A stretch of 64,000 nucleotides of DNA. It comes from a plasmid. The notes below the pieces were generated by a model. That model did not search any database, had not been told where the DNA came from, and saw only the letters and a list, made by a program, of their open reading frames with translations. This document shows positions 1-64,000 of the stretch, in pieces. Both the position numbers and the translations under genes were made by a program. How positions within the stretch are numbered: position 1 is the first letter of the stretch; each line of letters opens with the position of its first letter. The DNA lies in the sequence record NZ_CP088995.1; one strand, 5' to 3'.

Positions 1-1
1 G

Positions 2-1117
2 ACCGGTGACCGGATGCGCTTCACGAAGAGTGACCGGGAGCGTGGTTATGTGGCCAACAGCGTCTGGACGGTGACAGCGGTATCCGGTGACAGTGTCACG
101 CTGTCGGACGGACAGCAGACCCGGGTGATTCGCCCCGCCCAGGAGCAGGCAGAGCAACATATTGACCTGGCCTATGCCATCACCGCCCACGGTGCGCAGG
201 GTGCGAGTGAAACCTTTGCCATTGCGCTTGAAGGCACGGAAGGTAACCGGAAACTGATGGCCGGCTTTGAGTCAGCCTACGTGGCCCTGTCGCGTATGAA
301 GCAGCATGTGCAGGTGTACACCGATAACCGTCAGGGCTGGACGGATGCCATTAACAATGCCGTACAGAAAGGAACTGCCCACGATGTGCTGGAGCCGAAA
401 CCGGACCGGGAGGTCATGAATGCAGAGCGGCTGTTTAGTACGGCGCGGGAGCTGCGGGACGTGGCGGCAGGGCGTGCCGTTCTTCGTCAGGCGGGGCTTG
501 CCGGGGGAGACAGTCCTGCACGGTTTATTGCACCGGGGCGTAAATATCCACAGCCGTATGTGGCACTGCCGGCGTTTGACCGTAACGGCAAATCAGCCGG
601 TATCTGGCTGAACCCGCTGACCTCGGATGATGGAAACGGGCTGCGGGGATTCAGTGGTGAAGGCCGTGTGAAAGGCAGCGGGGATGCGCAGTTCGTGGCC
701 CTGCAGGGCAGCCGTAACGGAGAAAGCCTGCTGGCTGATAATATGCAGGATGGTGTCCGGATTGCCCGTGATAATCCTGACAGTGGTGTGGTGGTAAGAA
801 TCGCCGGTGAAGGCCGTCCGTGGAATCCCGGTGCCATCACCGGTGGCCGCGTGTGGGGGGATATCCCGGACAACAGCGTCCAGCCGGGAGCCGGAAATGG
901 CGAGCCGGTCACGGCAGAGGTACTGGCACAGCGGCAGGCTGAAGAGGCCATCCGCCGTGAAACGGAACGCCGTGCGGATGAAATTGTCCGTAAAATGGCA
1001 GAGAACAAACCTGACCTGCCGGATGGCAAAACAGAGCAGGCTGTCAGGGAGATTGCCGGGCAGGTGCGTGAGCGGGCTGCCATAACTGAACGGGAAACGG
1101 CACTGTTGCAAAGTTAG
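2..1117 (+). pseudogene. traI: TraI relaxase/helicase C-terminal portion entering from upstream of the window; 3' end truncated by IS26 (last 6 codons and stop come from the IS26 terminus)
   Basis: ORF 14..1117 is open to the window start in the same frame; composition typical of F-like TraI C-terminus; IS26 terminal repeat GGCACTGTTGCAAA starts at 1099 inside the ORF. Confidence 0.7.
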
Positions 1118-1918
1118 CGATGAGGCAGCCTTTTGTCTTATTCAAAGGCCTTACATTTCAAAAACTCTGCTTACCAGGCGCATTTCGCCCAGGGGATCAC
1201 CATAATAAAATGCTGAGGCCTGGCCTTTGCGTAGTGCACGCATCACCTCAATACCTTTGATGGTGGCGTAAGCCGTCTTCATGGATTTAAATCCCAGCGT
1301 GGCGCCGATTATCCGTTTCAGTTTGCCATGATCGCATTCAATCACGTTGTTCCGGTACTTAATCTGTCGGTGTTCAACGTCAGACGGGCACCGGCCTTCG
1401 CGTTTGAGCAGAGCAAGCGCGCGACCATAGGCGGGCGCTTTATCCGTGTTGATGAATCGCGGGATCTGCCACTTCTTCACGTTGTTGAGGATTTTACCCA
1501 GAAACCGGTATGCAGCTTTGCTGTTACGACGGGAGGAGAGATAAAAATCGACAGTGCGGCCCCGGCTGTCGACGGCCCGGTACAGATACGCCCAGCGGCC
1601 ATTGACCTTCACGTAGGTTTCATCCATGTGCCACGGGCAAAGATCGGAAGGGTTACGCCAGTACCAGCGCAGCCGTTTTTCCATTTCAGGCGCATAACGC
1701 TGAACCCAGCGGTAAATCGTGGAGTGATCGACATTCACTCCGCGTTCAGCCAGCATCTCCTGCAGCTCACGGTAACTGATGCCGTATTTGCAGTACCAGC
1801 GTACGGCCCACAGAATGATGTCACGCTGAAAATGCCGGCCTTTGAATGGGTTCATGTGCAGCTCCATCAGCAAAAGGGGATGATAAGTTTATCACCACCG
1901 ACTATTTGCAACAGTGCC
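1099..1918 (-). mobile_element. IS26: IS26 copy 1 (820 bp, 14-bp terminal IRs GGCACTGTTGCAAA at both ends)
   Basis: terminal IRs at 1099-1112 and 1905-1918; internal Tnp26 ORF; no flanking 8-bp target duplication. Confidence 0.95.
1151..1855 (-). CDS. tnpA: IS26 transposase Tnp26 (234 aa from MNPFKGRHF...)
   Basis: ORF 1151..1873 translation matches IS26/IS6-family DDE transposase; start assigned at the MNPFK methionine. Confidence 0.95.
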   Translation of the reverse strand: MNPFKGRHFQRDIILWAVRWYCKYGISYRELQEMLAERGVNVDHSTIYRWVQRYAPEMEKRLRWYWRNPSDLCPWHMDETYVKVNGRWAYLYRAVDSRGRTVDFYLSSRRNSKAAYRFLGKILNNVKKWQIPRFINTDKAPAYGRALALLKREGRCPSDVEHRQIKYRNNVIECDHGKLKRIIGATLGFKSMKTAYATIKGIEVMRALRKGQASAFYYGDPLGEMRLVSRVFEM

Positions 1919-2205
1919 CATTTGAGCATATGTGGAGTACATTAAAATCTGGCCGCTCATGGATGGGGCTAGTAAAAAATCGCTGTAAAAATGGCGACCA
2001 CTATTGGGTAAGTGCTTATGTAACGCCAATAGCTAAGAATGGTTCGATTGTTGAATACCAGTCTGTAAGGACCAAGCCTGAACCTGAGCAGGTTTTGGCT
2101 GCGGAAAAATTATATGCTCAATTGAGAAGCGGGAAGGCCGCGAGGCCGAAATTGGCTGCTAGCTTTTCCGTGAAAATACTCTTGCTCATATGGGGTAGTA
2201 TTATA
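1919..2205 (+). pseudogene. 287-bp internal fragment of an aerotaxis-receptor (Aer)-like PAS-domain gene trapped between two IS26 copies
   Basis: translation ...WMGLVKNRCKNGDHYWVSAYVTPIAKNGSIVEYQSVRTKP... aligns to the Aer PAS region (GIVKNRRKNGDHYWVRANAVPM...); no start or stop, flanked directly by IS26 ends. Confidence 0.6.
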
Positions 2206-3025
2206 GGCACTGTTGCAAATAGTCGGTGGTGATAAACTTATCATCCCCTTTTGCTGATGGAGCTGCACATGAACCCATTCAAAGGCCGGCATTTTCAGCG
2301 TGACATCATTCTGTGGGCCGTACGCTGGTACTGCAAATACGGCATCAGTTACCGTGAGCTGCAGGAGATGCTGGCTGAACGCGGAGTGAATGTCGATCAC
2401 TCCACGATTTACCGCTGGGTTCAGCGTTATGCGCCTGAAATGGAAAAACGGCTGCGCTGGTACTGGCGTAACCCTTCCGATCTTTGCCCGTGGCACATGG
2501 ATGAAACCTACGTGAAGGTCAATGGCCGCTGGGCGTATCTGTACCGGGCCGTCGACAGCCGGGGCCGCACTGTCGATTTTTATCTCTCCTCCCGTCGTAA
2601 CAGCAAAGCTGCATACCGGTTTCTGGGTAAAATCCTCAACAACGTGAAGAAGTGGCAGATCCCGCGATTCATCAACACGGATAAAGCGCCCGCCTATGGT
2701 CGCGCGCTTGCTCTGCTCAAACGCGAAGGCCGGTGCCCGTCTGACGTTGAACACCGACAGATTAAGTACCGGAACAACGTGATTGAATGCGATCATGGCA
2801 AACTGAAACGGATAATCGGCGCCACGCTGGGATTTAAATCCATGAAGACGGCTTACGCCACCATCAAAGGTATTGAGGTGATGCGTGCACTACGCAAAGG
2901 CCAGGCCTCAGCATTTTATTATGGTGATCCCCTGGGCGAAATGCGCCTGGTAAGCAGAGTTTTTGAAATGTAAGGCCTTTGAATAAGACAAAAGGCTGCC
3001 TCATCGCTAACTTTGCAACAGTGCC
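2206..3025 (+). mobile_element. IS26: IS26 copy 2 (820 bp)
   Basis: IRs at 2206-2219 and 3012-3025; Tnp26 ORF on plus strand. Confidence 0.95.
2269..2973 (+). CDS. tnpA: IS26 transposase Tnp26
   Basis: identical 240-aa ORF (2251..2973) to the other IS26 copies. Confidence 0.95.
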   Translation: MNPFKGRHFQRDIILWAVRWYCKYGISYRELQEMLAERGVNVDHSTIYRWVQRYAPEMEKRLRWYWRNPSDLCPWHMDETYVKVNGRWAYLYRAVDSRGRTVDFYLSSRRNSKAAYRFLGKILNNVKKWQIPRFINTDKAPAYGRALALLKREGRCPSDVEHRQIKYRNNVIECDHGKLKRIIGATLGFKSMKTAYATIKGIEVMRALRKGQASAFYYGDPLGEMRLVSRVFEM

Positions 3026-3381
3026 CGAGCCCCTGCAGGCAGGAGAGCGCGGTCAGATAGTGGCTGTGCAAGTGGACGATCGCCTTGCAGGCCGGGTTGT
3101 GCAAATAGACCGCCCGGTGAAAAGTGACCTCTTTCGACGGTTTGTCGCCGGAGATCCATTCCCCTTGCAGCGTCACCACCGACAACCGCTGAGCCTGCAG
3201 TTCGCCGAGGCAGGCGCCGGTCGGCGTCGCCAGCAGGTTGGTTGCCGTCCGGCAGCAGCAGCGACAGATTGCCAGCGGAGCCGGTGGCATAGCCGCGGCT
3301 AAACAACGAGGCGCCAATCTGCACCATTTCCTCTCGCAGTTGTTGCTCAGTCATGACGAAACTCCTGCTGGGCACGGGCAA
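3026..3381 (-). pseudogene. ygbL: 5' fragment of ygbL/otnC-like class II aldolase (3-oxo-tetronate 4-phosphate decarboxylase family), frameshifted near 3245 and cut by IS26 at 3025
   Basis: N-terminus MTEQQLREEMVQIGASLFSRGYATGSAGNLSLLLPDGN matches class II aldolase/YgbL; continuation found in a second frame (ORF 2919..3317) that runs into IS26. Confidence 0.6.
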
Positions 3382-4614
3382 AGAACTGGATATCGCCGAA
3401 GTTACCTGACTTCAGCGCCAGGGAGAGCGGCTGGCGGGTGTCACGCACCCAGGGCACGCCAGGGGAGATGGTCGGCCCAATATGGAACGCCTCAACCCCC
3501 AGGGTCTGCGCCACAATGCTCGACGTTTCCCCTCCGGCCACAATAAAGCGGGTAAATCCGTTCGCCTTCAGGGCGGCGGCAAGAGCGGCAAACAGCTGTT
3601 CCACCCGTTCGCTGCTGGCCTTGTCGCCATACTGCGCCTGGATCCGCTGCAGCGTTTGCGGCTCGGTGGTGGCATAGATCATCGGCGCCAGCGGCGCATC
3701 GCGCTGCGCGTCCACCCAGTCAGTCAGCGTCCTGACGTAGCTCTCCAGATCGGTAAAGCAGGCGCTTAAGTCGACGGCGCGGGCGGGGGCCTGTTGACGA
3801 TAGGCCGCCACCTGGCTGTTGGTCATCACCGAGCAGGAGCCCGAGAGCACCACCGCCGGACCGGCCAGCGGCATGCCGGCCTGAGCGCTTTCCCCCCTGG
3901 CGCCATGGCGCTGCGCCCAGTCGCGGGCGAGGCCGATGGCGAGGCCGGAACCGCCGGAGACCAGCTTCATCTCCCGCAGCGCCACGCCCTGGGTGAGCAG
4001 ATCCTGTTCGCTGAGGGCGTCGAGCACCACATAGCGCACCGCCGGATCGTTGACTGCCGCCAGCGCGGCGGCGACCGGGCGACAATCGGCCAGGCAATCA
4101 GCGCGGCTTTTCCGCGCCCTTGGCGCTCAATTAAGCGGCCCAGGTGCGCATCCTCCATCGGCGTCACCGGATGGTGGCGCATCCCGGACTCATTCAGCAG
4201 TTGCTCGCCGACGAACAGATATCCCTGATAGACCGTGCGGCCGTTAACCGGCAGCGCCGGGGAAATCACCGTCCGCGTCTCACCCAGCTCGGCCAGCAGG
4301 GCATCCAGCACCGGGCCAATGTTGCCCTGCGCGGTGCTGTCGAAAGTGGAACAGTACTTGAAATAAAACTGCTGACAGCCCTGGGCCTGCAGCCAGCGCA
4401 GGGCCGCCAGCGACTGGCTGACGGCCATTTCCGCCGGGCAGGAGCGGGTTTTCAGGCTGATGACCACCGCCTCGCTGGTCAGCGGAATATCGCGGGTCGG
4501 CACGCCATTCAGTTGCACCGTCGGCATGCCGTTGCGCACGAGGAAGCTGGCAATATCCGTGGCGCCGGTGAAGTCATCGGCAATGACACCAAGCTGCATG
4601 TTGTCTCTCCTCAC
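3347..4614 (-). pseudogene. ygbK: ygbK/otnK-like four-carbon acid sugar kinase split into two ORFs (3967..4614 N-terminal half, 3347..4039 C-terminal half) by an apparent frameshift near 4040-4100
   Basis: N-term QLGVIADDFTGATDIASFLV motif typical of YgbK/OtnK; two adjacent same-strand ORFs cover N and C halves. Confidence 0.6.
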
Positions 4615-4619
4615 TGTTT

Positions 4620-5511
4620 ATGGCCCGGCAGGGTGATGCCGTTGAAAATCTTGATCACCGCGCTGTCATCTTCCCGACCGAATCCGGCATTACTGGCGGA
4701 GGTGAACATATTCAGCGCGGTGGTAGCGAGCGGCAGCGGGAAGGTCAGCGCCCGGGCAGTGTCATTCACCAGCCCGAGATCTTTGACAAAAATATCGACA
4801 GCGGATTTTGGCGAGTAATCGCCATCCAGACGTGCTGCATGCGATTCTCAAACATCCGGAATTACCCGCCGCGTGGGTGACCACGTCATACATCGTCTCC
4901 AGTGGGATCCCGGCGCGGGCGGCAAGCGCCATCGCTTCGGCGGCAACGGCGATGTGCACCCCGGCCAGCAGCTGATGGATAATTTTTACCGTCGAGCCAA
5001 GACCAATGTCGCTCCCGATGCGGTAGACTTTGCCGGCCACGGCGTCCAGCACCGGCGCGAGTCGGGCAAAGGCGGCATCGCTCCCGGAGGCCATCACCGT
5101 CATGTCGCCGGCGGCCGCTTTCACGGCGCCGCCCGATACCGGCGCGTCGAGCATCAATAGCTGGTACTCCGCCAGCGCCTCGGCAATGGCCTGAGCATCG
5201 GCGGAGGCGATGGTGGACGACACCATCACGACGGTGCCCGGCTTCAGATGGGCGGCGAGGCCGCTCTCGCCGAACAGGATCCCCCGCACCTGGGCGGCAT
5301 TGACCACCAGCAGCACAACTGCATCCAGTTCCGCGGCGAACGGCACCGCGCTGGGGCCCGCGCCTTTGGCGCCCGCCGCCAGCAGTGCGCGACAGTTGTC
5401 GGGATTGATGTCAACGCCCCAGGTGTTCAGGCCCGCCTGCAGGCAGGCGCGGGCGGCGCCCATGCCCATTGAACCCAGTCCAATCACGCAGACGTTAGTG
5501 TGTGCAGCCAT
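4620..5511 (-). pseudogene. ygbJ: ygbJ/ltnD-like NAD-dependent 3-hydroxyisobutyrate-dehydrogenase-family enzyme; C-terminal 50 codons out of frame (apparent frameshift near 4860)
   Basis: ORF 4762..5511 has Rossmann GLGSMG motif and HIBADH-family body; reading frame degenerates after ...HAAGNS. Confidence 0.6.
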
Positions 5512-5772
5512 GCTGGTCTCCTTGTGAACATTAGTTAATTAATGTGATTTAATGATAGAATAAAGCGTTATCATGTGAATTTATGTGAGAGTTATCACGA
5601 ATAACCCACATGAATATAAAAAATTCACAGGCGGAAAGAGGCTGCACAGCGGCGATTCTTGCCCTAAAATAGCGTAAAAAACAGCGGCAAAGCGCGATAA
5701 CAACACCGGGTGTCGCCAGGGCCGTAGCCTGGGTGGTGACGCCTGGTGTGAAAAAATGGTAAGGGGAGAGCG

Positions 5773-6534
5773 GTGATTCCAATAGAACGACATCAGCGTA
5801 TTTTAGCCCTGGTGGAGCAGCGTGGGGCGGTAAGCATTAACGAGCTGACGGAGATCCTCGGCGTGTCCCATATGACCATCCGTCGGGACGTCAGTAAACT
5901 GGAGGAGCAGGGGCTGCTGGTCAGCGTCTCGGGCGGCGTACGCGCCGTCAGCCGGCTGGCCGCGGAACCCAGTCATCTGGTGAAAAGCACGCTGCAGAGT
6001 GAGGAGAAACAGGCGATCGGCGCGCTGGCGGCGAGTCATATCGCTAAAAACAGTTGCATCTATCTGGATGCCGGGACTACCACCCTGGCGCTGGCGCGGG
6101 CGATCCTCGACCGGAACGATCTCCAGGTGGTCACCAATGATTTTGAGATAACCCAGCTGCTGATCGATGCCAGCCAGTGCGGCGTGATCCACACCGGCGG
6201 CACTCTGTGCCGGGAGAACCGCTCCTGCGTGGGCGAATCGGCGGCGCGTACGTTACGCCACCTGGCTATCGATACGGCCTTTATCTCCGCCAGCGGCTGG
6301 GACAGTCGCGGGATATTCACCCCTGATGAGAACAAGGTTACCGTCAAGGAGACCGTCAGCCAGGTCAGCGCGAGAAGCATCCTGCTGTGCGACAGTTCGA
6401 AATACAATCAGGTGGCCACGTTTATGGCGTTACCTTTGACCCGGTTCACCACCATCATTACCGACCGGCATCTTTCCGATGCCGCCGCCAGTCATATCGC
6501 CCGGCACGCCTGCGAGGTGCTGCGGGCCGGATAA
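5773..6534 (+). CDS. ygbI: DeoR-family transcriptional regulator (YgbI-like), GTG start
   Basis: 253-aa ORF with N-terminal HTH (SINELTEILGVSHMTIRRDV) and DeoR C-terminal sugar-binding domain; divergent from ygbJ. Confidence 0.8.
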   Translation: MIPIERHQRILALVEQRGAVSINELTEILGVSHMTIRRDVSKLEEQGLLVSVSGGVRAVSRLAAEPSHLVKSTLQSEEKQAIGALAASHIAKNSCIYLDAGTTTLALARAILDRNDLQVVTNDFEITQLLIDASQCGVIHTGGTLCRENRSCVGESAARTLRHLAIDTAFISASGWDSRGIFTPDENKVTVKETVSQVSARSILLCDSSKYNQVATFMALPLTRFTTIITDRHLSDAAASHIARHACEVLRAG

Positions 6535-6554
6535 CGCGCGCGGCCACCGCCGGC

Positions 6555-7415
6555 TTAGCGTTGCCAGTGCTCGATCAGCGCCGCGCCGATCCCGGCGATT
6601 TGCTGATTTCGCTCGGCCATGCTCGCCGGCGTATCCCGCAGATAAATCACCACAATGCGCTCTGCTTTGTTATTCGGGCCAAGCAGGGCGACAATCCCGC
6701 GCGCACCCCGCTTGCTAGCTCCGGTCTTATCGGCGATAAACCAGCCCGCCGGCAGCACGGAGCGGATCAACGGTCCGGCGACCCGATCGTCCACCATCCA
6801 CTGCAGCAGCTGCCGTTGCGAACGGGCGCTCAGACGCTGGCTGGTCAGCAGCTTGCGCAGGGTCGCGGCCATGCTGGCCGGGGTAGTGGTGTCGCGGGCG
6901 TCGCCGGGAAGCGCCTCATTCAGTTCCGTTTCCCAGCGGTCAAGGCGGGTGACGTTGTCGCCGATCTGGCGCAAAAAGGCAGTCAATCCTGCGGGGCCGC
7001 CGACGGTGGCCAGCAGCAGATTGGCGGCGCTGTTATCGCTCATGGTAATGGCGGCGGCGCAGAGTTCGCCGACCGTCATGCCGTCGGCAAGGTGTTTTTC
7101 GCTGACCGGCGAGTAGTCCACCAGATCCTGCTGGCGATAGTGGATCTTTCGCTCCAGCTGTTCGTCACCGGCATCCACCCGCGCCAGCACTGCGCCGCAG
7201 AGCACTACTTTAAAGGTGCTCATCATGGGAAAGCGTTCATCGGCGCGCCAGGCGGTCAGCGTGCGGCCGCTGGCCAGATCCATTTCTATCATGCCTACGC
7301 GGCCCGACAGCTGGCTTTCGCTTTGTTTAATTTGCTCAAGCGGCTGCGGGCTGGCGTGTACCGCCAGCGGCAGGGTGGCTAACAGGGAGATAATACACAG
7401 GCGAATATAACGCAT
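6555..7415 (-). CDS. blaSHV-12: SHV extended-spectrum beta-lactamase with L35Q, G238S and E240K: SHV-12
   Basis: 286-aa translation from [21 protein letters not shown] matches SHV; IKQSESQ (Q35) and [11 protein letters not shown] (S238, K240) seen directly in the translation. Confidence 0.9.
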
Positions 7416-7488
7416 AACCACAATACATCCTTGAGTGAAGGCCGATAAAGGCGAGTAAAGAAGCGACAAATAAGAATAACCCGGCGTT

Positions 7489-7621
7489 GGCACTGTTGCA
7501 AATAGTCGGTGGTGATAAACTTATCATCCCCTTTTGCTGATGGAGCTGCACATGAACCCATTCAAAGGCCGGCATTTTCAGCGTGACATCATTCTGTGGG
7601 CCGTACGCTGGTACTGCAAAT
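7489..7621 (+). mobile_element. IS26: 133-bp left-end remnant of IS26 (IR plus first 85 codons region of tnpA), truncated by the Tn1721-family IR
   Basis: GGCACTGTTGCAAATAGTCGG... identical to IS26 left end up to ...GGTACTGCAAATA, then the 38-bp Tn1721-type IR begins at 7622. Confidence 0.9.
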
Positions 7622-7659
7622 AGGGGAGCCCGCAGAATTCGGAAAAAATCGTACGCTAA
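7622..7659 (+). repeat. 38-bp terminal inverted repeat (tnpA-proximal) of the Tn1721-family element
   Basis: sequence GGGGAGCCCGCAGAATTCGGAAAAAATCGTACGCTAAG. Confidence 0.9.
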
Positions 7660-10620
7660 GGTTTTCCGGGCATCCGTAAGGGCCGAAACTTCCCGTCTTC
7701 CAGTCTGCGGCTCTGCCGCCAGACGTAATCGCCGGTTAGGTTGATGTGCTCCCAGCCCAGCGGCGACAGGAATTGCAGCAGCTCGCCGTCCACCGGCTTG
7801 CCGGCCTCGACCAACCCCTGGGTGGCGCGTTCCAGGTACACCGTGTTCCACAGCACGATAGCCGCCGTCACCAGGTTGAGGCCGCTGGCCCGGTAGCGCT
7901 GCTGCTCGAAGCTCCGATCCCTGATTTCCCCAAGGCGGTTGAAGAACACCGCCCTGGCCAGCGAGTTGCGCGCCTCACCTTTGTTCAGGCCGGCATGCAC
8001 GCGGCGGCGCAGTTCAACACTTTGCAGCCAGTCCAGATGAACAGCGTGCGCTCGATCCGGCCCAGCTCGCGCAGGGCCACGGCCAGTCCGTTCTGGCGCG
8101 GGTAGCTGCCGAGCTTGCGCAGCATCAGCGAGGCGGTGACGGTGCCCTGCTTGATCGAGCTGGCCAGGCGCAGGATGTCGTCCCAGTGGGCACGCACGTG
8201 CTTGATGTTCAGGGTGCCGCCGATCAGCGGGCGCAACGTCGGGTAGGCTTGCACGCCCTGCGGCACGTACAGCTTGGTTTCGCCGAGGTCGCGGATGCGC
8301 GGCGCGAAGCGGAAGCCTAGCAGGTGCATCAGGGCAAAGACGTGATCGGTGAAGCCGGCCGTGTCGGTGTAGTGCTCCTCGATCCGCAGGTCGGACTCGT
8401 GGTACAGCAGGCCGTCGAGCACATAGGTGGAATCGCGGACGCCGACATTCACCACGCGGGTGCTGAACGGCGCGTACTGGTCGGAGATATGGGTATAGAA
8501 CAGCCGTCCCGGCTCGCTACCGTACTTCGGGTTGACGTGCCCGGTGCTCTCGCCCCGGCCACCCGCGCGGAAGCGCTGGCCATCGGAGGATGAGGTCGTG
8601 CCGTCGCCCCAGTGGGCGGCAAAGGCGTGGCGATACTGGTGGTTGACCAGCTCGGCCAAGGCCGCCGAATAGGTTTCGTCGCGGATGTGCCAGGCTTGCA
8701 GCCGGGACAGCTTGGCGTAGGTCAGGCCGGGGCTCGACTCGGCCATCTTGGTCAGCCCGAGGTTGATCGCATCACCGAGGATTGCGGACAGCAGCAACGT
8801 CCTGTCTTTGGCCTCGGCCCCGTCCTTCAAGTGGGTGAAGTGGCGGCTGAAGCCCGTCCAGTCGTCCACGTCCATCAGCAGTTCGGTGATCTTGATGCGC
8901 GGCAGTAACTGGCTGGTTTGGTCGATCAGCGCCTGCGCCCGATCCGGCACCGCCGCATCCAGCGGGGTGATTTTCAGCCCTGACTCGGTGAGGATGGCAT
9001 CGGGCAGCTCGTTGTCCTTGGCCAGGCGGGTGACGGTGGCCAACTGCTCGTCCAGCAGCTGCAAACGCTCTTCCGGTACTGGTCGCTGTTCGGGTTGATC
9101 GCCAGGGGCAGGGCCTGCTCGCGCTTGAGTGCGGCGAACTTCTCGGCCGGCAGCAGGTAGTCGTCGAAGTCGCGGAACTGCCGCGAGCCCTTGACCCAGA
9201 TGTCGCCGGAGCGCAGGGCGTTCTTCAGCTCGGACAGGGCGCAGATTTCGTAGAATTTCCGGTCGAGGCCTTCCGGGGTGATCACCAGCGGCTTCCAGCG
9301 CGGCTTGATGAAGGCCGTGGGTGCATCGGCCGGCACCTTGCGCAGGTTGTCGGCGTTCATCTCACGCAGGGTCTGCACGGCTGCCAGCACGCCTTGCGCG
9401 GCCGGCGCGGCGCGCAGTTCCAGCACCTCCAGCAAGGCCGGCGTGTAACGGCGCAGGGTGGCGAAGTTCTCGCCGACCAGGTGCAGGTGGTCGAAGCCTT
9501 CCGGCCGGGCCAGCAGCTCGGCCTCGCTGACGCTCTCGGTGAACTCGTCCCAGGGAATCACCGCCTCGATGGCGGCATAGGGGTCGCTGCCGCTTTCCTT
9601 CGCTTCCAGCAGCGCCTGGCCGATCCTGGAGTACAGGCGCACCTTGTCGTTGATCGCCTTGCCCTGCTTCTGGAACTGCTGCTGATGCTTGTGCTTCGCG
9701 CCGCTGAACAGCTTGACCAGGATGCGGTCATGCAGATCGACCAGCTCATCGATCACGGTCGCGGTGCTCTCCAGCACCACGGCGGCCAGGGTCGCGTAGC
9801 GGCGCTGCGGCTCGAACTTACCGAGGTCTTTGGGCGTCATCTGCCCACCCTCGCGGGCCAGCTTGAGCAGGCGGTTCTGGTGGATGTGCCGGCCCAGGCC
9901 TTCGGGCAAGTCCACCAACTGAAATGTCTTCAGCCGCTCGATGTGTTCCAGCATGTGCCGAGAGTTGGGTTTCAGCGGTGCCTGGCGCAGCCAGGTCAAC
10001 CAGGTGATGCTGCTGCCGGCCTTGAGCTTCAACAGCTCGTCCAGCTTGGCCCGATGCGAGTCCGTGAGTGGTTCGACCAGGGCGCGGTAGACCCGCCGAT
10101 TGGCTCGCGCAATGGCTTCCGAGCAGGCCCGGTCAATCACGCTCAGCGCCGGCAGGATGCGTCGTTTCTGCCGTAGGCTCTCCAGGGCCTGACCGGCCAG
10201 CAGCAAGCCTTTGTCGGTCTGCTGGGCCAGCTCGGTTAGCTCGCGCACCAGGGCGCGGAAGTCGGACAGGCCGAACGGGGCCAGTTGCAGGTAGGTGCGC
10301 AGTTCCTGGGCATGCTCGCGACGGGTCACGTCGCGCTCGCCGTACTTTGCCCAGCTCGCCGGCTCGGCCTGGACTTGCTTCGCCACCCACAGGATGACCG
10401 GCTCGGGCAGCTCGCTGTCGGTTCCCAGCGCGTAACCGGGGTAGCGCAGCAGGCAGAGCTGCACGGCGAAGCCGAGGCGGTTGGCGTCGCCGCGTCGCTG
10501 GCGGATCAGCGACAGGTCGGAGTCGTTGAAGGTGTAGTAGCGGATCAGGTCATCCTGGCTTTCCGGCAGCGCAAGCAGGGTGTCCCGCTCCGTGGCCGAG
10601 AGGATCAAGCGACGCGGCAT
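7656..10620 (-). pseudogene. tnpA: Tn3-family transposase TnpA (about 988 aa) present as three consecutive ORFs (7656..8000, 7985..9064, 8974..10620); two apparent frameshifts
   Basis: three same-strand overlapping ORFs whose products form the N-terminal, middle and C-terminal parts of a Tn1721-type TnpA. Confidence 0.8.
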
Positions 10621-10623
10621 GTG

Positions 10624-11184
10624 TCAGTCGTCCGTGCGGAGGTACTGGTAGAGGGTTTCCCGGCTGATGTTGAACTCGCGGGCAAGCTGCGCCTTGGGCT
10701 CGCCGGCCGTCGCTCGCTGCCGCAGGGTAGCAGCCTGCTCATCGGACAGGGCTTTCTTGCGGCCCCGGTACGCGCCACGCTGCTTGGCCAAGGCGATGCC
10801 CTCACGCTGCCGCTCGCGGATCAGGGCGCGCTCGAACTCAGCGAAGGCCCCCATCACCGACAGCATCAGGTTGGCCATCGGCGAGTCCTCGCCAGTGAAC
10901 ACCAGGCCCTCCTTCAGGAACTCGATGCGCACGCCGCGCTGAGTCAGCTTCTGTACCAAGCGACGCAGGTCATCGAGGTTGCGGGCCAGCCGATCCATGC
11001 TGTGCACCACCACTGTATCGCCTTCGCGGACGAAGCTCAGCAGCGCTTCGAGCTGGGGGCGCTGGGTGTCCTTGCCCGATGCCTTGTCGGTGAACACCTT
11101 GCTCACCTGGGTTTGTTCCAGCTGGCGTTCCGGGTTCTGGTCAAAGCTGCTGACCCGGACGTAGCCGATGCGGTGCCCCTGCAC
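10624..11184 (-). CDS. tnpR: Serine resolvase TnpR (186 aa)
   Basis: MQGHRIGYVRVSSFDQNPERQ... N-terminal catalytic serine motif and C-terminal HTH; matches Tn1721 TnpR. Confidence 0.9.
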   Translation of the reverse strand: MQGHRIGYVRVSSFDQNPERQLEQTQVSKVFTDKASGKDTQRPQLEALLSFVREGDTVVVHSMDRLARNLDDLRRLVQKLTQRGVRIEFLKEGLVFTGEDSPMANLMLSVMGAFAEFERALIRERQREGIALAKQRGAYRGRKKALSDEQAATLRQRATAGEPKAQLAREFNISRETLYQYLRTDD

Positions 11185-11340
11185 GATGTCTCCTTGGTTG
11201 AAGGCGGCTTAAGTGCACTTTCTGTTCCGTTGTGCCTCAAAGCCCATTTCTGTCAGGCTGAAATCTATAACCTTCGCGGGCATGTGTCAAAAAATGGGAA
11301 AGCAGACTCTATTCTGACGAAGCGGCGCGGCCCTGCCTGA
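11185..11340 (-). promoter_or_regulatory. res (resolution) site and tnpR promoter region, approximate
   Basis: position immediately upstream of tnpR as in Tn3-family elements; not delimited base-by-base. Confidence 0.4.
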
Positions 11341-11535
11341 CATCAAGTTAGGGTATAGCCTAGATTGACATGCGCGATGCAACCCTTAACTTGCTTGCAC
11401 CTATCGTTTCCATGCTAGCTTTATCGTAACGCTAAGGAAGCTCTGAAAAAGCCCATGTTTCGCGAAATCACCGCTCTGTAACCCGCATGGTTGCTGGGAT
11501 GCATTTCTCGAGCGGGGGCTTTTTCAGACCTTCCT

Positions 11536-11573
11536 TAGCTTAGCGTACGATTTTTTCCGAATTCTGCGGTTCC
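11536..11573 (-). repeat. 38-bp terminal inverted repeat (res-proximal) of the Tn1721-family element
   Basis: CTTAGCGTACGATTTTTTCCGAATTCTGCGGTTCCCC is the reverse complement of the 7622 IR with 2 mismatches. Confidence 0.85.
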
Positions 11574-11593
11574 CCCTGGAAGACCTACGCAAG

Positions 11594-12193
11594 TTGGGCC
11601 AGCTCAGAGGTGGAATCAACGAAGGCGAGCGAATGAGGCATCTTTTCTGGCGTCTTAACTTTCTCCTTCTCTCCGGGGCAACAAACAGCGCCCAGATGTA
11701 CCATGAGGCCGCCGCTCTTTCCTCCGAGCTGGATACTCGTTGGTCTTACCGCTCCAAAGAGCTTATGACGCTCTACAGCAAGGCGAAATCCTATGAGGCT
11801 GGGGAACGTGTCGAGTTCGGCGGAAAGTCGTTTGCACCGCTATACACGCCCAAAAACGACACGCTGATCAACCTATTCCAGATCTCACAGCAAGAACAAG
11901 AGCAACTGAAGACGATTATCAGCACTGACGAGGCTCAGAAGCGCCGCAGAGAGCGCGATAGACTGCGTGATGAAGAACGTCGCCGCGCCGCTGGCCAGCT
12001 TGAGCGTGAAGCCTATGAAGCCAACTCATTGAGCAGGCAAAAGCCCTGGGAAGCTATGGGCATGAGCCGGGCTAAATGGTATCGCCTGGGCAAGCCTTCA
12101 CCTCAACAAAACAGTGAGACAAGTCCCTCCCCTATTACTAATGGCGAAGCCTCAGCGGTTGCCCTTCAGGCGGCCAGGTGTAAAGCCGTTTAG
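11594..12193 (+). pseudogene. repB: Truncated replication-protein gene (repB remnant of the blaKPC core platform) abutting the Tn1721-family IR
   Basis: ORF begins 21 bp after the IR terminus; C-terminal region with KPWEAMGMSRAKWYRLGKP motif; position matches the known klcA-repB end of KPC platforms. Confidence 0.45.
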
Positions 12194-12330
12194 ATGGCTA
12201 TTTCAAAGTGAGTGAGATTTCGTAACGGATGGCAGCCCTAGAGGCTGCTTTCTTTTGAGGGGTTAGCAGGCGTATAGCCATGCTGGATCTCAGTCTATCA
12301 CTACCTGCTTAATATTCCACCTTTAGATCC

Positions 12331-12545
12331 GGCAGCAGTTCGACCAGGTGGCCAACTTACCAGGCACCGGCAGCAGCTCGACCGGGTGGCCAAGTTCAGA
12401 TCTGGACGCCAGAAGGAAATCAACCAGGTGGCCAACTTACCAGGCACCGGCAGCAGCTCGACCAGGTGGCCAAGTTCAGATCTGGACGCCAGAAGGAAAT
12501 CAACCAGGTGGCCAACTCACCAGGCATCGGCAGCAGCTCGACCAG
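12331..12545 (+). repeat. Iteron-like direct repeats: about 73-bp unit x 2.5, containing a 25-bp core GGCAGCAGCTCGACCAGGTGGCCAA four times
   Basis: seen directly in the sequence; periodic copies at 12331, 12369, 12441, 12513. Confidence 0.8.
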
Positions 12546-12639
12546 GTGGCCCATTTCGTACGTACGAAATCAGGCGACGCTATGCGAAATCTTGGCGGCA
12601 ATCCCCCGCGACTACGTGATTTTTTTAACGTAGAGCGCG

Positions 12640-12726
12640 CTTTTTCTTGCCATAGTAGGCCATTTTGGCCTATAATCTTAATTAAGAAGACCGGGCACCC
12701 GCCACGGTCAATACCGGAGAACTCCG
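12640..12726 (+). promoter_or_regulatory. Promoter with overlapping 17-bp perfect palindrome TAGGCCATTTTGGCCTA (12656-12672, KorC-operator-like) followed by TATAAT and a 47-bp leader shared with the klcA promoter
   Basis: palindrome and TATAAT seen in sequence; leader GACCGGGCACCCGCCACGGTCAATACCGGAGAACTCCGATGAT repeated at 13073-13119. Confidence 0.6.
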
Positions 12727-13005
12727 ATGATCCACACAGCTAACCGCACCTTTCACCAACTCTATCGAGAATGGATACGCGAACGCCGCGAGCATATGCA
12801 CAACGTTTTGACCTGGGAGCGTGATCGTTACGGTGCTCGCCTCGTCGGTCTGTTTTATCGTTACTGCAAGGTGGCCAACCCCTTTCCCCGTTGCACTCTG
12901 AATACTCGGATCAACTACCGCGCCCATGCGGTGAATCTGCCAGATTGGCCAGCCCGCAGCCTGGAGCTGAATAAAATGTGGCTCAGTTGGAGAGAAAAAA
13001 AGTAG
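12727..13005 (+). CDS. Hypothetical protein (92 aa) in the kilC-like region upstream of klcA
   Basis: ORF with its own copy of the operator-promoter-leader module; no recognisable domain. Confidence 0.5.
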   Translation: MIHTANRTFHQLYREWIRERREHMHNVLTWERDRYGARLVGLFYRYCKVANPFPRCTLNTRINYRAHAVNLPDWPARSLELNKMWLSWREKK

Positions 13006-13115
13006 GCCGATTTGGCCTATTTTTTATTGTACCCGCTTGACACAATAGGCCAAAATGGCCTATTATATATCTCAGAAGGCCGGGCACCCGCCACGGTCAA
13101 TACCGGAGAACTCCG
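13000..13115 (+). promoter_or_regulatory. klcA promoter region with two KorC-operator-like palindromes, TAGGCCGATTTGGCCTA (13003-13019) and TAGGCCAAAATGGCCTA (13046-13062), a TTGACA at 13035 and the duplicated leader
   Basis: seen directly in the sequence. Confidence 0.6.
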
Positions 13116-13541
13116 ATGATGCAAACAGAACTTAATCCCCTGATCTGCTCCCTGGTCGCCACCCCTCGCCGTATGGCTGCAATGCCCCGCTATGTAGGCC
13201 GTTTCTATGTGGTTTTCGAGTCGATGCTTTACCAGCAAATGAAAGGGCTCTGCCGCGAGTATCGCGGGGCTTATTGGCTTATGTGGGAGCTGTCGAACGG
13301 CGGCTTTTATATGGCTCCTGGGCGTCGTGATGAAATGCTGAACATCGAGGCCATGAACTACTTTAGTGGCCAAATGAGCGCCGATGCTGCCGGGATTACC
13401 GCTTGCCTCTACCTCTATAGCCATCTGTCATTTCACACAGAAGGCGCTGACCAGGAGCGGTTTTCAAGGCTGTATCACAGCTTGCGGGATTGGGCTTGTG
13501 AGCATGACGAAAAAGAGGCCATCTTGGCCGCAATAGACTAG
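13116..13541 (+). CDS. klcA: Antirestriction protein KlcA (ArdB family), 141 aa
   Basis: translation MMQTELNPLICSLVATPRRMAAMPRYVGRFYVVFE...SNGGFYMAP...SADAAGITACLY matches IncP KlcA/ArdB family; hairpin terminator at 13549-13576. Confidence 0.75.
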   Translation: MMQTELNPLICSLVATPRRMAAMPRYVGRFYVVFESMLYQQMKGLCREYRGAYWLMWELSNGGFYMAPGRRDEMLNIEAMNYFSGQMSADAAGITACLYLYSHLSFHTEGADQERFSRLYHSLRDWACEHDEKEAILAAID

Positions 13542-13668
13542 CAACAGAAAGCCCCGGTGATGGCCGGGGCTCTTAAAGGAGGTGCATAGGTAGAAAAAGA
13601 AATGGTGCCCCTGGTATGGCTGCAACCAATCACAGGGGCTTTCACCGGTCAATTTGAGGATAAACGCG

Positions 13669-13824
13669 ATGAATACGGATATTGTATCACTTGCAAAACA
13701 CATTGGCGACGCTCTGACGGCCCGCCGCCCCGTTCATATGCCGCGCATGAAGATGCGGGAGCTTGGCTTGCTCTTGATTGAACTGAAGGCGTATCGGGAG
13801 GCCGCCGCGACCGTTACCCATTGA
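13669..13824 (+). CDS. Possible small ORF (51 aa, MNTDIVSLAKHIGDALTARRPVHMPRMKMRELGLLLIELKAYREAAATVTH) between klcA and korC
   Basis: ATG at 13669 with upstream GAGGA; below the 60-aa cut-off of the ORF track; followed by a hairpin at 13828-13856. Confidence 0.3.
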   Translation: MNTDIVSLAKHIGDALTARRPVHMPRMKMRELGLLLIELKAYREAAATVTH

Positions 13825-13854
13825 TAAAAAAGCCCCGGCATTGACCGGGGCTAT

Positions 13855-14166
13855 TTGAGGATTTATCGCATGATTAGACCTGAAACGCTTAGGCCGTTCG
13901 CTGAAGATTGGCAGGCTCCAACCGCCGATGAAATCAAAGAGGTGTTGGAGCTGATTAGGCAACGAAAAGGGCTTAGTAAGCCTCTCAGTGGCGTTGATGT
14001 CGCTGATCTCGTTGGTTTGCCTGGTGAGAGAGGCAGCGGAAAGGGAACCCGAACCTTCAGGCGTTGGGTGAGCAAAACCAACCCTAGCCCTATTGCTTAT
14101 GGTGCCTGGTCTATCTTGGCCCACCTGGCAGGTTTCGGGGCTATATGGGACGCTGACCGGGATTGA
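13855..14166 (+). CDS. korC: Small HTH (XRE-like) transcriptional repressor, KorC-like
   Basis: about 100-aa ORF with an HTH segment (RKGLSKPLSGVDVADLVGL); located after klcA as in the kilC/korC arrangement; matching 17-bp palindromic operators lie upstream of klcA. Confidence 0.5.
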   Translation: MRIYRMIRPETLRPFAEDWQAPTADEIKEVLELIRQRKGLSKPLSGVDVADLVGLPGERGSGKGTRTFRRWVSKTNPSPIAYGAWSILAHLAGFGAIWDADRD

Positions 14167-14170
14167 AACC

Positions 14171-15151
14171 ATGACCGAACATAAGGCCGAACGTGCTCCC
14201 TGGGGAGACTTCCCGGCAGTAGTGAGGAACGGCGATCTAAAGGATCTCTCTAAAGAACCTGAATACGAAGCCGCCAAACATGGCGACCACAAGGCGATGA
14301 GCTATAAGCGCATGAAGCCGGCCGAGGACGAATTGCATTGCGAGATCAAGGCGCTGCTTGATCGCGCCAAGGCTACCGACGACCAGGAGCGTAACGAGCC
14401 GGAGCTGGACATTCCTGCCGAGATTTCTCGCCGCGAGAAGCGCCTGGAGGCGATCCAGGCGGCAAAGGCGCGCCTGGAAGCGCGCCAGCGTGAAGCGGAC
14501 CAGGCCCGGGGGCGCAGCGAAGACGATGGCCGCCGGCCTCGCCATCCGGATGGCTCGGACAAGGGCGGTGGCTCGTACAAACGCGAGTTTGGTGTGCCGG
14601 ATGACCGTGATCAGGAAAGCTTCACCGATCCGGACAGCCGGATCATGAAACACGCCGGTGGTGGCTCCGAGCAGAGCTACAACGGGTACACAGCGGTCGA
14701 TGCCGAGCACCAGATCATCGTGGCGGCGGAGTTGACCAACTGCGCCGCGGACAGTCAGGCGCTGCTGGGCATGCTGGCAGCAGTTCAGGCCAACACCGGA
14801 GAAATGCCGGCCCAGACGCTGGCGGATGCGGGATTCCGTAGTGAGGCTGTTCTGGCAAAGGTCGCCGATCACCACGGCGATGTCATCGTTGCCCTCGGCC
14901 GCGAGGGACGTGAAGATGCCAAGGTCAATGCCAAGACCCATCCGCATACGGCGGCGATTGCGGCGAAATTGAAAACGGAGCAAGGCGATGCAGCTTACCG
15001 CCGGCGCAAGTCGATCGTGGAGGCTCCGAATGGTTGGATCAAGGCGGTGATGGGATTGCGTCAGTTCAGCATGAGGGGCCTGGACAAGGTGCAAGCCGAG
15101 TGGAAGCTCGTCTGCATGGCGCTAAATCTGAGGCGAATGGCGTATCTGTGA
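14171..15151 (+). pseudogene. C-terminal part of an IS1182-family DDE transposase (ISKpn6 remnant) convergent with blaKPC
   Basis: ORF 14093..15151 has the IS1182-family DDE region (...GYTAVDAEHQIIVAAELT...) but lacks the N-terminal HTH domain; it starts 5 bp after korC. Confidence 0.6.
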
Positions 15152-15400
15152 GGGCGAAGGTTAAATGGGGCGGCTCAAATGCACCCCAGTCGTCATAACA
15201 CGCCGCGCGCCGCAAGATTGGTATCCTTGGCGCCGACGCCTTGCCAATTGCAGAGAGCGCCGCCGCCATCGTCAGTGCTCTACAGAAAACCGGTCACACG
15301 GCTCTGCCGCGCAGACTCCTAGCCTAAATGTGACAGTGGTTGGTAATCCATGCCGCCCGCAAGGGCGGCGGTGGTGGGCCAATAGATGATTTTCAGAGCC

Positions 15401-16282
15401 TTACTGCCCGTTGACGCCCAATCCCTCGAGCGCGAGTCTAGCCGCAGCGGCGATGACGGCCTCGCTGTGCTTGTCATCCTTGTTAGGCGCCCGGGTGTAG
15501 ACGGCCAACACAATAGGTGCGCGCCCAGTGGGCCAGACGACGGCATAGTCATTTGCCGTGCCATACACTCCGCAGGTTCCGGTTTTGTCTCCGACTGCCC
15601 AGTCTGCCGGCACCGCCGCGCGGATGCGGTGGTTGCCGGTCGTGTTTCCCTTTAGCCAATCAACAAACTGCTGCCGCTGCGGCGCAGCCAGTGCAGAGCC
15701 CAGTGTCAGTTTTTGTAAGCTTTCCGTCACGGCGCGCGGCGATGAGGTATCGCGCGCATCGCCTGGGATGGCGGAGTTCAGCTCCAGCTCCCAGCGGTCC
15801 AGACGGAACGTGGTATCGCCGATAGAGCGCATGAAGGCCGTCAGCCCGGCCGGGCCGCCCAACTCCTTCAGCAACAAATTGGCGGCGGCGTTATCACTGT
15901 ATTGCACGGCGGCCGCGGACAGCTCCGCCACCGTCATGCCTGTTGTCAGATATTTTTCCGAGATGGGTGACCACGGAACCAGCGCATTTTTGCCGTAACG
16001 GATGGGTGTGTCCAGCAAGCCGGCCTGCTGCTGGCTGCGAGCCAGCACAGCGGCAGCAAGAAAGCCCTTGAATGAGCTGCACAGTGGGAAGCGCTCCTCA
16101 GCGCGGTAACTTACAGTTGCGCCTGAGCCGGTATCCATCGCGTACACACCGATGGAGCCGCCAAAGTCCTGTTCGAGTTTAGCGAATGGTTCCGCGACGA
16201 GGTTGGTCAGCGCGGTGGCAGAAAAGCCAGCCAGCGGCCATGAGAGACAAGACAGCAGAACTAGACGGCGATACAGTGACAT
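15401..16282 (-). CDS. blaKPC-2: KPC-2 class A carbapenemase (293 aa)
   Basis: translation [50 protein letters not shown]... identical in all recognisable regions to KPC; H272 (KDDKHSEAV) indicates KPC-2 not KPC-3; omega-loop [16 protein letters not shown] intact. Confidence 0.93.
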
Positions 16283-16357
16283 CAACGATATTCCTTGTTT
16301 GAAGGTGGAGCTAGGTGTAGCGGCCGGATGTAATCAGGCCGCTACAGCTGGGATTAG

Positions 16358-16562
16358 GGGTCTGACGCTCAGTGGAACGAAAACTCACGTTAAGAAGTCA
16401 TTTTTCAATATTATTGAAGCATTTATCAGGGTTATTGTCTCATGAGCGGATACATATTTGAATGTATTTAGAAAAATAAACAAATAGGGGTTCCGCGCAC
16501 ATTTCCCCGAAAAGTGCCACCTGACGTCTAAGAAACCATTATTATCATGACATTAACCTATA
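16358..16562 (-). other. blaTEM remnants: Tn3 sequence 3' of blaTEM joined directly to the blaTEM promoter/RBS region (coding sequence deleted); interrupted by ISKpn27 and continuing at 17643-17660
   Basis: GGGTCTGACGCTCAGTGGAACGAAAACTCACGTTAAG then TTTTTCAATATTATTGAAGCATTTATCAGGGTTATTGTCTCATGAGCGGATACATATTTGAATGTATTTAG..., both well-known Tn3/pBR322 bla flanks. Confidence 0.85.
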
Positions 16563-17538
16563 TGTCAAGACCCGGCTGGTTATACACGCGTTTCCTGAAC
16601 AATTCAGGGCGTTTTTCATGCCATTCCTTGAGCGCCTGAACGGGTGTTTTGTGTTGGAGCGCGCGTTGCGGAATGCTGTGGTTGTAGATCTTGACGTAAT
16701 TGCGCAGCGTCGATTCCAGTTCGGCAGCTGAACCAAAACGGGTCTGGTTGACGATGTCGCTGATACGACCGTTGAAGCGCTCCACCATGCCGTTGGTCTG
16801 CGGATGACGAGGCGGGATGAGCCGGTGCTCGATGCCGAGCTGCTTGCACAGGCGGTCGAACACGTGTGTGCCGCTGGGTTCCTTCTTCTTGCCGCCAGCC
16901 GTGAAGCGGTCGGTGAACTGGCTGCCGTTGTCGGTCAGAAGCTTGACGATCTTGACGGGACAGGCTTGCTGGACTTTGTTGAGGAAGTCGCCACTGCTGC
17001 CATCGGTCTGGTCGGCATAGAGCTCGATGAAGACCCAGCGCGTAGCACGGTCGATGGCAACGAAGAGATAGCGCCTTGCCGTCTCGTCGGGCATCTGCGG
17101 CAGGTACTTGATGTCGATGTGCACAAAGCCCGGCTCGTAGTCCTTGAAGGTCTTTTTCGTGGCGGGCGCAGTGCCTTCCTGCTCGACCAGGTTACGTAGA
17201 TCCGAGACACCGTGGCGGCGCAGGCAACGTCCCAGGCCGGCACGCGAGACGGCTGGATTGATGAACTCGCGCGTGACCGCCAGCAGGTCGTCCGTGGGCA
17301 GCAGCAACGTCTTGCGCAGCTCCACCACGATGAGCTCCTGCTCGGGCGTGAGCGTCGTGTACATCTTGTTCGGCGCATGCGACTTGTCTTCAGGAGACTC
17401 GCGGTTTTGCCACTTTCGGATGGTTTGGCGGGTGACGTTGTACATCCTGGCCAGTTCGGCCTGCGGGAGCGTCGAGTTCCTGATTTCCTCACGGATCAGG
17501 TGGGTAGTACGGGCTTGGCTGTGCAGTGCCTGGGTCAT
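16558..17538 (-). CDS. tnpA: IS481-family DDE transposase (326 aa)
   Basis: HTH N-terminus and integrase-core region (...HIDIKYLPQMPDE...LTDNGSQF...); stop codon at the IS terminus. Confidence 0.85.
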   Translation of the reverse strand: MTQALHSQARTTHLIREEIRNSTLPQAELARMYNVTRQTIRKWQNRESPEDKSHAPNKMYTTLTPEQELIVVELRKTLLLPTDDLLAVTREFINPAVSRAGLGRCLRRHGVSDLRNLVEQEGTAPATKKTFKDYEPGFVHIDIKYLPQMPDETARRYLFVAIDRATRWVFIELYADQTDGSSGDFLNKVQQACPVKIVKLLTDNGSQFTDRFTAGGKKKEPSGTHVFDRLCKQLGIEHRLIPPRHPQTNGMVERFNGRISDIVNQTRFGSAAELESTLRNYVKIYNHSIPQRALQHKTPVQALKEWHEKRPELFRKRVYNQPGLDI

Positions 17539-17642
17539 CGAGTTGCCAGTGAAGAGTCGGATTGGAACAGTGTACGCAAAACGTGTCTGGCCTTGAAGAG
17601 CGGCCAGCTACGCATGGGTACATGATCCCACGAGTCCAGACA
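16563..17642 (-). mobile_element. ISKpn27: IS481-family insertion sequence (ISKpn27/ISKpn8-like), 1080 bp, flanked by a 6-bp target duplication CCTATA
   Basis: ends TGTCAAGACCCGG.../...CCCACGAGTCCAGACA; CCTATA at 16557-16562 and 17643-17648; the host sequence is contiguous Tn3 DNA across the insertion. Confidence 0.85.
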
Positions 17643-17660
17643 CCTATAAAAATAGGCGTA

Positions 17661-18941
<1,281 letters not shown>

Positions 18942-20115
18942 CCAGGAACGAAGTAGCGCGTGTGACGACGGCCGGTACGCCGACACGCGCCACGGCCTCG
19001 GCCCAGCGCGCGGCCGGCGGTTGGAGCAGGCCGTTGTGCACCGAACCGTGGTAGGTGCCGACCGCCAATGTGAGCCAGCGCTCTAGCTCGCGCAGCGTCA
19101 GGGCGGCCTTGTTTTCGGAATCGTAGTCGCCGCGCTGGTCAGGGTTGGAGAAGGTCGTTCCCGGCAGTTCGTCGTGAATCATCTGCATCGCCGTGCCGAT
19201 GATCCGTTCCACGATGCCGCCATAGTGCGGCTGTCCCAGCGGGCGATAGTCCAGCCGGATGCCATGCTGCTCGCAACCCCGGCGCAGGGCCTCGCTCTTG
19301 AACTCGGCCGCGTTGTCTAGGTAGAGCAGCAAGGGCTTGCCGCTCATCTGCCAATCCATTTCCACGTTCAGTCCTTCCAGCCAAGGGCGCTTGTCGCAGG
19401 CGACATGCACGAGGCACAGGCCAACCGAAACGGCAGACGGCGCTTCCAGCGTGACGACCATGCCGAGCACGCAGCGGGTGAACACGTCGATGGCGAGGGT
19501 CAGGTACGGGCGGCCAATAGGTTGCCGGTCGCGGTCATCGACCACGATCAGGTCGATGACCGTATGGTCTATCTGCACCTGCTCCAGCGGCGCGGTCACG
19601 GCAGGAGGCTCGCCGCCCACACCTTGTAGGTCACGAGCGGCATCCTGGCCTTCCCGCCGGCGGATGACCTTGCGCGGGTCAAGGCTAGCGATCCGTAAGG
19701 CCACGGTATTGCGCGCCGGCACTCGCAGTTTTTGAGCCTTGCACACCTGAGTGACTTCGCGGTGAAAGGCCGCTAGGCTGCGCTTCTGCTTGGTCAGGAA
19801 CCGCTTTTGCAGTAGCTCGTGGATGACGCGCTCGACCGGTTCCGGCAAGCGCCCCTTACCTTTACCTCCACCGGACTGGCCGGGCACCAGATCCGTCACG
19901 AGGCCGCTGCCTTGCCGGGCACGCCGGATCAGAACGTATACCTGGCGCCGAGACAAGCCCAGCGCCTGAGCCGCCATATCGGCCGCTTCGTGCCCGACCG
20001 TCTCCGACTGCGCCAACGGACTGATGATCTCCGCACGACGGCGCGCACGCTCCCAAGCCTCATCAGGCAGAGTGGCCACGCCTTGTTCTGGAATCCGTGG
20101 GGTGTCCGTCGCCAT
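18942..20115 (-). pseudogene. tniA: tniA (Tn402/Tn5053-type transposase) of an In2-like tni module, 3' end removed by IS26
   Basis: ORF 18925..20151 (MATDTPRIPEQG...) has TniA/Mu-A-like DDE core and runs into IS26; IRt lies about 115 bp upstream. Confidence 0.75.
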
Positions 20116-20189
20116 GCTCACCTCGCTTTGGTGCACACGAGTATTGAGCATAGTCGAGATTGGTGCAGATCACTTCTGATATTGAACTG

Positions 20190-20897
20190 TCAGGAGCTGG
20201 CTGCACAACAGCCATTACGCCCAATCAACTGGTGCAGTCGTCTTCTGAAAATGACATCCATGCCCAGCCCGTGCGCGAGCTGGATCACCGCCCGCACGAT
20301 AGTTTGGTCACGGGCATCATCCGGGAGCCTGGCGACAAAGGATTGGTCGATTTTCAATGTGGTGATGGGGCAGCATTTCAGATGTTGCAGGCAGGAATAG
20401 CCGGTGCCGAAGTCGTCGGCGGCGAAGCGCACGCCGATGGCGCGCAAGGCGTCGAAACTGGCGAACAGGGCTGGATTGCCGAATGCGACCGATTCGGTCA
20501 GTTCGATCTCCAGAAGCTCGGCGGGCAGGGCCATATCGGCCAGCACCCGCTTTACCTCGTCGTCGAACGTTGGCCCAACCTGGCTGGCGGACACATTGAT
20601 GGCAAGACGGAACGGTTGCCATGCCGGTCCTTGCCACTTGTGCATCTGGCGACAGGCCTCGCCCAGCACCCACGCGCCTATTTCCGGCATCAGGCCGAAC
20701 GACTCGGCCAGCGGCAGGAACTGGCCGGGCGGCAACAGGCCAAGCCTCGGATGCCGCCAGCGCATCAACGCTTCCGCGCCAGCGATCCGGTGATCGCGCA
20801 GATCGACCAGCGGCTGGTAATGCAGGTCAAGCTGTCCGCGCGCCGCCGCCTGCGCCAACTCGGCCGCCGTCCATCCGGCGGGCTGCGAACTCGTCAT
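20190..20897 (-). CDS. urf2: EAL-domain protein Urf2 of Tn21, 3' end altered where the integron (IRt) is inserted
   Basis: [33 protein letters not shown]... EAL signature; start ATG overlaps merE stop (ATGA); reading frame runs across IRt. Confidence 0.7.
   Translation of the reverse strand: MTSSQPAGWTAAELAQAAARGQLDLHYQPLVDLRDHRIAGAEALMRWRHPRLGLLPPGQFLPLAESFGLMPEIGAWVLGEACRQMHKWQGPAWQPFRLAINVSASQVGPTFDDEVKRVLADMALPAELLEIELTESVAFGNPALFASFDALRAIGVRFAADDFGTGYSCLQHLKCCPITTLKIDQSFVARLPDDARDQTIVRAVIQLAHGLGMDVIFRRRLHQLIGRNGCCAASS
20233..20257 (-). repeat. 25-bp IRt of the class 1 integron/Tn402 tni module
   Basis: GTGCAGTCGTCTTCTGAAAATGACA is the reverse complement of TGTCATTTTCAGAAGACGACTGCAC. 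Confidence 0.8.
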
Positions 20898-21130
20898 GAT
20901 CCGCCCCGGAAGGCGCGCAGCAGCCGCGTTACGGCCAGAACGAACAAGCCGGTCAGCGCGAGCGCGGCAACACCCCAATGCTCGCCAAGGAAGGCACCGG
21001 CGGTCGTCCCGGCCAGCACGGCGGCGAGAATCGGCAGATGGCAGGGGCAGGTCAACACGGCCAGCGCACCCCACAGGTAGCCGGAAACGGGTTGGCGCGT
21101 CTCGGGCGGCAGTTTGTCAGGGGCGTTCAC
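20894..21130 (-). CDS. merE: MerE mercury transport protein (78 aa, GTG start)
   Basis: [41 protein letters not shown]... two TM helices with CPC motif. Confidence 0.8.
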
Positions 21131-21492
21131 GGCAATGCCTCCTCGTGCGCCCGCTCGGCTGGCATGGAGGCCAGTTGCGCGTCCAGATGGGCCAACGCCG
21201 CGCGCCGCCGCTCGACCAACTGGCGCAGCACGGCAAGCTGCGCTGCGGCTTGTGCGCCGTCCGCTGCGTCGAGCGCACGGCACAGCCGCGCCAGGGCATC
21301 CAGGCCGATACCCGCCTCGAAGGCCGCGCGCACGAAGCACAGCCGTTGCAAGGCCGCATCGTCGAACACGCCGTAGCCGCCCGTGGTGCAGGCCACCGGC
21401 CGTAACAAGCCGCGCACCAGGTAGTCGCGCACGATATGTACGCTCACCCCAGCGTTATGGGCCAGTTGCGATACCGTGTAGGCGCTCATCGC
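21127..21492 (-). CDS. merD: MerD co-regulator (121 aa)
   Basis: [31 protein letters not shown] MerR-like HTH N-terminus. Confidence 0.85.
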
Positions 21493-21506
21493 ACACCTCC
21501 TTGTCC

Positions 21507-23252
<1,746 letters not shown>

Positions 23253-23675
23253 TCACAAGCGCTTGGCGGGGAGTTCGCAGCCGTCCGGTCCGCAACGGCG
23301 ATGCGCCGGCGACACGAAGTCCCAGATCGACACCCCAATCATCAAGGCCAGGCCGACGTACATCAGGTTCGCCGTCCACCAGTTGCCGAGCAGCCAGACC
23401 GTGGCCGCAAACACGATGGCCGGGCCGATCATGCCGAGCAGACTGCGCAGCCATTGCCGATGACTGAACCAACCCAGCGCGTTCGCCAGGAAGGCCAGCG
23501 CGGCAAACAGCGGCAGCAGGCGGCTGATGAACAGTCCCTCGTACTGGCTCAAGAAGCCCAGCCCGATGGCCGCGCCGAAGCTGGCGAGGGCTGGAAAGCA
23601 GGCGGCGCAGCCCATCGCGGAAACGACGCTGCCGAGCGCGCCGGTTTTATCGGCAATGCGTGTCATCAGTCCCAT
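23253..23675 (-). CDS. merC: MerC inner-membrane mercury transporter (140 aa)
   Basis: MGLMTRIADKTGALGSVVSAMGCAACFPALASFG... matches Tn21 MerC. Confidence 0.85.
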   Translation of the reverse strand: MGLMTRIADKTGALGSVVSAMGCAACFPALASFGAAIGLGFLSQYEGLFISRLLPLFAALAFLANALGWFSHRQWLRSLLGMIGPAIVFAATVWLLGNWWTANLMYVGLALMIGVSIWDFVSPAHRRCGPDGCELPAKRL

Positions 23676-23710
23676 GAAGCGGCTCTCGCTGTTGTCGTTG
23701 GCTTGCTGGC

Positions 23711-23986
23711 TCACTGCTTGACGCTGGACGGATAGCCGGCGTCTGCGGTGGCCTTGGTCAGCTTCTGTACGCTGGCCTTGGTGTCGTCAAAAGTGACGAC
23801 GGCCTCGCGCTTCTCGAAGCCCACATCGACCTTGCTCACGCCTTCGACCTTGGAGAGCGCTTTCTTGACTGTGATCGGGCAGGCGGCGCAAGTCATGCCG
23901 GGAACCGCTAGCGTGACGGTCTGGGTAGCGGCCCACACCGGGGCAACAGCGGCGGCGAGGGCAAGGGAGGCAAACAGTTTCTTCAT
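23711..23986 (-). CDS. merP: MerP periplasmic mercury-binding protein (91 aa)
   Basis: signal peptide MKKLFASLALAAAVAPVWA and GMTCAACP HMA motif. Confidence 0.9.
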   Translation of the reverse strand: MKKLFASLALAAAVAPVWAATQTVTLAVPGMTCAACPITVKKALSKVEGVSKVDVGFEKREAVVTFDDTKASVQKLTKATADAGYPSSVKQ

Positions 23987-23999
23987 GATGAACTCCTGG

Positions 24000-24350
24000 T
24001 TAATAGAAAAATGGAACGACATAGGGAAATCCAAGCGCGACCAGGACCAGCACGGCCACGATCCAGAAAATCAGCTTGTAGGTGGCGCGCACCTGCGGAA
24101 TCGCGCAGACCTCACCTGGCTTGCATGCCTGCACGGGCCGGTAAATCCGCTTCCAGGCGAAGAACAGCGCCACTAGCGCCGCGCCGATGAACAACGGTCG
24201 ATAGGGTTCCAGCACCGTCAGGTTGCCGATCCAAGCACCGGAGAAGCCCAGGGCGACCAGTACTAGCGGCCCCAGGCAGCAGGTCGATGCAAGAATGGCG
24301 GCCAGCCCGCCGGCGAAGAGCGCACCGCGCCCGTTTTGTGGTTCAGACAT
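24000..24350 (-). CDS. merT: MerT mercury transporter (116 aa)
   Basis: [40 protein letters not shown]... matches Tn21 MerT. Confidence 0.9.
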
Positions 24351-24421
24351 ACGTTGGCCCTTTTGAATTTGGATTGGATAGCGTAACCTTACTTCCGTAC
24401 TCATGTACGGAGTCAAGCGAT

Positions 24422-24856
24422 ATGGAAAATAATTTGGAAAACCTGACCATTGGCGTTTTTGCCAAGGCGGCCGGGGTCAACGTGGAGACAATCCGCTTCT
24501 ATCAGCGCAAGGGCCTGTTGCGGGAACCGGACAAGCCTTACGGCAGCATCCGCCGCTATGGGGAGGCGGACGTGGTTCGGGTGAAATTCGTGAAATCGGC
24601 ACAGCGGCTGGGGTTCAGTCTGGACGAGATTGCCGAGCTGTTGCGGCTCGACGATGGCACCCACTGCGAGGAGGCCAGCAGCCTGGCCGAACACAAGCTC
24701 AAGGACGTGCGCGAGAAGATGGCCGACTTGGCGCGCATGGAAACCGTGCTGTCTGAACTCGTGTGCGCCTGCCATGCACGAAAGGGGAATGTTTCCTGCC
24801 CGTTGATCGCGTCACTACAGGGCGAAGCAGGCCTGGCAAGGTCAGCTATGCCTTAG
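24422..24856 (+). CDS. merR: MerR mercury-responsive regulator (144 aa)
   Basis: [33 protein letters not shown]... HTH plus C-terminal cysteines; divergent from merT. Confidence 0.92.
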
Positions 24857-24870
24857 CGTGCTTTATTTAA
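24854..24870 (+). repeat. Inner 17 bp of the Tn21 IRmer (CTTAGCGTGCTTTATTT), separated from its outer 21 bp by the IS5075-like insertion
   Basis: matches the inner end of GGGGGCACCTCAGAAAACGGAAAATAAAGCACGCTAAG (reverse complement). Confidence 0.8.
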
Positions 24871-26196
24871 TGAGATGGTCACTCCCTCCTTCCCAGTACT
24901 ATGCTGAGGACAGGCTTTCATTCGGAGAACCATCATGGAAAACATTGCGCTTATTGGTATCGATCTGGGTAAGAACTCTTTCCATATTCATTGTCAGGAT
25001 CATCGTGGGAAGGCCGTTTACCGTAAAAATTCACCCGACCAAAGCTAATCGAATTTCTGGCGACATGCCCGGCAACAACCATCGCGATGGAAGCCTGTGG
25101 CGGTTCTCACTTTATGGCACGCAAGCTGGAAGAGTTAGGGCATTTTCCAAAGCTGATATCACCGCAATTTGTCCGCCCATTCGTTAAAAGCAACAAAAAT
25201 GACTTCGTTGATGCTGAAGCTATCTGTGAAGCAGCATCACGTCCATCTATGCGTTTTCGTGCAGCCCAGAACCGAATCTCAGCAGGCAATGCGAGCTCTG
25301 CATCGTGTCCGTGAATCCCTGGTTCAGGATAAGGTGAAAACAACTAATCAGATGCATGCTTTTCTGCTGGAATTTGGTATCAGCGTTCCGCGAGGTGCTG
25401 CCGTTATTAGTCGACTGAGTACCCTTCTTGAGGACAGTAGTTTGCCTCTTTATCTCAGCCAGTTACTGCTGAAATTACAACAGCATTATCACTATCTTGT
25501 TGAGCAGATTAAAGATCTGGAATCTCAGTTGAAACGAAAGTTGGACGAAGATGAGGTTGGACAGCGCTTGCTGAGTATTCCCTGCGTTGGAACGCTGACT
25601 GCCAGTACTATTTCAACTGAGATTGGCGACGGGAAGCAGTACGCCAGCAGCCGTGACTTTGCGGCGGCAACAGGGCTGGTACCCCGACAGTACAGCACGG
25701 GAGGTCGGACGACATTGTTAGGGATTAGCAAGCGGGGCAACAAAAAGATCCGAACTTTGTTGGTTCAGTGTGCCGGGGTATTCATACAAAAACTGGAACA
25801 CCAGTCTGGCAAGTTGGCCGACTGGGTCAGGGAGTTGTTGTGTCGGAAAAGCAACTTTGTCGTCACCTGTGCTCTGGCAAACAAGCTGGCCAGAATAGCC
25901 TCGGGCACTGACGGCGCGACAGCAAACTTACGAAGCATAAAGGCAGAAATACACCAGTTTAAACAATCATTCATCTGGTTTTGCGAATACTGATATTGAT
26001 GATACTAACGGCCCACCGGCCTGTTGAGGAACCTGTAAAACGGAAAGGCTCATTGAAGCCGTATATTTTCTGGAGGTTCATCAGGCGCGGAACTCATCGA
26101 GGCGCGGGAATAAAATCCCATTCAGACGCCGGATAGATTCAAGCAAGCCAACTTGTCGTCAAAATCGGTGTTGCAAAAACGGGAGTGACCATAGAT
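24871..26196 (+). mobile_element. IS5075: IS110-family (IS1111 subgroup) insertion sequence of the IS5075/IS4321 type, 1326 bp, inserted at the characteristic position inside IRmer
   Basis: transposase fragments match IS4321/IS5075 Tnp (MENIALIGIDLGKNSFHIHCQDHRGKAVYRK...); element exactly separates the two parts of IRmer. Confidence 0.75.
24936..25993 (+). pseudogene. IS5075-type transposase, fragmented over at least three frames (ORFs 24858..25187, 25087..25314, 25169..25993)
   Basis: consecutive same-strand ORF fragments together cover an IS110-family transposase. Confidence 0.7.
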
Positions 26197-26217
26197 TCCG
26201 TTTTCTGAGGTGCCCCC
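26197..26217 (+). repeat. Outer 21 bp of IRmer (TCCGTTTTCTGAGGTGCCCCC), the terminus of the Tn21-type mer module
   Basis: seen directly in the sequence. Confidence 0.8.
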
Positions 26218-26505
26218 ATAAAGCCCTGCGCAGCGCGCAGGGTCAGCCTGAATACGCGTTTAATGACCAGCACAGTCGTGATGGCAAGGTCAGAATAGCG
26301 CTGAGGTCTGCCTCGTGAAGAAGGTGTTGCTGACTCATACCAGGCCTGAATAGCTTCATCATCCAGCCAGAAAGTTATGGAGCCACGGTTGATGAGGGCT
26401 TTATTGTAGGTGGGCCAGTTGGTGATTTTGAACTTTTGCTTTGCCACGGAACGGTCTGCGTTGTCGGGAAGATACGTGATCTGATCCTTCAACTCAGCAA
26501 AAGTT
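26218..26505 (-). mobile_element. IS903: 288-bp internal fragment of IS903 (5' part of the transposase gene), truncated on both sides
   Basis: translation ...AKQKFKITNWPTYNKALINRGSITFWLDDEAIQAWYESATPSSRGRPQRYSDLAITTVLVIKRVFRLTLRAAQGF matches IS903 Tnp N-terminus; abuts IRmer and IS1. Confidence 0.75.
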
Positions 26506-26520
26506 GGTAATGACTCCAAT

Positions 26521-27024
26521 TTACTGATAGTGTTTTATGTTCAGATAGTGCCCGATGACTTTGTCATGCAGCTCCACCGATTTTGAGAACGACAGGGACT
26601 TCCTGCCCAGCCTTGCCAGATGCTGTCTCAGATTCAGGTTGTGTCGCTCAATTCGCTGCGTGTAACGCTTACTGATGACGTGCAGTTTTCCCTTCAGACG
26701 TGACTCATACATCGGCCAGCCGTCCGTCATCCATACCACCACGTCAAAAACTGACAGCAGGCTCAGAAGACGCTCCAGTGTGGCCATAGTGCGTTCACCG
26801 AAAACGTGGGCTACCACCGCCCTGCGTATCCTGTCATACGCGTAAAACAGCCAGCGCTGACGTGATTTTGCACCGACGTAGCCCCATTGCTCGTCCATCT
26901 CCGCACAGACAATGACATCACTGCCCGGCTGTATCCGGGAGGTTACTGACTGCGGCCTGAGTTTTTTAAATGGCGCAAAATGGTGTTGAGGCCCACGCCC
27001 ATTAGTCGTGCGGTGGCACGGCAA
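26521..27024 (-). CDS. insB: IS1 InsB (167 aa)
   Basis: translation matches IS1 InsB; overlaps insA as expected for the frameshift fusion. Confidence 0.9.
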
Positions 27025-27218
27025 CCGACGCCGTTCATAGCCATATCAATGATTTTCTGGTGTGTACCGGGCTGAGAAGCGGCATAAGTGAAGGTGAGCT
27101 GCCATGTTTTACGGCAGTGAGAGCAGAGATAACGTTGATGCCCGGCAGTACTTTTGCCATTACGCATCACGCCTTCAGTAGCGGAACAGGAGGGACAGCA
27201 GACGGAGACTGAAGCCAC
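26943..27218 (-). CDS. insA: IS1 InsA (91 aa)
   Basis: [40 protein letters not shown]... zinc-finger N-terminus. Confidence 0.9.
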
Positions 27219-27473
27219 GGGAGCACCTCAAAAACACCATTATACACTAAATCAGCAAGTTGGTAGCATCACCATGTTTTCATACTGGCGTGTATGCCAC
27301 ATTATTAGCATTTTGCGAATAAAAATAACTGGCATAATTGTATTTAATGATAATGTTACATATTGTTAGCCAGGTTCCGGAAAGCGAGAACCGGAACCGC
27401 ACCTGTCCAGCCGGTATTCCCGTCGATGACCCTCGCTTTTTACTGATTTGTGCCCGACTGAGAAGTCGGTAAC

Positions 27474-28496
27474 TCAGTTTCGGAATCGGCGCAGATGAGT
27501 TTCGGGAACAAAATAAATGTTGCCGCGCGCCCGTGAGCATGCCACGTACAGCCTGTTACGGGACGACGGTGGAAGGGTTGCCAGTTCCTGACGGGTCAGA
27601 AGCTTCCAGTGGGAGGATCCCATCACAATGCAGACATCCTGAAAGTGATCGAGCCCTTTACTGGCGCCCCAGTTCATGGAATAGCAGCCGTAACGGTGAT
27701 GTTCACGATAGAAGAGCTTAATCACCGTATTATCGGCGTGCAGGGTGGCTGAGCGCTCTGTATCTGCGATCGTTTCAATCAGGGAGGCATGTATCCCATG
27801 GGCAGCGATACGGATGTTCAGTTGCCCGGTGATAAACTCGCACACTGAAGCTGAGCAACGCCATGTCCGGTTGAGCGTGTCCCGGTCAACCGCGAAACCT
27901 GCTGCGTCGAAGCGGGCCTCATATCGCGTGATGTCGTCGTGCAGCGTTGAATTAACGTTGCCGTCATGGCTTGTATCAAAGGTATGCTGATAAAAATCGC
28001 CGCAACAGAGCACAGTGATTTCCGCGCGGCAGAGCTCCAGCAGAAAATTAAAGTCATGTCCGGCAAAGTCCTGGACTTCATCGACAAGCAGTTCATCATA
28101 GTAACGGGCAAGCCGGATACGGATATCCGGCAGCAACCCCCGGGCTGTCAGTAAATGTGCGAGCCTCCGGTGATACAGCCGTCCGGCGGGATCCTGATAA
28201 TGCCGGGCATTCGTGCGCGGTATTCTGGGTGGGGGCTGGTCGAAGCTCAGGCCACGCGATGCCAGCTGCTCCTGCAGGAAAGGCCGGAAGCAAAAACCGT
28301 GCAGAAACTCAAACCAGGTCATCACCCTGATCCCTTCCGGGATAAAGCCAAAACGTCTGATAATCTGTGCCCGCAGATGCGCTTCATTATTCACGGTGAA
28401 GGTCAGGAGCAGCGTCCTCCTGTCCTCACTCAACCGTCGTATCAGCAGCGTGGTCTTGCCCGAGCCGGCAACCGCAAATATCACTCTCTTATCCAT
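27474..28496 (-). CDS. Compact UvrD/Rep-like superfamily 1 helicase (340 aa), downstream partner of the OLD-family gene
   Basis: Walker A AVAGSGKTT at residues 8-16, motif II DELLVDEVQD, motif III CCGDFYQ, motif VI LYVACSRARGN; 16-bp overlap with the upstream gene. Confidence 0.65.
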   Translation of the reverse strand: MDKRVIFAVAGSGKTTLLIRRLSEDRRTLLLTFTVNNEAHLRAQIIRRFGFIPEGIRVMTWFEFLHGFCFRPFLQEQLASRGLSFDQPPPRIPRTNARHYQDPAGRLYHRRLAHLLTARGLLPDIRIRLARYYDELLVDEVQDFAGHDFNFLLELCRAEITVLCCGDFYQHTFDTSHDGNVNSTLHDDITRYEARFDAAGFAVDRDTLNRTWRCSASVCEFITGQLNIRIAAHGIHASLIETIADTERSATLHADNTVIKLFYREHHRYGCYSMNWGASKGLDHFQDVCIVMGSSHWKLLTRQELATLPPSSRNRLYVACSRARGNIYFVPETHLRRFRN

Positions 28497-30043
28497 GCCA
28501 GTGCCTCCTGAATATAATCAGGTACGGTCAGCTCTCCGGCGTGCAGCTGTAACAGCCGGAATGCTGCTTCTGCCTTATTGGCCAGCATGTATTCCTGCAC
28601 CGTGAGTGTCCGGCGGGGTCCGCGGAAAAGCGTATCACACAGATCAGCGTTATCCTGATACAGGCTGATTTCAAATGTGGATCGGGTGTTATCGCGATCA
28701 GCAAATACCCGGGAGCGGGAACAAATCACGTCAGCATAGCGTTCATCGCAGTTTTGCTGATAGTTGCCGTCATTATCACGAAGGGCCGCGACGCGATTTT
28801 CCAGAAGACGGGCCAGTTCAAGATAACGACGGAAACTCGTTCCGCCGATAGCGATGATGTGAACTCCGTCTTCCTCCGGTGCCCTGCCATACAGGCGGCG
28901 ATAAAAGGCCTCGATCAGAATAAACTCAGCATCCCCCTCCACGAGCAGCACACGTCTGGCCAGCGCAAATTCCAGTACGTTATTATCCGGTGCTTTCATG
29001 AAGAAGGCGGCAGTCTCAGCGGAAAGTTCATTCATCAGTACCGGCCGGGCAGACCCGAGGAGGATTGCCTTACGCAGATCGAGGCGGGAGGAGATATGGC
29101 TGCTGTGTGTGGCAATAAACACCTGCGTCTGCCGTTCAGTGGCAAGCTGATTAACCAGCCTCTTCATACTGACATGGCTGAGATGATTTTCCGGCTCCTC
29201 AAGCAACAGTACGTGGAGCTCTCCCTGCTGCTGATGCCGCTGCAGCGCAAACTCCGTTTTGATGAAGCACTGCCTTCCTTTTCCACGGTGACGAATGGAA
29301 ATACCGTCCTCGGTAATGTCCAGATTCGCCTCAAGCCCTGATTTAGCACCGGAACGCACGCCAAACTGATACGTTTCCAGCGTGTCGTTTATGGCTGACA
29401 GATGCCGGGTGCAGAAGTGCATTTTCTGTTGCCGGTAACTGTTTTCAAGCCGGTACCGATCGGCCACCGGCACATTGACGCTGTAAACTGTGCGCGTATA
29501 TTCCTGTGCGGCGTGCTCGTTATCGATGCGTGCACTGTCTAAGAGCAGATGGCGCAGATAGCGTCTGAAGCTGGCGAAATGACCACCGGAGAAGGTGCTG
29601 AACCGCACGGAATAGTATTCATAGGGAAAATTATCGGGATCCTGCTGTAGTACATTGTGAATATCCTGGCCGTATTCCTCCGTCATTGGTGCAATACGCA
29701 TTCTGAGACCATCCGCATTGATACCCGCCAGATTTTGCCTGCCGTTCAGGTCAGGATCTCCCCCATTACTCAGGAAAACGTCAGCTGTCAGCACGGGTAA
29801 CTGATCGGCGCGGCGCTCACCTTCCTGAAACTGCCTTACTGCTGACTGGGACAGGAGCGATTCCACACCCAATGCCTCGACCCGGTGCCGGCTGTCACTC
29901 AGCACAAGGTCAAGGGCCAGCAGAATCGTGCTTTTCCCGGACTCATTGTCCCCGACCAGAATGTTACGGTCATGAGTGAAGCGCAGGTCCAGTTCCGGAA
30001 ACTTTTTAAAGTTTTGCAGCATAAGCCGCGTGATCAGAGGCAT
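28481..30043 (-). CDS. OLD-family ATP-dependent endonuclease (ABC-type ATPase + TOPRIM), 520 aa; GajA-like
   Basis: Walker A GDNESGKST, ABC signature/Walker B region LLLEEPENHLS, C-terminal TOPRIM-like LLVEGDAEFILIEAF. Confidence 0.7.
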   Translation of the reverse strand: MPLITRLMLQNFKKFPELDLRFTHDRNILVGDNESGKSTILLALDLVLSDSRHRVEALGVESLLSQSAVRQFQEGERRADQLPVLTADVFLSNGGDPDLNGRQNLAGINADGLRMRIAPMTEEYGQDIHNVLQQDPDNFPYEYYSVRFSTFSGGHFASFRRYLRHLLLDSARIDNEHAAQEYTRTVYSVNVPVADRYRLENSYRQQKMHFCTRHLSAINDTLETYQFGVRSGAKSGLEANLDITEDGISIRHRGKGRQCFIKTEFALQRHQQQGELHVLLLEEPENHLSHVSMKRLVNQLATERQTQVFIATHSSHISSRLDLRKAILLGSARPVLMNELSAETAAFFMKAPDNNVLEFALARRVLLVEGDAEFILIEAFYRRLYGRAPEEDGVHIIAIGGTSFRRYLELARLLENRVAALRDNDGNYQQNCDERYADVICSRSRVFADRDNTRSTFEISLYQDNADLCDTLFRGPRRTLTVQEYMLANKAEAAFRLLQLHAGELTVPDYIQEALAWIRE

Positions 30044-30116
30044 CTTTTATTCCTTTATATACCGCTGACTGAAAGAGTGTCCGGCTGCGCCAGACCGCCT
30101 GTTTTGTTTTACAGCG

Positions 30117-30533
30117 TTATCTTACCCAGTCTTCCAGCACAAGACCCGGTACCCGCTCAAATTCCCGCGTATTATTCGTCACCAGCACGGCACCGGCGGC
30201 GATGGCGTGCCCGGCAATGGCCGTGTCGTTCGGGCCGATCGGCGTCCCGGCCATTCGCAGCGCCACCTTAATCTCCGTGGTGGCGTCCACCGCAGCGCGA
30301 TCCCAGGGCAGGATGGCATCGAGGCGGGCGCAGAACGCGTCGACCAGCTCGACGTGGCGCGGGGAGGCCTTCGGGCCGGTGGCCCCGAAGCGCATTTCAG
30401 AATAAGTGATGGCCGAGACAACGATGCGCTGGCCGCGCAGCACCGCCTGCTCCAGGCGCTTCAGGACGGCTTCCGGCTGCTCGCGCATGATGAACGAGCA
30501 GATACAGGTGTCGAGCATATAGGTCTTGTTCAC
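30117..30533 (-). CDS. vapC: PIN-domain toxin VapC
   Basis: MLDTCICSF... with conserved acidic residues and C-terminal VTNNTREFERVPGL typical of VapC. Confidence 0.85.
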   Translation of the reverse strand: MNKTYMLDTCICSFIMREQPEAVLKRLEQAVLRGQRIVVSAITYSEMRFGATGPKASPRHVELVDAFCARLDAILPWDRAAVDATTEIKVALRMAGTPIGPNDTAIAGHAIAAGAVLVTNNTREFERVPGLVLEDWVR

Positions 30534-30763
30534 AGGTTAAATCGTCCTTCGTCGCTGACAACGTCCTCGCGCTCCGCCATAAAGTCCGGGTCTGCCTTCT
30601 CGAACTGCGCGAACGAGCCCCAGGTCGGCCGGACGGGACGCAAAATAATGCTGTCCCCTTCCCGGACGATCTCCAGCTCGCTCACTCCCTCAAAATCCAG
30701 ATCGCGGGGCAGACGAATGGCGCGGTTATTGCCGTTTTTAAAAATGGATACAGTTCTCATCAT
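30530..30763 (-). CDS. vapB: VapB antitoxin (SpoVT/AbrB-type), overlaps vapC by 4 bp
   Basis: MMRTVSIFKNGNNRAIRLPRDLDF... swapped-hairpin DNA-binding N-terminus. Confidence 0.8.
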   Translation of the reverse strand: MMRTVSIFKNGNNRAIRLPRDLDFEGVSELEIVREGDSIILRPVRPTWGSFAQFEKADPDFMAEREDVVSDEGRFNL

Positions 30764-30780
30764 TTCCTCCTGGCCGACCG

Positions 30781-30910
30781 GCCTGTATGACTATGTTCAG
30801 TATATGCAGATGCAAAGCATATGTATAGTCATAGCATATGCAGATGGTAAGTATATGCGTATGCCACACCTATGCAGATGCCCGGCATATGGATATGTTG
30901 AACCTATGTT
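30781..30910. promoter_or_regulatory. Array of short ATGCAGATG/ATATGC-type repeats in the intergenic region between vapB and the RHH-led operon (candidate operator array or divergent promoters)
   Basis: TATATGCAGATGCAAAGCATATGTATAGTCATAGCATATGCAGATGGTAAGTATATGCGTATGCCACACCTATGCAGATGCCCGGCATATGGATATG seen directly in the sequence. Confidence 0.5.
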
Positions 30911-31338
30911 GTATTCTCTCTTTTCCCGGTCAGATCCGAAAAAAGCTAGTTCCGGATCTGCCGGAACGGCTCCGGCGCGCAGCGGCCCGGCAACACAAGA
31001 TGTAGCGGTGTTCCCAGCTGAGGATGACGCTATATGTTGTGTCCCTCCCCTCCCCCGTGACCGGCCGCTCACCACCGGAAAACGCCGCTTTGCTTATTCC
31101 CTGACCGTGGTACACTTCCGGAAAGTTGTTATACGCAAAAAAATCGGATCTGCCGGAAACGGCCATCCGGTAATTTAGCTGCGTGACTGTTTCATGCCTT
31201 ATCACGTGCTGATTTCTTCCTTTGTGTACAAAATGAATCATAACGTATACATTTATTGTTATAGCGGTAAATCAGGCTTCATGTTTACTTCAAAGACCAT
31301 TTACCAGTCCTGAATACGTTTTGCATAAGGAAGGAGTC

Positions 31339-32283
31339 ATGGCGAAGATCCAGGCCAGAAATGTTGACGATGCGCTGTTTGCACGCATTGAGCAGTCAGC
31401 GATGAAAAATGAACGTTCACTCGAAGGGGAGATCCGCCTGGCGCTGGCCAGACAGTATCCTGCCGGGACCACCTCTCCGGAAATCCTCTCCAGCCGGCAA
31501 CAGTGGCAGAAGGAATGTGGCGGGCGTCTGCGCGCCCTGTTTGACCGTCTGTCCGCTGACGGCTTTTTCCCGGGGGCCGGGCAACCCGGGCCGACGCGGA
31601 TCGCCGACCAGGTACGGATAGCTCACCGGTTACATGTTTCCCCGGGACTGCTCCTGGACTGTATCGATGGCGCCGGTGAGTTAACCCGTGAGCTGGCTGA
31701 ACGGATTGAAAGCCGGTTCGGCGCCAGTGCAGACTGGCTGACCACCGGTGACGGGAAGATGTTCCCGCTGGTGATCCTGGGGACGTATTTTGGTGTCAGC
31801 TGGGAGGAGTTTTTCTTCCCGGATGATGATGAAAGGTATGTCTTTGAGTTCATCCGCATCGCCGGTGGGCGCCATGATGGCACCCTGATGATCCTGCGCC
31901 AGCATGAGCAGAACGGCCGTATCACTGCCGGCGTGGTAACAGAGGCGTTTTTCCTTGGTGCCGGTATGGGGCCGGGGGGGTATGTAAACCTGAAAGAATT
32001 TTTGTTGTTCCTCAGACAACACGGCGGGAATCTGGTCATGAATGCGTATGTGTTCTCCCCCCCGGAGCCGGATTTTGATTTCTGGTCAGTCATGGGTCAG
32101 CACCATCCGGTCTGGTTCCGTGACGCCAGACGTCGCTCCCCTTCCCGCTGGCTGCAGCAGGTACTCAGTGGTGAAGATCCGGGCGAATGGTTTGCCGGGG
32201 GATGGTCATCAATACTGAAAGAAGTGGCCGAAGCTACCCCTCCGGATAACGCTACTGAACATACAGAAAAAAATGATGAATGA
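31339..32283 (+). CDS. Multidomain protein: N-terminal Arc/FitA-like ribbon-helix-helix, central XRE-like HTH, C-terminal domain of unknown function (315 aa)
   Basis: MAKIQARNVDDALFARIEQSAMKNERSLEGEIRLALAR (RHH pattern); ...ELAERIESRFGASADWLTTGDG (HTH end); strong RBS AAGGAGG. Confidence 0.6.
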   Translation: MAKIQARNVDDALFARIEQSAMKNERSLEGEIRLALARQYPAGTTSPEILSSRQQWQKECGGRLRALFDRLSADGFFPGAGQPGPTRIADQVRIAHRLHVSPGLLLDCIDGAGELTRELAERIESRFGASADWLTTGDGKMFPLVILGTYFGVSWEEFFFPDDDERYVFEFIRIAGGRHDGTLMILRQHEQNGRITAGVVTEAFFLGAGMGPGGYVNLKEFLLFLRQHGGNLVMNAYVFSPPEPDFDFWSVMGQHHPVWFRDARRRSPSRWLQQVLSGEDPGEWFAGGWSSILKEVAEATPPDNATEHTEKNDE

Positions 32284-32319
32284 TTCGGTGCATCACGGCA
32301 ACGTATAACAGGAAACCAG

Positions 32320-32712
32320 ATGAACAGAACATATGACGAACCAGAGACCGAAACGGACGTGATGGCCGCCGCCTTCCGCACCATACGCAGGTACGGCATG
32401 ACTATCATCACCGCCACGCAGCATATGGATGTTAATGGTTACGTGAAAACTGACCCGCGGATGCCCAGAACGCGGCTGCGCCGCTACCTGGGGCAGTATG
32501 GCCTGCGCGGTGAGGCGCTGAACAGGGAGGTCAGACGTATCGTTGCAGGGCCTGAGCGACGCGACAGTAAGCTGAAGGACGGGATTTACTATACCTGGCC
32601 TTATGGCTGGGAGCCCTGTGATTTTACGCCGATGATGCGCCGTATTTTTCGCGGGAAGCGGACCCGCCATGTGATGATGTCAGATGAAATGCCAGCGCTG
32701 TTTCTCAACTAA
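32320..32712 (+). CDS. Hypothetical basic protein (130 aa), operon member
   Basis: 37 bp after previous gene, same strand; no recognisable motif. Confidence 0.5.
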   Translation: MNRTYDEPETETDVMAAAFRTIRRYGMTIITATQHMDVNGYVKTDPRMPRTRLRRYLGQYGLRGEALNREVRRIVAGPERRDSKLKDGIYYTWPYGWEPCDFTPMMRRIFRGKRTRHVMMSDEMPALFLN

Positions 32713-32736
32713 AGTACTAACGAACAGGCCCAGTCT

Positions 32737-33291
32737 GTGTATAAGCATACTCCCCAAATCAGGTTCGGGATGATAGCGCCCGGACAACATGGCAAGAATC
32801 TGCGGGACATTCCTGAGCAGTGTTTTGATTACGGGTTTGATCGGGAAGATCGCTGGCCGGGGCTGGTTCTGGCCTCTACGGTAACTGTGCCGAACGGTAA
32901 CACCGATGGCTGGCGACTGGCGACGCAGAGTTGTGGTGGATTCAGCTGTAACGAATTTCAGGCCGCGGTTCTGCCCCTGCCAGTTCGCCCGGAGATGCTA
33001 CGGTTTCTTGAAACCGTCGCGGAGGAGGAATTTTCGCCGGCGCCTCTGGATTACTTCAATATGATGGATGCCGCCGATGCCGCAGCAGTTAAAAAAGGGT
33101 TCCTGTCATGTCTTCACCGCGCGGGGCTTTCCTGCAGTGAGCATAATCTGTCACTCCTGACACAGGCGCTTTATCCGGTGGATGCCACAGCGGAAAACAT
33201 GAAGATCCTGGCCGGGAATTGTACTGAACTGGCCGCAATGAAGGTTCCCGGGGGACTGACGATATTTATCGTGGGTCAGAACTGTGATTAA
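32737..33291 (+). CDS. Hypothetical protein (184 aa), operon member
   Basis: 24 bp after previous gene; cysteine-containing, no recognised domain. Confidence 0.5.
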   Translation: MYKHTPQIRFGMIAPGQHGKNLRDIPEQCFDYGFDREDRWPGLVLASTVTVPNGNTDGWRLATQSCGGFSCNEFQAAVLPLPVRPEMLRFLETVAEEEFSPAPLDYFNMMDAADAAAVKKGFLSCLHRAGLSCSEHNLSLLTQALYPVDATAENMKILAGNCTELAAMKVPGGLTIFIVGQNCD

Positions 33292-33336
33292 TTTGAACAC
33301 AAATGAGCCATTCCTGGAGACGGAGGATAACAGTCA

Positions 33337-33540
33337 ATGATGCCGGCATTACCAGGTCCGGGCGTTTCGTTTTCCGCTGCGCAGCTGCCGATGATGACGA
33401 CCCTGAGCGCCAGTGACGGCTGTCACCTGTATTTTGAGCAGGGCACACTGGTGTGGATCGAGGTTTACTCGCAGGGCGACAAGCGCTGGCCGTTTTATGG
33501 CAGACCAGAACTGACGGGAATTACCCATTCATCCACGTAA
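33337..33540 (+). CDS. Small hypothetical protein (67 aa), operon member
   Basis: preceded by GGAGACGGAGG RBS. Confidence 0.4.
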   Translation: MMPALPGPGVSFSAAQLPMMTTLSASDGCHLYFEQGTLVWIEVYSQGDKRWPFYGRPELTGITHSST

Positions 33541-33569
33541 CAGTTACGCAACGGGACAAAGAGACCGGT

Positions 33570-34574
33570 ATGGAAGCGAAAACTAAAACCTTCATAAAAA
33601 CGTCTGTTGATGATAACGGCATGTGGCTGCTGACCGTCCCGGCGGGGAGCGCGGGCAACGAAACGGTGGTTGTGGTCGTCAGACGGGTGGAGGAATGTCG
33701 TTACGGGTCTGAGGACTCGCCAGGGGCATATCTGTGGATCACCTGTAGCCTGACGCTGTACGGTGACGGACAAAGTACACCGCAGACCATTGTCGCGAAG
33801 TTCGAGCACGGCCGTGTGGAACTGTTCAGTGTTGAATTTATGCTGAATGAATTTTTACCCCGTGGTCGGGGAGTGGGCAGCTGGATCATGCAGCAGATGG
33901 TGCTCTGGACCCGCTCCCTGCCGCCGGAAACGCTGGTCAGACAAATCCACATTTCGTCCGTGGATGCGAAAAACATTCACAATCTGATCCGCCGGAGCAG
34001 ACTGTGGCGTGGGCTGGGTTTCCGGTTCCCGCCGGGGGAAACCAGCTCAATGCCGCTGCGGGCAGACGAACTGCAGTTGCCACGGGGCAGGTGTTCAACG
34101 CTCCGGGTGGAGCCCCTGGTATCCGCGGTACGCCGGCTGGAAGACTGTTATCGCGGGCTGCAGGAAAAAATCGTGCAGCTCGAAGGCAAAAAACGGTCGC
34201 AAAAACAGTTAATTACTTCACTTAGGAATCGTCCATTTTATCATCTGTTGCACAGGAAAGGGGGCCAGCTCCCGGACGAGAAATGTGACGCCCTGCCACT
34301 GCGGGCAGAAAAACTGTCTCTGCCGCAGAGCGGGGATTCTGACCTGGAGGTGGCGCAACGGGCAACCGGGGTTATCCGGCTGGCAACCCTGTGTAGTCAG
34401 TCGCAGGAAAAAATCGTTGAGCTCGAAAGGGATCTTGCCTCGCAAAGTGAATACCTCCTTGACCTGCAGACAAAGCTCCTTTCTATCCTGTGGGGGAAAG
34501 TCGCTAACCTGACCTTATTCTGGGGGGGCGTGGTGATTTTTCTGTACTTTATCAAGTGGATGTTGGTGGCATGA
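33570..34574 (+). CDS. Membrane-anchored coiled-coil protein (about 334 aa from MEAKTKTF) with two internal repeats and a C-terminal transmembrane helix
   Basis: repeats PLRADELQLPRGRCSTLRVEPLVSAVRRLEDCYRGLQEKIVQLEGK / PLRAEKLSLPQSGDSDLEVAQRATGVIRLATLCSQSQEKIVELERD; C-terminus LTLFWGGVVIFLYFIKWMLVA. Confidence 0.5.
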   Translation: MEAKTKTFIKTSVDDNGMWLLTVPAGSAGNETVVVVVRRVEECRYGSEDSPGAYLWITCSLTLYGDGQSTPQTIVAKFEHGRVELFSVEFMLNEFLPRGRGVGSWIMQQMVLWTRSLPPETLVRQIHISSVDAKNIHNLIRRSRLWRGLGFRFPPGETSSMPLRADELQLPRGRCSTLRVEPLVSAVRRLEDCYRGLQEKIVQLEGKKRSQKQLITSLRNRPFYHLLHRKGGQLPDEKCDALPLRAEKLSLPQSGDSDLEVAQRATGVIRLATLCSQSQEKIVELERDLASQSEYLLDLQTKLLSILWGKVANLTLFWGGVVIFLYFIKWMLVA

Positions 34575-34757
34575 ATGTTCCCGTTCCATAGCCACCCACT
34601 GAAGAGGACTGAAACCAGTGCCCGAAAATATCGTGTCTGTAATCACTGACGGGGTAGTTTTGTTTGCGACTTCGTCTGTTTTCTGGCTGGCTAGTCATCC
34701 TGACTCCGGTAATATTACGAAGAAAATTCTCGGCAAAGAAAAAAGTTAACAGAAATT

Positions 34758-35537
34758 ATGAATAACCTGGTTCCAGTTGGATCTCCGCAATCTCCCGGAA
34801 CATTGCTCCCGGTGGCCATCGATTACCCTGCCGCCCTCGCCCTGCGCCAGATGGCGCTCGTGCAGGATGAACTGCCGAAATACCTGCTGGCGCCGGAAGT
34901 GAGCGCCCTGCTCCATTACGTGCCGGATCTTCACCGCAAGATGCTGCTGGCGACGCTGTGGAACACCGGCGCGCGCATTAATGAAGCGCTCGCGCTGACC
35001 CGGGGGGATTTTTCGCTGGCGCCGCCGTATCCGTTCGTGCAGCTGGCCACGCTCAAGCAGCGCACCGAGAAAGCCGCCAGAACGGCCGGCCGAGTTCCCG
35101 CCGGTAGCCAGGCTCATCGCCTGGTTCCGCTTTCCGATCACCACTACGTCAGCCAGCTGCAGATGATGGTGGCCACCCTGAAAATTCCGCTGGAAAGACG
35201 AAACAAGCGCACCGGCAGAATGGAGAAGGCGCGTATCTGGGAGATCACAGACCGTACCGTGCGCACCTGGCTTAGCGAAGCGGTGGAGGCCGCAGCGGCC
35301 GACGGGGTGACGTTCTCAGTACCGGTAACCCCCCATACGTTCCGTCATTCCTACGCGATGCATATGCTGTATGCCGGCATACCACTGAAGGTTTTGCAGA
35401 GCCTGATGGGCCACAAATCGATTAGCTCGACGGAAGTCTATACGAAGGTGTTCGCACTTGATGTTGCTGCTCGGCATCGAGTTCAGTTTCAGATGCCCGA
35501 AGCGGATGCGGTAGCCATGCTGAAAGGGAATATTTAA
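34758..35537 (+). CDS. resD: Tyrosine site-specific recombinase of the ResD (F-plasmid D protein) multimer-resolution type
   Basis: C-terminal catalytic region ...HTFRHSYAMHMLYAGIPLKVLQSLMGHKSISSTEVYTKV... (R..HxxR..Y). Confidence 0.8.
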   Translation: MNNLVPVGSPQSPGTLLPVAIDYPAALALRQMALVQDELPKYLLAPEVSALLHYVPDLHRKMLLATLWNTGARINEALALTRGDFSLAPPYPFVQLATLKQRTEKAARTAGRVPAGSQAHRLVPLSDHHYVSQLQMMVATLKIPLERRNKRTGRMEKARIWEITDRTVRTWLSEAVEAAAADGVTFSVPVTPHTFRHSYAMHMLYAGIPLKVLQSLMGHKSISSTEVYTKVFALDVAARHRVQFQMPEADAVAMLKGNI

Positions 35538-35582
35538 GTACTTAGGAGAATGATGCTGGCGAACGTCCTGCTCGCCGGTGAG

Positions 35583-35873
35583 TTATCTGGACCAGCTGAC
35601 GGGAATATCTGCTCTGTATTCCTCATACTGCTCATAGATTGCATGCTGAAGCATCGTAATACGTTCTGACAACCTGTTGGCGTCCGACATATGCCGCCAT
35701 TCCCCCTCAATAGTGGTTTTCTGTCCATCCGGGAGATTGAGCGTGATCAATACCTTTGTATCACGAAAAATCACCCCGTCAGTGAAAGAATTAAGACCAC
35801 TTCTTACGGTATTATCTATATGTATAGTTTCAAGTTTCATCTTGTTACCTCCTGTTGACCGGATCCCAAGCAT
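35583..35873 (-). CDS. Hypothetical protein (about 85-96 aa)
   Basis: ORF only; likely start MKLETIH. Confidence 0.35.
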   Translation of the reverse strand: MLGIRSTGGNKMKLETIHIDNTVRSGLNSFTDGVIFRDTKVLITLNLPDGQKTTIEGEWRHMSDANRLSERITMLQHAIYEQYEEYRADIPVSWSR

Positions 35874-36399
35874 AGATATCTGAATTCAAATTGCCTAGTG
35901 AAATGTCTGGATATGCCGCATTTTTCCCCTTATACAGCGAAGCTGGCCAAAGGCCAGCCCGCATGGATTTATCGCTTTTGCCAGTAGATCAGCATGGCAA
36001 GGAACAGGATTGTTGCCCCCTGAGAAGCGGGAGAAGCGGTCAGGAAAGTTTCCAGCAATGACATTATCGTAAAACTCCGCATTATTAATTTCAGGTGTGT
36101 GATTCAGGGGCCTTAGTCCCCCTTTTACAGGACGTAGTGTTCTGTCACGACGGGAGCCAGGGTTAATAAAAACGATTCGAATATGTCTGCAGGGACGATA
36201 GAAATCTTCGTGGGGGTTGTCTCGCTGTAGCGGGCTCTGGAGAGCGACTCGGGGGAGGAGTAGTATCTTCCGGCCACGGATATGATCGAGCCAGCAGTGC
36301 TCGCCGCAGTCGAGCGACAGGGCGAAGCCCCGAGTGAGCGAGGAAGCACCAGGGAACAGAACTTATAAATTCTGCTTACGCTAAATGCCTGAAAAATCA

Positions 36400-36761
36400 C
36401 CTCCCCCTCGTGGTTATCCACTTATCCACGGGCATATTTTTATAAAGTACTTTTTTATTGTTTTTCTATATTTTACATCTTTTAGGGAGCCTGAAAGCCG
36501 CGTACAGTGCGGCCTGAGAGGGGGCCTGTATGGGCAACTGGTAAACATAATATGGGAAATTAATCACGTATCAGTGGGTTTTGTGTCAACAAGCTATGGG
36601 ATACGCATCAACAAGCTATGGGAAAGAGGTCAAGTTCAGTTCTCAATTATCCACTTGTGGATAAAGTGCAGATTTTTCCGGTGGATAAGTATCGCGATAG
36701 CTTGCAATTTCTGTTTTCACTGTCATTATGGGTGGGTAAAAATTTACCCATAGGCATTGAA
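36400..36761 (+). promoter_or_regulatory. Replication origin region: DnaA boxes (TTATCCACT/TTATCCACG at 36411-36430; back-to-back TTATCCACT-TGTGGATAA at 36643-36661; GGTGGATAAGT at 36671) and two 19-bp iterons CATCAACAAGCTATGGGAA
   Basis: motifs seen directly upstream of the rep gene. Confidence 0.6.
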
Positions 36762-37484
36762 ATGGATACTCAAGCACTCTTGCCAGCTACTAAAACGTTT
36801 AAAAAACGCGCCAGTATAAAGCAATCTAACGAATTGACTGAAGCAGCATATTACCTGCCTCTTCAGGCAAAACGTGTGCTGTGGTTATGCCTCATGCAGG
36901 CCTATTTTAACGACAGCCAGGAAGATGACTCTGACGTATTGCCGCTCTTCAAAATCAGCGTTTCCGATTACGTCAAATACTTCAATGTCGCTACGTCTGT
37001 CGCCAGTCGTGATGTGAAGGCTGGGGTAAATGCTCTGGGCGAATCAACGGTTACCTTTTATCCAAAAGAAGGTGAGTTTGAAGAAGTTAAGCGTCCGTGG
37101 CTGGCTGAAGCAGGAATGAAGCGAGGCCGGGGTTCCTGGCAGATTGAATTTAACTACAAGGTCATGCCATTCCTTGTCGGCTTAACCTCCCAGTTCACTA
37201 CCTATTCTCTCTATGACTGTGGCCAGCTTAATAGTGTTCGTGTCATCCGGCTTTATGAAAGCCTGTGTCAGTTCCGGAGCACTGGTGTCTGGATCACCAC
37301 ACATGACTGGTTATGTGAAAGGTTTATGCTCCCTGCCTCGCAGAAAAACAATATTGCTGAAATGAAGCGTACCTTCCTGGAACCTGCTCTGAAGAAAATT
37401 AATGAGAAGACGCCATTAAAGGTAACATATACCACTGAAGAAGATGGTCGCTTGCTGTTTAATTTTCTTGATAAAAAACAATAG
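36762..37484 (+). CDS. repA: Iteron-binding replication initiator of the Rep_3 / RepE-RepFIB family (240 aa)
   Basis: ...QSNELTEAAYYLPLQAKRVLWLCL... and ...RLYESLCQFR... align with F RepE (QSNDLTEAAYSL / RLYESLCQYR). Confidence 0.8.
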   Translation: MDTQALLPATKTFKKRASIKQSNELTEAAYYLPLQAKRVLWLCLMQAYFNDSQEDDSDVLPLFKISVSDYVKYFNVATSVASRDVKAGVNALGESTVTFYPKEGEFEEVKRPWLAEAGMKRGRGSWQIEFNYKVMPFLVGLTSQFTTYSLYDCGQLNSVRVIRLYESLCQFRSTGVWITTHDWLCERFMLPASQKNNIAEMKRTFLEPALKKINEKTPLKVTYTTEEDGRLLFNFLDKKQ

Positions 37485-37555
37485 TCTGTAATTTATTTTC
37501 CCTCCCCCCTTAGTTTGTTGCTGACATATGGGGGGAACTAAACTTGCTGTATTTC

Positions 37556-38210
37556 CCATAGTGCTTGCCTAACTTGACCTGTTTCCCACAATCCCGGCTG
37601 TCTGCGTAGTTGACCTGTTTCCCACAGTCCCGGCCGTCTGCAAAGTTGGCCTGTTTCCCATAGTCCGGGCCGTCTGCAAAGTTGACCTTTTTCCCATAGT
37701 CCGGGCCGTCCGCGGAGTTGACCTGTTTCCCATAGTCCGGGCCGTCCGCGGAGTTGACCTGTTTCCCATAGTCCGGACCGTCCGCGGAGTTGACCTGTTT
37801 CCCATAGTCCGGGCCGTCCGCGGAGTTGACCTGTTCCCATAGTCCGGGCCGTCTGCAAAGTTGACCCGTTTCCCATAGTCCCGGCCGTCTGCAAAGTTGA
37901 CCTGTTCCCCATAGTCCGGGCCGTCCGCGGAGTTGACCTGTTTCCCACAGTCCGCGCCGTCCGCGGAGTTGACCTGTTTGCCATAGTCCGGGCCGTCCGT
38001 AAAGTTGACCTGTTTCCCACAGTCCCGGCCGCCCGCGAAGTTGACCTGTTTCCCATAGTCCGGGCCGTCCGCGAAGTTGACCTGTTCCCCACACTCCCGG
38101 CCGCCCGTGAAGTTGACCTGTTTCCCATAGTCCGGACCGTCCGCGAAGTTGACCTGTTTCCCATAGTCCGGAGCGTCCATAAAGTTGACCTGTTTCCCAC
38201 AGAGGATGGA
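37556..38210 (+). repeat. Array of about 18 tandem 36-bp direct repeats (unit AGTTGACCTGTTTCCCATAGTCCGGGCCGTCCGCGG) between rep and parA; incA-like copy-control iteron array
   Basis: seen directly in the sequence; position equivalent to P1 incA / RepFIB downstream repeats. Confidence 0.8.
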
Positions 38211-38593
38211 AAACTCTTCTTGTGCTGAGCGTAAGAGCTATCTGCCGGAACGGTTCCTCTTCGCTTCCTCGCCAGTTCGCTCGCTACGCTCGGTTACATG
38301 GCTGCGGCGAGCGCTGATACATAAGGCTCAGCATTGCACTGGTCGTAACTAAAATCAGAATCCTTCTGAATGACCCTCCTGTCTTGCAAGTTGGATACCT
38401 TTCTCAAAGCCCTTTTGTATGAGTTGTTGTTGATGGTCAAAAGTGCGTCTGCGTGTTGCTGCAGTGTGATTTAGTAGCACGCCCGTCGAGCTTCCCCCCT
38501 CTCCTGTTGAGAGCGAAATCAAAACAATATGAATTTTTGCTTGCAACATGACTCTTTTTGTTCAAAATGACAAAAAACGTCATGAGGTGATAA

Positions 38594-39799
38594 ATGGACA
38601 ATATTGAGCAGTTACGGAAAGTCGCTACACGTGCAGGTAAGCTTCTGACATCTTTGAGCGAAAGTATCCGCCAGCAAAAAGAGGAATTGAAGCTTACCGA
38701 GTTCTATCAGGAATACAGCAAAGCCGCTCTGTATAAGCTGCCTAAGCTCAGTAAAGGCAGTGTTGAGTATGCTGTGGCCGAAATGGAAGCCGGTGGCTAC
38801 ATTTTTAAAAAGAAACCTTCTGGTAATACGATGAAATACGCGATGACGATTCAGAATGTCATCGATCTGTATAACCATCGTAAAGTACCGAAGTACAGGG
38901 ATCGCTTCGATAAAGCCTTTACGATTTTTGTATGTAATCTTAAAGGTGGTGGTTCCAAGACAGTTTCTACCGCTTCATTATCACATGCTTTTCGAGCTCA
39001 TCCTCAGCTTCTGTTCGAAGACCTGCGTATTCTGGCCATCGATTTCGATCCGCAGGCATCTCTGACAATGTTCCTGAGCCATGAGAATTCAGTGGGCTTG
39101 GTTGAAAATACGGCTGCTCAGGCCATGCTCCAGAACGTGTCTCGAGAAGAATTACTTTCCGATTTTATAGTACCGTCTATTATCCCTGGTGTTGATGTAA
39201 TCCCCGCTTCCATTGACGATGCATTCCTTGCTGAAGGCTGGAAGGGATTGTGTGAAGAACATCTGCCAGGGAAAAATATTCATGCGGTGCTTAAAGAGAA
39301 CATTATCGACAAGCTCCAGCATGACTACGACTTTATTTTCCTTGATAGTGGTCCTCACCTTGATGCGTTCCTGAAAAACTGCATTGGAGCGGCAGACCTG
39401 ATGTTGACCCCTCTTCCACCGGCGACGGTTGATTTTCATTCTTCCCTAAAGTTTGTGGCCAGCCTCCCTGCCCTCATAGATTCCATTGAAATGGATGGGC
39501 ACACCTGCAATCTCATCGGTAATGTCGGCTTCATGTCCAAGATCCTGAACAAGTCTGATCACAAAATTTGCCATAGTCAGGCCAAAGAGGTTTTCGGTGC
39601 CGATATGCTAGACATGGTTCTGCCGAGACTGGATGGTTTCGAACGCTGTGGGGAGACTTTTGACACAGTTATTTCAGCAAATCCAGCAACCTATGATGGA
39701 AGTACAGAGGCACTAAAAAGCGCAAAATCAGCAGCGGAAGACTTTGCGAAGGCAGTCTTTGATCGCATCGAGTTCATTCGTACTAACGGAGGTATGTGA
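38594..39799 (+). CDS. parA: Type Ia partition ATPase ParA/SopA with N-terminal HTH extension (401 aa)
   Basis: deviant Walker A KGGGSKT..., overall SopA/P1 ParA architecture. Confidence 0.85.
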   Translation: MDNIEQLRKVATRAGKLLTSLSESIRQQKEELKLTEFYQEYSKAALYKLPKLSKGSVEYAVAEMEAGGYIFKKKPSGNTMKYAMTIQNVIDLYNHRKVPKYRDRFDKAFTIFVCNLKGGGSKTVSTASLSHAFRAHPQLLFEDLRILAIDFDPQASLTMFLSHENSVGLVENTAAQAMLQNVSREELLSDFIVPSIIPGVDVIPASIDDAFLAEGWKGLCEEHLPGKNIHAVLKENIIDKLQHDYDFIFLDSGPHLDAFLKNCIGAADLMLTPLPPATVDFHSSLKFVASLPALIDSIEMDGHTCNLIGNVGFMSKILNKSDHKICHSQAKEVFGADMLDMVLPRLDGFERCGETFDTVISANPATYDGSTEALKSAKSAAEDFAKAVFDRIEFIRTNGGM

Positions 39800-40773
39800 T
39801 GTCGAATGAGAAAAGAAAAACCATCGGCAGACAGTTAAATACCCAGGCGTCAATAGCGGAAATGACGGACACCGGTAGAAGCCAGGTATTTACCTTAAAA
39901 ACCGGCAGGAAGGTAACGTTCAGGTTTGTTCGGGTGCCTGCATCTGAAGTTGAAAGTAAGACATTCGTTAACCAGGAAAACAACGGAAGAGATCAACTTG
40001 CACTGACCAGGGAGTCCCTGAAATCCATTATCCAGACGATTAAGTTTCAGCAGTTCTTTCCCTGTATTGGTATTAAGCAAAGTGAAAGGATTGAGATACT
40101 GGATGGTTCAAGACGGCGAGCCTCAGCAATTTTTGTCCGTACAGGCCTTGATGTAATGGTTACCGAAGAACATTTATCAGCTGATGAAGCTCGCCAACTG
40201 GCTAAAGATATCCAGACAGCTAAAGAACATAATCTTCGGGAGATTGGGCTGAGATTGATCGCTCTTAAAGAGTCCGGATTTAATCAAAAGGAAATTGCTG
40301 AACTGGAGGGGTTATCTCAGGCTAAAGTTACCAGGGCGCTGCAGGCGGCGGCCGTACCGCAAGACTTAATTTCTCTGTTCCCGGTTCAGTCGGAGCTATC
40401 GTTTAGTGACTATAAACTTCTTTTAGAAGTTAATGAAAAACTTAGTGAAAAGGGATTAACTCCTGAAGAACTCATTCAGGCTGTATCAGCTCAGCTCGAT
40501 GCAATTTTGAATGATGGCGAGCGACCAGAAGACGAACAGAAAGCCAGTATTCTGAAGCTGATTTCTCAGGCATCTCAGGCATTAATCGATCCATCTCCCA
40601 AGGAAAAGTCAGTGGTTTCCCCACTCTGGTCTTTTGAAGAAAAGGACAAGTTCGCGCGTAAGCGTGTGAAAGGGCGCACGCTGACTTATGAGTTTAGCCG
40701 TATGTCAAAAGTGATTCAGGATGAACTGGACAAGGCTATCAACGAGGTCCTTGACAGAAATTTGAGTCAATAA
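39796..40773 (+). CDS. parB: Partition protein ParB/SopB (325 aa)
   Basis: ParB N-terminal domain ILDGSRRRAS, overlaps parA by 4 bp. Confidence 0.85.
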   Translation: MMSNEKRKTIGRQLNTQASIAEMTDTGRSQVFTLKTGRKVTFRFVRVPASEVESKTFVNQENNGRDQLALTRESLKSIIQTIKFQQFFPCIGIKQSERIEILDGSRRRASAIFVRTGLDVMVTEEHLSADEARQLAKDIQTAKEHNLREIGLRLIALKESGFNQKEIAELEGLSQAKVTRALQAAAVPQDLISLFPVQSELSFSDYKLLLEVNEKLSEKGLTPEELIQAVSAQLDAILNDGERPEDEQKASILKLISQASQALIDPSPKEKSVVSPLWSFEEKDKFARKRVKGRTLTYEFSRMSKVIQDELDKAINEVLDRNLSQ

Positions 40774-40858
40774 TTTCGCCATGGCGATTTCACATCTAAC
40801 TTATTGTAATTAGGCAGTTTAGGCTGAGAATTTCAAGGTGAAATCGCCATAGTTTCAC
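40774..40858 (+). promoter_or_regulatory. parS: P1-type centromere parS: box A heptamers ATTTCAC/GTGAAAT and TCGCCA box B elements (TTTCGCCATGGCGATTTCAC ... AATTTCAAGGTGAAATCGCCATAGTTTCAC)
   Basis: seen directly in the sequence; near-identical arrangement to the P1 parS right arm. Confidence 0.65.
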
Positions 40859-42126
40859 GCCAGTTTCGCTGCAGGAATATCTGACCATCGTGTCGTATAA
40901 GCAGGAGAAAGCATCTCCCGTTTCATCTGCCATTCCGAGGCCATACCCCGCCCCGCAAACCATACTTTACCCAGCCCTGAGTTGTTGATCCCGTCCAGAA
41001 CCCTCATCAGCTCAGCACTGTGAGGGCGTGGCGGGCGTTCGTCAAACAGCTGCAGCTGCGAAACGCCGGAGCCGGTGAAGTCATTCAGCATAACTCCGGC
41101 TTTGGCATACCGGTGCCCATCCCTCCAGATACGCTCCAGAGCCATTGTGGCGGCTGCAATGATGTCCCTGGTGTCCTGAGTGGGTGTAAGCAGTTTTTCC
41201 GTAGCCACGTTGCCGTAGTAAGGCTCTTTAATGGCGAACGGAGACGTTTTGATGAAAACGGAAATATGCCGGCAATACTGGTGCTCTTTACGCAGTTTTT
41301 CAGAGGCCCGCTCTGCGTGCTGACAGATAGCCTGACGGAGTGACTCGTACTCCGTGATCTTCACGCCAAAACTGCGGCTGCAGACAATTTGCTGTTTCGT
41401 CGGAGGGGCTTCCTCAAGCGAAAGGCAGCTTTCCCCGTTCAGTTCCCGTACCGTTCGCTCAAGGACCACAGAAAAATTTTTGCGGATGAAGGCCGGGTTC
41501 GTCAGAGCCAGATCGAGCGCGGTTTTTATGCCCAGCACATTTAGCTTGCGTGCAATACGGTTACCCACCCCCCAGATTTCTTCAACCGGCTGCAGTGAAA
41601 GCAGTTTCCGCGTCCTTTGCGGATTTCCCCTGGTCAGCGCGAGTACGCCACGAAACTGTTTCCACTCTTTTGAGGCCCACTGGGCTGATTTTGCGAGGGT
41701 TTTCGTTGGTCCGGCGCCCACGCCAATGGTCAGGCGGGTACAGTCATACACGTGCTGACGCAGCTGCCGGCCGAAGTCCTCAAGCCCCATACAGTGCTCC
41801 ACGCCGGTCAGGTCGAGGAACATCTCATCAATGGAATACTGTTCCACCCTGGGGGCCAGTTCCTCCAGGCAGTTCATCACGCGCGCCGACATCGAGGCGT
41901 AAAGTTCATAATTACTTGAAAACGCATATATTTTTTCCGGGTACCTTTCGTTTTTTATCTGAAACCACGGAGTTCCCATTTTGATCCAGGGCTTCGCCTC
42001 GGCACTGCGAGCGATTACGTTCCCGTCGTTGTTGCTCAGGACGACTATCGGCTTTCCTTTCAAATCCGGGCGGAAAACACGTTCACAGCTGGCATAGAAG
42101 CTGTTCACATCGGCCAGGGCAAACAT
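40855..42126 (-). CDS. umuC: Error-prone DNA polymerase V subunit UmuC (Y-family), 423 aa
   Basis: [35 protein letters not shown]... canonical Y-family N-terminus. Confidence 0.9.
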
Positions 42127-42572
42127 CAGTACATCTCCCTCGGGCGGTGGATGATATGCGTGACAACGCCAAAGATATCCAGCTCGTCGGGATCAGGATA
42201 AATCGGCGACCAGGAGGCATTCATGGGCTGCAGCGTCAGTCGCGGCGTCAGCAGAAGCCGTTTCACCGTAAACTCCCCCTGTACGCTGGCGACAACGATA
42301 TCGCCGTGCCGCGGCTTTTCAGCACTGTCCACAACCAGCAGATCGCCATTGTACAGACTGCCGTCGGCCATGCTGTCTCCGCTGGCACGCAGGTAGTACG
42401 TCGCGCTCGGATGCCGTATGCAGTAATCATGGAGATCCAGATCGGACTCGACATAGTCAGCAGCAGGGCTGGGAAAACCGCAGCTGGCCAGATCGGCAAA
42501 CAATGGATGGGCCTGTGGCGGGAGTTCTTTCCCGGTGCTGAAAAGTTGTAGTTTCATCTTTCCTCCTGACAC
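42126..42572 (-). CDS. umuD: UmuD (LexA-like S24 peptidase), about 143-148 aa
   Basis: [12 protein letters not shown]...SGDSM...K catalytic Ser-Lys pair; overlaps umuC start. Confidence 0.85.
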
Positions 42573-42582
42573 TCTAATTTTT

Positions 42583-42598
42583 ACTGGTTATGCATACA
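42583..42598 (-). promoter_or_regulatory. Probable LexA (SOS) box CTGTATGCATAACCAG upstream of umuD
   Basis: CTGT-N8-CCAG, one mismatch to CTGT-N8-ACAG; 11-26 bp from the umuD start. Confidence 0.55.
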
Positions 42599-42600
42599 GT

Positions 42601-44511
42601 GTGCGCCGGGAGACCGGTAGAGATCAAGGGGTGAAAGTCCCCGACCATTGAAGGACCAGCAATCCACAAGGTCCCCGAGTCATGCGTTGCATACCGCGAG
42701 GTATGGGGCGAAGCGTTGACAGGGGTGTTGACAGGCCAGCCATTGAGCCACGAAATGTATATTAAATTACCGGGTGCCGACGTTGTACTGTTAACGGAAG
42801 GCAACATCATAGGGTGCGATACTGCGAGTGCCACATGGACCCGGCGGGGTCTGAGACCCTGGCATGTCAATACGATCTCTACGCGGGAACCGGGAGATCT
42901 CCCCTCTGACCATCTGCCAGTGTCGGAGATGGCCCGCACCGGGAAGACGAGGAGTCATAGCCGGTGATGTACGGAGAGGAGAAGTCGGACTCGCTCATAG
43001 TAGCGGCGAAGCAGGCGAACAACCCGAAAGGAGCGGAGTCAGTGGAGCGAAGGAGCGGGGCCAAGGGGAACGCGGAACAGCCACACATGCGCCGGACACA
43101 GAGCCGGGAAAGCATGTCACAGAGGCTGTCACGCGTGCGGGAAGCTGCGAAGCAGCGGAAGAAAGAACGGTTTACAGCATTGTTCCACCTGCTGACAGTC
43201 GAAGCACTGGAAGCCGCATTCCTCTCCCTGAGCAGGAAAGCGGCCGCCGGAGTGGATGGCATCAGGTGGATGGACTACGCCGGAAACATGAAGAACAACA
43301 TAACAGATCTGCACCGGAGGCTACATCAGGGCAGCTACAGGGCGCAGCCCGGCAGGCGTCACTACATCCCAAAAGCGGATGGAAAACAACGCCCGCTCGG
43401 CATCGCCTCGCTGGAGGACAAGATCGTCCAGTATGCGCTGGTGAAAATCCTGAACGCAGTCTATGAAAACGACTTTATGGGGTTCTCATACGGGTTCAGA
43501 CCCGGGCGAAGCCAGCACGATGCACTGGACGCACTGGCCACAGGGCTGGTACGCACTAACGTAAACTGGGTACTGGATGCCGACATCAGTCAGTTCTTCG
43601 ACAGGGTGAGCCACGAATGGCTGATCAGGTTCACAGAGCATCGGATCGGCGACCGGAGGGTAATCAGGCTCATACGTAAGTGGCTCACAGCCGGGACGTC
43701 GGAGGAGGGTCAATGGCGAGCAACGGAGGAAGGCACCCCACAGGGTGCGGTCATCTCACCGCTGCTGGCAAACATATACCTCCACTACGTCTTCGATCTG
43801 TGGGCGCATCAGTGGCGACGTCGCTATGCCACAGGCAATGTGGTAATGGTCAGATACGCCGATGACATCGTCATCGGGTTCGACAAACGATACGATGCCC
43901 GGCGCTTCCGTATAGCCATGCAGCGCAGACTGAGGGAGTTCGGACTCACGGTTCACCCGGAGAAAACCCGTCTGATGGAGTTCGGCCGCTTCGCTGCCGA
44001 AAACCGTGCCATCAGGGGAAAAGGCAAACCAGAAACGTTCAACTTCCTCGGGTTCACGCACATCAGCGGGAAAGATCGCAACGGCAGGTTCATGCTGATA
44101 CGAAAGACCCGCCGGGATCGGATGACGGCAACTCTGAAAGCCATCAAAGACGGTCTGCGAAGGCGCTGGCATTACTCAATCCCCGAACAGGGAAAATGGC
44201 TCAGGAGAGTGGTTCAGGGATACCTGAACTATCACTCGGTACCGGGCAACTTCCCCACCATGCAGAAGTTCAGGACACACGTAACAAACCTCTGGCGCCG
44301 GGCGCTCAGGCGCAGGAGCCAGAAGGATGATACGACCTGGACGAAAGCAAACAAACTGGCAGCCGCATGGCTACCAAGGGTTCGGGTTCTTCATCCATGG
44401 CCTGTGGAGCGGTTCACCGCCAGACACCCGAGGCAGGAGCCCGGTGCGTAAATCGCGCACGCCGGGATCTGTGCGGGGGGTATCCGGTAACGGGTATCCC
44501 TACCGCGACAT
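42601..44511 (+). mobile_element. Bacterial group II intron (about 1.9 kb) with its intron-encoded protein in domain IV
   Basis: 5' end GTGCGCC, RT-maturase ORF, 3' domain V/VI-like GC-rich hairpins ending ...TACCGCGACAT just after the ORF stop. Confidence 0.75.
42964..44451 (+). CDS. ltrA: Group II intron reverse transcriptase/maturase (495 aa)
   Basis: RT motifs (PKADGKQRPLGIASLEDKIVQ; YADDIVIG) and maturase/X domain. Confidence 0.85.
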   Translation: MMYGEEKSDSLIVAAKQANNPKGAESVERRSGAKGNAEQPHMRRTQSRESMSQRLSRVREAAKQRKKERFTALFHLLTVEALEAAFLSLSRKAAAGVDGIRWMDYAGNMKNNITDLHRRLHQGSYRAQPGRRHYIPKADGKQRPLGIASLEDKIVQYALVKILNAVYENDFMGFSYGFRPGRSQHDALDALATGLVRTNVNWVLDADISQFFDRVSHEWLIRFTEHRIGDRRVIRLIRKWLTAGTSEEGQWRATEEGTPQGAVISPLLANIYLHYVFDLWAHQWRRRYATGNVVMVRYADDIVIGFDKRYDARRFRIAMQRRLREFGLTVHPEKTRLMEFGRFAAENRAIRGKGKPETFNFLGFTHISGKDRNGRFMLIRKTRRDRMTATLKAIKDGLRRRWHYSIPEQGKWLRRVVQGYLNYHSVPGNFPTMQKFRTHVTNLWRRALRRRSQKDDTTWTKANKLAAAWLPRVRVLHPWPVERFTARHPRQEPGA

Positions 44512-44559
44512 ATTTAACAGCGTGACGATAATCCAGATCGCATGCCTTAAGAACATTTT

Positions 44560-44696
44560 GAGTAAATAAAGGTGTTCAAAATGCTTATATTAATCATTTT
44601 GATATTTTTATATTGCTCATATTGAGAAATATTACTTTGTTTTTTTCATTTTGCTCTTATAATTGGTATCAAATTGAGTGTAACTAACGGAGCATA
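44560..44696 (+). promoter_or_regulatory. AT-rich iterated region upstream of stbA; candidate parC-type centromere/promoter
   Basis: short repeats TTGATATTTTTATATTGCTCATATTGAG...TTTTGCTCTTATAATTGG. Confidence 0.4.
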
Positions 44697-45671
44697 TTGA
44701 TGAATATTTACTGCGATGATGGTTCAACTAATGTTAAGCTGGCATGGTTTGAAGGCGATGAGCTTCAGACCCGGGTTTCTGCGAACTCCTTCCGGCATGG
44801 CTGGAAAGTGGCGGAATTCAGTGCGGCAACGTTCAACTATCAGGTGGGGACGCTGAAATACACCTGGGACAGCGTCAGTCGGGATGCCATCCCGACAACA
44901 AACGTGGAATATCAGTACGGTGATCTCAACCTGCTGGCCGTGCATCATGCGCTGCTGAACAGCGGACTGGAGCCGCAGCCGGTGAGCCTGACCGTGACGC
45001 TGCCCCTGAGTGAGTATTACGACGGGGACTGCCAGCGGAACGAGGAGAACATACGACGCAAACGGGAAAACCTGATGCGTGAGCTGGTTCTGAATAAGGG
45101 CAGGGCATTTACCGTAACGGACGTGAAGGTGATGCCGGAATCACTACCGGCGGCGTTCTCCCGTCTCGCGGAGCTGAAACCCGGCCCCGCTGAGACCACC
45201 CTGATTATCGATCTCGGTGGTACCACGCTCGATGCCGGTGTGATTGTCGGCCAGTTTGATGATATCAGTGCGGTGCACGGTAATCCGTCTGTCGGTGTGT
45301 CACAGGTCACCCGCGCAGCTGCAGGCGCGCTGCGTGCGGCAGACAGCGAAACCAGCGCCCTCATCGCTGACACTGTCATCCGCAACCGCAATGATCGTCA
45401 GTATCTGCAGCGTGTGATCAACGATGCCGGTAAAATTGACGAGGTTCGGAACAAAATAACAGAGGCAATCACTTCCCTGGGGGCGCGTGTCACCAGTGAG
45501 CTGACGGCCTTCAGGAACGTTAACCGGGTATTCCTGGTCGGGGGAGGGGCTTCCCTCATAGAAGAAGCTATCCGTCAGGCCTGGCCTCTGGCTCATGACC
45601 GTATCGAGGTTATAGGCGATCCGCAGATGGCGCTGGCCAGGGAGATTGCCCTTTACAATAAAGAGGACTAA
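44697..45671 (+). CDS. stbA: Actin-like partition ATPase StbA/ParM (type II)
   Basis: MNIYCDDGSTNVKLAW... aligns with R1 ParM MLVFIDDGSTNIKLQW...; DLGGTTLD phosphate-2 motif. Confidence 0.85.
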   Translation: MMNIYCDDGSTNVKLAWFEGDELQTRVSANSFRHGWKVAEFSAATFNYQVGTLKYTWDSVSRDAIPTTNVEYQYGDLNLLAVHHALLNSGLEPQPVSLTVTLPLSEYYDGDCQRNEENIRRKRENLMRELVLNKGRAFTVTDVKVMPESLPAAFSRLAELKPGPAETTLIIDLGGTTLDAGVIVGQFDDISAVHGNPSVGVSQVTRAAAGALRAADSETSALIADTVIRNRNDRQYLQRVINDAGKIDEVRNKITEAITSLGARVTSELTAFRNVNRVFLVGGGASLIEEAIRQAWPLAHDRIEVIGDPQMALAREIALYNKED

Positions 45672-45673
45672 AC

Positions 45674-46345
45674 GTGCCGGACGGCCAGTATTCTTTCTAT
45701 CTGCACAGCGACGATCGCACCGACATCGCGGCGATGGCAACCATCAGCACCATCTCACAGCCCCTGCGCGGTGAGTTCATCCGTACCGCCGCCACCGCCG
45801 GGGCGGTGGTATACCAGGTGGATGCCCGTTTACCGGCGCTGATCCCGGTGTTCTTTGCCGGGCAGCTAAGCGCTGTCCGCCTTTGCGCCGTGATGGCCCT
45901 GGTCTCCGGAACCTGGTCCTCACTCACCGGCCTTCCGGATGAGCCCGAAAATGGTGGGGCTGCTCTGCCCGTGTCACCGGAGACGGAATACCAGCGCCGG
46001 CGTTACACCCTGACGCTTCAGAATGGCCGGAGTGGGGAACGGGTGGAAAGTGTGCTGACGGAAGCGTCATCCCGTCTGCGTGGGGATCTGCTGAGAAACC
46101 TGATTATCACCGGTCTTGCCCTCCACACGACGGCGCCTGAACTGCCGCGCCTGCTGGCCAGTATGCCGGTACCGCCCACCTCGGTCAGTGAGCTGCAGGC
46201 ACTGGTTCAGCAGATGGCCGGCACCGCTGACGTGAACAGGGCTGCAGCTGCAGTACCGGATACGCCGGCAGCATCTGCCGCGCCGGTGTCCGGGTCGGAT
46301 ACCCGGGAAATAAAGAAAAATATGCGGCGTGCATTCGGCGACTAA
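45674..46345 (+). CDS. stbB: StbB/ParR-like adaptor candidate (223 aa, GTG start), unusually long
   Basis: position immediately after stbA; Ala/Pro-rich; no confident motif. Confidence 0.4.
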   Translation: MPDGQYSFYLHSDDRTDIAAMATISTISQPLRGEFIRTAATAGAVVYQVDARLPALIPVFFAGQLSAVRLCAVMALVSGTWSSLTGLPDEPENGGAALPVSPETEYQRRRYTLTLQNGRSGERVESVLTEASSRLRGDLLRNLIITGLALHTTAPELPRLLASMPVPPTSVSELQALVQQMAGTADVNRAAAAVPDTPAASAAPVSGSDTREIKKNMRRAFGD

Positions 46346-46407
46346 CAGTACGAATCACATCCACTACTACACCGATTTCAAATGACTGGCATCCCAGGGC
46401 GGTTCTC

Positions 46408-46638
46408 ATGTCACCAGGATTCAGAAATGTTCTCCGTCTCGCCCGCATTCCCGTCGACAGCAGTGAACCGGTGCGAAGAAAATTTGGCAGCCGGCTGATT
46501 GGCATTGTGACGGTATGTCTGCTTCCGCTTCTGGTTTTCGACGTTCCGCAGTGGGTTTTCATTTTGTCGCAGGTCATCTGGGGGGCGGGCGTCTATATTG
46601 GCCTGTCCCTGGCCGGGGATAAATCCCTGAACCGCTGA
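46408..46638 (+). CDS. Small membrane protein (76 aa)
   Basis: two hydrophobic segments; ORF only. Confidence 0.3.
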   Translation: MSPGFRNVLRLARIPVDSSEPVRRKFGSRLIGIVTVCLLPLLVFDVPQWVFILSQVIWGAGVYIGLSLAGDKSLNR

Positions 46639-47074
46639 TACAAACTTTCCGGTTGTTCAAAAAAAGAACAGACGTGGTGGCGTCTGTTCTCCCGCGCTTC
46701 TCCGTCGTTTGCCTTCAGGTTATCCACAATTTTAAGCCCCGGATTTGTGGACAGGTATGCCGGTAATTCCCCGTTCGCCTGGAGTTAACGCCAGCCTGCC
46801 GCCCGCTGCCAGTGTCTCGCGTCCGGTCTGGTACGGGACGGGCGGTTTTTCCGCTCCGGCCCGGCGTCGTTGAGAGTGTACGCCAGTCCCTCGCCCTTTT
46901 AAGGAACGCCCTTCAAGCCGCTTTCGCGGCATATCCTTGCCGTCCAAAAGACGGACGGCTGCGGTATTCCACGGTCGGCCTGACCCGTGACCGGACGCGA
47001 TGAACAGGCAGCGTGCGGCAGGGAACGGTATCGCGGTGATGCCTCCTGCCCCCTCAGACTACAGGAGTGCTGCC

Positions 47075-47776
47075 ATGTCCAGATTCATTCTCGGGAACTG
47101 TATTGATGTGATGCGCGGATTCCCCGACCGTGCCGTGGACCTTATTGTGACCGATCCGCCTTACCTCGTCGGTTTTAAGGACCGTCAGGGCAGACAGATT
47201 GCCGGGGATGTGACGGACGAATGGCTGCAACCGGCCACGCTGGAGATGTACCGCGTCCTTAAAAAAGACGCGCTGATGGTGAGCTTCTACGGCTGGAACC
47301 GTGTGGACCGCTTTATGGCCGCGTGGAAGGCGGCAGGATTCTATGCCGTGGGCCAGCTTGTGTTCACCAAAAACTATGCCTCCAACCGTCGTAACGCCAG
47401 GGCCCGACGCGGATTTGTGGACTACTGCCATGAAGGGGCTTATGTCCTTGCCAAAGGCCGCCCCGTGCCGCCCCTTAAACCGCTGCCGGATGTGCTGCCC
47501 TTCCCGTATACCGGTAATACCCTGCATCCGACGCAGAAACCAGTGGAGGCGCTACAGCCGCTGATTGAGTCATTCAGCGCTCCGGGCGCGATTGTTCTCG
47601 ACCCGTTTGCCGGAAGCGGTTCGACCTGCGTCGCTGCATACCGTGCCGGACGCCGCTATATCGGCATCGAAATGCTGGCGCAGTACCACCGGGCCGGAAC
47701 CGAACGACTGGCCGCCATGCACCGGGCCGTAAATACCCCGGCGGCGAACGATGAATGGCTTCCGGAGGCCGCGTAA
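47075..47776 (+). CDS. Orphan N6-adenine/N4-cytosine-type DNA methyltransferase (DPPY motif), 233 aa
   Basis: MSRFILGNCIDVMRGFPDRAVDLIVTDPPY...; second SAM-binding region FAGSGST; RBS CAGGAG. Confidence 0.75.
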   Translation: MSRFILGNCIDVMRGFPDRAVDLIVTDPPYLVGFKDRQGRQIAGDVTDEWLQPATLEMYRVLKKDALMVSFYGWNRVDRFMAAWKAAGFYAVGQLVFTKNYASNRRNARARRGFVDYCHEGAYVLAKGRPVPPLKPLPDVLPFPYTGNTLHPTQKPVEALQPLIESFSAPGAIVLDPFAGSGSTCVAAYRAGRRYIGIEMLAQYHRAGTERLAAMHRAVNTPAANDEWLPEAA

Positions 47777-47997
47777 TGAATTACGACGGACACGAAGCCC
47801 TGCGCCGCGATATGGCCGGGCTGGCGAACAATCTTTGCGACCTGAAAACCACCCTGAAAGTGCTGGAAGACACGTACCACTACCGGTACGACGGACTGGC
47901 GGAACGGCTTGCCGGTATCAGTCTGCGACGTCTCAGCGTCCTGATGGATGAGGCGTTCAATATTGCACTGATGCTCGATGAAAGCTTTCTGGATTGA
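47776..47997 (+). CDS. Hypothetical protein (73 aa), start overlaps the methyltransferase stop (TAATG)
   Basis: ORF only. Confidence 0.4.
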   Translation: MNYDGHEALRRDMAGLANNLCDLKTTLKVLEDTYHYRYDGLAERLAGISLRRLSVLMDEAFNIALMLDESFLD

Positions 47998-48006
47998 GGA
48001 GAGAAC

Positions 48007-48426
48007 ATGTACGGAACCCGTGAAGATCTTTGCAGGATGCTGAATGAGCAATATCCCGCAGAAACCCCGCTGAACCTGATTATCTGGACCCCGGCGGATA
48101 TTGAAGCACTGGCTGACGGGATGGAATATTCCTTTTCAGAACATGACGTAAGGGCAGTACTGGAACGCATGGACACTATACCGGAAGAACAACGGCTTGA
48201 GTCGGGCGTGTCAGCCGGCCTGGTGATGGCACTGATAGACCAGGTGAAAGAGAACGGGCAGAGGGTGACTGTGCCGGTTGACCTGCTTGAAACCCTGCTG
48301 ATTACCGCCGAACAGGCATTGTGGGACAGGGAATGGACCGCACGGGATCGCAATCTCCCGGTGCCGGAAAGCGTAATGCGCCGCCTGGCGGATACAGCAA
48401 AAGTGCGGGCATTACTGAAAAGCTGA
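48007..48426 (+). CDS. Hypothetical leading-region protein (139 aa)
   Basis: ORF only. Confidence 0.45.
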   Translation: MYGTREDLCRMLNEQYPAETPLNLIIWTPADIEALADGMEYSFSEHDVRAVLERMDTIPEEQRLESGVSAGLVMALIDQVKENGQRVTVPVDLLETLLITAEQALWDREWTARDRNLPVPESVMRRLADTAKVRALLKS

Positions 48427-48479
48427 CAGCAGATCGCCCCGCCACGCGGCGGGGTGATATAACCCGGACAGAGACGATA

Positions 48480-49247
48480 ATGATGAAAAAAGAAACCCTT
48501 AACACGCTTATTCTGCGTCACGGCGACCGGATGCTGCGCCAGGCTGGCTGGCCCGACACTGTTGATATGGCGCCCGTCGCCCCCGAAACCGTACCCGGCT
48601 GGCTTGCCGCCTGCGGCTCTCTCAGTGGCGTGGAAATCCTCACGCTTACGGAACAGCTTTGTCAGCCGCTGACGTATGGCCGGGCAGCGTTGTTGCTCGC
48701 CAGCGCCCGGCGGCTGGCGGGAACCCCGGCTCGTCTGCATCTCTTTCCGGTGCAGGCATATCCGCATCCGGAGCGGCTGGCTGACTGTCAGGTTATCCGC
48801 CTGCCTTACGCTCAGGAGTGGCTGACAGCGGCGGAATGTGACGATCTGCTGGCCTTCCTGAAAGCCTCCCTCACGCAGATATCGGAAATCGTCCACCGGG
48901 ATACGAAGCGCATCGCCGCCGCGCTTACGCCGTCCGTCAATCCCCGTCTGATGGACAGGCGGATCGGTGACTGGCGCTTGCTGGCCGTGGAGTATGATCA
49001 TGATAACTGCCTGGACGAAGACGAAACCGACAGGCTGGATCAGGTCCTCGATGCCATTCTGATTCGCGATGCGCGATTCTGCCCGGTCCTGCTCACCCTG
49101 GTTAACGAGCGGGAGGAAACTATCAGGAGCGCAGGGGTTATCGCTGATCAGCTGCGTTTTACGGACACTCCGGTCCGGCGCTGGTTTGATCGCCGGGTTT
49201 TAAGGGAAATGGTGAGAGAGGCCCGCGCCAGCAGAACTCAGGAGTGA
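48480..49247 (+). CDS. Hypothetical leading-region protein (255 aa)
   Basis: ORF from MMKKETLN. Confidence 0.45.
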   Translation: MMKKETLNTLILRHGDRMLRQAGWPDTVDMAPVAPETVPGWLAACGSLSGVEILTLTEQLCQPLTYGRAALLLASARRLAGTPARLHLFPVQAYPHPERLADCQVIRLPYAQEWLTAAECDDLLAFLKASLTQISEIVHRDTKRIAAALTPSVNPRLMDRRIGDWRLLAVEYDHDNCLDEDETDRLDQVLDAILIRDARFCPVLLTLVNEREETIRSAGVIADQLRFTDTPVRRWFDRRVLREMVREARASRTQE

Positions 49248-49261
49248 CAGCCCGGAGCGTC

Positions 49262-49920
49262 AGGGGAGGGGGACCCTCCCTTGTCAGCCTGCCGGCACAG
49301 GAGGTGTGGTGCGATAAGGATGTCGCCGTGCCGGCTCCGCGTCCACCCGGCCCGGTTTCCGGGCCTTTTGGGTGAACACAACCCTCTGTTATCGCCGTGC
49401 CGTGTGCTGGCTGTGCCGTGCCTTCACTTTAGCCCGGCAGCCGCAGAGGCTGGAGTTCGCTGGCGCCGCCATCCCCGGATAAGGCAGTCGCCGGCTTGCC
49501 GTTGCCGCCGGCTCCGCTTCACCCGGCCCCATCCCTCCGGTCCGTGGCCTTATTACTGCGTCTGTCGCGTTGCGACATCTGCTTCCGCTTTTCTCCCGGT
49601 GGTCGAAAAACGGGGGAGAGAAACCCTGTATTCAACCTCCTGCATCGCGACGGGTAGTGCCGTGCCTTCACTTTAGCCCGGCCGCTGCAGATGCAAGGGT
49701 GCGCTGACGCCGCCATCCTCGCCCGGTCGCAGGTTTTTTATGATGCTCGCCGTTCTTCCCGTCGTTTTCTCGCTCAGGTTTCGCTCGAAAACCGTCCAGA
49801 CCAGCTTCGCGCTATATCTGCGCTGCGGCCTCCGGTGTCGCCCCTGCATCTTCCGCTTTTCGCCGGGCTGTCGTGTCGGCACGGCACAACCCGGTGCCGC
49901 AGTCTATGTGATTACGGAGG
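49262..49920 (+). repeat. GC-rich structured non-coding region with two copies of GCCGTGCCTTCACTTTAGCCCGG (49415, 49655); ssi/Frpo-like element upstream of the ArdB-family gene
   Basis: seen directly in the sequence; no convincing ORF. Confidence 0.5.
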
Positions 49921-49927
49921 TTTATCC

Positions 49928-50356
49928 ATGCAGTATGTGAATACATGCCCGGTCCTGAATGTTGAGGAGTCCGACCGCCTGTCTTTTATGCCGTACCTGT
50001 TCGGCACGGATTTCATGCTCGCGGAATTACAGGTGTACGCTCTGGCCAAAAAATGGATGCCCGAATATGAGGGCGGCTTCTGGCATTTTATTCGCCTGCC
50101 GGAGGGGGGCGGCTACATGATGCCGGATTGTGGCCGGGTACATCTGGTCAGTAGCGAAAACTGGTTTGATCGCACTGTCAGCGCCGACGCGGCGGGCATT
50201 ATTCTGACCAGCCTGGCGATTAATCGCCGTCTGGCGGCCCATCATGACAGCAGTAACCCGGCGCTGACTCGCCTTTATATGCTGCGTGATGCCCAGCTCT
50301 GGAATCACATCACCTTTCACCCCGAATGCAGTGCTATTTACGCCGCGCTGGACTGA
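49928..50356 (+). CDS. ArdB/KlcA-family antirestriction protein (142 aa), second paralogue in the window
   Basis: ...EGGFWHFIRLPEGGGYMMPD...SADAAGIILTSL... shares the GGFYMAP/SADAAGI signatures with KlcA at 13116. Confidence 0.65.
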   Translation: MQYVNTCPVLNVEESDRLSFMPYLFGTDFMLAELQVYALAKKWMPEYEGGFWHFIRLPEGGGYMMPDCGRVHLVSSENWFDRTVSADAAGIILTSLAINRRLAAHHDSSNPALTRLYMLRDAQLWNHITFHPECSAIYAALD

Positions 50357-50398
50357 TTAACGACCGGGGCGGTTACACCGCCCCGCAGGGAGACAAAA

Positions 50399-50905
50399 AT
50401 GACTTCATCAGTAACCGTTCCGGCCGTCTACGTGGGCACATATCACCAGTACAACGGCGGCAGTATTTTTGGCAAATGGTTTGATTTAACCGACTTCGAC
50501 GACGAAGACGAATTTTATGACGCCTGCCGGGCGTTGCATGCCGCCGAGGATGACCCCGAGTTTATGTTTCAGGACTGGGAAGGGATCCCGTCTCAGTTTG
50601 CCTCTGAATCCTCTGTTAAGTGGGCGTTTATCGAGGCATTCCGGCAGGCGCAGGACGAAGGACGCGCTGCCGCGTTTGTGGCCTGGGCGGACTATACCGG
50701 CGAGTGCGACTATGACGCCTTTGATGAGGCGTATTGTGGCGAGGCTGAAAGCGAGGAGGATTTTGCTTATGGCTTTGTGGAGGATCACGGCCTGTTAAAC
50801 GAGGTGCCTGAATCCCTGCGCGTCTATTTCGATTATGAGGCTTACGCGCGGGATCTGTTCAGCAGCGGCTATGTCTTCCATGAAGGCTATGTATTCAGCA
50901 ACTGA
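50399..50905 (+). CDS. ardA: ArdA antirestriction protein (DNA mimic), 168 aa
   Basis: YVGTYHQYNGGSIFGKWFDL and highly acidic DE-rich body. Confidence 0.85.
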   Translation: MTSSVTVPAVYVGTYHQYNGGSIFGKWFDLTDFDDEDEFYDACRALHAAEDDPEFMFQDWEGIPSQFASESSVKWAFIEAFRQAQDEGRAAAFVAWADYTGECDYDAFDEAYCGEAESEEDFAYGFVEDHGLLNEVPESLRVYFDYEAYARDLFSSGYVFHEGYVFSN

Positions 50906-50947
50906 TGACTATCCGGCGGGGAAGCCCGCCGGTTAAGGAGAAAGCAC

Positions 50948-51139
50948 ATGAAACTTGCACCACAAAGCCGCGATATCCTGCGACAGTACAAAGCCCTGAT
51001 TAATGCCCGCCGCCGCGATGCCGGTCAGCGGGAACTGACCACTGCGCAGGTGATGGATGAAATCTGCGAATACATGACCTGTCAGTGCGCCGTCTATATT
51101 GGCGGCCATTTCATTCTTCAGGGGGGAAAGGCACGATAA
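50948..51139 (+). CDS. Hypothetical protein (63 aa)
   Basis: ORF only. Confidence 0.3.
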   Translation: MKLAPQSRDILRQYKALINARRRDAGQRELTTAQVMDEICEYMTCQCAVYIGGHFILQGGKAR

Positions 51140-51326
51140 ATCACAGGGCAGGGGGGAACCTCTGCCGCTTCCGGCCGCGCGAAAACCCGGGCAGGCTGCG
51201 CCTGCCGGAGAGAGACGTCGCCGCGCCTCCGGCGCCGCGCACTCTCCTCTCCGTTGTCAGTCGCTGTTGCCCCGGAATTCGCGTATTATCAGGGATATCT
51301 TCCTGTAAAGCAGACCGGTAAAGCAT

Positions 51327-51581
51327 ATGTCAAAGTGGAATATCGCCTCTTTTTCAAAGGAGGAGCAGGATAAAGTTGCCGTCGATAAGGTGGCTGCTGC
51401 TGTTGCCTGGCAGGAGCGCATGAACAAGCCCGTCGTGCCGGAACTTGTTGAACGGGAACAGCCTGAACACCTGCGCGAATATTTCCATGAACGGCTCCGC
51501 GTACATCGACTGAACAGTCAGCAGCTGCCGCGCGCAAATGCGCCCGAATATAATAAACCCGGAGATGAGCAGCAGAAGTGA
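51327..51581 (+). CDS. Hypothetical protein (84 aa)
   Basis: ORF only. Confidence 0.35.
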   Translation: MSKWNIASFSKEEQDKVAVDKVAAAVAWQERMNKPVVPELVEREQPEHLREYFHERLRVHRLNSQQLPRANAPEYNKPGDEQQK

Positions 51582-51615
51582 TTCTTATAGTCAGTGTGTC
51601 CAGGGAGGAAATTTT

Positions 51616-51936
51616 ATGCGTATGTCTCTGATGTTTGCAGCCGTGACGCTTTTAACCGGTATTAACCTGTTTTTTATTCCGTTTCAGCCTGTTCCGGCTC
51701 TGTGGGGGGCTATCCTGGCCGTTGCTTTTGTTCTGATTAATGTCGTGGCGGATAAGCTGCGCCTCTGGAGTGGCATTGCGTGGATTATCGTTGCCGGCAT
51801 CATCATAACGCTGATGCTGAAGGGGAAAGAGCCGGGTGACGAATTACGCGGGTTGATCACCGTTTTTGCTTTCCTGGCTTCGGCCTGGTACTGCGTTGTA
51901 CAGTACAGAAAAGAGCAGGGCGAATCTCAGTCCTGA
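51616..51936 (+). CDS. Small inner-membrane protein (106 aa, 3 predicted TM segments)
   Basis: MRMSLMFAAVTLLTGINLFFIPF...; RBS GGGAGG. Confidence 0.45.
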   Translation: MRMSLMFAAVTLLTGINLFFIPFQPVPALWGAILAVAFVLINVVADKLRLWSGIAWIIVAGIIITLMLKGKEPGDELRGLITVFAFLASAWYCVVQYRKEQGESQS

Positions 51937-52017
51937 CCTGACCGGTACCCTTCATCTTGCTGCTGCTCTTCCTCTGGCTTTGCCTCACTTTCCTTTCACA
52001 CAATCTGCTCCGGGGCC

Positions 52018-52590
52018 ACCTTCGGCTCCTGACCCGCTGGCGCGGTTCAGTCGTCGAGCCACACTCCGCTAACCGCGAAAAGACGCGGTAAGCTCCGCCG
52101 AACCCGCTACGCGGTTTCGGGCCTGGCGGCTAGTGTCTGATGTCTGACGTCAAGGTCAACGGCAGCGCTTGCTGCGACCGTCCCGGTCGCGCCGCTTTCA
52201 CCGTGCCGGCGAAGGACTGCCGGCACTCTGCGGGGCAACGCCGTTTCGCGCCCGCGCGTTCCGTCGTTGCGGCGGGTGCCTGCTCCTTTCCCCTGGTACC
52301 CGTATCACCCGTTTGAGTCCATTCGCCGGGGCTGAGACAAGCACAACCCGTCTTGCTGTCCAGGGGACGGCAGGGCCTTTCGCAATAAATTTTTCCCGGC
52401 CATTCCGCTGCCGCTTCATTAGGCCGAAAAAAATTTCCCGCTCACCCCCGGACATCTGCACCGGGCCGTGCTCGTTTACGCCCTTGCGGCGAACGGCTCT
52501 CAAACGGGTGAAGGTTATATCCAGGGGGCAGGTTCAGCAGGTCCCCGCACAAAGTCAAAACCGCGGCCCCGGCAACTCAACGGGTGATGT
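52018..52590 (+). repeat. Frpo/ssi-like leading-region repeat, copy A (about 570 bp, highly structured, GC-rich)
   Basis: about 90-100% identical over most of its length to 55385-55990; ends 26 bp before an ATG. Confidence 0.7.
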
Positions 52591-52615
52591 TCTTTAAAAA
52601 TCAGGAAAAAGAAAA

Positions 52616-52843
52616 ATGCAGGATCCTTCATTGCGAACGTATCGGATCGCATTTCTGGGAAGCAATGCCAGCGGCAATCTGCCGATGTTTACCCGGGTGC
52701 AGGCCACGACCGGAAAACGGGCGATAAAAGCGTTTATTGAACGCTGTGAACCCGTCAAAGGCTGGTTTCTGGGCGAACCGGAAGACATTACCGATCAGCT
52801 TAAGAAGGAGGAAGAAGAAGCGGGAAGCAAACCGCAGATATGA
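52616..52843 (+). CDS. Hypothetical protein (75 aa) directly downstream of repeat copy A
   Basis: ORF only. Confidence 0.4.
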   Translation: MQDPSLRTYRIAFLGSNASGNLPMFTRVQATTGKRAIKAFIERCEPVKGWFLGEPEDITDQLKKEEEEAGSKPQI

Positions 52844-52934
52844 AAAAAGCAGGGTAAACCCTGCTTCTCCCACGCCGTAAAAATCGCACGAACGGTTTTT
52901 CCGGCTTCGTTAACTACCATAAGGAGTCAACTCT

Positions 52935-53165
52935 ATGATCGTTTCTATTTTTTCACCTTCCGCAGGCGCTGTAAAGCCCCGTCGTCATTCGCGCATTCTG
53001 CGCGCAGATATCACCGCACCTGAGATTGATCCCGCTCTCAGAGCTTTCGGGCGTCATATCGCCAGAAGTCACCGCAAAGGGCGCGGTGTCCACATCCCCG
53101 CGATGAAAAATACCGCCCTCGGGCAGGTACTCCGCACGCTGGAACTGAAACGCGCATTTAACTGA
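52935..53165 (+). CDS. Hypothetical basic protein (76 aa)
   Basis: ORF only. Confidence 0.3.
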   Translation: MIVSIFSPSAGAVKPRRHSRILRADITAPEIDPALRAFGRHIARSHRKGRGVHIPAMKNTALGQVLRTLELKRAFN

Positions 53166-53216
53166 TGAGGTGAGCCGCCCCGCGAGGGGCGGCAACTGCA
53201 GGAAGGAGAAAACACA

Positions 53217-54572
53217 ATGACACCGACTACCGCACAGATCATGACGGAAAATACCGTCAGCCAGACTTACCGGGCAACTTATTCACCCGATGATAATAAA
53301 TTGCGACTTTACGCATCATTACGGCTCGATGAAGAAACGTATTCCCTGATCAACAAAGCAGGCTTTCGCTGGGCGCCCAAACAGGAACTCTTTGTGGCGC
53401 CAGCCTGGACGCCGGGGCGGGAGGATGTCCTGCTTTCCCTCGCCGGTGATATCGAGGACGAGGACAGCACCTTGTTTGATCGCCAGGAGCAGCGCGCCGG
53501 GCGGTTCAGTGACTACAGTGACCGGCGGGCGGTTGAATCGGAGCAGGCGCTTGCGCATGTTGATTCGCTGGCATCGGCTGTCCCGCTGGGACAGCCGATC
53601 CTGGTAGGCCACCACAGCGAGCGCCGCGCGCGCCGGCATGCGCAGAAAATTGAGAACGGCATGAAACGTGCGGTGATGCTGTTCGAGCGCGCCGAATACT
53701 GGGAACAGCGCGCGCAGGCCTCTCTGCGGCACGCGAAATACAAGGAGCGTCCGGATGTGCGTTACCGCCGTATCAAAAAAATCGAGGCGGAATTACGCAA
53801 GTCCCAAAAGCACATTGCCCGGTCTGAAAAGTATATGACGATGTGGCGTGCGCAGACGCTCGATCTGAAAATGGCGTTACTGGTCAGTAATTATGATCAT
53901 ATTCATGCCTGCTTCACGCTCGACAAATACCCCCGCCCGACAGAGAAAAGCCAGTATGAGGGCTCGATGTCTCTCCATTCTGCCCTGTCTGAGGAGATCA
54001 TTACTTTTGAACAGGCGCGGGATATTGCGATCCGCTGTCATGAGCGCACGATTAGCCACCAACAGCGCTGGGTTAATCATTACCAGAACCGCCTGGCCTA
54101 CGAACGCGCGATGCTTAATGAAAACGGTGGCGTTGTCACCCGAACAGAGGAATTTGAACCAGGCGGGCAGGTACTGAGCCGGGGAGAATGGTTAACCATT
54201 CTCCGGGTTAACCGGAGTCAGGGGGAGGTGAGTTCAGTCGAAACGCCCTGTTATCGCTTTCTGGGCTACAGCGGCACGATGAAACTCACGCCCGACCGTA
54301 TCACGGACTACAAAGCCCCGACAGCGGAGGAAGCCAGCGACGCGAAGAAAGCGGCGAAGCGCCCACCGATCGTCAACTATCCGGGGGAAGGGTTCCGGGA
54401 AATGACAAAGGCCGAGTGGGCGAAATTACCCGCTGATTATAAAGGCGTGCGGGGTGCTGCAGAAACCGAAACACACGGCGCTTACCGCTTCCGCCGGTGC
54501 ATGACGCACGGCTGTACGCTCGTGAATGTGTATATCACAGACATGAAAACCGTTGAAATTCCGAAAAAATGA
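53217..54572 (+). CDS. Large hypothetical leading-region protein (451 aa)
   Basis: RBS GGAAGGAG; stop overlaps next gene region. Confidence 0.5.
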   Translation: MTPTTAQIMTENTVSQTYRATYSPDDNKLRLYASLRLDEETYSLINKAGFRWAPKQELFVAPAWTPGREDVLLSLAGDIEDEDSTLFDRQEQRAGRFSDYSDRRAVESEQALAHVDSLASAVPLGQPILVGHHSERRARRHAQKIENGMKRAVMLFERAEYWEQRAQASLRHAKYKERPDVRYRRIKKIEAELRKSQKHIARSEKYMTMWRAQTLDLKMALLVSNYDHIHACFTLDKYPRPTEKSQYEGSMSLHSALSEEIITFEQARDIAIRCHERTISHQQRWVNHYQNRLAYERAMLNENGGVVTRTEEFEPGGQVLSRGEWLTILRVNRSQGEVSSVETPCYRFLGYSGTMKLTPDRITDYKAPTAEEASDAKKAAKRPPIVNYPGEGFREMTKAEWAKLPADYKGVRGAAETETHGAYRFRRCMTHGCTLVNVYITDMKTVEIPKK

Positions 54573-54619
54573 CAGGAAGGCTCCCCGGCATCTTGCCGGG
54601 GAGATCAGGGAGTACATTC

Positions 54620-55183
54620 ATGCATCATGACCTTAAACACCGTATTCAGGCGATGCGGGACAAACTGGAGGGGCGCGCCCCTGTCGCTGAAATTCAGGGG
54701 AGCTCGCAGCTTTTTGTCACCCCCGCCCCGGAATGTCGCCGGCTGGTTGAGCTGGCTGATGTCCGGGAAACCGATCGCATTCTGGAACCCAGCGCAGGAA
54801 CGGGCGCCATACTGCAGGCGATCAGGGATACAGTCCCCCGGGCGAAGTGTGACGCCGTGGAGCTGCACGCCGGATTAGTCAGCCACCTGCAGGCACGTTT
54901 CCCGGAGGTCCGGACCTGGTGCGGGGATTTTCTCGAATATCATCCGGATCGCCGGTATACCCGAATCATCATGAATCCGCCGTTTCATCGCGGTGATGAT
55001 ATCCGGCATATCCGGCGGGCATTAACTCTGCTTGAGCCTGGCGGGATTCTGACGGGCATATGTCTGGACGGCCCGCGTCAGCAAAAGGCGCTGGAGTCCC
55101 TGGCGGACGTCTGGGAGCCGTTGCCGCGGGGAACATTCACGTATACCCAGGTAGCGACCGCCATCCTCAGAATAACCGTCTGA
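54620..55183 (+). CDS. SAM-dependent methyltransferase with NPPF motif (N6-adenine MTase-like), 187 aa
   Basis: ...ILEPSAGTGAIL... (motif I) and ...RIIMNPPFHRGDD... (motif IV NPPF). Confidence 0.65.
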   Translation: MHHDLKHRIQAMRDKLEGRAPVAEIQGSSQLFVTPAPECRRLVELADVRETDRILEPSAGTGAILQAIRDTVPRAKCDAVELHAGLVSHLQARFPEVRTWCGDFLEYHPDRRYTRIIMNPPFHRGDDIRHIRRALTLLEPGGILTGICLDGPRQQKALESLADVWEPLPRGTFTYTQVATAILRITV

Positions 55184-55384
55184 TGACACGTTAAGCCGGC
55201 GGGGCACCTGTCCCCGTCTGGCCGCGCCTCGAAAGACCGCGCGCCTGCGGCGCCGGGAAAACCGGGCCGCGCTGACGCGCCGCCCGCATTTCCTTTCCGC
55301 GTCTTCCCTGTTTGCTGCCTGCTGTCTGTCTGCTTCCTCTTCTTCTCCCTGCTGTGATGCCTCTTTTTAACCCTTAAAGGCTTT

Positions 55385-55990
55385 AAAAGCACACCCACAC
55401 TGGACACCTTCGGCTCCTGGCCAGCTACGCTGTCCGGTCGTCGAGCCACACTCCGCTAACCGCGAAAAGACGCGGTAAGCTCCGCCGAACCCGCTACGCG
55501 GTTTCGGGCCTGGCGGCTAGTGTCTGATGTCTGACGTCAAGGTCAACGGCAGCGCTTGCTGCGACCGTCCCGGTCGCGCCGCTTTCACCGTGCCGGCGAT
55601 AAAGCTGCCGGCACTCTGCGGGGCAACGCCGTTTCGCGCCCGCGCTCTTCGTCGTTGCGGCGGGTGCCTGCTCCTTTCCCCTGGTACCCGTATCACCCGT
55701 TTGAGTCCATTCGCCGGGGCTGAGACAAGCACAACCCGTCTTGCTGTCCAGGGGACGGCAGGGCCTTTCGCAATAAATTTTTCCCGGCCATTCCGCTGCC
55801 GCTTCATTAGGCCGAAAAAAATTTCCCGCTCACCCCCGGACATCTGCACCGGGCCGTGCTCGTTTACGCCCTTGCGGCGAACGGCTCTCAAACGGGTGAA
55901 GGTTATATCCAGGGGGCAGGTTCAGCAGGTCCCCGCACAAAGTCAAAACCGCGGCCCCGGCAACTCAACGGGTGATGGTTTTAAAAGGCA
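55385..55990 (+). repeat. Frpo/ssi-like leading-region repeat, copy B, immediately upstream of ssb
   Basis: see copy A. Confidence 0.7.
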
Positions 55991-56015
55991 AAACAACGGA
56001 TTAAGGAGATTCATC

Positions 56016-56558
56016 ATGGCAGCACGTGGCGTTAACAAAGTCATTCTGGTTGGACATCTGGGACAGGACCCGGAAGTGCGTTACATGCCCAACGGGGGCG
56101 CAGTGGTCAATCTGACGCTGGCCACGTCTGAAACATGGCGTGACAAGCAGACGGGAGAGATGCGCGAAAACACCGAGTGGCACCGTGTTGTCATGTTCGG
56201 CAAGCTCGCGGAAGTGGCGGGTGAATACCTGCGTAAAGGCGCACAGGTCTACATCGAGGGCCAGCTGCGCACCCGCAACTGGCAGGACGATGCCGGAGTC
56301 ACGCGCTACGTCACCGAGGTGCTGGTCGGGCAGAACGGCACCCTGCAGATGCTCGGCGGCCGCCGTGAATCCGGAGTGCCTGAGAGCGCCGCGCAGCCGC
56401 AAAATCCTGCCACCCCGGCACAACCTGCTCAGGCCGCAGCTAAATCCCCGAAAGCGAAGGGCGGTAAGAAAGGCCGTCAGGATGCCGCCCCGTCTCAGCA
56501 ACCGCCTCAGCCACTCCCGGATGATTTCCCACCAATGGATGATGACGCGCCCTTTTAA
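56016..56558 (+). CDS. ssb: Plasmid single-stranded DNA-binding protein SSB (180 aa)
   Basis: [48 protein letters not shown]... OB fold and C-terminal DDDAPF tail. Confidence 0.92.
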
Positions 56559-56606
56559 ACCACGATGAAGACGCCCCGTTCAGGCGGGGCAGAAAAGGAG
56601 AAACAC

Positions 56607-56855
56607 ATGGACCATAACGTTTTGTCCCCGCTTGTATCCCTGCCGGATGGCACGTTTACCCGCGAGCAGGCTCAGGTTGTCGCAGCGCAGTATCAGAATG
56701 TGGCGATTGAAGATGACCAGGGGACCCATTTTCGCCTTGTCGTCCGTCATCAGGATGACGGCAGCATGATCTGGCGCGTCTGGAATTTTGAACCGGGCGG
56801 CGAGGACATGATGAACCGCTACATCCGGGACTACGGAGTACGCAAAACGAAGTAA
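56607..56855 (+). CDS. Hypothetical protein (82 aa) downstream of ssb
   Basis: ORF from MDHNVLSP. Confidence 0.45.
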
Positions 56856-56924
56856 GCAGTAAGAAGAAGGCCGGACAGGTGGGCTGTCCGGCAGACATTC
56901 ATCAATAGCTAAGAGGTATCAATT

Positions 56925-58982
56925 ATGTCTGCAACAGAGTCTAAGGTAAAAACTGCACCGAAAACCAGCAAAAAAACGCTTAAGTCTGCCGAAGCTGAGG
57001 CGCTTAAAGTGGCTCTCGATGCCGCACAGGTCGAGTATGTCCCGGTGACGGCACTGGTGAAGTCTCCCCTGAACGTCAGGACCATTCCCTATCCGGCGGA
57101 GAAAGTCTGTTCAATGGCAGATTCCATTGAAGCCATTGGCCTGTTGCAGAATCTGGTCGTGCATAACCTCCCGGATGGTCGCTGTGGTGTGGCTGCCGGT
57201 GGTCGTCGCCTGAAAGCGCTGCAGCTCCTGCAGAGTGAAAACCGTATCGATGCCGGATATCAGGTGATGGTGAAAAAGGTACCTGATGAACTGGCTGTTG
57301 CGGCATCAATGGCAGAAAACGAACAGCAGATGGCAATGCATCCGTCTGAACAGATCGCCGGGTTCCGCACACTGGCAGAGCAGGGGAAAACCGCCGCGCA
57401 GATTGGCGATTTGCTTGGGTTCGGTACGCGTCATGTTCAGCGCATGTTGAAGCTGACCGAACTGGCTCCCGAAATTCTGGCGGCGCTGGCGAAGGATGAA
57501 ATCACCACCGAACACTGCCAGGCACTGGCGCTCGAAAGCGATCAGAAACGCCAGGTGGAAGTGCTGGAATCCGCCCGCAAACGGTCCTGGAATAATGAAG
57601 CATCAGTTTCCTCGATCCGTAACCTCATTATCTCAGAAGAGGTTTCCACAAACGGCGACAAATTCCGCTTTGTGGGAGAGGCCGCATTCAGTCCGGATGA
57701 AATCCGGGTTGATCTCTTCAGCAGCGAAAACGGCGGCTATGTCAAAAGTGCATCGCTCGATACCGCCCTGCTGGAAAAACTGCAGAACATCGCGGAGCAC
57801 CTCCGCGAAGCGGAAGGCTGGTCATGGTGTGATGGTCGTCTTGACCCGATTTCACACTACGGGAAGGACACTAAAATCTGGCGCCTGCATGCTGTCCCGC
57901 CTGTGGAATATACCGAAGCCGAATCAGAACGTCTTGCAGAGCTGGAAGCTCTGGAAGCTAAGTATGAAGACGAGAACCCCGGCGTGAATGATGACGTCGT
58001 GGCCGGGGCTCTGGAAGCCGTCTGGGAAGAACAGCAGACCATCGCGCACCGGGCAAAACACCGGGCATGGACGGATGAAATGAAGCAATCTGCCGGAGTG
58101 GTGGTTTCCTGGACTGGCCAGGAGGTGAAAGTACAGCGCGGTGTGGTGCTGTGCGCCGATGAAAAAATGGAGGAGAAGGATGCATCCACCGATCAGGCCC
58201 CTGAAAAAGTCGATCCGCTGGACGCCGTCAGTGTCCCGTTGCTGACCCGCCTTTCTTCTGAACGCACACTGGCGGTTCAGGCGGCCCTGTTGCAGCAGCC
58301 GCAGAAAGCCGTCGCGCTGATGGTCTGGAAAATGTGTAACTCGGTTTTCCATACCACAACGTCCGTCAAAGAGCCGTTCTGCATTAGCGTGAGTGTGTCG
58401 CATTACGCGCTGACCCGTGAAGCACCTGACGGTGAAAACAGCGTTGCGTTTCAGGCCATCCAGTCAGAAAAAGAACGTCTTGAAGCCCTGCTGCCGGAAA
58501 ACTGGCGAAAGGATATGACCACCTTCTTTACGCTCGATGGCGCAACCCTGATGGCACTGATGGCTTTCTGCACCGCCTGCTCCATAGATGGTGTACAGGG
58601 CAAGGATGAATCTGGTCGTAAACACCAGAGTTCGCTGGATGGGGTGGAAAACGCCATTCAGTTTGACCTTCGTGACTGGTGGAAACCGACGGCTGATAAC
58701 CTTTTCTCGCACATGAAGCTGCCACACATTGTACAGGCACTCTCTCAGGCCGGACTGGCTGGCGCAGCACAGGACGCCGCGAAGATGAAGAAAAAGGATG
58801 CCGCTGAACATGCAGAGCACTTCCTCTCAAAAATCCGTTGGGTTCCGGAATGGATGACCAGTGCTGACAATCAGAAACAGCCTGCCGCAAAGTCTGAACT
58901 CAGTCTGGCAACAAGTCAGAACGATACCGACGCTGATGCCGGCGACGTCACCGACCATAACAACCCGGCCTGCGCCGCCTGA
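56925..58982 (+). CDS. ParB/Srx-superfamily nuclease-like leading-region protein (685 aa, YubM-like)
   Basis: N-terminal ParB-like domain (...NLPDGRCGVAAGGRRLKALQL...). Confidence 0.65.
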   Translation: MSATESKVKTAPKTSKKTLKSAEAEALKVALDAAQVEYVPVTALVKSPLNVRTIPYPAEKVCSMADSIEAIGLLQNLVVHNLPDGRCGVAAGGRRLKALQLLQSENRIDAGYQVMVKKVPDELAVAASMAENEQQMAMHPSEQIAGFRTLAEQGKTAAQIGDLLGFGTRHVQRMLKLTELAPEILAALAKDEITTEHCQALALESDQKRQVEVLESARKRSWNNEASVSSIRNLIISEEVSTNGDKFRFVGEAAFSPDEIRVDLFSSENGGYVKSASLDTALLEKLQNIAEHLREAEGWSWCDGRLDPISHYGKDTKIWRLHAVPPVEYTEAESERLAELEALEAKYEDENPGVNDDVVAGALEAVWEEQQTIAHRAKHRAWTDEMKQSAGVVVSWTGQEVKVQRGVVLCADEKMEEKDASTDQAPEKVDPLDAVSVPLLTRLSSERTLAVQAALLQQPQKAVALMVWKMCNSVFHTTTSVKEPFCISVSVSHYALTREAPDGENSVAFQAIQSEKERLEALLPENWRKDMTTFFTLDGATLMALMAFCTACSIDGVQGKDESGRKHQSSLDGVENAIQFDLRDWWKPTADNLFSHMKLPHIVQALSQAGLAGAAQDAAKMKKKDAAEHAEHFLSKIRWVPEWMTSADNQKQPAAKSELSLATSQNDTDADAGDVTDHNNPACAA

Positions 58983-59026
58983 TAACGGAGACGCCGCCCT
59001 GCGGGGCGGCGATAAGGAGACTGAAA

Positions 59027-59458
59027 ATGAAAACGTTACTGACTCTGGATGTCCTGAAAACCATGTCTTCTGATGAGCTGGAAGACTACCGCGCCGCCGG
59101 TGAAGACTTTCGCCGGGAGCTGAGTCACGCTGTCATGCGCGATCTGACCTCACCGTCCGGCTGGTCCGTGAATGCCGAATACCGGTGCGAATTTGGCGGC
59201 TTCTTTCCTGTCCAGATCCGTTTTACCCCCTCTCATGGTCACTTTGATGTGGCGGTATGCAGTCCGGGGGAGTTGAATCCTCGCTGGATAGTGGTCTTTG
59301 TTACCCGTGACGGTCAGCCGTTCTCTGTCGTTCGCGTGATGGATGCATTCAACCCTGAACTCATCACCCATACTCTGGATCTCATCGAGTGTCTTGACGC
59401 CGGTGGCTACTCGTTTGCCAGCATCATCAGCACGCTGTCACAGGAGGGCGCACAATGA
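59027..59458 (+). CDS. psiB: Plasmid SOS inhibition protein PsiB (143 aa)
   Basis: MKTLLTLDVLKTMSSDELEDYRAAGEDFRRELSHAVMRDL...EFGGFFPVQIRFTP... aligns closely with F PsiB. Confidence 0.9.
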   Translation: MKTLLTLDVLKTMSSDELEDYRAAGEDFRRELSHAVMRDLTSPSGWSVNAEYRCEFGGFFPVQIRFTPSHGHFDVAVCSPGELNPRWIVVFVTRDGQPFSVVRVMDAFNPELITHTLDLIECLDAGGYSFASIISTLSQEGAQ

Positions 59459-60183
59459 TCCCGTCATCCAGTGCTCTTGTATCCCTGAAACCAGCCCGTC
59501 AGGCAGCGCTGCAGGCCATCATGACGGTGGAAGAGGCTCGCCAGCGCGGCGCACGTCTGCCATCGATGCCACACGTCCGGACATTCCTGCGCCTGCTGAC
59601 AGGCTGTAGCCGGATTAACAGTGACGTTGCCCGCCGTATTCCGGGCCTTCACCGTGATCCAAAAGACCGCCTTTCCAGCCTGAAACAGGTGGAAGAGGCG
59701 CTGGATATGCTTATCTCCAGCCACGGGGAATACTGTCCGCTGCCGCTGACAATGGATGTGCAGGCTGAACTTTTTCCGGAAGTCCTTCATACCCGAACAG
59801 TACGCAGGCTAAAACGTCAGGACTTTGCCTTCACCCGAAAAATGCGCCGTGAAGCCCGTCAGGTCGAGCAGTCCTGGTTACTGCGTCAGAACCTGCTGGG
59901 ACAGGCTGTCACAGAACTGAATTTTCAGTCACCGGAAACCGTCTGCACCTGGTACACCCGGTGGAGCGACGAGTTTGACGCGGCAGAGCTTGCAGCACCG
60001 TTCTGGCGCTGGCAGTCGCGATTCACATCGCTGAAGGAACTGGACTGGCTTCGCATCAGCGGTGAGCCGCTGTATGCAGTGATGTACGAAATTCCGTTAA
60101 TTGTCCGGGAAACACCTGAGCATATTCGTGTTGCTGAACGCTGGCAGGTGCCAAATAAGCTGGCTGATCGGAGTGGTGTATGA
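59455..60183 (+). CDS. psiA: PsiA (242 aa)
   Basis: immediately follows psiB with 4-bp overlap, size as F PsiA. Confidence 0.7.
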   Translation: MIPSSSALVSLKPARQAALQAIMTVEEARQRGARLPSMPHVRTFLRLLTGCSRINSDVARRIPGLHRDPKDRLSSLKQVEEALDMLISSHGEYCPLPLTMDVQAELFPEVLHTRTVRRLKRQDFAFTRKMRREARQVEQSWLLRQNLLGQAVTELNFQSPETVCTWYTRWSDEFDAAELAAPFWRWQSRFTSLKELDWLRISGEPLYAVMYEIPLIVRETPEHIRVAERWQVPNKLADRSGV

Positions 60184-60506
60184 AGTGGCGCTATTCTCTG
60201 CGCTGGAAACTGCCGCACAGGCCCTGCCCGGGTCCACGGGAACTGATTTCCGTTGTCGTGGAGGCTGGGCAGGCGGCACCTGAAGAGGTGATGTCACGCT
60301 GGGTGGCTGGCTCAGGTTACGCTGTATGCGTGGATTTTCACGGCCAGAAACAGATCCAACGCTGGAGCGATGAACGGAAAGCTGCGGTGAGAAGGCGCAA
60401 CATGCAGGCTCGTATTCATCGTGTTGCCCCTTTGTTTGCCGACGAGTTAATCGAGCGTGAACTGGCTGCGCGTCCGGAGTATTTCAATGGCAAGTCCGCC
60501 CGATGA
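60180..60506 (+). CDS. Hypothetical protein (108 aa)
   Basis: 4-bp overlap with psiA. Confidence 0.4.
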   Translation: MKWRYSLRWKLPHRPCPGPRELISVVVEAGQAAPEEVMSRWVAGSGYAVCVDFHGQKQIQRWSDERKAAVRRRNMQARIHRVAPLFADELIERELAARPEYFNGKSAR

Positions 60507-60534
60507 ATAAGTACAATGCTGTCTGACAACTCAG

Positions 60535-60936
60535 ATGGCCAAATACAAGGAAAGCAGAACTATGAGGTACTGGTTGCTCGTTATCTTAATGAACGTGCTG
60601 TTCTGGTTGATCGTGAAGCATGTTGCTCCGGAATGGTATGGTTCCCCTTGTTATTATGCAGGCCAGATTATCTGCACACTAATAGCTGCGGTCATCACAT
60701 GGCGTGATCCGCCTGACTGGTTAGATGGAATCCTGCTCGGCGTTATAGAATTCGGCGTTCTGATTGCCGGGATTATATTCTTTGTCTGGGGCATCGGGTA
60801 CAAGCTGGCATTCTGGGGGCAACATGATCCTAATACCATATATGCAAGTGCAAACGATGTGATTTTGCCTAATCTTGCGCTGGGCACGGGCGTCTTGATT
60901 GCGGGATGGGTATACATTAGATATTTAAAGCGCTAA
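60535..60936 (+). CDS. Inner-membrane protein (133 aa, 4 predicted TM segments)
   Basis: ORF only. Confidence 0.4.
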   Translation: MAKYKESRTMRYWLLVILMNVLFWLIVKHVAPEWYGSPCYYAGQIICTLIAAVITWRDPPDWLDGILLGVIEFGVLIAGIIFFVWGIGYKLAFWGQHDPNTIYASANDVILPNLALGTGVLIAGWVYIRYLKR

Positions 60937-61059
60937 GCAGCATAAAGCGTGGATATACCTGGTAAGAAATAGCACCGTCCCGGTATAATCGACGTGGCGC
61001 TTGAGGCTTTTTGCCTCATGACGTGAAGGTGGTTTGTTACCGTGTTGTGTGGCAAAAAG

Positions 61060-61165
61060 CAGAAAGCCCCGTAGTTAATTTTCATTAACCCACGAGGCCA
61101 CCTGTATGCCTAGACAACATCAGGATAGCCTCTTAGATGCCGCAAGGCAAGGAGAAGAAGGCCAT
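61060..61165 (-). ncRNA. sok: Candidate Sok-type antisense RNA region of the hok locus
   Basis: inferred from position relative to hok; not delimited. Confidence 0.25.
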
Positions 61166-61322
61166 GAAACTGCCGCGAAACACTCTGCTCGGGTGCGTAT
61201 TAATAGTGTGCCTCACACTGCTGATATTCACTTACCTCACCCGGAAATCACTTTGTGAAATCCGGTACAGGGACACGAACAGGGAGGTGGCGGCTTTTCT
61301 GGCTTACGAATCCGCTAAGTAG
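61164..61322 (+). CDS. hok: Hok/Gef-family type I toxin (52 aa); in-frame upstream extension from 61137 (mok-like)
   Basis: [52 protein letters not shown] matches Hok family; terminator hairpin at 61324-61350. Confidence 0.85.
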
Positions 61323-62014
61323 CTAACCCCGGCGGGGGGAAGCCCCCGCCATTCAGGGGAGATGATGTCTGACAAGCCTGAAGCGCCTTTATGAAGGGGT
61401 TACCGTTCACCGGTAGCCCCTTTTTCCTGCTTACAGGAAAAAAAGCCCGCACGACAGGCGGGCAAAAATCTTTCATCTACCTACAACACAGATTCAATGA
61501 ATCGCAAGTCACATTAACATCCTTCATTCACCGTAACACCCTGTCATCAGTCTGAAAAAAAAGTGATTGATTGTGAACATTTGGGTTCTGGTGATAAGTT
61601 CTCTCTGTAGCGTAGCCCTCTTTACGGAGGGGTGGAAACAGCAACGGCAGAGTTAAAAGACCACGAGTCAGTGAGGCTGTCCAAAGGCTCCCCGGGGAAA
61701 CCCGGCGCTACATCAGGTTGCATAGCACTTAACCCGCCCGCCTGCCGGGTTTTCCTTCCGGAAAAGTGCTGCTATAACTTATTCGTGCAATGCGCGGTAT
61801 CCGCTTTCCTGGTAAATCAGTCGCCCGGTCTGCCAGGTGATACTGCAGTTCATTCCTTATATGATACAGTGATGTTCGCCTGCTTTTTAAGCAGGCTTTT
61901 TTTGTTGATTATGTATGACATCTGTCATACAGTTGATTGCGTAATGAACAGAAATTGTTCCACTTAACTCAGTGAGGCGAAGCGCAGTCGCGGGTGAGCC
62001 AAAGGAGAGCCAGC

Positions 62015-62287
62015 ATGAACTTCACGATAAAATCCCGTAAAACCGGCGAAATTTTCAGTTTTTACGCACCCGACAGTGGTGGTTATGTTCACCTGGAGTC
62101 CCCGGGGCACCCTGGTAACACCGGCGCCCAGATTTGCCGTGGTGGAGGGTTTATGGGGAGTACGCTTTCCTGTGGCGCTTCTGAGGACGATCTGGCCAGT
62201 GTTGCCCGTAAATGGTACCGACAGTTCGTGAGGGAGCGGCGCAAATTCTTAATTATGTCGGGCCAGTATTCTGAGGATAACCAGTGA
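62015..62287 (+). CDS. Hypothetical protein (90 aa)
   Basis: ORF from MNFTIKSRKTGE. Confidence 0.4.
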   Translation: MNFTIKSRKTGEIFSFYAPDSGGYVHLESPGHPGNTGAQICRGGGFMGSTLSCGASEDDLASVARKWYRQFVRERRKFLIMSGQYSEDNQ

Positions 62288-62634
62288 AAAAAGAGATCTC
62301 CCGCAACCCCTCTTTCACACCTTCGCCTAAGCTGCGAGCACATCTGAACTCCCACAGGGAAGGGGTGACTGAACGGCTGAATAATATCTTTGATCGCTAT
62401 GCGCATCTGGTTCGCGCCTGTGCCCTTCCTCTCGATGACGACGAAACACAGGTTCTGCTTAATGTTCTGAATGGCTCCGTTGTGGAACCCGCCTTTATTG
62501 AATATCTGGCTCAGGAAATTCGGGACTCGGATGATTATCTGGAAGGGATACCCGCAGCTAAATCACTGTACGAAAAGTGTCAGTCAGCGACCTATCCGCA
62601 ATTGCTGGCCACCGTCGAACGGCTCGATCGCTGA
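62284..62634 (+). CDS. Hypothetical protein (116 aa, GTG start)
   Basis: 4-bp overlap with previous ORF. Confidence 0.4.
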   Translation: MKKEISRNPSFTPSPKLRAHLNSHREGVTERLNNIFDRYAHLVRACALPLDDDETQVLLNVLNGSVVEPAFIEYLAQEIRDSDDYLEGIPAAKSLYEKCQSATYPQLLATVERLDR

Positions 62635-62648
62635 AGAAGGTAAATCCG

Positions 62649-62966
62649 ATGAGTGACGTACTTTCCTGCAGACAACTTACGGCTAATCTTAAGATGATTG
62701 CCGGGGCGATTGGCTGCCTCAACAGGAACGATGTTGCACAAATTATCAGCCTGGGCGGTGTTCCATGTTCAAAAAGCCGGGCCGACTCGATAATCCGCAG
62801 TGCCGGGGCGGAAAAAAATGCATCCGGTAATTCTCATCTTCGCGGAGCCAGAATAAAACGATCCGCAGATGTCACACCGGAAGAATTCAATGCGTTTTGT
62901 GCAGGGCTGAAAACATTTCTTGTCTCGTTTGAAACGAATAATGTGAGTGAAAACAATGATAAGTAA
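62649..62966 (+). CDS. Hypothetical protein (105 aa)
   Basis: ORF from MSDVLSCRQL. Confidence 0.4.
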   Translation: MSDVLSCRQLTANLKMIAGAIGCLNRNDVAQIISLGGVPCSKSRADSIIRSAGAEKNASGNSHLRGARIKRSADVTPEEFNAFCAGLKTFLVSFETNNVSENNDK

Positions 62967-63229
62967 GCTCCTGACCTGTCTGTGCTCCGGACAAATGCAG
63001 TTTCAGGAATTAATAAATCCCTATATATGGCAGCGTTAATTTTGTGACGCGGATTATTACATCCAGCCCGCTTATTGAGCTGTAGATATTGATTTATGTT
63101 GATTGTTCTCGATTCGTCCATTGGATCAGCCCGTTATTTCTCTGCGGGCTTTTGTTCTTATATTCCTCCGTTCCTTCCTGTGATGGCTTTATTTCCTGCT
63201 GTGTCCCTTTTTAAAACTGAAAAGGATTA

Positions 63230-63790
63230 AAAGCACACCCACACTGGACACCTTCGGCTCCTGGCCAGCTGCGCTGTCCAGTCGTCGAGCCACACTCCGC
63301 CAGGGCAGCTGCTTCGCACCCGCCGGGCTCCGCCGAACCCGCAAGCGGTTTCGGGCCTGACGGCTAGTGTCTGATGTCTGAGGTCAGGGTCAACGGCAGC
63401 GCTTGCTGCGACCGTTCCGGCCGCGCCGCTTTCACCGTGCCGGCGATAAAGCTGCCGGCACTCTGCAGGGCAACGCCGTTTCGCGCCCGCGCTCTTCGTC
63501 GTTGCGGCGGATGCCTGCTCCTTTCCCCTGGCGCCGTATCACCCGTTTGAGTCCATTCGCCGGGGCTGAGACAAGCACAGTCGCCATCATCCGTCCAGGG
63601 TAAATGGCACGCGGTAAACCGCGCCCTGGACAGCTGCTGTCGCCCGTGCTCGTTTACGCCCTCGCGGCGAACGGCTCTCAAACGGGTGAAGGTTTTATCC
63701 AGGGGGCAGGTTCAGCAGGTCCCCGCACAAAGTCAAAACCGCGGCCCCGGCAACTCAACGGGTGATGGTTTTAAAAGGCAGAAAAACAGA
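63230..63790 (+). repeat. Frpo/ssi-like leading-region repeat, copy C (more diverged, internal deletions)
   Basis: shares 5' (AAGCACACCCACACTGGACACCTTCGGCTCCTGG) and 3' (CTCAAACGGGTGAAGGTT...CAACTCAACGGGTGATGGTTTTAAAAGGCA) blocks with copy B. Confidence 0.65.
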
Positions 63791-63806
63791 CAAAGGAGAA
63801 AGCTGG

Positions 63807-64000
63807 ATGAGCACACAAAACGTCAACGTAAAACCCTCCACCAAAGAAAGCACAACCCTCCGGACTGACGGTTTTGTGCGCAACATTCATTCCCGAAACC
63901 CGTTCGATGTTATCCGCGCCGATGTAGTGCTGGAACGTATCGAGAAAGAGGCTGGTTGGTGCTGCGGGATGCATTACGAGCTGTATCAGGCCCATCTGCT
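63807..64000 (+). CDS. 5' part of a gene running out of the window (MSTQNVNVKPSTKE...)
   Basis: ATG 16 bp after repeat copy C with AAGGAGA RBS. Confidence 0.45.
   Translation, partial: MSTQNVNVKPSTKESTTLRTDGFVRNIHSRNPFDVIRADVVLERIEKEAGWCCGMHYELYQAHL

What the first reader, a model, noticed from the sequence alone, without database searches (positions are those of the whole stretch)
27474..30043. Gabija-like OLD-family ATPase/TOPRIM nuclease with an unusually compact UvrD-like helicase, next to vapBC
Two overlapping genes (16-bp overlap) read on the minus strand. The first is a 520-aa OLD-family protein with an ABC ATPase head (GDNESGKST; LLEEPENHLS) and a TOPRIM-like C-terminus (LLVEGDAEFILIEAF). 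The second is a 340-aa SF1 helicase with motifs I, II, III and VI only. OLD proteins paired with UvrD/Rep helicases (class 2 OLD) include the Gabija antiphage system (GajA/GajB). Here the helicase is about 150 aa shorter than typical GajB. It appears to lack the accessory 1B/2B domains, so it may be a minimal or divergent variant. The pair sits directly downstream of vapBC on a resistance plasmid.
Basis: partly seen in the sequence, partly recalled or inferred. Interest (0 to 1): 0.8.

Follow-up and report, generated by a model that had tools for sequence, protein, structure and literature searches.

The report
Compact plasmid-borne Gabija defence gene pair
This is an intact two-gene Gabija-type anti-phage module (a nuclease and a small helicase) that defence-annotation tools already recognise and that sits on thousands of Klebsiella and E. 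coli resistance plasmids, so it is ordinary except that this short-helicase form appears never to have been tested in the laboratory.

Summary
On the minus strand, a 520-aa OLD-family ATPase/TOPRIM nuclease (28481-30043) overlaps a 340-aa SF1A helicase (27474-28496) by 16 nt, directly downstream of vapBC, on a KPC-type Klebsiella plasmid.

- **Family:** both proteins match subtype-specific PADLOC Gabija models end to end (GajA PDLC00102, E 1e-102; GajB PDLC00148, E 1e-46).
- **Not a truncation:** hundreds of homologues from Enterobacterales, Pseudomonas, Acinetobacter, Cupriavidus and Listeria are 333-385 aa. Each of the four distant loci examined has a 520-527-aa OLD partner and the same 16-nt overlap.
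- **Intact:** all catalytic motifs are present, and dN/dS against the E. coli allele is about 0.12.
- **Distribution:** the cassette occurs in 2270 PLSDB plasmids and in 769 of 5426 complete E. coli genomes. A published survey already counts it as plasmid "Gabija", next to VapBC and Tmn.

The Gabija systems tested so far (B. cereus, ECOR49, PA14) are other subtypes. My verdict is a known kind, of low to moderate interest.

The parts
28481..30043 (-). gajA: 520-aa class 2 OLD-family nuclease with an ABC-type ATPase head and a C-terminal TOPRIM domain
   Evidence: ORF. PADLOC GajA PDLC00102 E 1.3e-102 over residues 4-517. Pfam AAA_15 and OLD-like_TOPRIM. AF2 model pLDDT 85.3, with Foldseek hits to Ts OLD 6p74 and B. 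cereus GajA 8sm3_A at E about 1e-16. Identical to WP_004206609.1.
28994..30043 (-). GajA ATPase region (about aa 1-350): Walker A K37, Walker B E282/E283, H-loop H313
   Evidence: Motif positions. These residues are invariant in 113 homologues. Aligned to B. cereus GajA residues 272-372.
28484..28960 (-). GajA TOPRIM nuclease region (about aa 362-520): E369, G400, D423/D425 (DxD), E458, K490
   Evidence: Pfam OLD-like_TOPRIM covers 362-425. In the residue-level alignment, E369 pairs with Bc E379 and G400 with Bc G409. The DxD lies at the same +23/+25 spacing as Bc D432/D434. All are invariant in the family.
27474..28496 (-). gajB: 340-aa compact SF1A (UvrD/Rep-like) helicase. It has 1A and 2A motor domains plus a short 1B-like insertion, and no 2B domain or C-terminal tail
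28101..28316 (-). GajB residues about 61-132: the reduced 1B-like helical insertion. In B. cereus GajB the 1B domain carries the GajA-docking surface
   Evidence: Helices 61-78, 109-118 and 122-132 in the model. Flanking alignments are 6-77 to Bc GajB 15-89 and 132-167 to Bc 155-191, and 5-80 to Rep 19-103 and 123-177 to Rep 196-250. The role of 1B in B. cereus comes from PMC10781630.
28481..28509 (-). 16-nt gajA/gajB overlap (28481-28496) with an AGGAGG ribosome-binding site (28504-28509) inside the end of gajA. This suggests translational coupling
   Evidence: Sequence. The same 16-nt overlap occurs in Acinetobacter, Pseudomonas, Vreelandella and Listeria loci.
30117..30763 (-). vapBC (vapB 30530-30763, vapC 30117-30533): type II toxin-antitoxin pair 73 nt upstream on the same strand. 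It is a neighbour and possibly co-transcribed, but not a conserved part of the system
   Evidence: ORFs and annotation. There is a promoter-like site upstream of vapB at 30827-30799, and none, nor any terminator-like site, between vapC and gajA. vapBC is absent from the chromosomal homologue loci.
26506..27273 (-). IS1 copy. It marks the downstream edge of the cassette, about 200 nt past the gajB stop codon, and does not truncate the gene
   Evidence: InsA/InsB ORFs. The terminal inverted repeat starts at 27273. Annotated as an IS1 transposase in identical records.

Best explanation
This is an intact Gabija-family defence module of a compact subtype. It consists of a class 2 OLD nuclease (GajA, 520 aa) translationally coupled to a minimal SF1A helicase (GajB, 340 aa), carried on the backbone of a KPC-type Klebsiella resistance plasmid next to vapBC.

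The mechanism below is inferred from the characterised B. cereus and P. aeruginosa systems.
1. GajA oligomerises, and its ABC ATPase head binds nucleotide, which keeps the TOPRIM nuclease off at normal ATP levels.
2. GajB docks on GajA through its 1B-like insertion.
3. The TOPRIM site (E369, G400, D423/D425) nicks or cuts DNA when either of two things happens: infection lowers nucleotide pools, or invading linear DNA presents ends not occupied by RecBCD.
4. The helicase motor then engages the damaged DNA and burns (d)NTPs. This blocks circularisation and replication of the invader, or aborts the infection.

Because GajB has no 2B domain, it cannot be regulated by 2B rotation as proposed for the B. 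cereus protein. 2B is the autoinhibitory, duplex-binding domain of Rep and UvrD. Control of the helicase must therefore come entirely from GajA.

Shown here: gene integrity, family membership by profile and by fold, conservation of every catalytic motif, purifying selection, conserved pairing and overlap, and a defence-island context for homologues. Inferred: complex formation, the trigger, nuclease activity and the phage or plasmid targets.
For: - Full-length, subtype-specific PADLOC hits for both proteins. The same model pair hits a Listeria homologue pair.
- Pfam AAA_15 plus OLD-like_TOPRIM, and UvrD-helicase.
- The best informative solved relatives are GajA (phmmer E 1e-10; Foldseek E 1e-16) and Rep/UvrD/GajB.
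- Catalytic residues are invariant across 113 GajA and 201 GajB homologues. The query deviates only at two conservative GajA positions.
- TOPRIM E369/G400/D423/D425 match Bc E379/G409/D432/D434.
- dN/dS against the E. coli allele is 0.116 for gajA and 0.129 for gajB.
- The pairing, with an identical 16-nt overlap, is conserved in four distant genomes. In three of them the pair lies next to Wadjet, a Septu-like ATPase+HNH pair in an integrase island, or a type I RM system.
- The cassette is in 2270 PLSDB plasmids and 769 of 5426 E. coli genomes.
- The E. coli allele lies next to tmn and vapBC. This is the arrangement that a PADLOC-based survey reported as plasmid Gabija.
Against: - No member of this compact subtype has been shown to defend against phage in anything I could find. 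The tested systems are B. cereus VD045, ECOR49 (GajA with E379/D495/K528 and GajB with K27/D183) and PA14 (DESQ motif). All are other subtypes.
- PADLOC GajB models also hit housekeeping-type PcrA. The helicase hit alone is therefore weak, and the call rests on the GajA partner and the operon.
- About 700 plasmids carry only fragments of the cassette, so it is dispensable.
- GajB has H177 where most of the family has R.
Confidence: 0.8

Rival explanations
1. Same biochemistry, different main job. On plasmids the OLD/helicase pair would chiefly serve plasmid maintenance and competition between mobile elements, by destroying incoming rival plasmids, phage-plasmids or linear DNA, and it would work with vapBC as a stability block rather than protecting the host from lytic phage.
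For: - In E. coli, 778 of 788 copies are on plasmids.
- vapBC is immediately upstream in both the Klebsiella and the E. coli alleles, with similar divergence to gajB (dS 0.45-0.57).
- Wu et al. place Gabija, Tmn and VapBC in the plasmid leading region and propose a role in fending off competing mobile elements.
- Hong et al. report that plasmids as well as phages are sensitised to Gabija by DNA end-binding proteins.
Against: - Distant homologue pairs are chromosomal, lack vapBC and sit among classical defence systems such as Wadjet, type I RM and a Septu-like pair.
- All tested Gabija systems restrict phages.
- The two roles are not mutually exclusive.
Confidence: 0.14
2. A plasmid-encoded DNA repair or recombination accessory, that is, a nuclease plus a UvrD-like helicase that processes plasmid DNA, with no immune role.
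For: - The helicase fold is closest to the repair and replication helicases Rep, UvrD and PcrA.
- umuDC lies on the same backbone.
Against: - The partner is an OLD-family ATPase/TOPRIM nuclease, which is known only from defence or exclusion systems.
- The pair matches Gabija-specific profiles full length.
- Homologues lie in defence islands and integrative elements.
Confidence: 0.03
3. A decaying or truncated remnant of a longer Gabija system. The 340-aa ORF would be a fragment, perhaps cut by the adjacent IS1.
For: - An IS1 lies 200 nt downstream.
- The helicase is 154 aa shorter than B. cereus GajB.
- Many plasmids carry partial copies of the cassette.
Against: - Homologues across several phyla are 333-385 aa, with the same start and end.
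- The match covers PADLOC model positions 1-352 of 369.
- Motif VI and the last strand and helix of 2A are present.
- The query does not deviate at any conserved position.
- dN/dS is 0.13.
- The stop codon lies 200 nt before the IS1 inverted repeat.
Confidence: 0.02

Closest known systems
Gabija of Bacillus cereus VD045 (GajA 578 aa / GajB 494 aa; PDB 8SM3, 8J4T, 8JQB, 8U7I)
   Same: - A two-gene operon of a class 2 OLD ATPase/TOPRIM nuclease followed by an SF1A helicase.
- Walker A/B, H-loop and TOPRIM E/G/DxD residues are conserved at equivalent positions.
- The helicase has Walker A, a DExQD box and motifs III-VI.
- The 1B region, which mediates GajA docking in B. cereus, has nearly the same length.
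   Different: - GajB is 154 aa shorter. It has no 2B domain, so the 2B rotation proposed for activation cannot occur.
- GajA is 58 aa shorter, with a more compact TOPRIM region (E-to-acidic-residue spacing of 89 versus 132 residues).
- Helicase sequence similarity is marginal (E 0.58).
- The compact subtype is untested experimentally.
Plasmid 'Gabija' of E. coli IncF plasmids, found next to Tmn and VapBC in the PADLOC survey of Wu et al., bioRxiv 10.1101/2022.08.21.504612
   Same: - The same cassette: 90% nucleotide identity, with gajA 521 aa and gajB 340 aa.
- The same vapBC lies upstream.
- It is detected as Gabija by the same HMM set.
   Different: - The window lacks tmn, which lies divergently beside vapB in the E. 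coli plasmids.
- The Gabija actually cloned and tested in that paper, from ECOR49, is a long-form subtype and not this one.
Class 2 OLD nucleases (Burkholderia pseudomallei and Xanthomonas campestris OLD; Schiltz et al. 2019, cited in PMC10781630)
   Same: An OLD ATPase+TOPRIM protein encoded in tandem with a UvrD/PcrA/Rep-like helicase. The family profile matches the Xcc OLD C-terminal region across residues 358-411, which include the catalytic E369 and G400.
   Different: Only weak sequence similarity (E 3e-4). Nothing in what I read here speaks to the size of their partner helicases.
E. coli Rep and its engineered 2B-deletion variant (Cheng et al. 2002, cited in PMC13069673)
   Different: No 2B domain and no C-terminal tail, and 1B is about 50 aa shorter than in Rep. 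The gene is encoded with, and overlaps, an OLD nuclease gene. It is not a housekeeping gene.
P2 Old / Thermus scotoductus OLD (class 1 OLD)
   Same: The same ATPase+TOPRIM architecture. Ts OLD is the top Foldseek hit for the GajA model (E 1.1e-16).
   Different: Class 1 proteins act alone, whereas here a helicase partner is conserved. The PADLOC Old model matches only part of the protein (E 1.5e-19, against 1e-102 for GajA).
PARIS (AriA/AriB)
   Same: An ABC-type ATPase and a TOPRIM nuclease of the OLD lineage.
   Different: In PARIS the ATPase and the TOPRIM are separate proteins and there is no helicase. The AriA model matches mainly the P-loop region (best stretch residues 4-52).

Membership tests
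Gabija (GajA/GajB) | GajA: one polypeptide with an N-terminal ABC-type ATPase and a C-terminal OLD-type TOPRIM nuclease | tested here: met
   PADLOC GajA PDLC00102 E 1.3e-102, residues 4-517 on model positions 3-531 of 532. Pfam AAA_15 plus OLD-like_TOPRIM. Foldseek to 8sm3_A GajA at E 1.4e-16.
Gabija (GajA/GajB) | GajB: a UvrD-like SF1A helicase encoded immediately downstream in the same operon | tested here: met
Gabija (GajA/GajB) | Catalytic residues shown to be required in tested systems: GajA Walker A Lys, H-loop His, TOPRIM Glu and DxD; GajB Walker A and DExQ box | tested here: met
   K37, H313, E369, G400 and D423/D425 in GajA; K14/T15 and D139/E140/Q142 in GajB. All are invariant or at least 90% conserved in the family. 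E369, G400 and H313 are aligned to B. cereus residues, and D423/D425 are placed by identical spacing from G400.
Gabija (GajA/GajB) | Four-subdomain GajB (1A, 1B, 2A, 2B) as in the B. cereus structure. This is a feature of the prototype, not part of the HMM definition | tested here: not met
   Mapping to Rep shows 96 profile positions where Rep has 302 residues that include 2B (374-542), and 43 positions against 93 residues across 1B. The model has no extra domain between motifs IV and V.
Gabija (GajA/GajB) | GajA4:GajB4 supramolecular complex through the GajB 1B domain | not testable with these tools
   No multimer prediction was available. I could only show that a 1B-like segment of similar length to that of B. 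cereus GajB is retained.
Gabija (GajA/GajB) | Protection against phage that requires both genes; ATP-inhibited DNA nicking by GajA | not testable with these tools
   This needs experiments. I found no report for this subtype in the searchable literature.
Class 2 OLD nucleases | An OLD-family nuclease encoded in tandem with a UvrD/PcrA/Rep-like helicase | tested here: met
   The pairing is conserved in distant genomes. The definition is quoted in PMC10781630.
PARIS (AriA/AriB) | Separate ATPase (AriA) and TOPRIM (AriB) proteins, with no helicase | tested here: not met
   ATPase and TOPRIM are fused in one 520-aa protein. The AriA model's best stretch is residues 4-52 (E 1e-18, against 1e-102 for GajA). 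A helicase partner is present.
Class 1 OLD (P2 Old type) | A stand-alone OLD nuclease without a helicase partner | tested here: not met
   A conserved overlapping helicase gene is present. The PADLOC Old model matches only partially (E 1.5e-19).
Septu / retron PtuA ATPases | PtuA-type ATPase paired with an HNH nuclease (PtuB) | tested here: not met
   NCBIfam PtuA scores 36.6 bits against a cutoff of 500, and only residues 4-49 match. No HNH partner is present. The C-terminal domain is TOPRIM.

The most novel reading that the evidence does not exclude
The compact pair could be a mechanistically distinct 'mini-Gabija'. Because its helicase is a natural 2B-less SF1A motor, it would lack the autoinhibitory, duplex-binding switch and would be controlled solely by GajA. 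That could give it different triggers or targets from the B. cereus, ECOR49 and PA14 systems, for example constitutive surveillance of incoming conjugative or linear DNA, or dependence on partners such as Tmn.

This subtype occurs in 14% of complete E. coli genomes and in about 3% of PLSDB plasmids (about 2% near-complete), including KPC plasmids. It may therefore account for a large share of enterobacterial 'Gabija' calls while having no direct experimental support.
Probability: 0.25. Interest if true: 0.5.

Novelty: already known. Interest (0 to 1): 0.27.

Why it matters
As a classification, this changes nothing. The cassette is picked up as Gabija by PADLOC's own subtype models, is present in thousands of sequenced plasmids, and has been counted in a published survey of plasmid defence systems.

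What is worth knowing is narrower. The Gabija form that travels on epidemic Klebsiella KPC plasmids and E. coli IncF plasmids is a short subtype whose helicase lacks the 2B domain. Every mechanistic and phenotypic study I could find used long-form systems instead.

If phage therapy against KPC-producing Klebsiella, or models of plasmid competition, rely on 'Gabija present' calls, then the activity, the triggers and the susceptibility to phage anti-Gabija proteins of this subtype are assumptions rather than data. It also offers a small natural model of an SF1A helicase without 2B.

Tried and rejected
1. **Truncation by the adjacent IS1 or by a frameshift.** Rejected on the length distribution, the conservation and the intact 3' end.
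2. **PARIS, class 1 Old, Septu or retron effectors.** Rejected on architecture and partial profile hits.
4. **hhalign of the family alignment against E. coli Rep.** It gave only one local segment. I replaced it with an HMM search run with filters off, which gave three anchoring segments.
5. **Testing whether the experimentally studied E. coli Gabija (ECOR49) or the PA14 Gabija are this subtype.**
   - ECOR49 is not, judged by its mutant numbering and by the N-terminus encoded in the cloning primer.
   - PA14 probably is not, because its motif II is DESQ where this family has DEVQD. I could not fetch its sequence.
6. **Looking up the reference plasmid CP083423.1.** It is not in the local collections.
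7. **Phrase searches of Wu et al.'s supplementary tables for plasmid Gabija rows.** These failed because the text is tab-separated.
8. **Literature searches** for the two protein accessions, for Gabija+pKpQIL and for Gabija+KPC+ST11 found nothing specific.
9. **Profile search of the GajA family against PDB sequences.** It ranked P-loop-only hits above GajA and was less informative than the single-sequence search.
10. **Promoter and terminator scan.** It did not resolve whether gajAB has its own promoter or is read through from vapBC.
Full report
**1. The observation**

The six-frame ORF list shows 28481..30043 (-) encoding 520 aa and 27474..28496 (-) encoding 340 aa. Both start at ATG and they overlap by 16 nt at 28481-28496. 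The junction reads ...GCA CTG GCA TGG ATA AGA GAG TGA for the end of the first gene, with ATG GAT AAG AGA GTG for the start of the second. An AGGAGG lies 7 nt upstream of that ATG, an arrangement typical of translational coupling.

vapC (30117-30533) and vapB (30530-30763) lie directly upstream on the same strand, 73 nt from the first gene. An IS1 lies downstream. Its terminal inverted repeat begins at 27273, 200 nt past the helicase stop codon, so the gene is not cut.

The window is a Klebsiella pneumoniae multi-replicon KPC plasmid. It has an IncR-type repB, parAB and umuDC backbone to the right, and a mer operon, IS26 and a blaKPC-2-type gene at 15401-16282 to the left.

**2. What the two proteins are**

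*The 520-aa protein.*
- Pfam finds AAA_15, AAA_21 and SMC_N-type P-loop hits plus OLD-like_TOPRIM at residues 362-425.
- PADLOC finds GajA model PDLC00102 at E 1.3e-102, covering residues 4-517 on model positions 3-531 of 532. PDLC00098 follows at E 3.5e-91. Old (1.5e-19) and AriA (1e-18; best stretch residues 4-52) are far behind.
- NCBIfam gives only sub-threshold P-loop hits.
- Among solved structures, the best sequence match is B. cereus GajA (E 1.3e-10).
- An AlphaFold model (pLDDT 85.3) matches Thermus OLD and B. cereus GajA over their full length at E about 1e-16.
- The residue-level alignment puts E369 on Bc E379 and G400 on Bc G409. D423/D425 lie at the same +23/+25 spacing as Bc D432/D434. 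These are the four elements Antine et al. list as the complete TOPRIM active site.
- Walker A K37, Walker B E282/E283 and H313 are invariant in the family.

*The 340-aa protein.*
- Pfam gives weak N-terminal Viral_helicase1 and UvrD-helicase hits.
- PADLOC gives GajB PDLC00148 at E 1.3e-46 (residues 1-330 on model positions 1-352 of 369) and PDLC00140 at E 1.2e-41.
- Direct similarity to B. cereus GajB is marginal (E 0.58), although it aligns motif I/Ia and motif II/III sensibly.

**3. The short helicase is not a truncation**

A word-indexed search found 2540 relatives. Those at 50-89% identity, from Serratia, Dickeya, Pantoea, Yersinia, Pseudomonas, Acinetobacter, Cupriavidus and Vreelandella, are almost all 339-346 aa. 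An exhaustive HMMER scan of 1.84 billion cluster representatives found 952 clusters (135 at E<=1e-30). The full-length members are 333-385 aa down to 28% identity.

In an alignment of 201 homologues, 42 positions are at least 90% conserved, and the window's protein matches all of them. In 113 GajA homologues, 206 positions are that conserved, and the window's protein differs only at L308V and L337M.

Against the 90%-identical E. coli allele, dN/dS is 0.116 for gajA and 0.129 for gajB. Both genes are intact and under purifying selection.

**4. Anatomy of the helicase**

The AlphaFold model is confident (pLDDT 89.7, pTM 0.85).
- Foldseek agrees, with UvrD, GajB, Rep and PcrA at E about 1e-10.

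A family HMM run with all filters off anchors three segments on Rep:

| Compact GajB (profile) | E. coli Rep |
|---|---|
| 5-80 | 19-103 |
| 123-177 | 196-250 |
| 273-335 | 552-613 |

The Rep subdomain boundaries are quoted from my recollection of Korolev et al. 1997: 1B is 85-195 and 2B is 374-542. Using them:
- The 1B region is 43 positions here against 93 residues in Rep.
- The stretch containing 2B is 96 positions against 302 residues.
- The 60-residue C-terminal tail of Rep is absent.

Against B. cereus GajB, the segments 6-77 to 15-89 and 132-167 to 155-191 leave a 1B region only about 11 residues shorter than in the prototype. Nearly all of the 154-residue difference therefore lies after motif III, that is, in 2B.

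That is not correct.
- T32/T34/N36/N37 (motif Ia) are conserved.
- The SWRCS stretch with R213 fits the NYRS pattern of motif IV.
- NWGASKGLD at 275-283 aligns with Rep's motif V, and YVACSRAR aligns with Rep's motif VI.

The protein is a complete SF1A motor (1A+2A) with a reduced 1B and no 2B.

**5. Conserved pairing and context**

In Acinetobacter, Pseudomonas protegens and Vreelandella, the homologous helicase (343-344 aa) is always preceded by a 520-523-aa AAA_15/OLD-like_TOPRIM protein with the same 16-nt overlap. In these loci the pair lies beside the following systems:
- a Wadjet JetABCD system;
- an ATPase+HNH (Septu-like) pair inside an integrase-bounded island;
- a type I restriction-modification system.

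A Listeria record holds the same subtype (527 + 372 aa, 16-nt overlap), hitting the same two PADLOC models. vapBC is absent from these loci, so its linkage is specific to the plasmid lineage.

**6. Distribution, and what is already known**

- The 2570-nt cassette matches 2270 of 72,556 PLSDB plasmids. Of these, 1565 are near-complete and 1374 are at least 99% identical, mostly Klebsiella.
- It also matches 769 of 5426 complete E. coli genomes, with 778 of 788 places on plasmids and mostly a 90% allele.
- Records annotate the two genes only as 'AAA family ATPase / ATP-dependent nuclease' and 'helicase UvrD'.
- In an E. coli IncF plasmid, the 90% allele has vapBC upstream. Beside vapB, and divergent from it, is a 1264-aa gene that matches PADLOC Tmn at E=0.

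[quoted passage not shown] The cassette is therefore already counted as Gabija in the literature.

However, the Gabija those authors cloned came from ECOR49. It has GajA E379/D495/K528 and GajB K27/D183, and its cloning primer encodes the N-terminus MRIETVYIKGL. It is a long-form subtype. The PA14 system of Hong et al. has a DESQ box where this family has DEVQD. The structural work is all on B. cereus VD045. A chromosomal E. coli Gabija in UTI89 is 754 + 612 aa and hits other PADLOC models.

I found no paper that mentions the two protein accessions, or that tests this subtype.

**7. Mechanism**

By homology, GajA should form the ATP-restrained TOPRIM nuclease core and GajB should dock through its 1B-like segment. 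In B. cereus the major GajA-GajB contacts are in 1B.

The published activation models are nucleotide depletion (B. cereus; summarised) and recognition of linear DNA ends not protected by RecBCD, which blocks genome circularisation (P. aeruginosa). Which of these applies here is unknown.

The one structural inference specific to this subtype concerns 2B. Antine et al. read a partial 2B rotation as a poised state of GajB. Rep lacking 2B is still an active helicase (cited). A GajB with no 2B domain cannot use that switch, so its regulation must come from GajA.

No clear promoter or terminator separates vapC from gajA. Co-transcription with vapBC is therefore possible but unproven.

**8. Rivals**

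- A primary role in plasmid maintenance or competition between mobile elements fits the plasmid bias and the vapBC and Tmn linkage. It is compatible with the same biochemistry. The chromosomal defence-island homologues argue that this is not the ancestral role.
- A repair function and a decayed remnant are both poorly supported (sections 3 and 5).

**9. Verdict**

This is a standard, tool-recognised member of the Gabija / class 2 OLD family. It belongs to a compact subtype that is ancient, widespread and very common on enterobacterial resistance plasmids.

The only open point of interest is that this 2B-less subtype appears never to have been tested, although it may make up a large share of 'Gabija' calls in E. 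coli and Klebsiella. Interest is 0.27 and novelty is 'already known'.

Noticed in passing
window 27966-27968 (GajB codon 177): GajB has His at position 177, in the conserved extension of motif III (QHTFDTS-R-DG). Here 135 of 201 family members have Arg and only 6 have His. The equivalent region of PcrA and UvrD motif III contacts ssDNA (from my own knowledge). This could mean that the Klebsiella allele is attenuated.
   Followed up: partly
window 27474-30763 compared with L008 8999-12289: Between the Klebsiella allele and the E. coli IncF allele, gajA has much lower synonymous divergence (dS 0.21) than gajB (0.57), vapC (0.53) or vapB (0.45). This suggests recombination inside the four-gene block.
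   Followed up: no
window ~26506-27273; L008 8048-8745; L002 6292-6986: An IS1 copy sits about 180-255 nt downstream of gajB in three different plasmid lineages, and in both orientations. This may reflect an insertion hot spot or an old insertion that was later inverted.
   Followed up: no
PLSDB hits H79-H84: About 700 of the 2270 plasmids with a match carry only fragments of the cassette. One example is a 689-nt piece covering just the 5' part of gajA. In one plasmid (H1/H65, NZ_CP129848.1) an IS26 is annotated under the two-piece match, so it probably interrupts the cassette. The cassette is often disrupted and is evidently dispensable.
   Followed up: no
L008 12670-16464 (E. coli plasmid NZ_CP013657.1): A 1264-aa Tmn gene (PADLOC E=0) lies divergently next to vapB in E. 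coli IncF plasmids that carry the 90% allele. A second vapBC pair and a HEPN nuclease follow it. The window has unrelated hypothetical genes at that position (31321-34574), and none of them hits PADLOC.
   Followed up: partly
L012 29-2410 (Listeria record OR846759.1): A 793-aa PcrA-like ORF next to the Listeria compact Gabija pair matches PADLOC 'GajB' model PDLC00110 at E=0 over the whole model. If this ORF is the housekeeping PcrA, as its size suggests, some PADLOC GajB models also capture housekeeping-type helicases, and a GajB hit alone is not evidence of Gabija. The record is flagged UNVERIFIED_ORG and may be a bacterial fragment rather than a phage.
   Followed up: no
window 15401-16282 (-): A 293-aa class A carbapenemase ORF whose coordinates correspond to the annotated blaKPC-2 in plasmid CP023938.1. 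An ISKpn27-sized ORF (16558-17538) and an IS26-sized ORF (18174-18896) flank it. A mer operon lies at about 20.2-24.9 kb, followed by IS5075.
   Followed up: partly
window 42964-44451 (+): A group II intron reverse transcriptase/maturase (ltrA) lies between umuDC and parM on the plasmid backbone, according to the annotation of the identical stretch in pKPC2_040035.
   Followed up: no
window 30207-31178 (+): A 323-aa GTG-initiated ORF runs antisense across vapBC. It is not annotated in any matching record and is probably spurious. A shorter hypothetical gene that overlaps the vapB start is annotated in public records (L001 11518-11979, corresponding to about window 30717-31178).
   Followed up: no

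Follow-up and report, generated by a model that had tools for sequence, protein, structure and literature searches.

Five uncharacterised genes between an rfsF-like site and resD of an IncR/F-type plasmid probably fill a variable cargo slot

We analysed a 64,000-nucleotide stretch of plasmid DNA (sequence record NZ_CP088995.1; hereafter the window) in which five same-strand open reading frames, orf1 to orf5, lie at 31339-34574, as first described in an earlier note. The five genes are real and uncharacterised. Many gene combinations can take each other's place between the dimer-resolution (rfsF-like) site and the resolvase gene resD, and the five genes are one of these, not a dedicated five-part machine. 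They are probably what a variable cargo slot in an F-type multimer-resolution/stability module holds at present, and the locus is best read as a variant of the F-type rfsF-ccdAB-resD operon with independent cargo modules. Such a module would consist of an rfsF site, a head module with its own promoter, optional cargo genes and resD; the slot would hold ccdAB alone in F, and here orf1 would replace ccdAB and be followed by four passengers.

The plasmid backbone of the window is of IncR/F type, with the order Gabija and vapBC, rfsF-like site, orf1-5, resD, repB, 36-bp iterons and parAB, and it agrees gene for gene with the published IncR backbone (vagCD, rfsF-resD, repB, 36-bp iterons, parAB, umuCD, retA). 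The IncR backbone descriptions consulted give the rfsF-resD interval as unnamed sequence in which orf1-5 are not characterised; their one remark on it is that the fragments found immediately after rfsF differ. A conserved noncoding block (31000-31185) bounds the variable genes on the upstream side and can be aligned with the region between pifC and ccdA in the F plasmid; a site at the same position has been named rfsF in IncR plasmids (PMC9412624). Its rfsF-like core (31115-31175) reads CTTCCGGAAA-N18-AAAATCGGATC-...-GGTAATT, and this 61-bp pattern was matched in 71 sequences (70 loci and the window), once in each, always upstream of the first array gene, whichever gene that is. We take the core to be the putative rfsF crossover region within the block. 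The window has an rfsF-like site upstream of a putative operon that ends in resD (34758-35537, plus strand), the conserved downstream end of the array, whose product is a ResD-family tyrosine recombinase as in the F-type module (90% identity to F plasmid ResD over 249 aa; Pfam Phage_integrase, 7.6e-19).

The window resembles the rfsF-ccdA-ccdB-resD region of F in order and orientation: the gene upstream is divergent, the rfsF-region block is homologous, and a head module beginning with an RHH-type DNA-binding protein is followed by resD, rep, iterons and par. It differs from F in that neither ccdA nor ccdB occurs in the interval, a 314-aa protein with ribbon-helix-helix (RHH), helix-turn-helix (HTH) and C-terminal domains stands in their place, and four extra genes precede resD; no toxin partner was identified.

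We surveyed the interval in 52 metagenome loci picked via resD and found 37 gene orders between the rfsF-like site and resD; the loci are related plasmids, so these counts are descriptive. Members of the orf1, orf2, orf3 and orf5 families were each found without the others, and orf2-, orf3- and orf5-type genes were seen in other combinations, including behind ccdAB in place of orf1. In plasmids of Pantoea and Enterobacter, resD comes immediately after orf1. Arrays headed by ccdAB and by orf1 are alternatives: where orf1 is present in an array it is always the first gene, which is the slot of ccdAB in F and other plasmids, and the sequences of orf1-headed and ccdA-headed loci diverge directly after GGTAATT. 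The exact block of the window was present in about 490 of 72,556 plasmid records (PLSDB), mostly as a near-identical allele in Klebsiella plasmids; most matches were at least 99% identical, so the block looks like a single spreading allele.

These data bear on the proposal of the earlier note that the five products form one novel system, acting in anti-phage defence or entry exclusion. The genes are tightly spaced and co-directional, the block is intact in those roughly 490 plasmids, and phage-exclusion genes flank rfsF elsewhere (pif in F, ibfA/pifA in IncI1). The neighbourhood is also one of defence and toxin-antitoxin genes, as the note had it: gajA-gajB (27474-30043, minus strand; PADLOC, GajA 1e-102, GajB 1e-46) and vapBC (vagCD; 30117-30763, minus strand, divergent from the array and across rfsF from it, with 17-bp operator-like repeats nearby at 30802-30881) adjoin the block. 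However, the components assort independently over the 37 architectures, recent common ancestry is in keeping with how well the block is conserved, and one of the five genes, orf4, appears to be a remnant. None of the five products gave a hit to a PADLOC-DB 2.0 defence model, even with E values up to 1 allowed. We reject the five-gene unit because the survey shows that the gene set is not conserved as a unit, and a single defence or exclusion system is very improbable, although individual genes may have such a role. Given independent assortment and a proposed single transcript, the genes would be neighbours through recombination and common transcription instead of subunits of a machine.

The statement that none of the products resembles a standard plasmid function held up: searches of Pfam, NCBIfam, PADLOC and PHROGs tied none of them to a curated family for plasmid maintenance, transfer, resistance or defence, and only the RHH of orf1 and an unknown-function PHROG for orf2 (phrog_26837, E = 2e-13) were matched. 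A literature search by the RefSeq accessions of the five products returned no paper, and literature searches on resD/ccdAB/IncFIB, pKpQIL/TraDIS and defence hotspots turned up no more for these genes than the IncR backbone descriptions.

The domain description of orf1 (31339-32283, plus strand, 314 aa) in the earlier note was correct. Residues 1-40 (31339-31458) are assigned by sequence to the FitA/Arc/MetJ ribbon-helix-helix class, FitA-type: the domain scored 26.5 bits against Pfam PF22513 (cutoff 27), seven of 10 distant family members scanned exceeded that cutoff (27.5-43.6 bits), and its PDB match was FitA (E = 0.02). The structural model of this part has low confidence (pLDDT 50-72), which is expected because the fold forms only on dimerisation. 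After a long helix that follows the RHH, residues 88-136 (31600-31746) adopt the five-helix HTH fold of the cI/Cro (XRE) type, and PDB matches of the orf1 profile were confined to FitA and HTH proteins. The C-terminal domain (residues 140-300, 31756-32238) is an alpha/beta domain of about 160 residues with invariant GQHHP and W..G..P motifs and invariant His-His, Arg, Asp and Glu residues; a sequence search of PDB returned nothing significant for it, and no solved relative. This architecture is constant in the small orf1 family, which comprises 39 clusters among 1.84 billion proteins. Phage repressors of the cI/186 CI type, to which orf1 is near, likewise combine an HTH with a C-terminal oligomerisation or sensor domain, and the C-terminal domain of orf1 may be an oligomerisation or signal-sensing part; given the invariant residues, it could instead be an enzyme or effector.

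Judging from folds and position, orf1 is likely to be an autoregulator of the array transcript. Its specific leader (31186-31338, plus strand) is a candidate promoter/operator region, in which an alignment of 13 orf1 upstream regions showed a conserved TTGAnTCATAAnGnATACAT-like block near 31220-31265 and a second ATAC(A/G)T near 31312; the leader also contains the ribosome-binding site GGAAGGAG. Transcription would start from a promoter just downstream of rfsF and run through resD, as in the ccd-resD operon of F, and orf1 would bind operators in its own leader; by autoregulating the transcript it would set the expression of resD and the cargo, as CcdA-CcdB do in F. If orf1 does control resD expression, it matters for the resolution of plasmid dimers and, through that, for how stably the plasmid is kept. 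The genes are on the same strand with short spacers, no terminator-like site was found before resD in our scan, and start/stop overlaps with resD occur in related loci, all of which is consistent with a single transcript that includes resD. Two observations count against it: no consensus sigma-70 site upstream of orf1 passed the promoter scan, for which reason the orf1 promoter is only inferred, and the 183-nt gap between orf5 and resD is enough for an internal promoter.

The position of orf1 could also reflect a role in ResD recombination at rfsF, where it would bind DNA as an accessory or architectural factor, aiding synapse assembly or resolution selectivity. Accessory proteins do such jobs in cer and psi resolution. 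The protein has two DNA-binding domains, its gene adjoins the rfsF-like site in the same direction as resD, orf1 and resD are translationally coupled in Pantoea, and IncU/ColRNAI plasmids have a paralogue (24% identity) close to a resD-like recombinase. However, resD of the window type was found in at least 5000 plasmid records and orf1 in only 1067, and the F plasmid, whose layout lacks orf1, resolves multimers using ResD and rfsF. Members of the orf1 family also occur on chromosomes with no recombinase nearby, and we consider such a role improbable.

The product of orf5 (33570-34574, plus strand, 334 aa) begins with a divergent GNAT-fold domain (residues 1-165, 33570-34064) in which the R/Q-x-x-G-x-G/A acyl-CoA loop is intact (R98-G-R-G101-V-G103). 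A duplicated linker and coiled coil (about 34047-34289 and 34290-34505) and a C-terminal membrane anchor (34506-34571) follow, in agreement with the membrane-anchored, repeat-containing coiled-coil protein noted before. It would be a membrane-tethered, cytoplasm-facing, acyl-CoA-dependent acyltransferase, acting alone or under control of the head module.

Pairs of an RHH and a GNAT protein (TacAT, AtaRT, KacAT) are an established class of type II toxin-antitoxin systems, and orf1 and orf5 might likewise be a two-gene module that couples an RHH/HTH antitoxin-like regulator to a GNAT effector. Such a module could serve in addiction or be a sensor-effector pair for abortive infection, with orf2-4 as passengers inserted between the two genes in this lineage. 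In the resD sample orf1 occurred with orf5-type genes more often than expected (four of six orf1 loci; odds ratio = 9.5, Fisher P = 0.02, uncorrected for shared ancestry). The two are co-directional and adjacent in some relatives: in K. pneumoniae ATCC 13883, as in two metagenome loci, the stop codon of an orf1 homologue overlaps the start codon of a GNAT-coiled-coil gene directly after it, and the pair is adjacent in a Pectobacterium chromosome, without resD and next to a GTPase conflict system. Serratia ficaria members of the two families are each recorded on a 17,982-bp contig. Unlike the known pairs, in which a small DUF1778-type RHH protein lies directly upstream of a GNAT toxin of about 170 aa, orf1 and orf5 are separated by three genes in the window; orf1 is four times as large as those antitoxins, its RHH is of the FitA type and it has an HTH and a C-terminal domain besides, and orf5 has a membrane anchor and a coiled coil, and genes of its type also occur without orf1. 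We consider a two-gene module of orf1 and orf5 unlikely. The genomic context of P0264, a 1.6-kb contig, was uninformative.

A variable array of small, promoterless-looking genes, with a recombination site and a tyrosine recombinase next to it, recalls integron gene-cassette arrays. Unlike integrons, however, the loci have no attC-like repeats, the full-length rfsF-like pattern occurs once per locus, and the recombinase is co-directional at the far end. The junctions are no more than about 15 nt away from start and stop codons and have no site in common, and the spacers between array genes have no common motif. We reject an integron-like array because repeated sites are absent at the junctions.

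Under the cargo-slot reading, the rfsF-resD interval is a recombination-prone slot and not fixed backbone, which alters how "hypothetical backbone genes" are read and compared. Genes orf1-5 are carried in the backbone of resistance plasmids that are widespread in Klebsiella, and related arrays occur in several thousand resD-bearing plasmids; ccdAB aside, the gene families of the slot are without a curated-family match beyond those given above. The interval is a defined place for seeking new stability, competition or defence functions, with the orf1 family and the tail-anchored GNAT family as tractable targets. It is doubtful, but conceivable, that in F/IncR/FIB-type plasmids it is a hypervariable hotspot, not described so far, in which conflict modules of one gene each accumulate and act in phage defence, competition between plasmids or addiction. 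In that case orf1 would be a novel type of one-polypeptide sensor-regulator, or a fused toxin-antitoxin, composed of RHH, HTH and a C-terminal domain of unknown fold and functionally replacing CcdAB, and the tail-anchored GNAT protein would be a new membrane-proximal acyltransferase effector.

Among the remaining genes, orf2 and orf3 would be autonomous single-gene accessories. The former (32320-32712, plus strand, 130 aa) behaves as an independent cassette, found in 1676 plasmid records and also behind ccdAB or c109, and a comparison of its junctions between contexts showed common sequence for only about 12 nt ahead of the ATG. Sequence searches of PDB returned nothing significant for orf2 or orf3. 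A DUF2913 protein that fills the slot in Edwardsiella was considered as kin of orf3 (32737-33291, plus strand, 173-184 aa) and rejected, the comparison showing no similarity; relatives of orf3 (33-44% identity) occur on IncHI1B and IncHI2 plasmids, away from resD. The small orf4 (33337-33540, plus strand, 67 aa) is probably a remnant of a 102-aa cassette protein: over residues 20-53 it has 82% identity with the pCAVP50-53 protein b102 (residues 59-92), and full-length copies are almost confined to the near-identical five-gene block.

The five plus-strand open reading frames described in an earlier note lie between an rfsF-like dimer-resolution site and the resolvase gene resD, and RefSeq has the same five genes, all labeled "hypothetical protein": orf1 (31339-32283, 314 aa), orf2 (32320-32712, 130 aa), orf3 (32737-33291, 184 aa counted from a GTG, whereas the RefSeq start is an ATG further in), orf4 (33337-33540, 67 aa), and orf5 (33570-34574, 334 aa). 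The intergenic spacers are 36, 24, 45, and 29 nt; a longer stretch of 183 nt separates orf5 from the next gene. Ribosome-binding sites, which the note considered good throughout, are clear at orf1 and orf4 and weaker at orf2, orf3, and orf5. The neighbors it named, vapBC and Gabija (PADLOC: GajA 1e-102, GajB 1e-46), are both upstream on the opposite strand; 3′ of the five genes are a tyrosine recombinase, a Rep3-type initiator, 17 copies of a 36-bp iteron, and parAB. This layout agrees with the published IncR backbone of vagCD, rfsF-resD, repB, 36-bp iterons, parAB, umuCD, and retA (PMC7707992; PMC9412624). As had been suggested, no maintenance, transfer, or resistance function is recognized: Pfam, NCBIfam, PADLOC, and PHROGs returned only two results for the five products, a FitA-like ribbon-helix-helix (RHH) match at the orf1 N-terminus (26.5 bits vs. 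a cutoff of 27) and a PHROG of unknown function for orf2. The searches detected no fold or family for orf2 and orf3, and a literature search found no papers citing the five RefSeq accessions.

The 3.5-kb block has matches in 1974 plasmid records, with at least 80% coverage in only 491; 523 of the 1974 reach at least 99% identity and are mostly Klebsiella. Taken singly, the genes have broader and unequal ranges: orf1 is found in 1067 plasmid records, orf2 in 1676, orf3 in 1427 (830 at <60% identity, in IncHI1B/IncHI2 plasmids away from resD), orf4 in 950 (full length in only 501), and the orf5 N-domain in 1435; at least 5000 records carry resD. The block is broken by IS26 in some related plasmids.

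Eighty metagenome loci were fetched through resD, the five genes not being used in the choice, and the 52 having both an rfsF-like upstream site and resD were surveyed. They hold 37 distinct gene orders in intervals of 910-5084 bp, the exact order of the window occurring in 0 of 52, so the five genes are not conserved as one unit. The note's interpretation holds in part: uncharacterized genes do lie near conflict genes, but they do not make up a dedicated five-gene system, a true five-component system being very improbable. Each always the first gene, orf1 (6/52) and ccdA (10/52) never share a locus; the orf5 family (GNAT-fold plus coiled-coil proteins) occurs in 12 loci, orf2 in 10, and orf3 in 3. 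The i233/X261 family, not in the window, is present in 29 of the 52 and shows a negative association with the GNAT family (Fisher P = 0.003, kinship among loci ignored). This uncharacterized family, whose 220-260-aa members carry a hydrophobic segment at the N-terminus and match nothing in Pfam, is the commonest gene directly 5′ of resD (e.g., loci L067-L083, L105, L116, and L118).

The left border is conserved. A 61-bp pattern at 31115-31175 (CTTCCGGAAA-N18-AAAATCGGATC-...-GGTAATT) occurs once in each of 71 sequences (70 loci and the window), 5′ of whichever gene leads, and 31000-31185 aligns with the pifC-ccdA intergenic region of the F plasmid, beyond which divergence follows the head gene. 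F is arranged as pifC(-) / ccdA ccdB resD / repE / sopAB; its rfsF lies within the oriV1 region 5′ of ccdA, and ccdAB and resD are co-transcribed there. The window recombinase and F ResD share 90% identity. The site at the corresponding IncR position has been named rfsF, with differing DNA fragments mapping just downstream (PMC9412624), and gene sets switch at rfsF in IncI1 plasmids (PMC8004404). We consider it likely that the locus is a variant form of the F-type operon (rfsF-head module-resD), with a recombination-prone cargo slot as its interior: orf1 would take the place of ccdAB as DNA-binding head, and orf2, orf3, and orf5 would be autonomous passengers. The point of note is this hypervariable slot, together with two uncharacterized protein families, on clinically dominant plasmids.

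Other fillings of the slot include ccdA-ccdB-orf2-f104-GNAT338-resD in another Klebsiella plasmid and, without orf1, a68-b102-c109-orf2-e110-resD in the pCAVP50-53 array (letter-number names are gene labels). Across contexts, similarity of orf2 extends from ∼12 nt 5′ of its ATG to right after its stop. Comparison of spacers and orf2 junctions found no repeated site at cassette junctions and therefore lends no support to an integron-like mechanism. In some loci resD comes directly after orf1, as in Pantoea stewartii (where orf1 and resD overlap by 4 nt), P. brenneri, Candidatus Pantoea bathycoeliae, Enterobacter BRE11, and L009, a contig submitted as Chryseobacterium; Edwardsiella has a DUF2913 gene between the two. 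That orf1 is a ResD accessory factor seems improbable. A somewhat better, still unlikely, alternative is that orf1 and orf5 form a functional pair: they are adjacent in four loci, one chromosomal, and co-occur in the resD sample (odds ratio 9.5, P = 0.02, kinship ignored), although each is also often present without the other. In K. pneumoniae ATCC 13883, a 269-aa orf5-type gene is overlapped by orf1.

Homologs of orf1 align end to end across Enterobacterales, down to 43% identity. The architecture proposed earlier, an RHH N-terminus, an HTH, and a large C-terminal domain, agrees with the near-cutoff Pfam match and the AlphaFold model (pLDDT 84, pTM 0.75), in which an RHH region modeled with low confidence at the N-terminus is followed by a long helix, a five-helix HTH (residues 88-136), and a confident alpha/beta domain (residues 140-300). 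In a Kluyvera contig (L010, 1610-4902), orf1 is 56% identical to the window copy and orf2-5 are 82-100% identical, which places a recombination breakpoint between orf1 and orf2. A 352-aa orf1 paralog (24% identity), present in several hundred Klebsiella plasmids, lies at 5001-6059 of L051 (p1024KPC2, IncU/ColRNAI). Its divergently oriented neighbors there are an HTH gene, a hypothetical gene, a resD-like recombinase (47% identical), and parM. On the Pectobacterium polaris chromosome (L002, 1462-9841), orf1-like and GNAT-coiled-coil genes directly follow a GAAD/GASH/DO-GTPase/GAP1-N1 conflict system, and resD is absent from the vicinity of the pair.

Residues 20-53 of orf4 share 82% identity with residues 59-92 of a cassette protein of 102 aa and, on this sequence likeness, orf4 is probably a remnant. 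In the duplicated coiled-coil part of orf5 both alternative frames are open (34004-34225 and 34009-34212), and many database "homologs" are frameshifted versions reading into them, through sequencing errors or real variation. The 183-nt orf5-resD gap (34575-34757) is unusually long for the array, and an internal promoter may lie within it, or a small gene; a 46-56-aa ORF (u4) is predicted there in related loci. Directly 5′ of the vapB start (minus strand), five to six ATATGCAGATGCAAAGC-like repeats with 17-bp spacing at 30799-30900 (TRF: 4.7 copies at 30802-30881) are probably VapB operator sites with the vapBC promoter. RefSeq WP_014343465, a 153-aa "hypothetical protein" at ∼30717-31178 (plus strand), overlaps vapB and the conserved noncoding rfsF-like block and is probably a spurious gene call. 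An IS1 (insA/insB-type ORFs, 26521-27218) abuts the end of gajB. The iteron array 3′ of the Rep3-type initiator (37574-38199; 36 bp, 17.4 copies, 89% matches) gives rise to three long spurious minus-strand ORFs (37510-38200).
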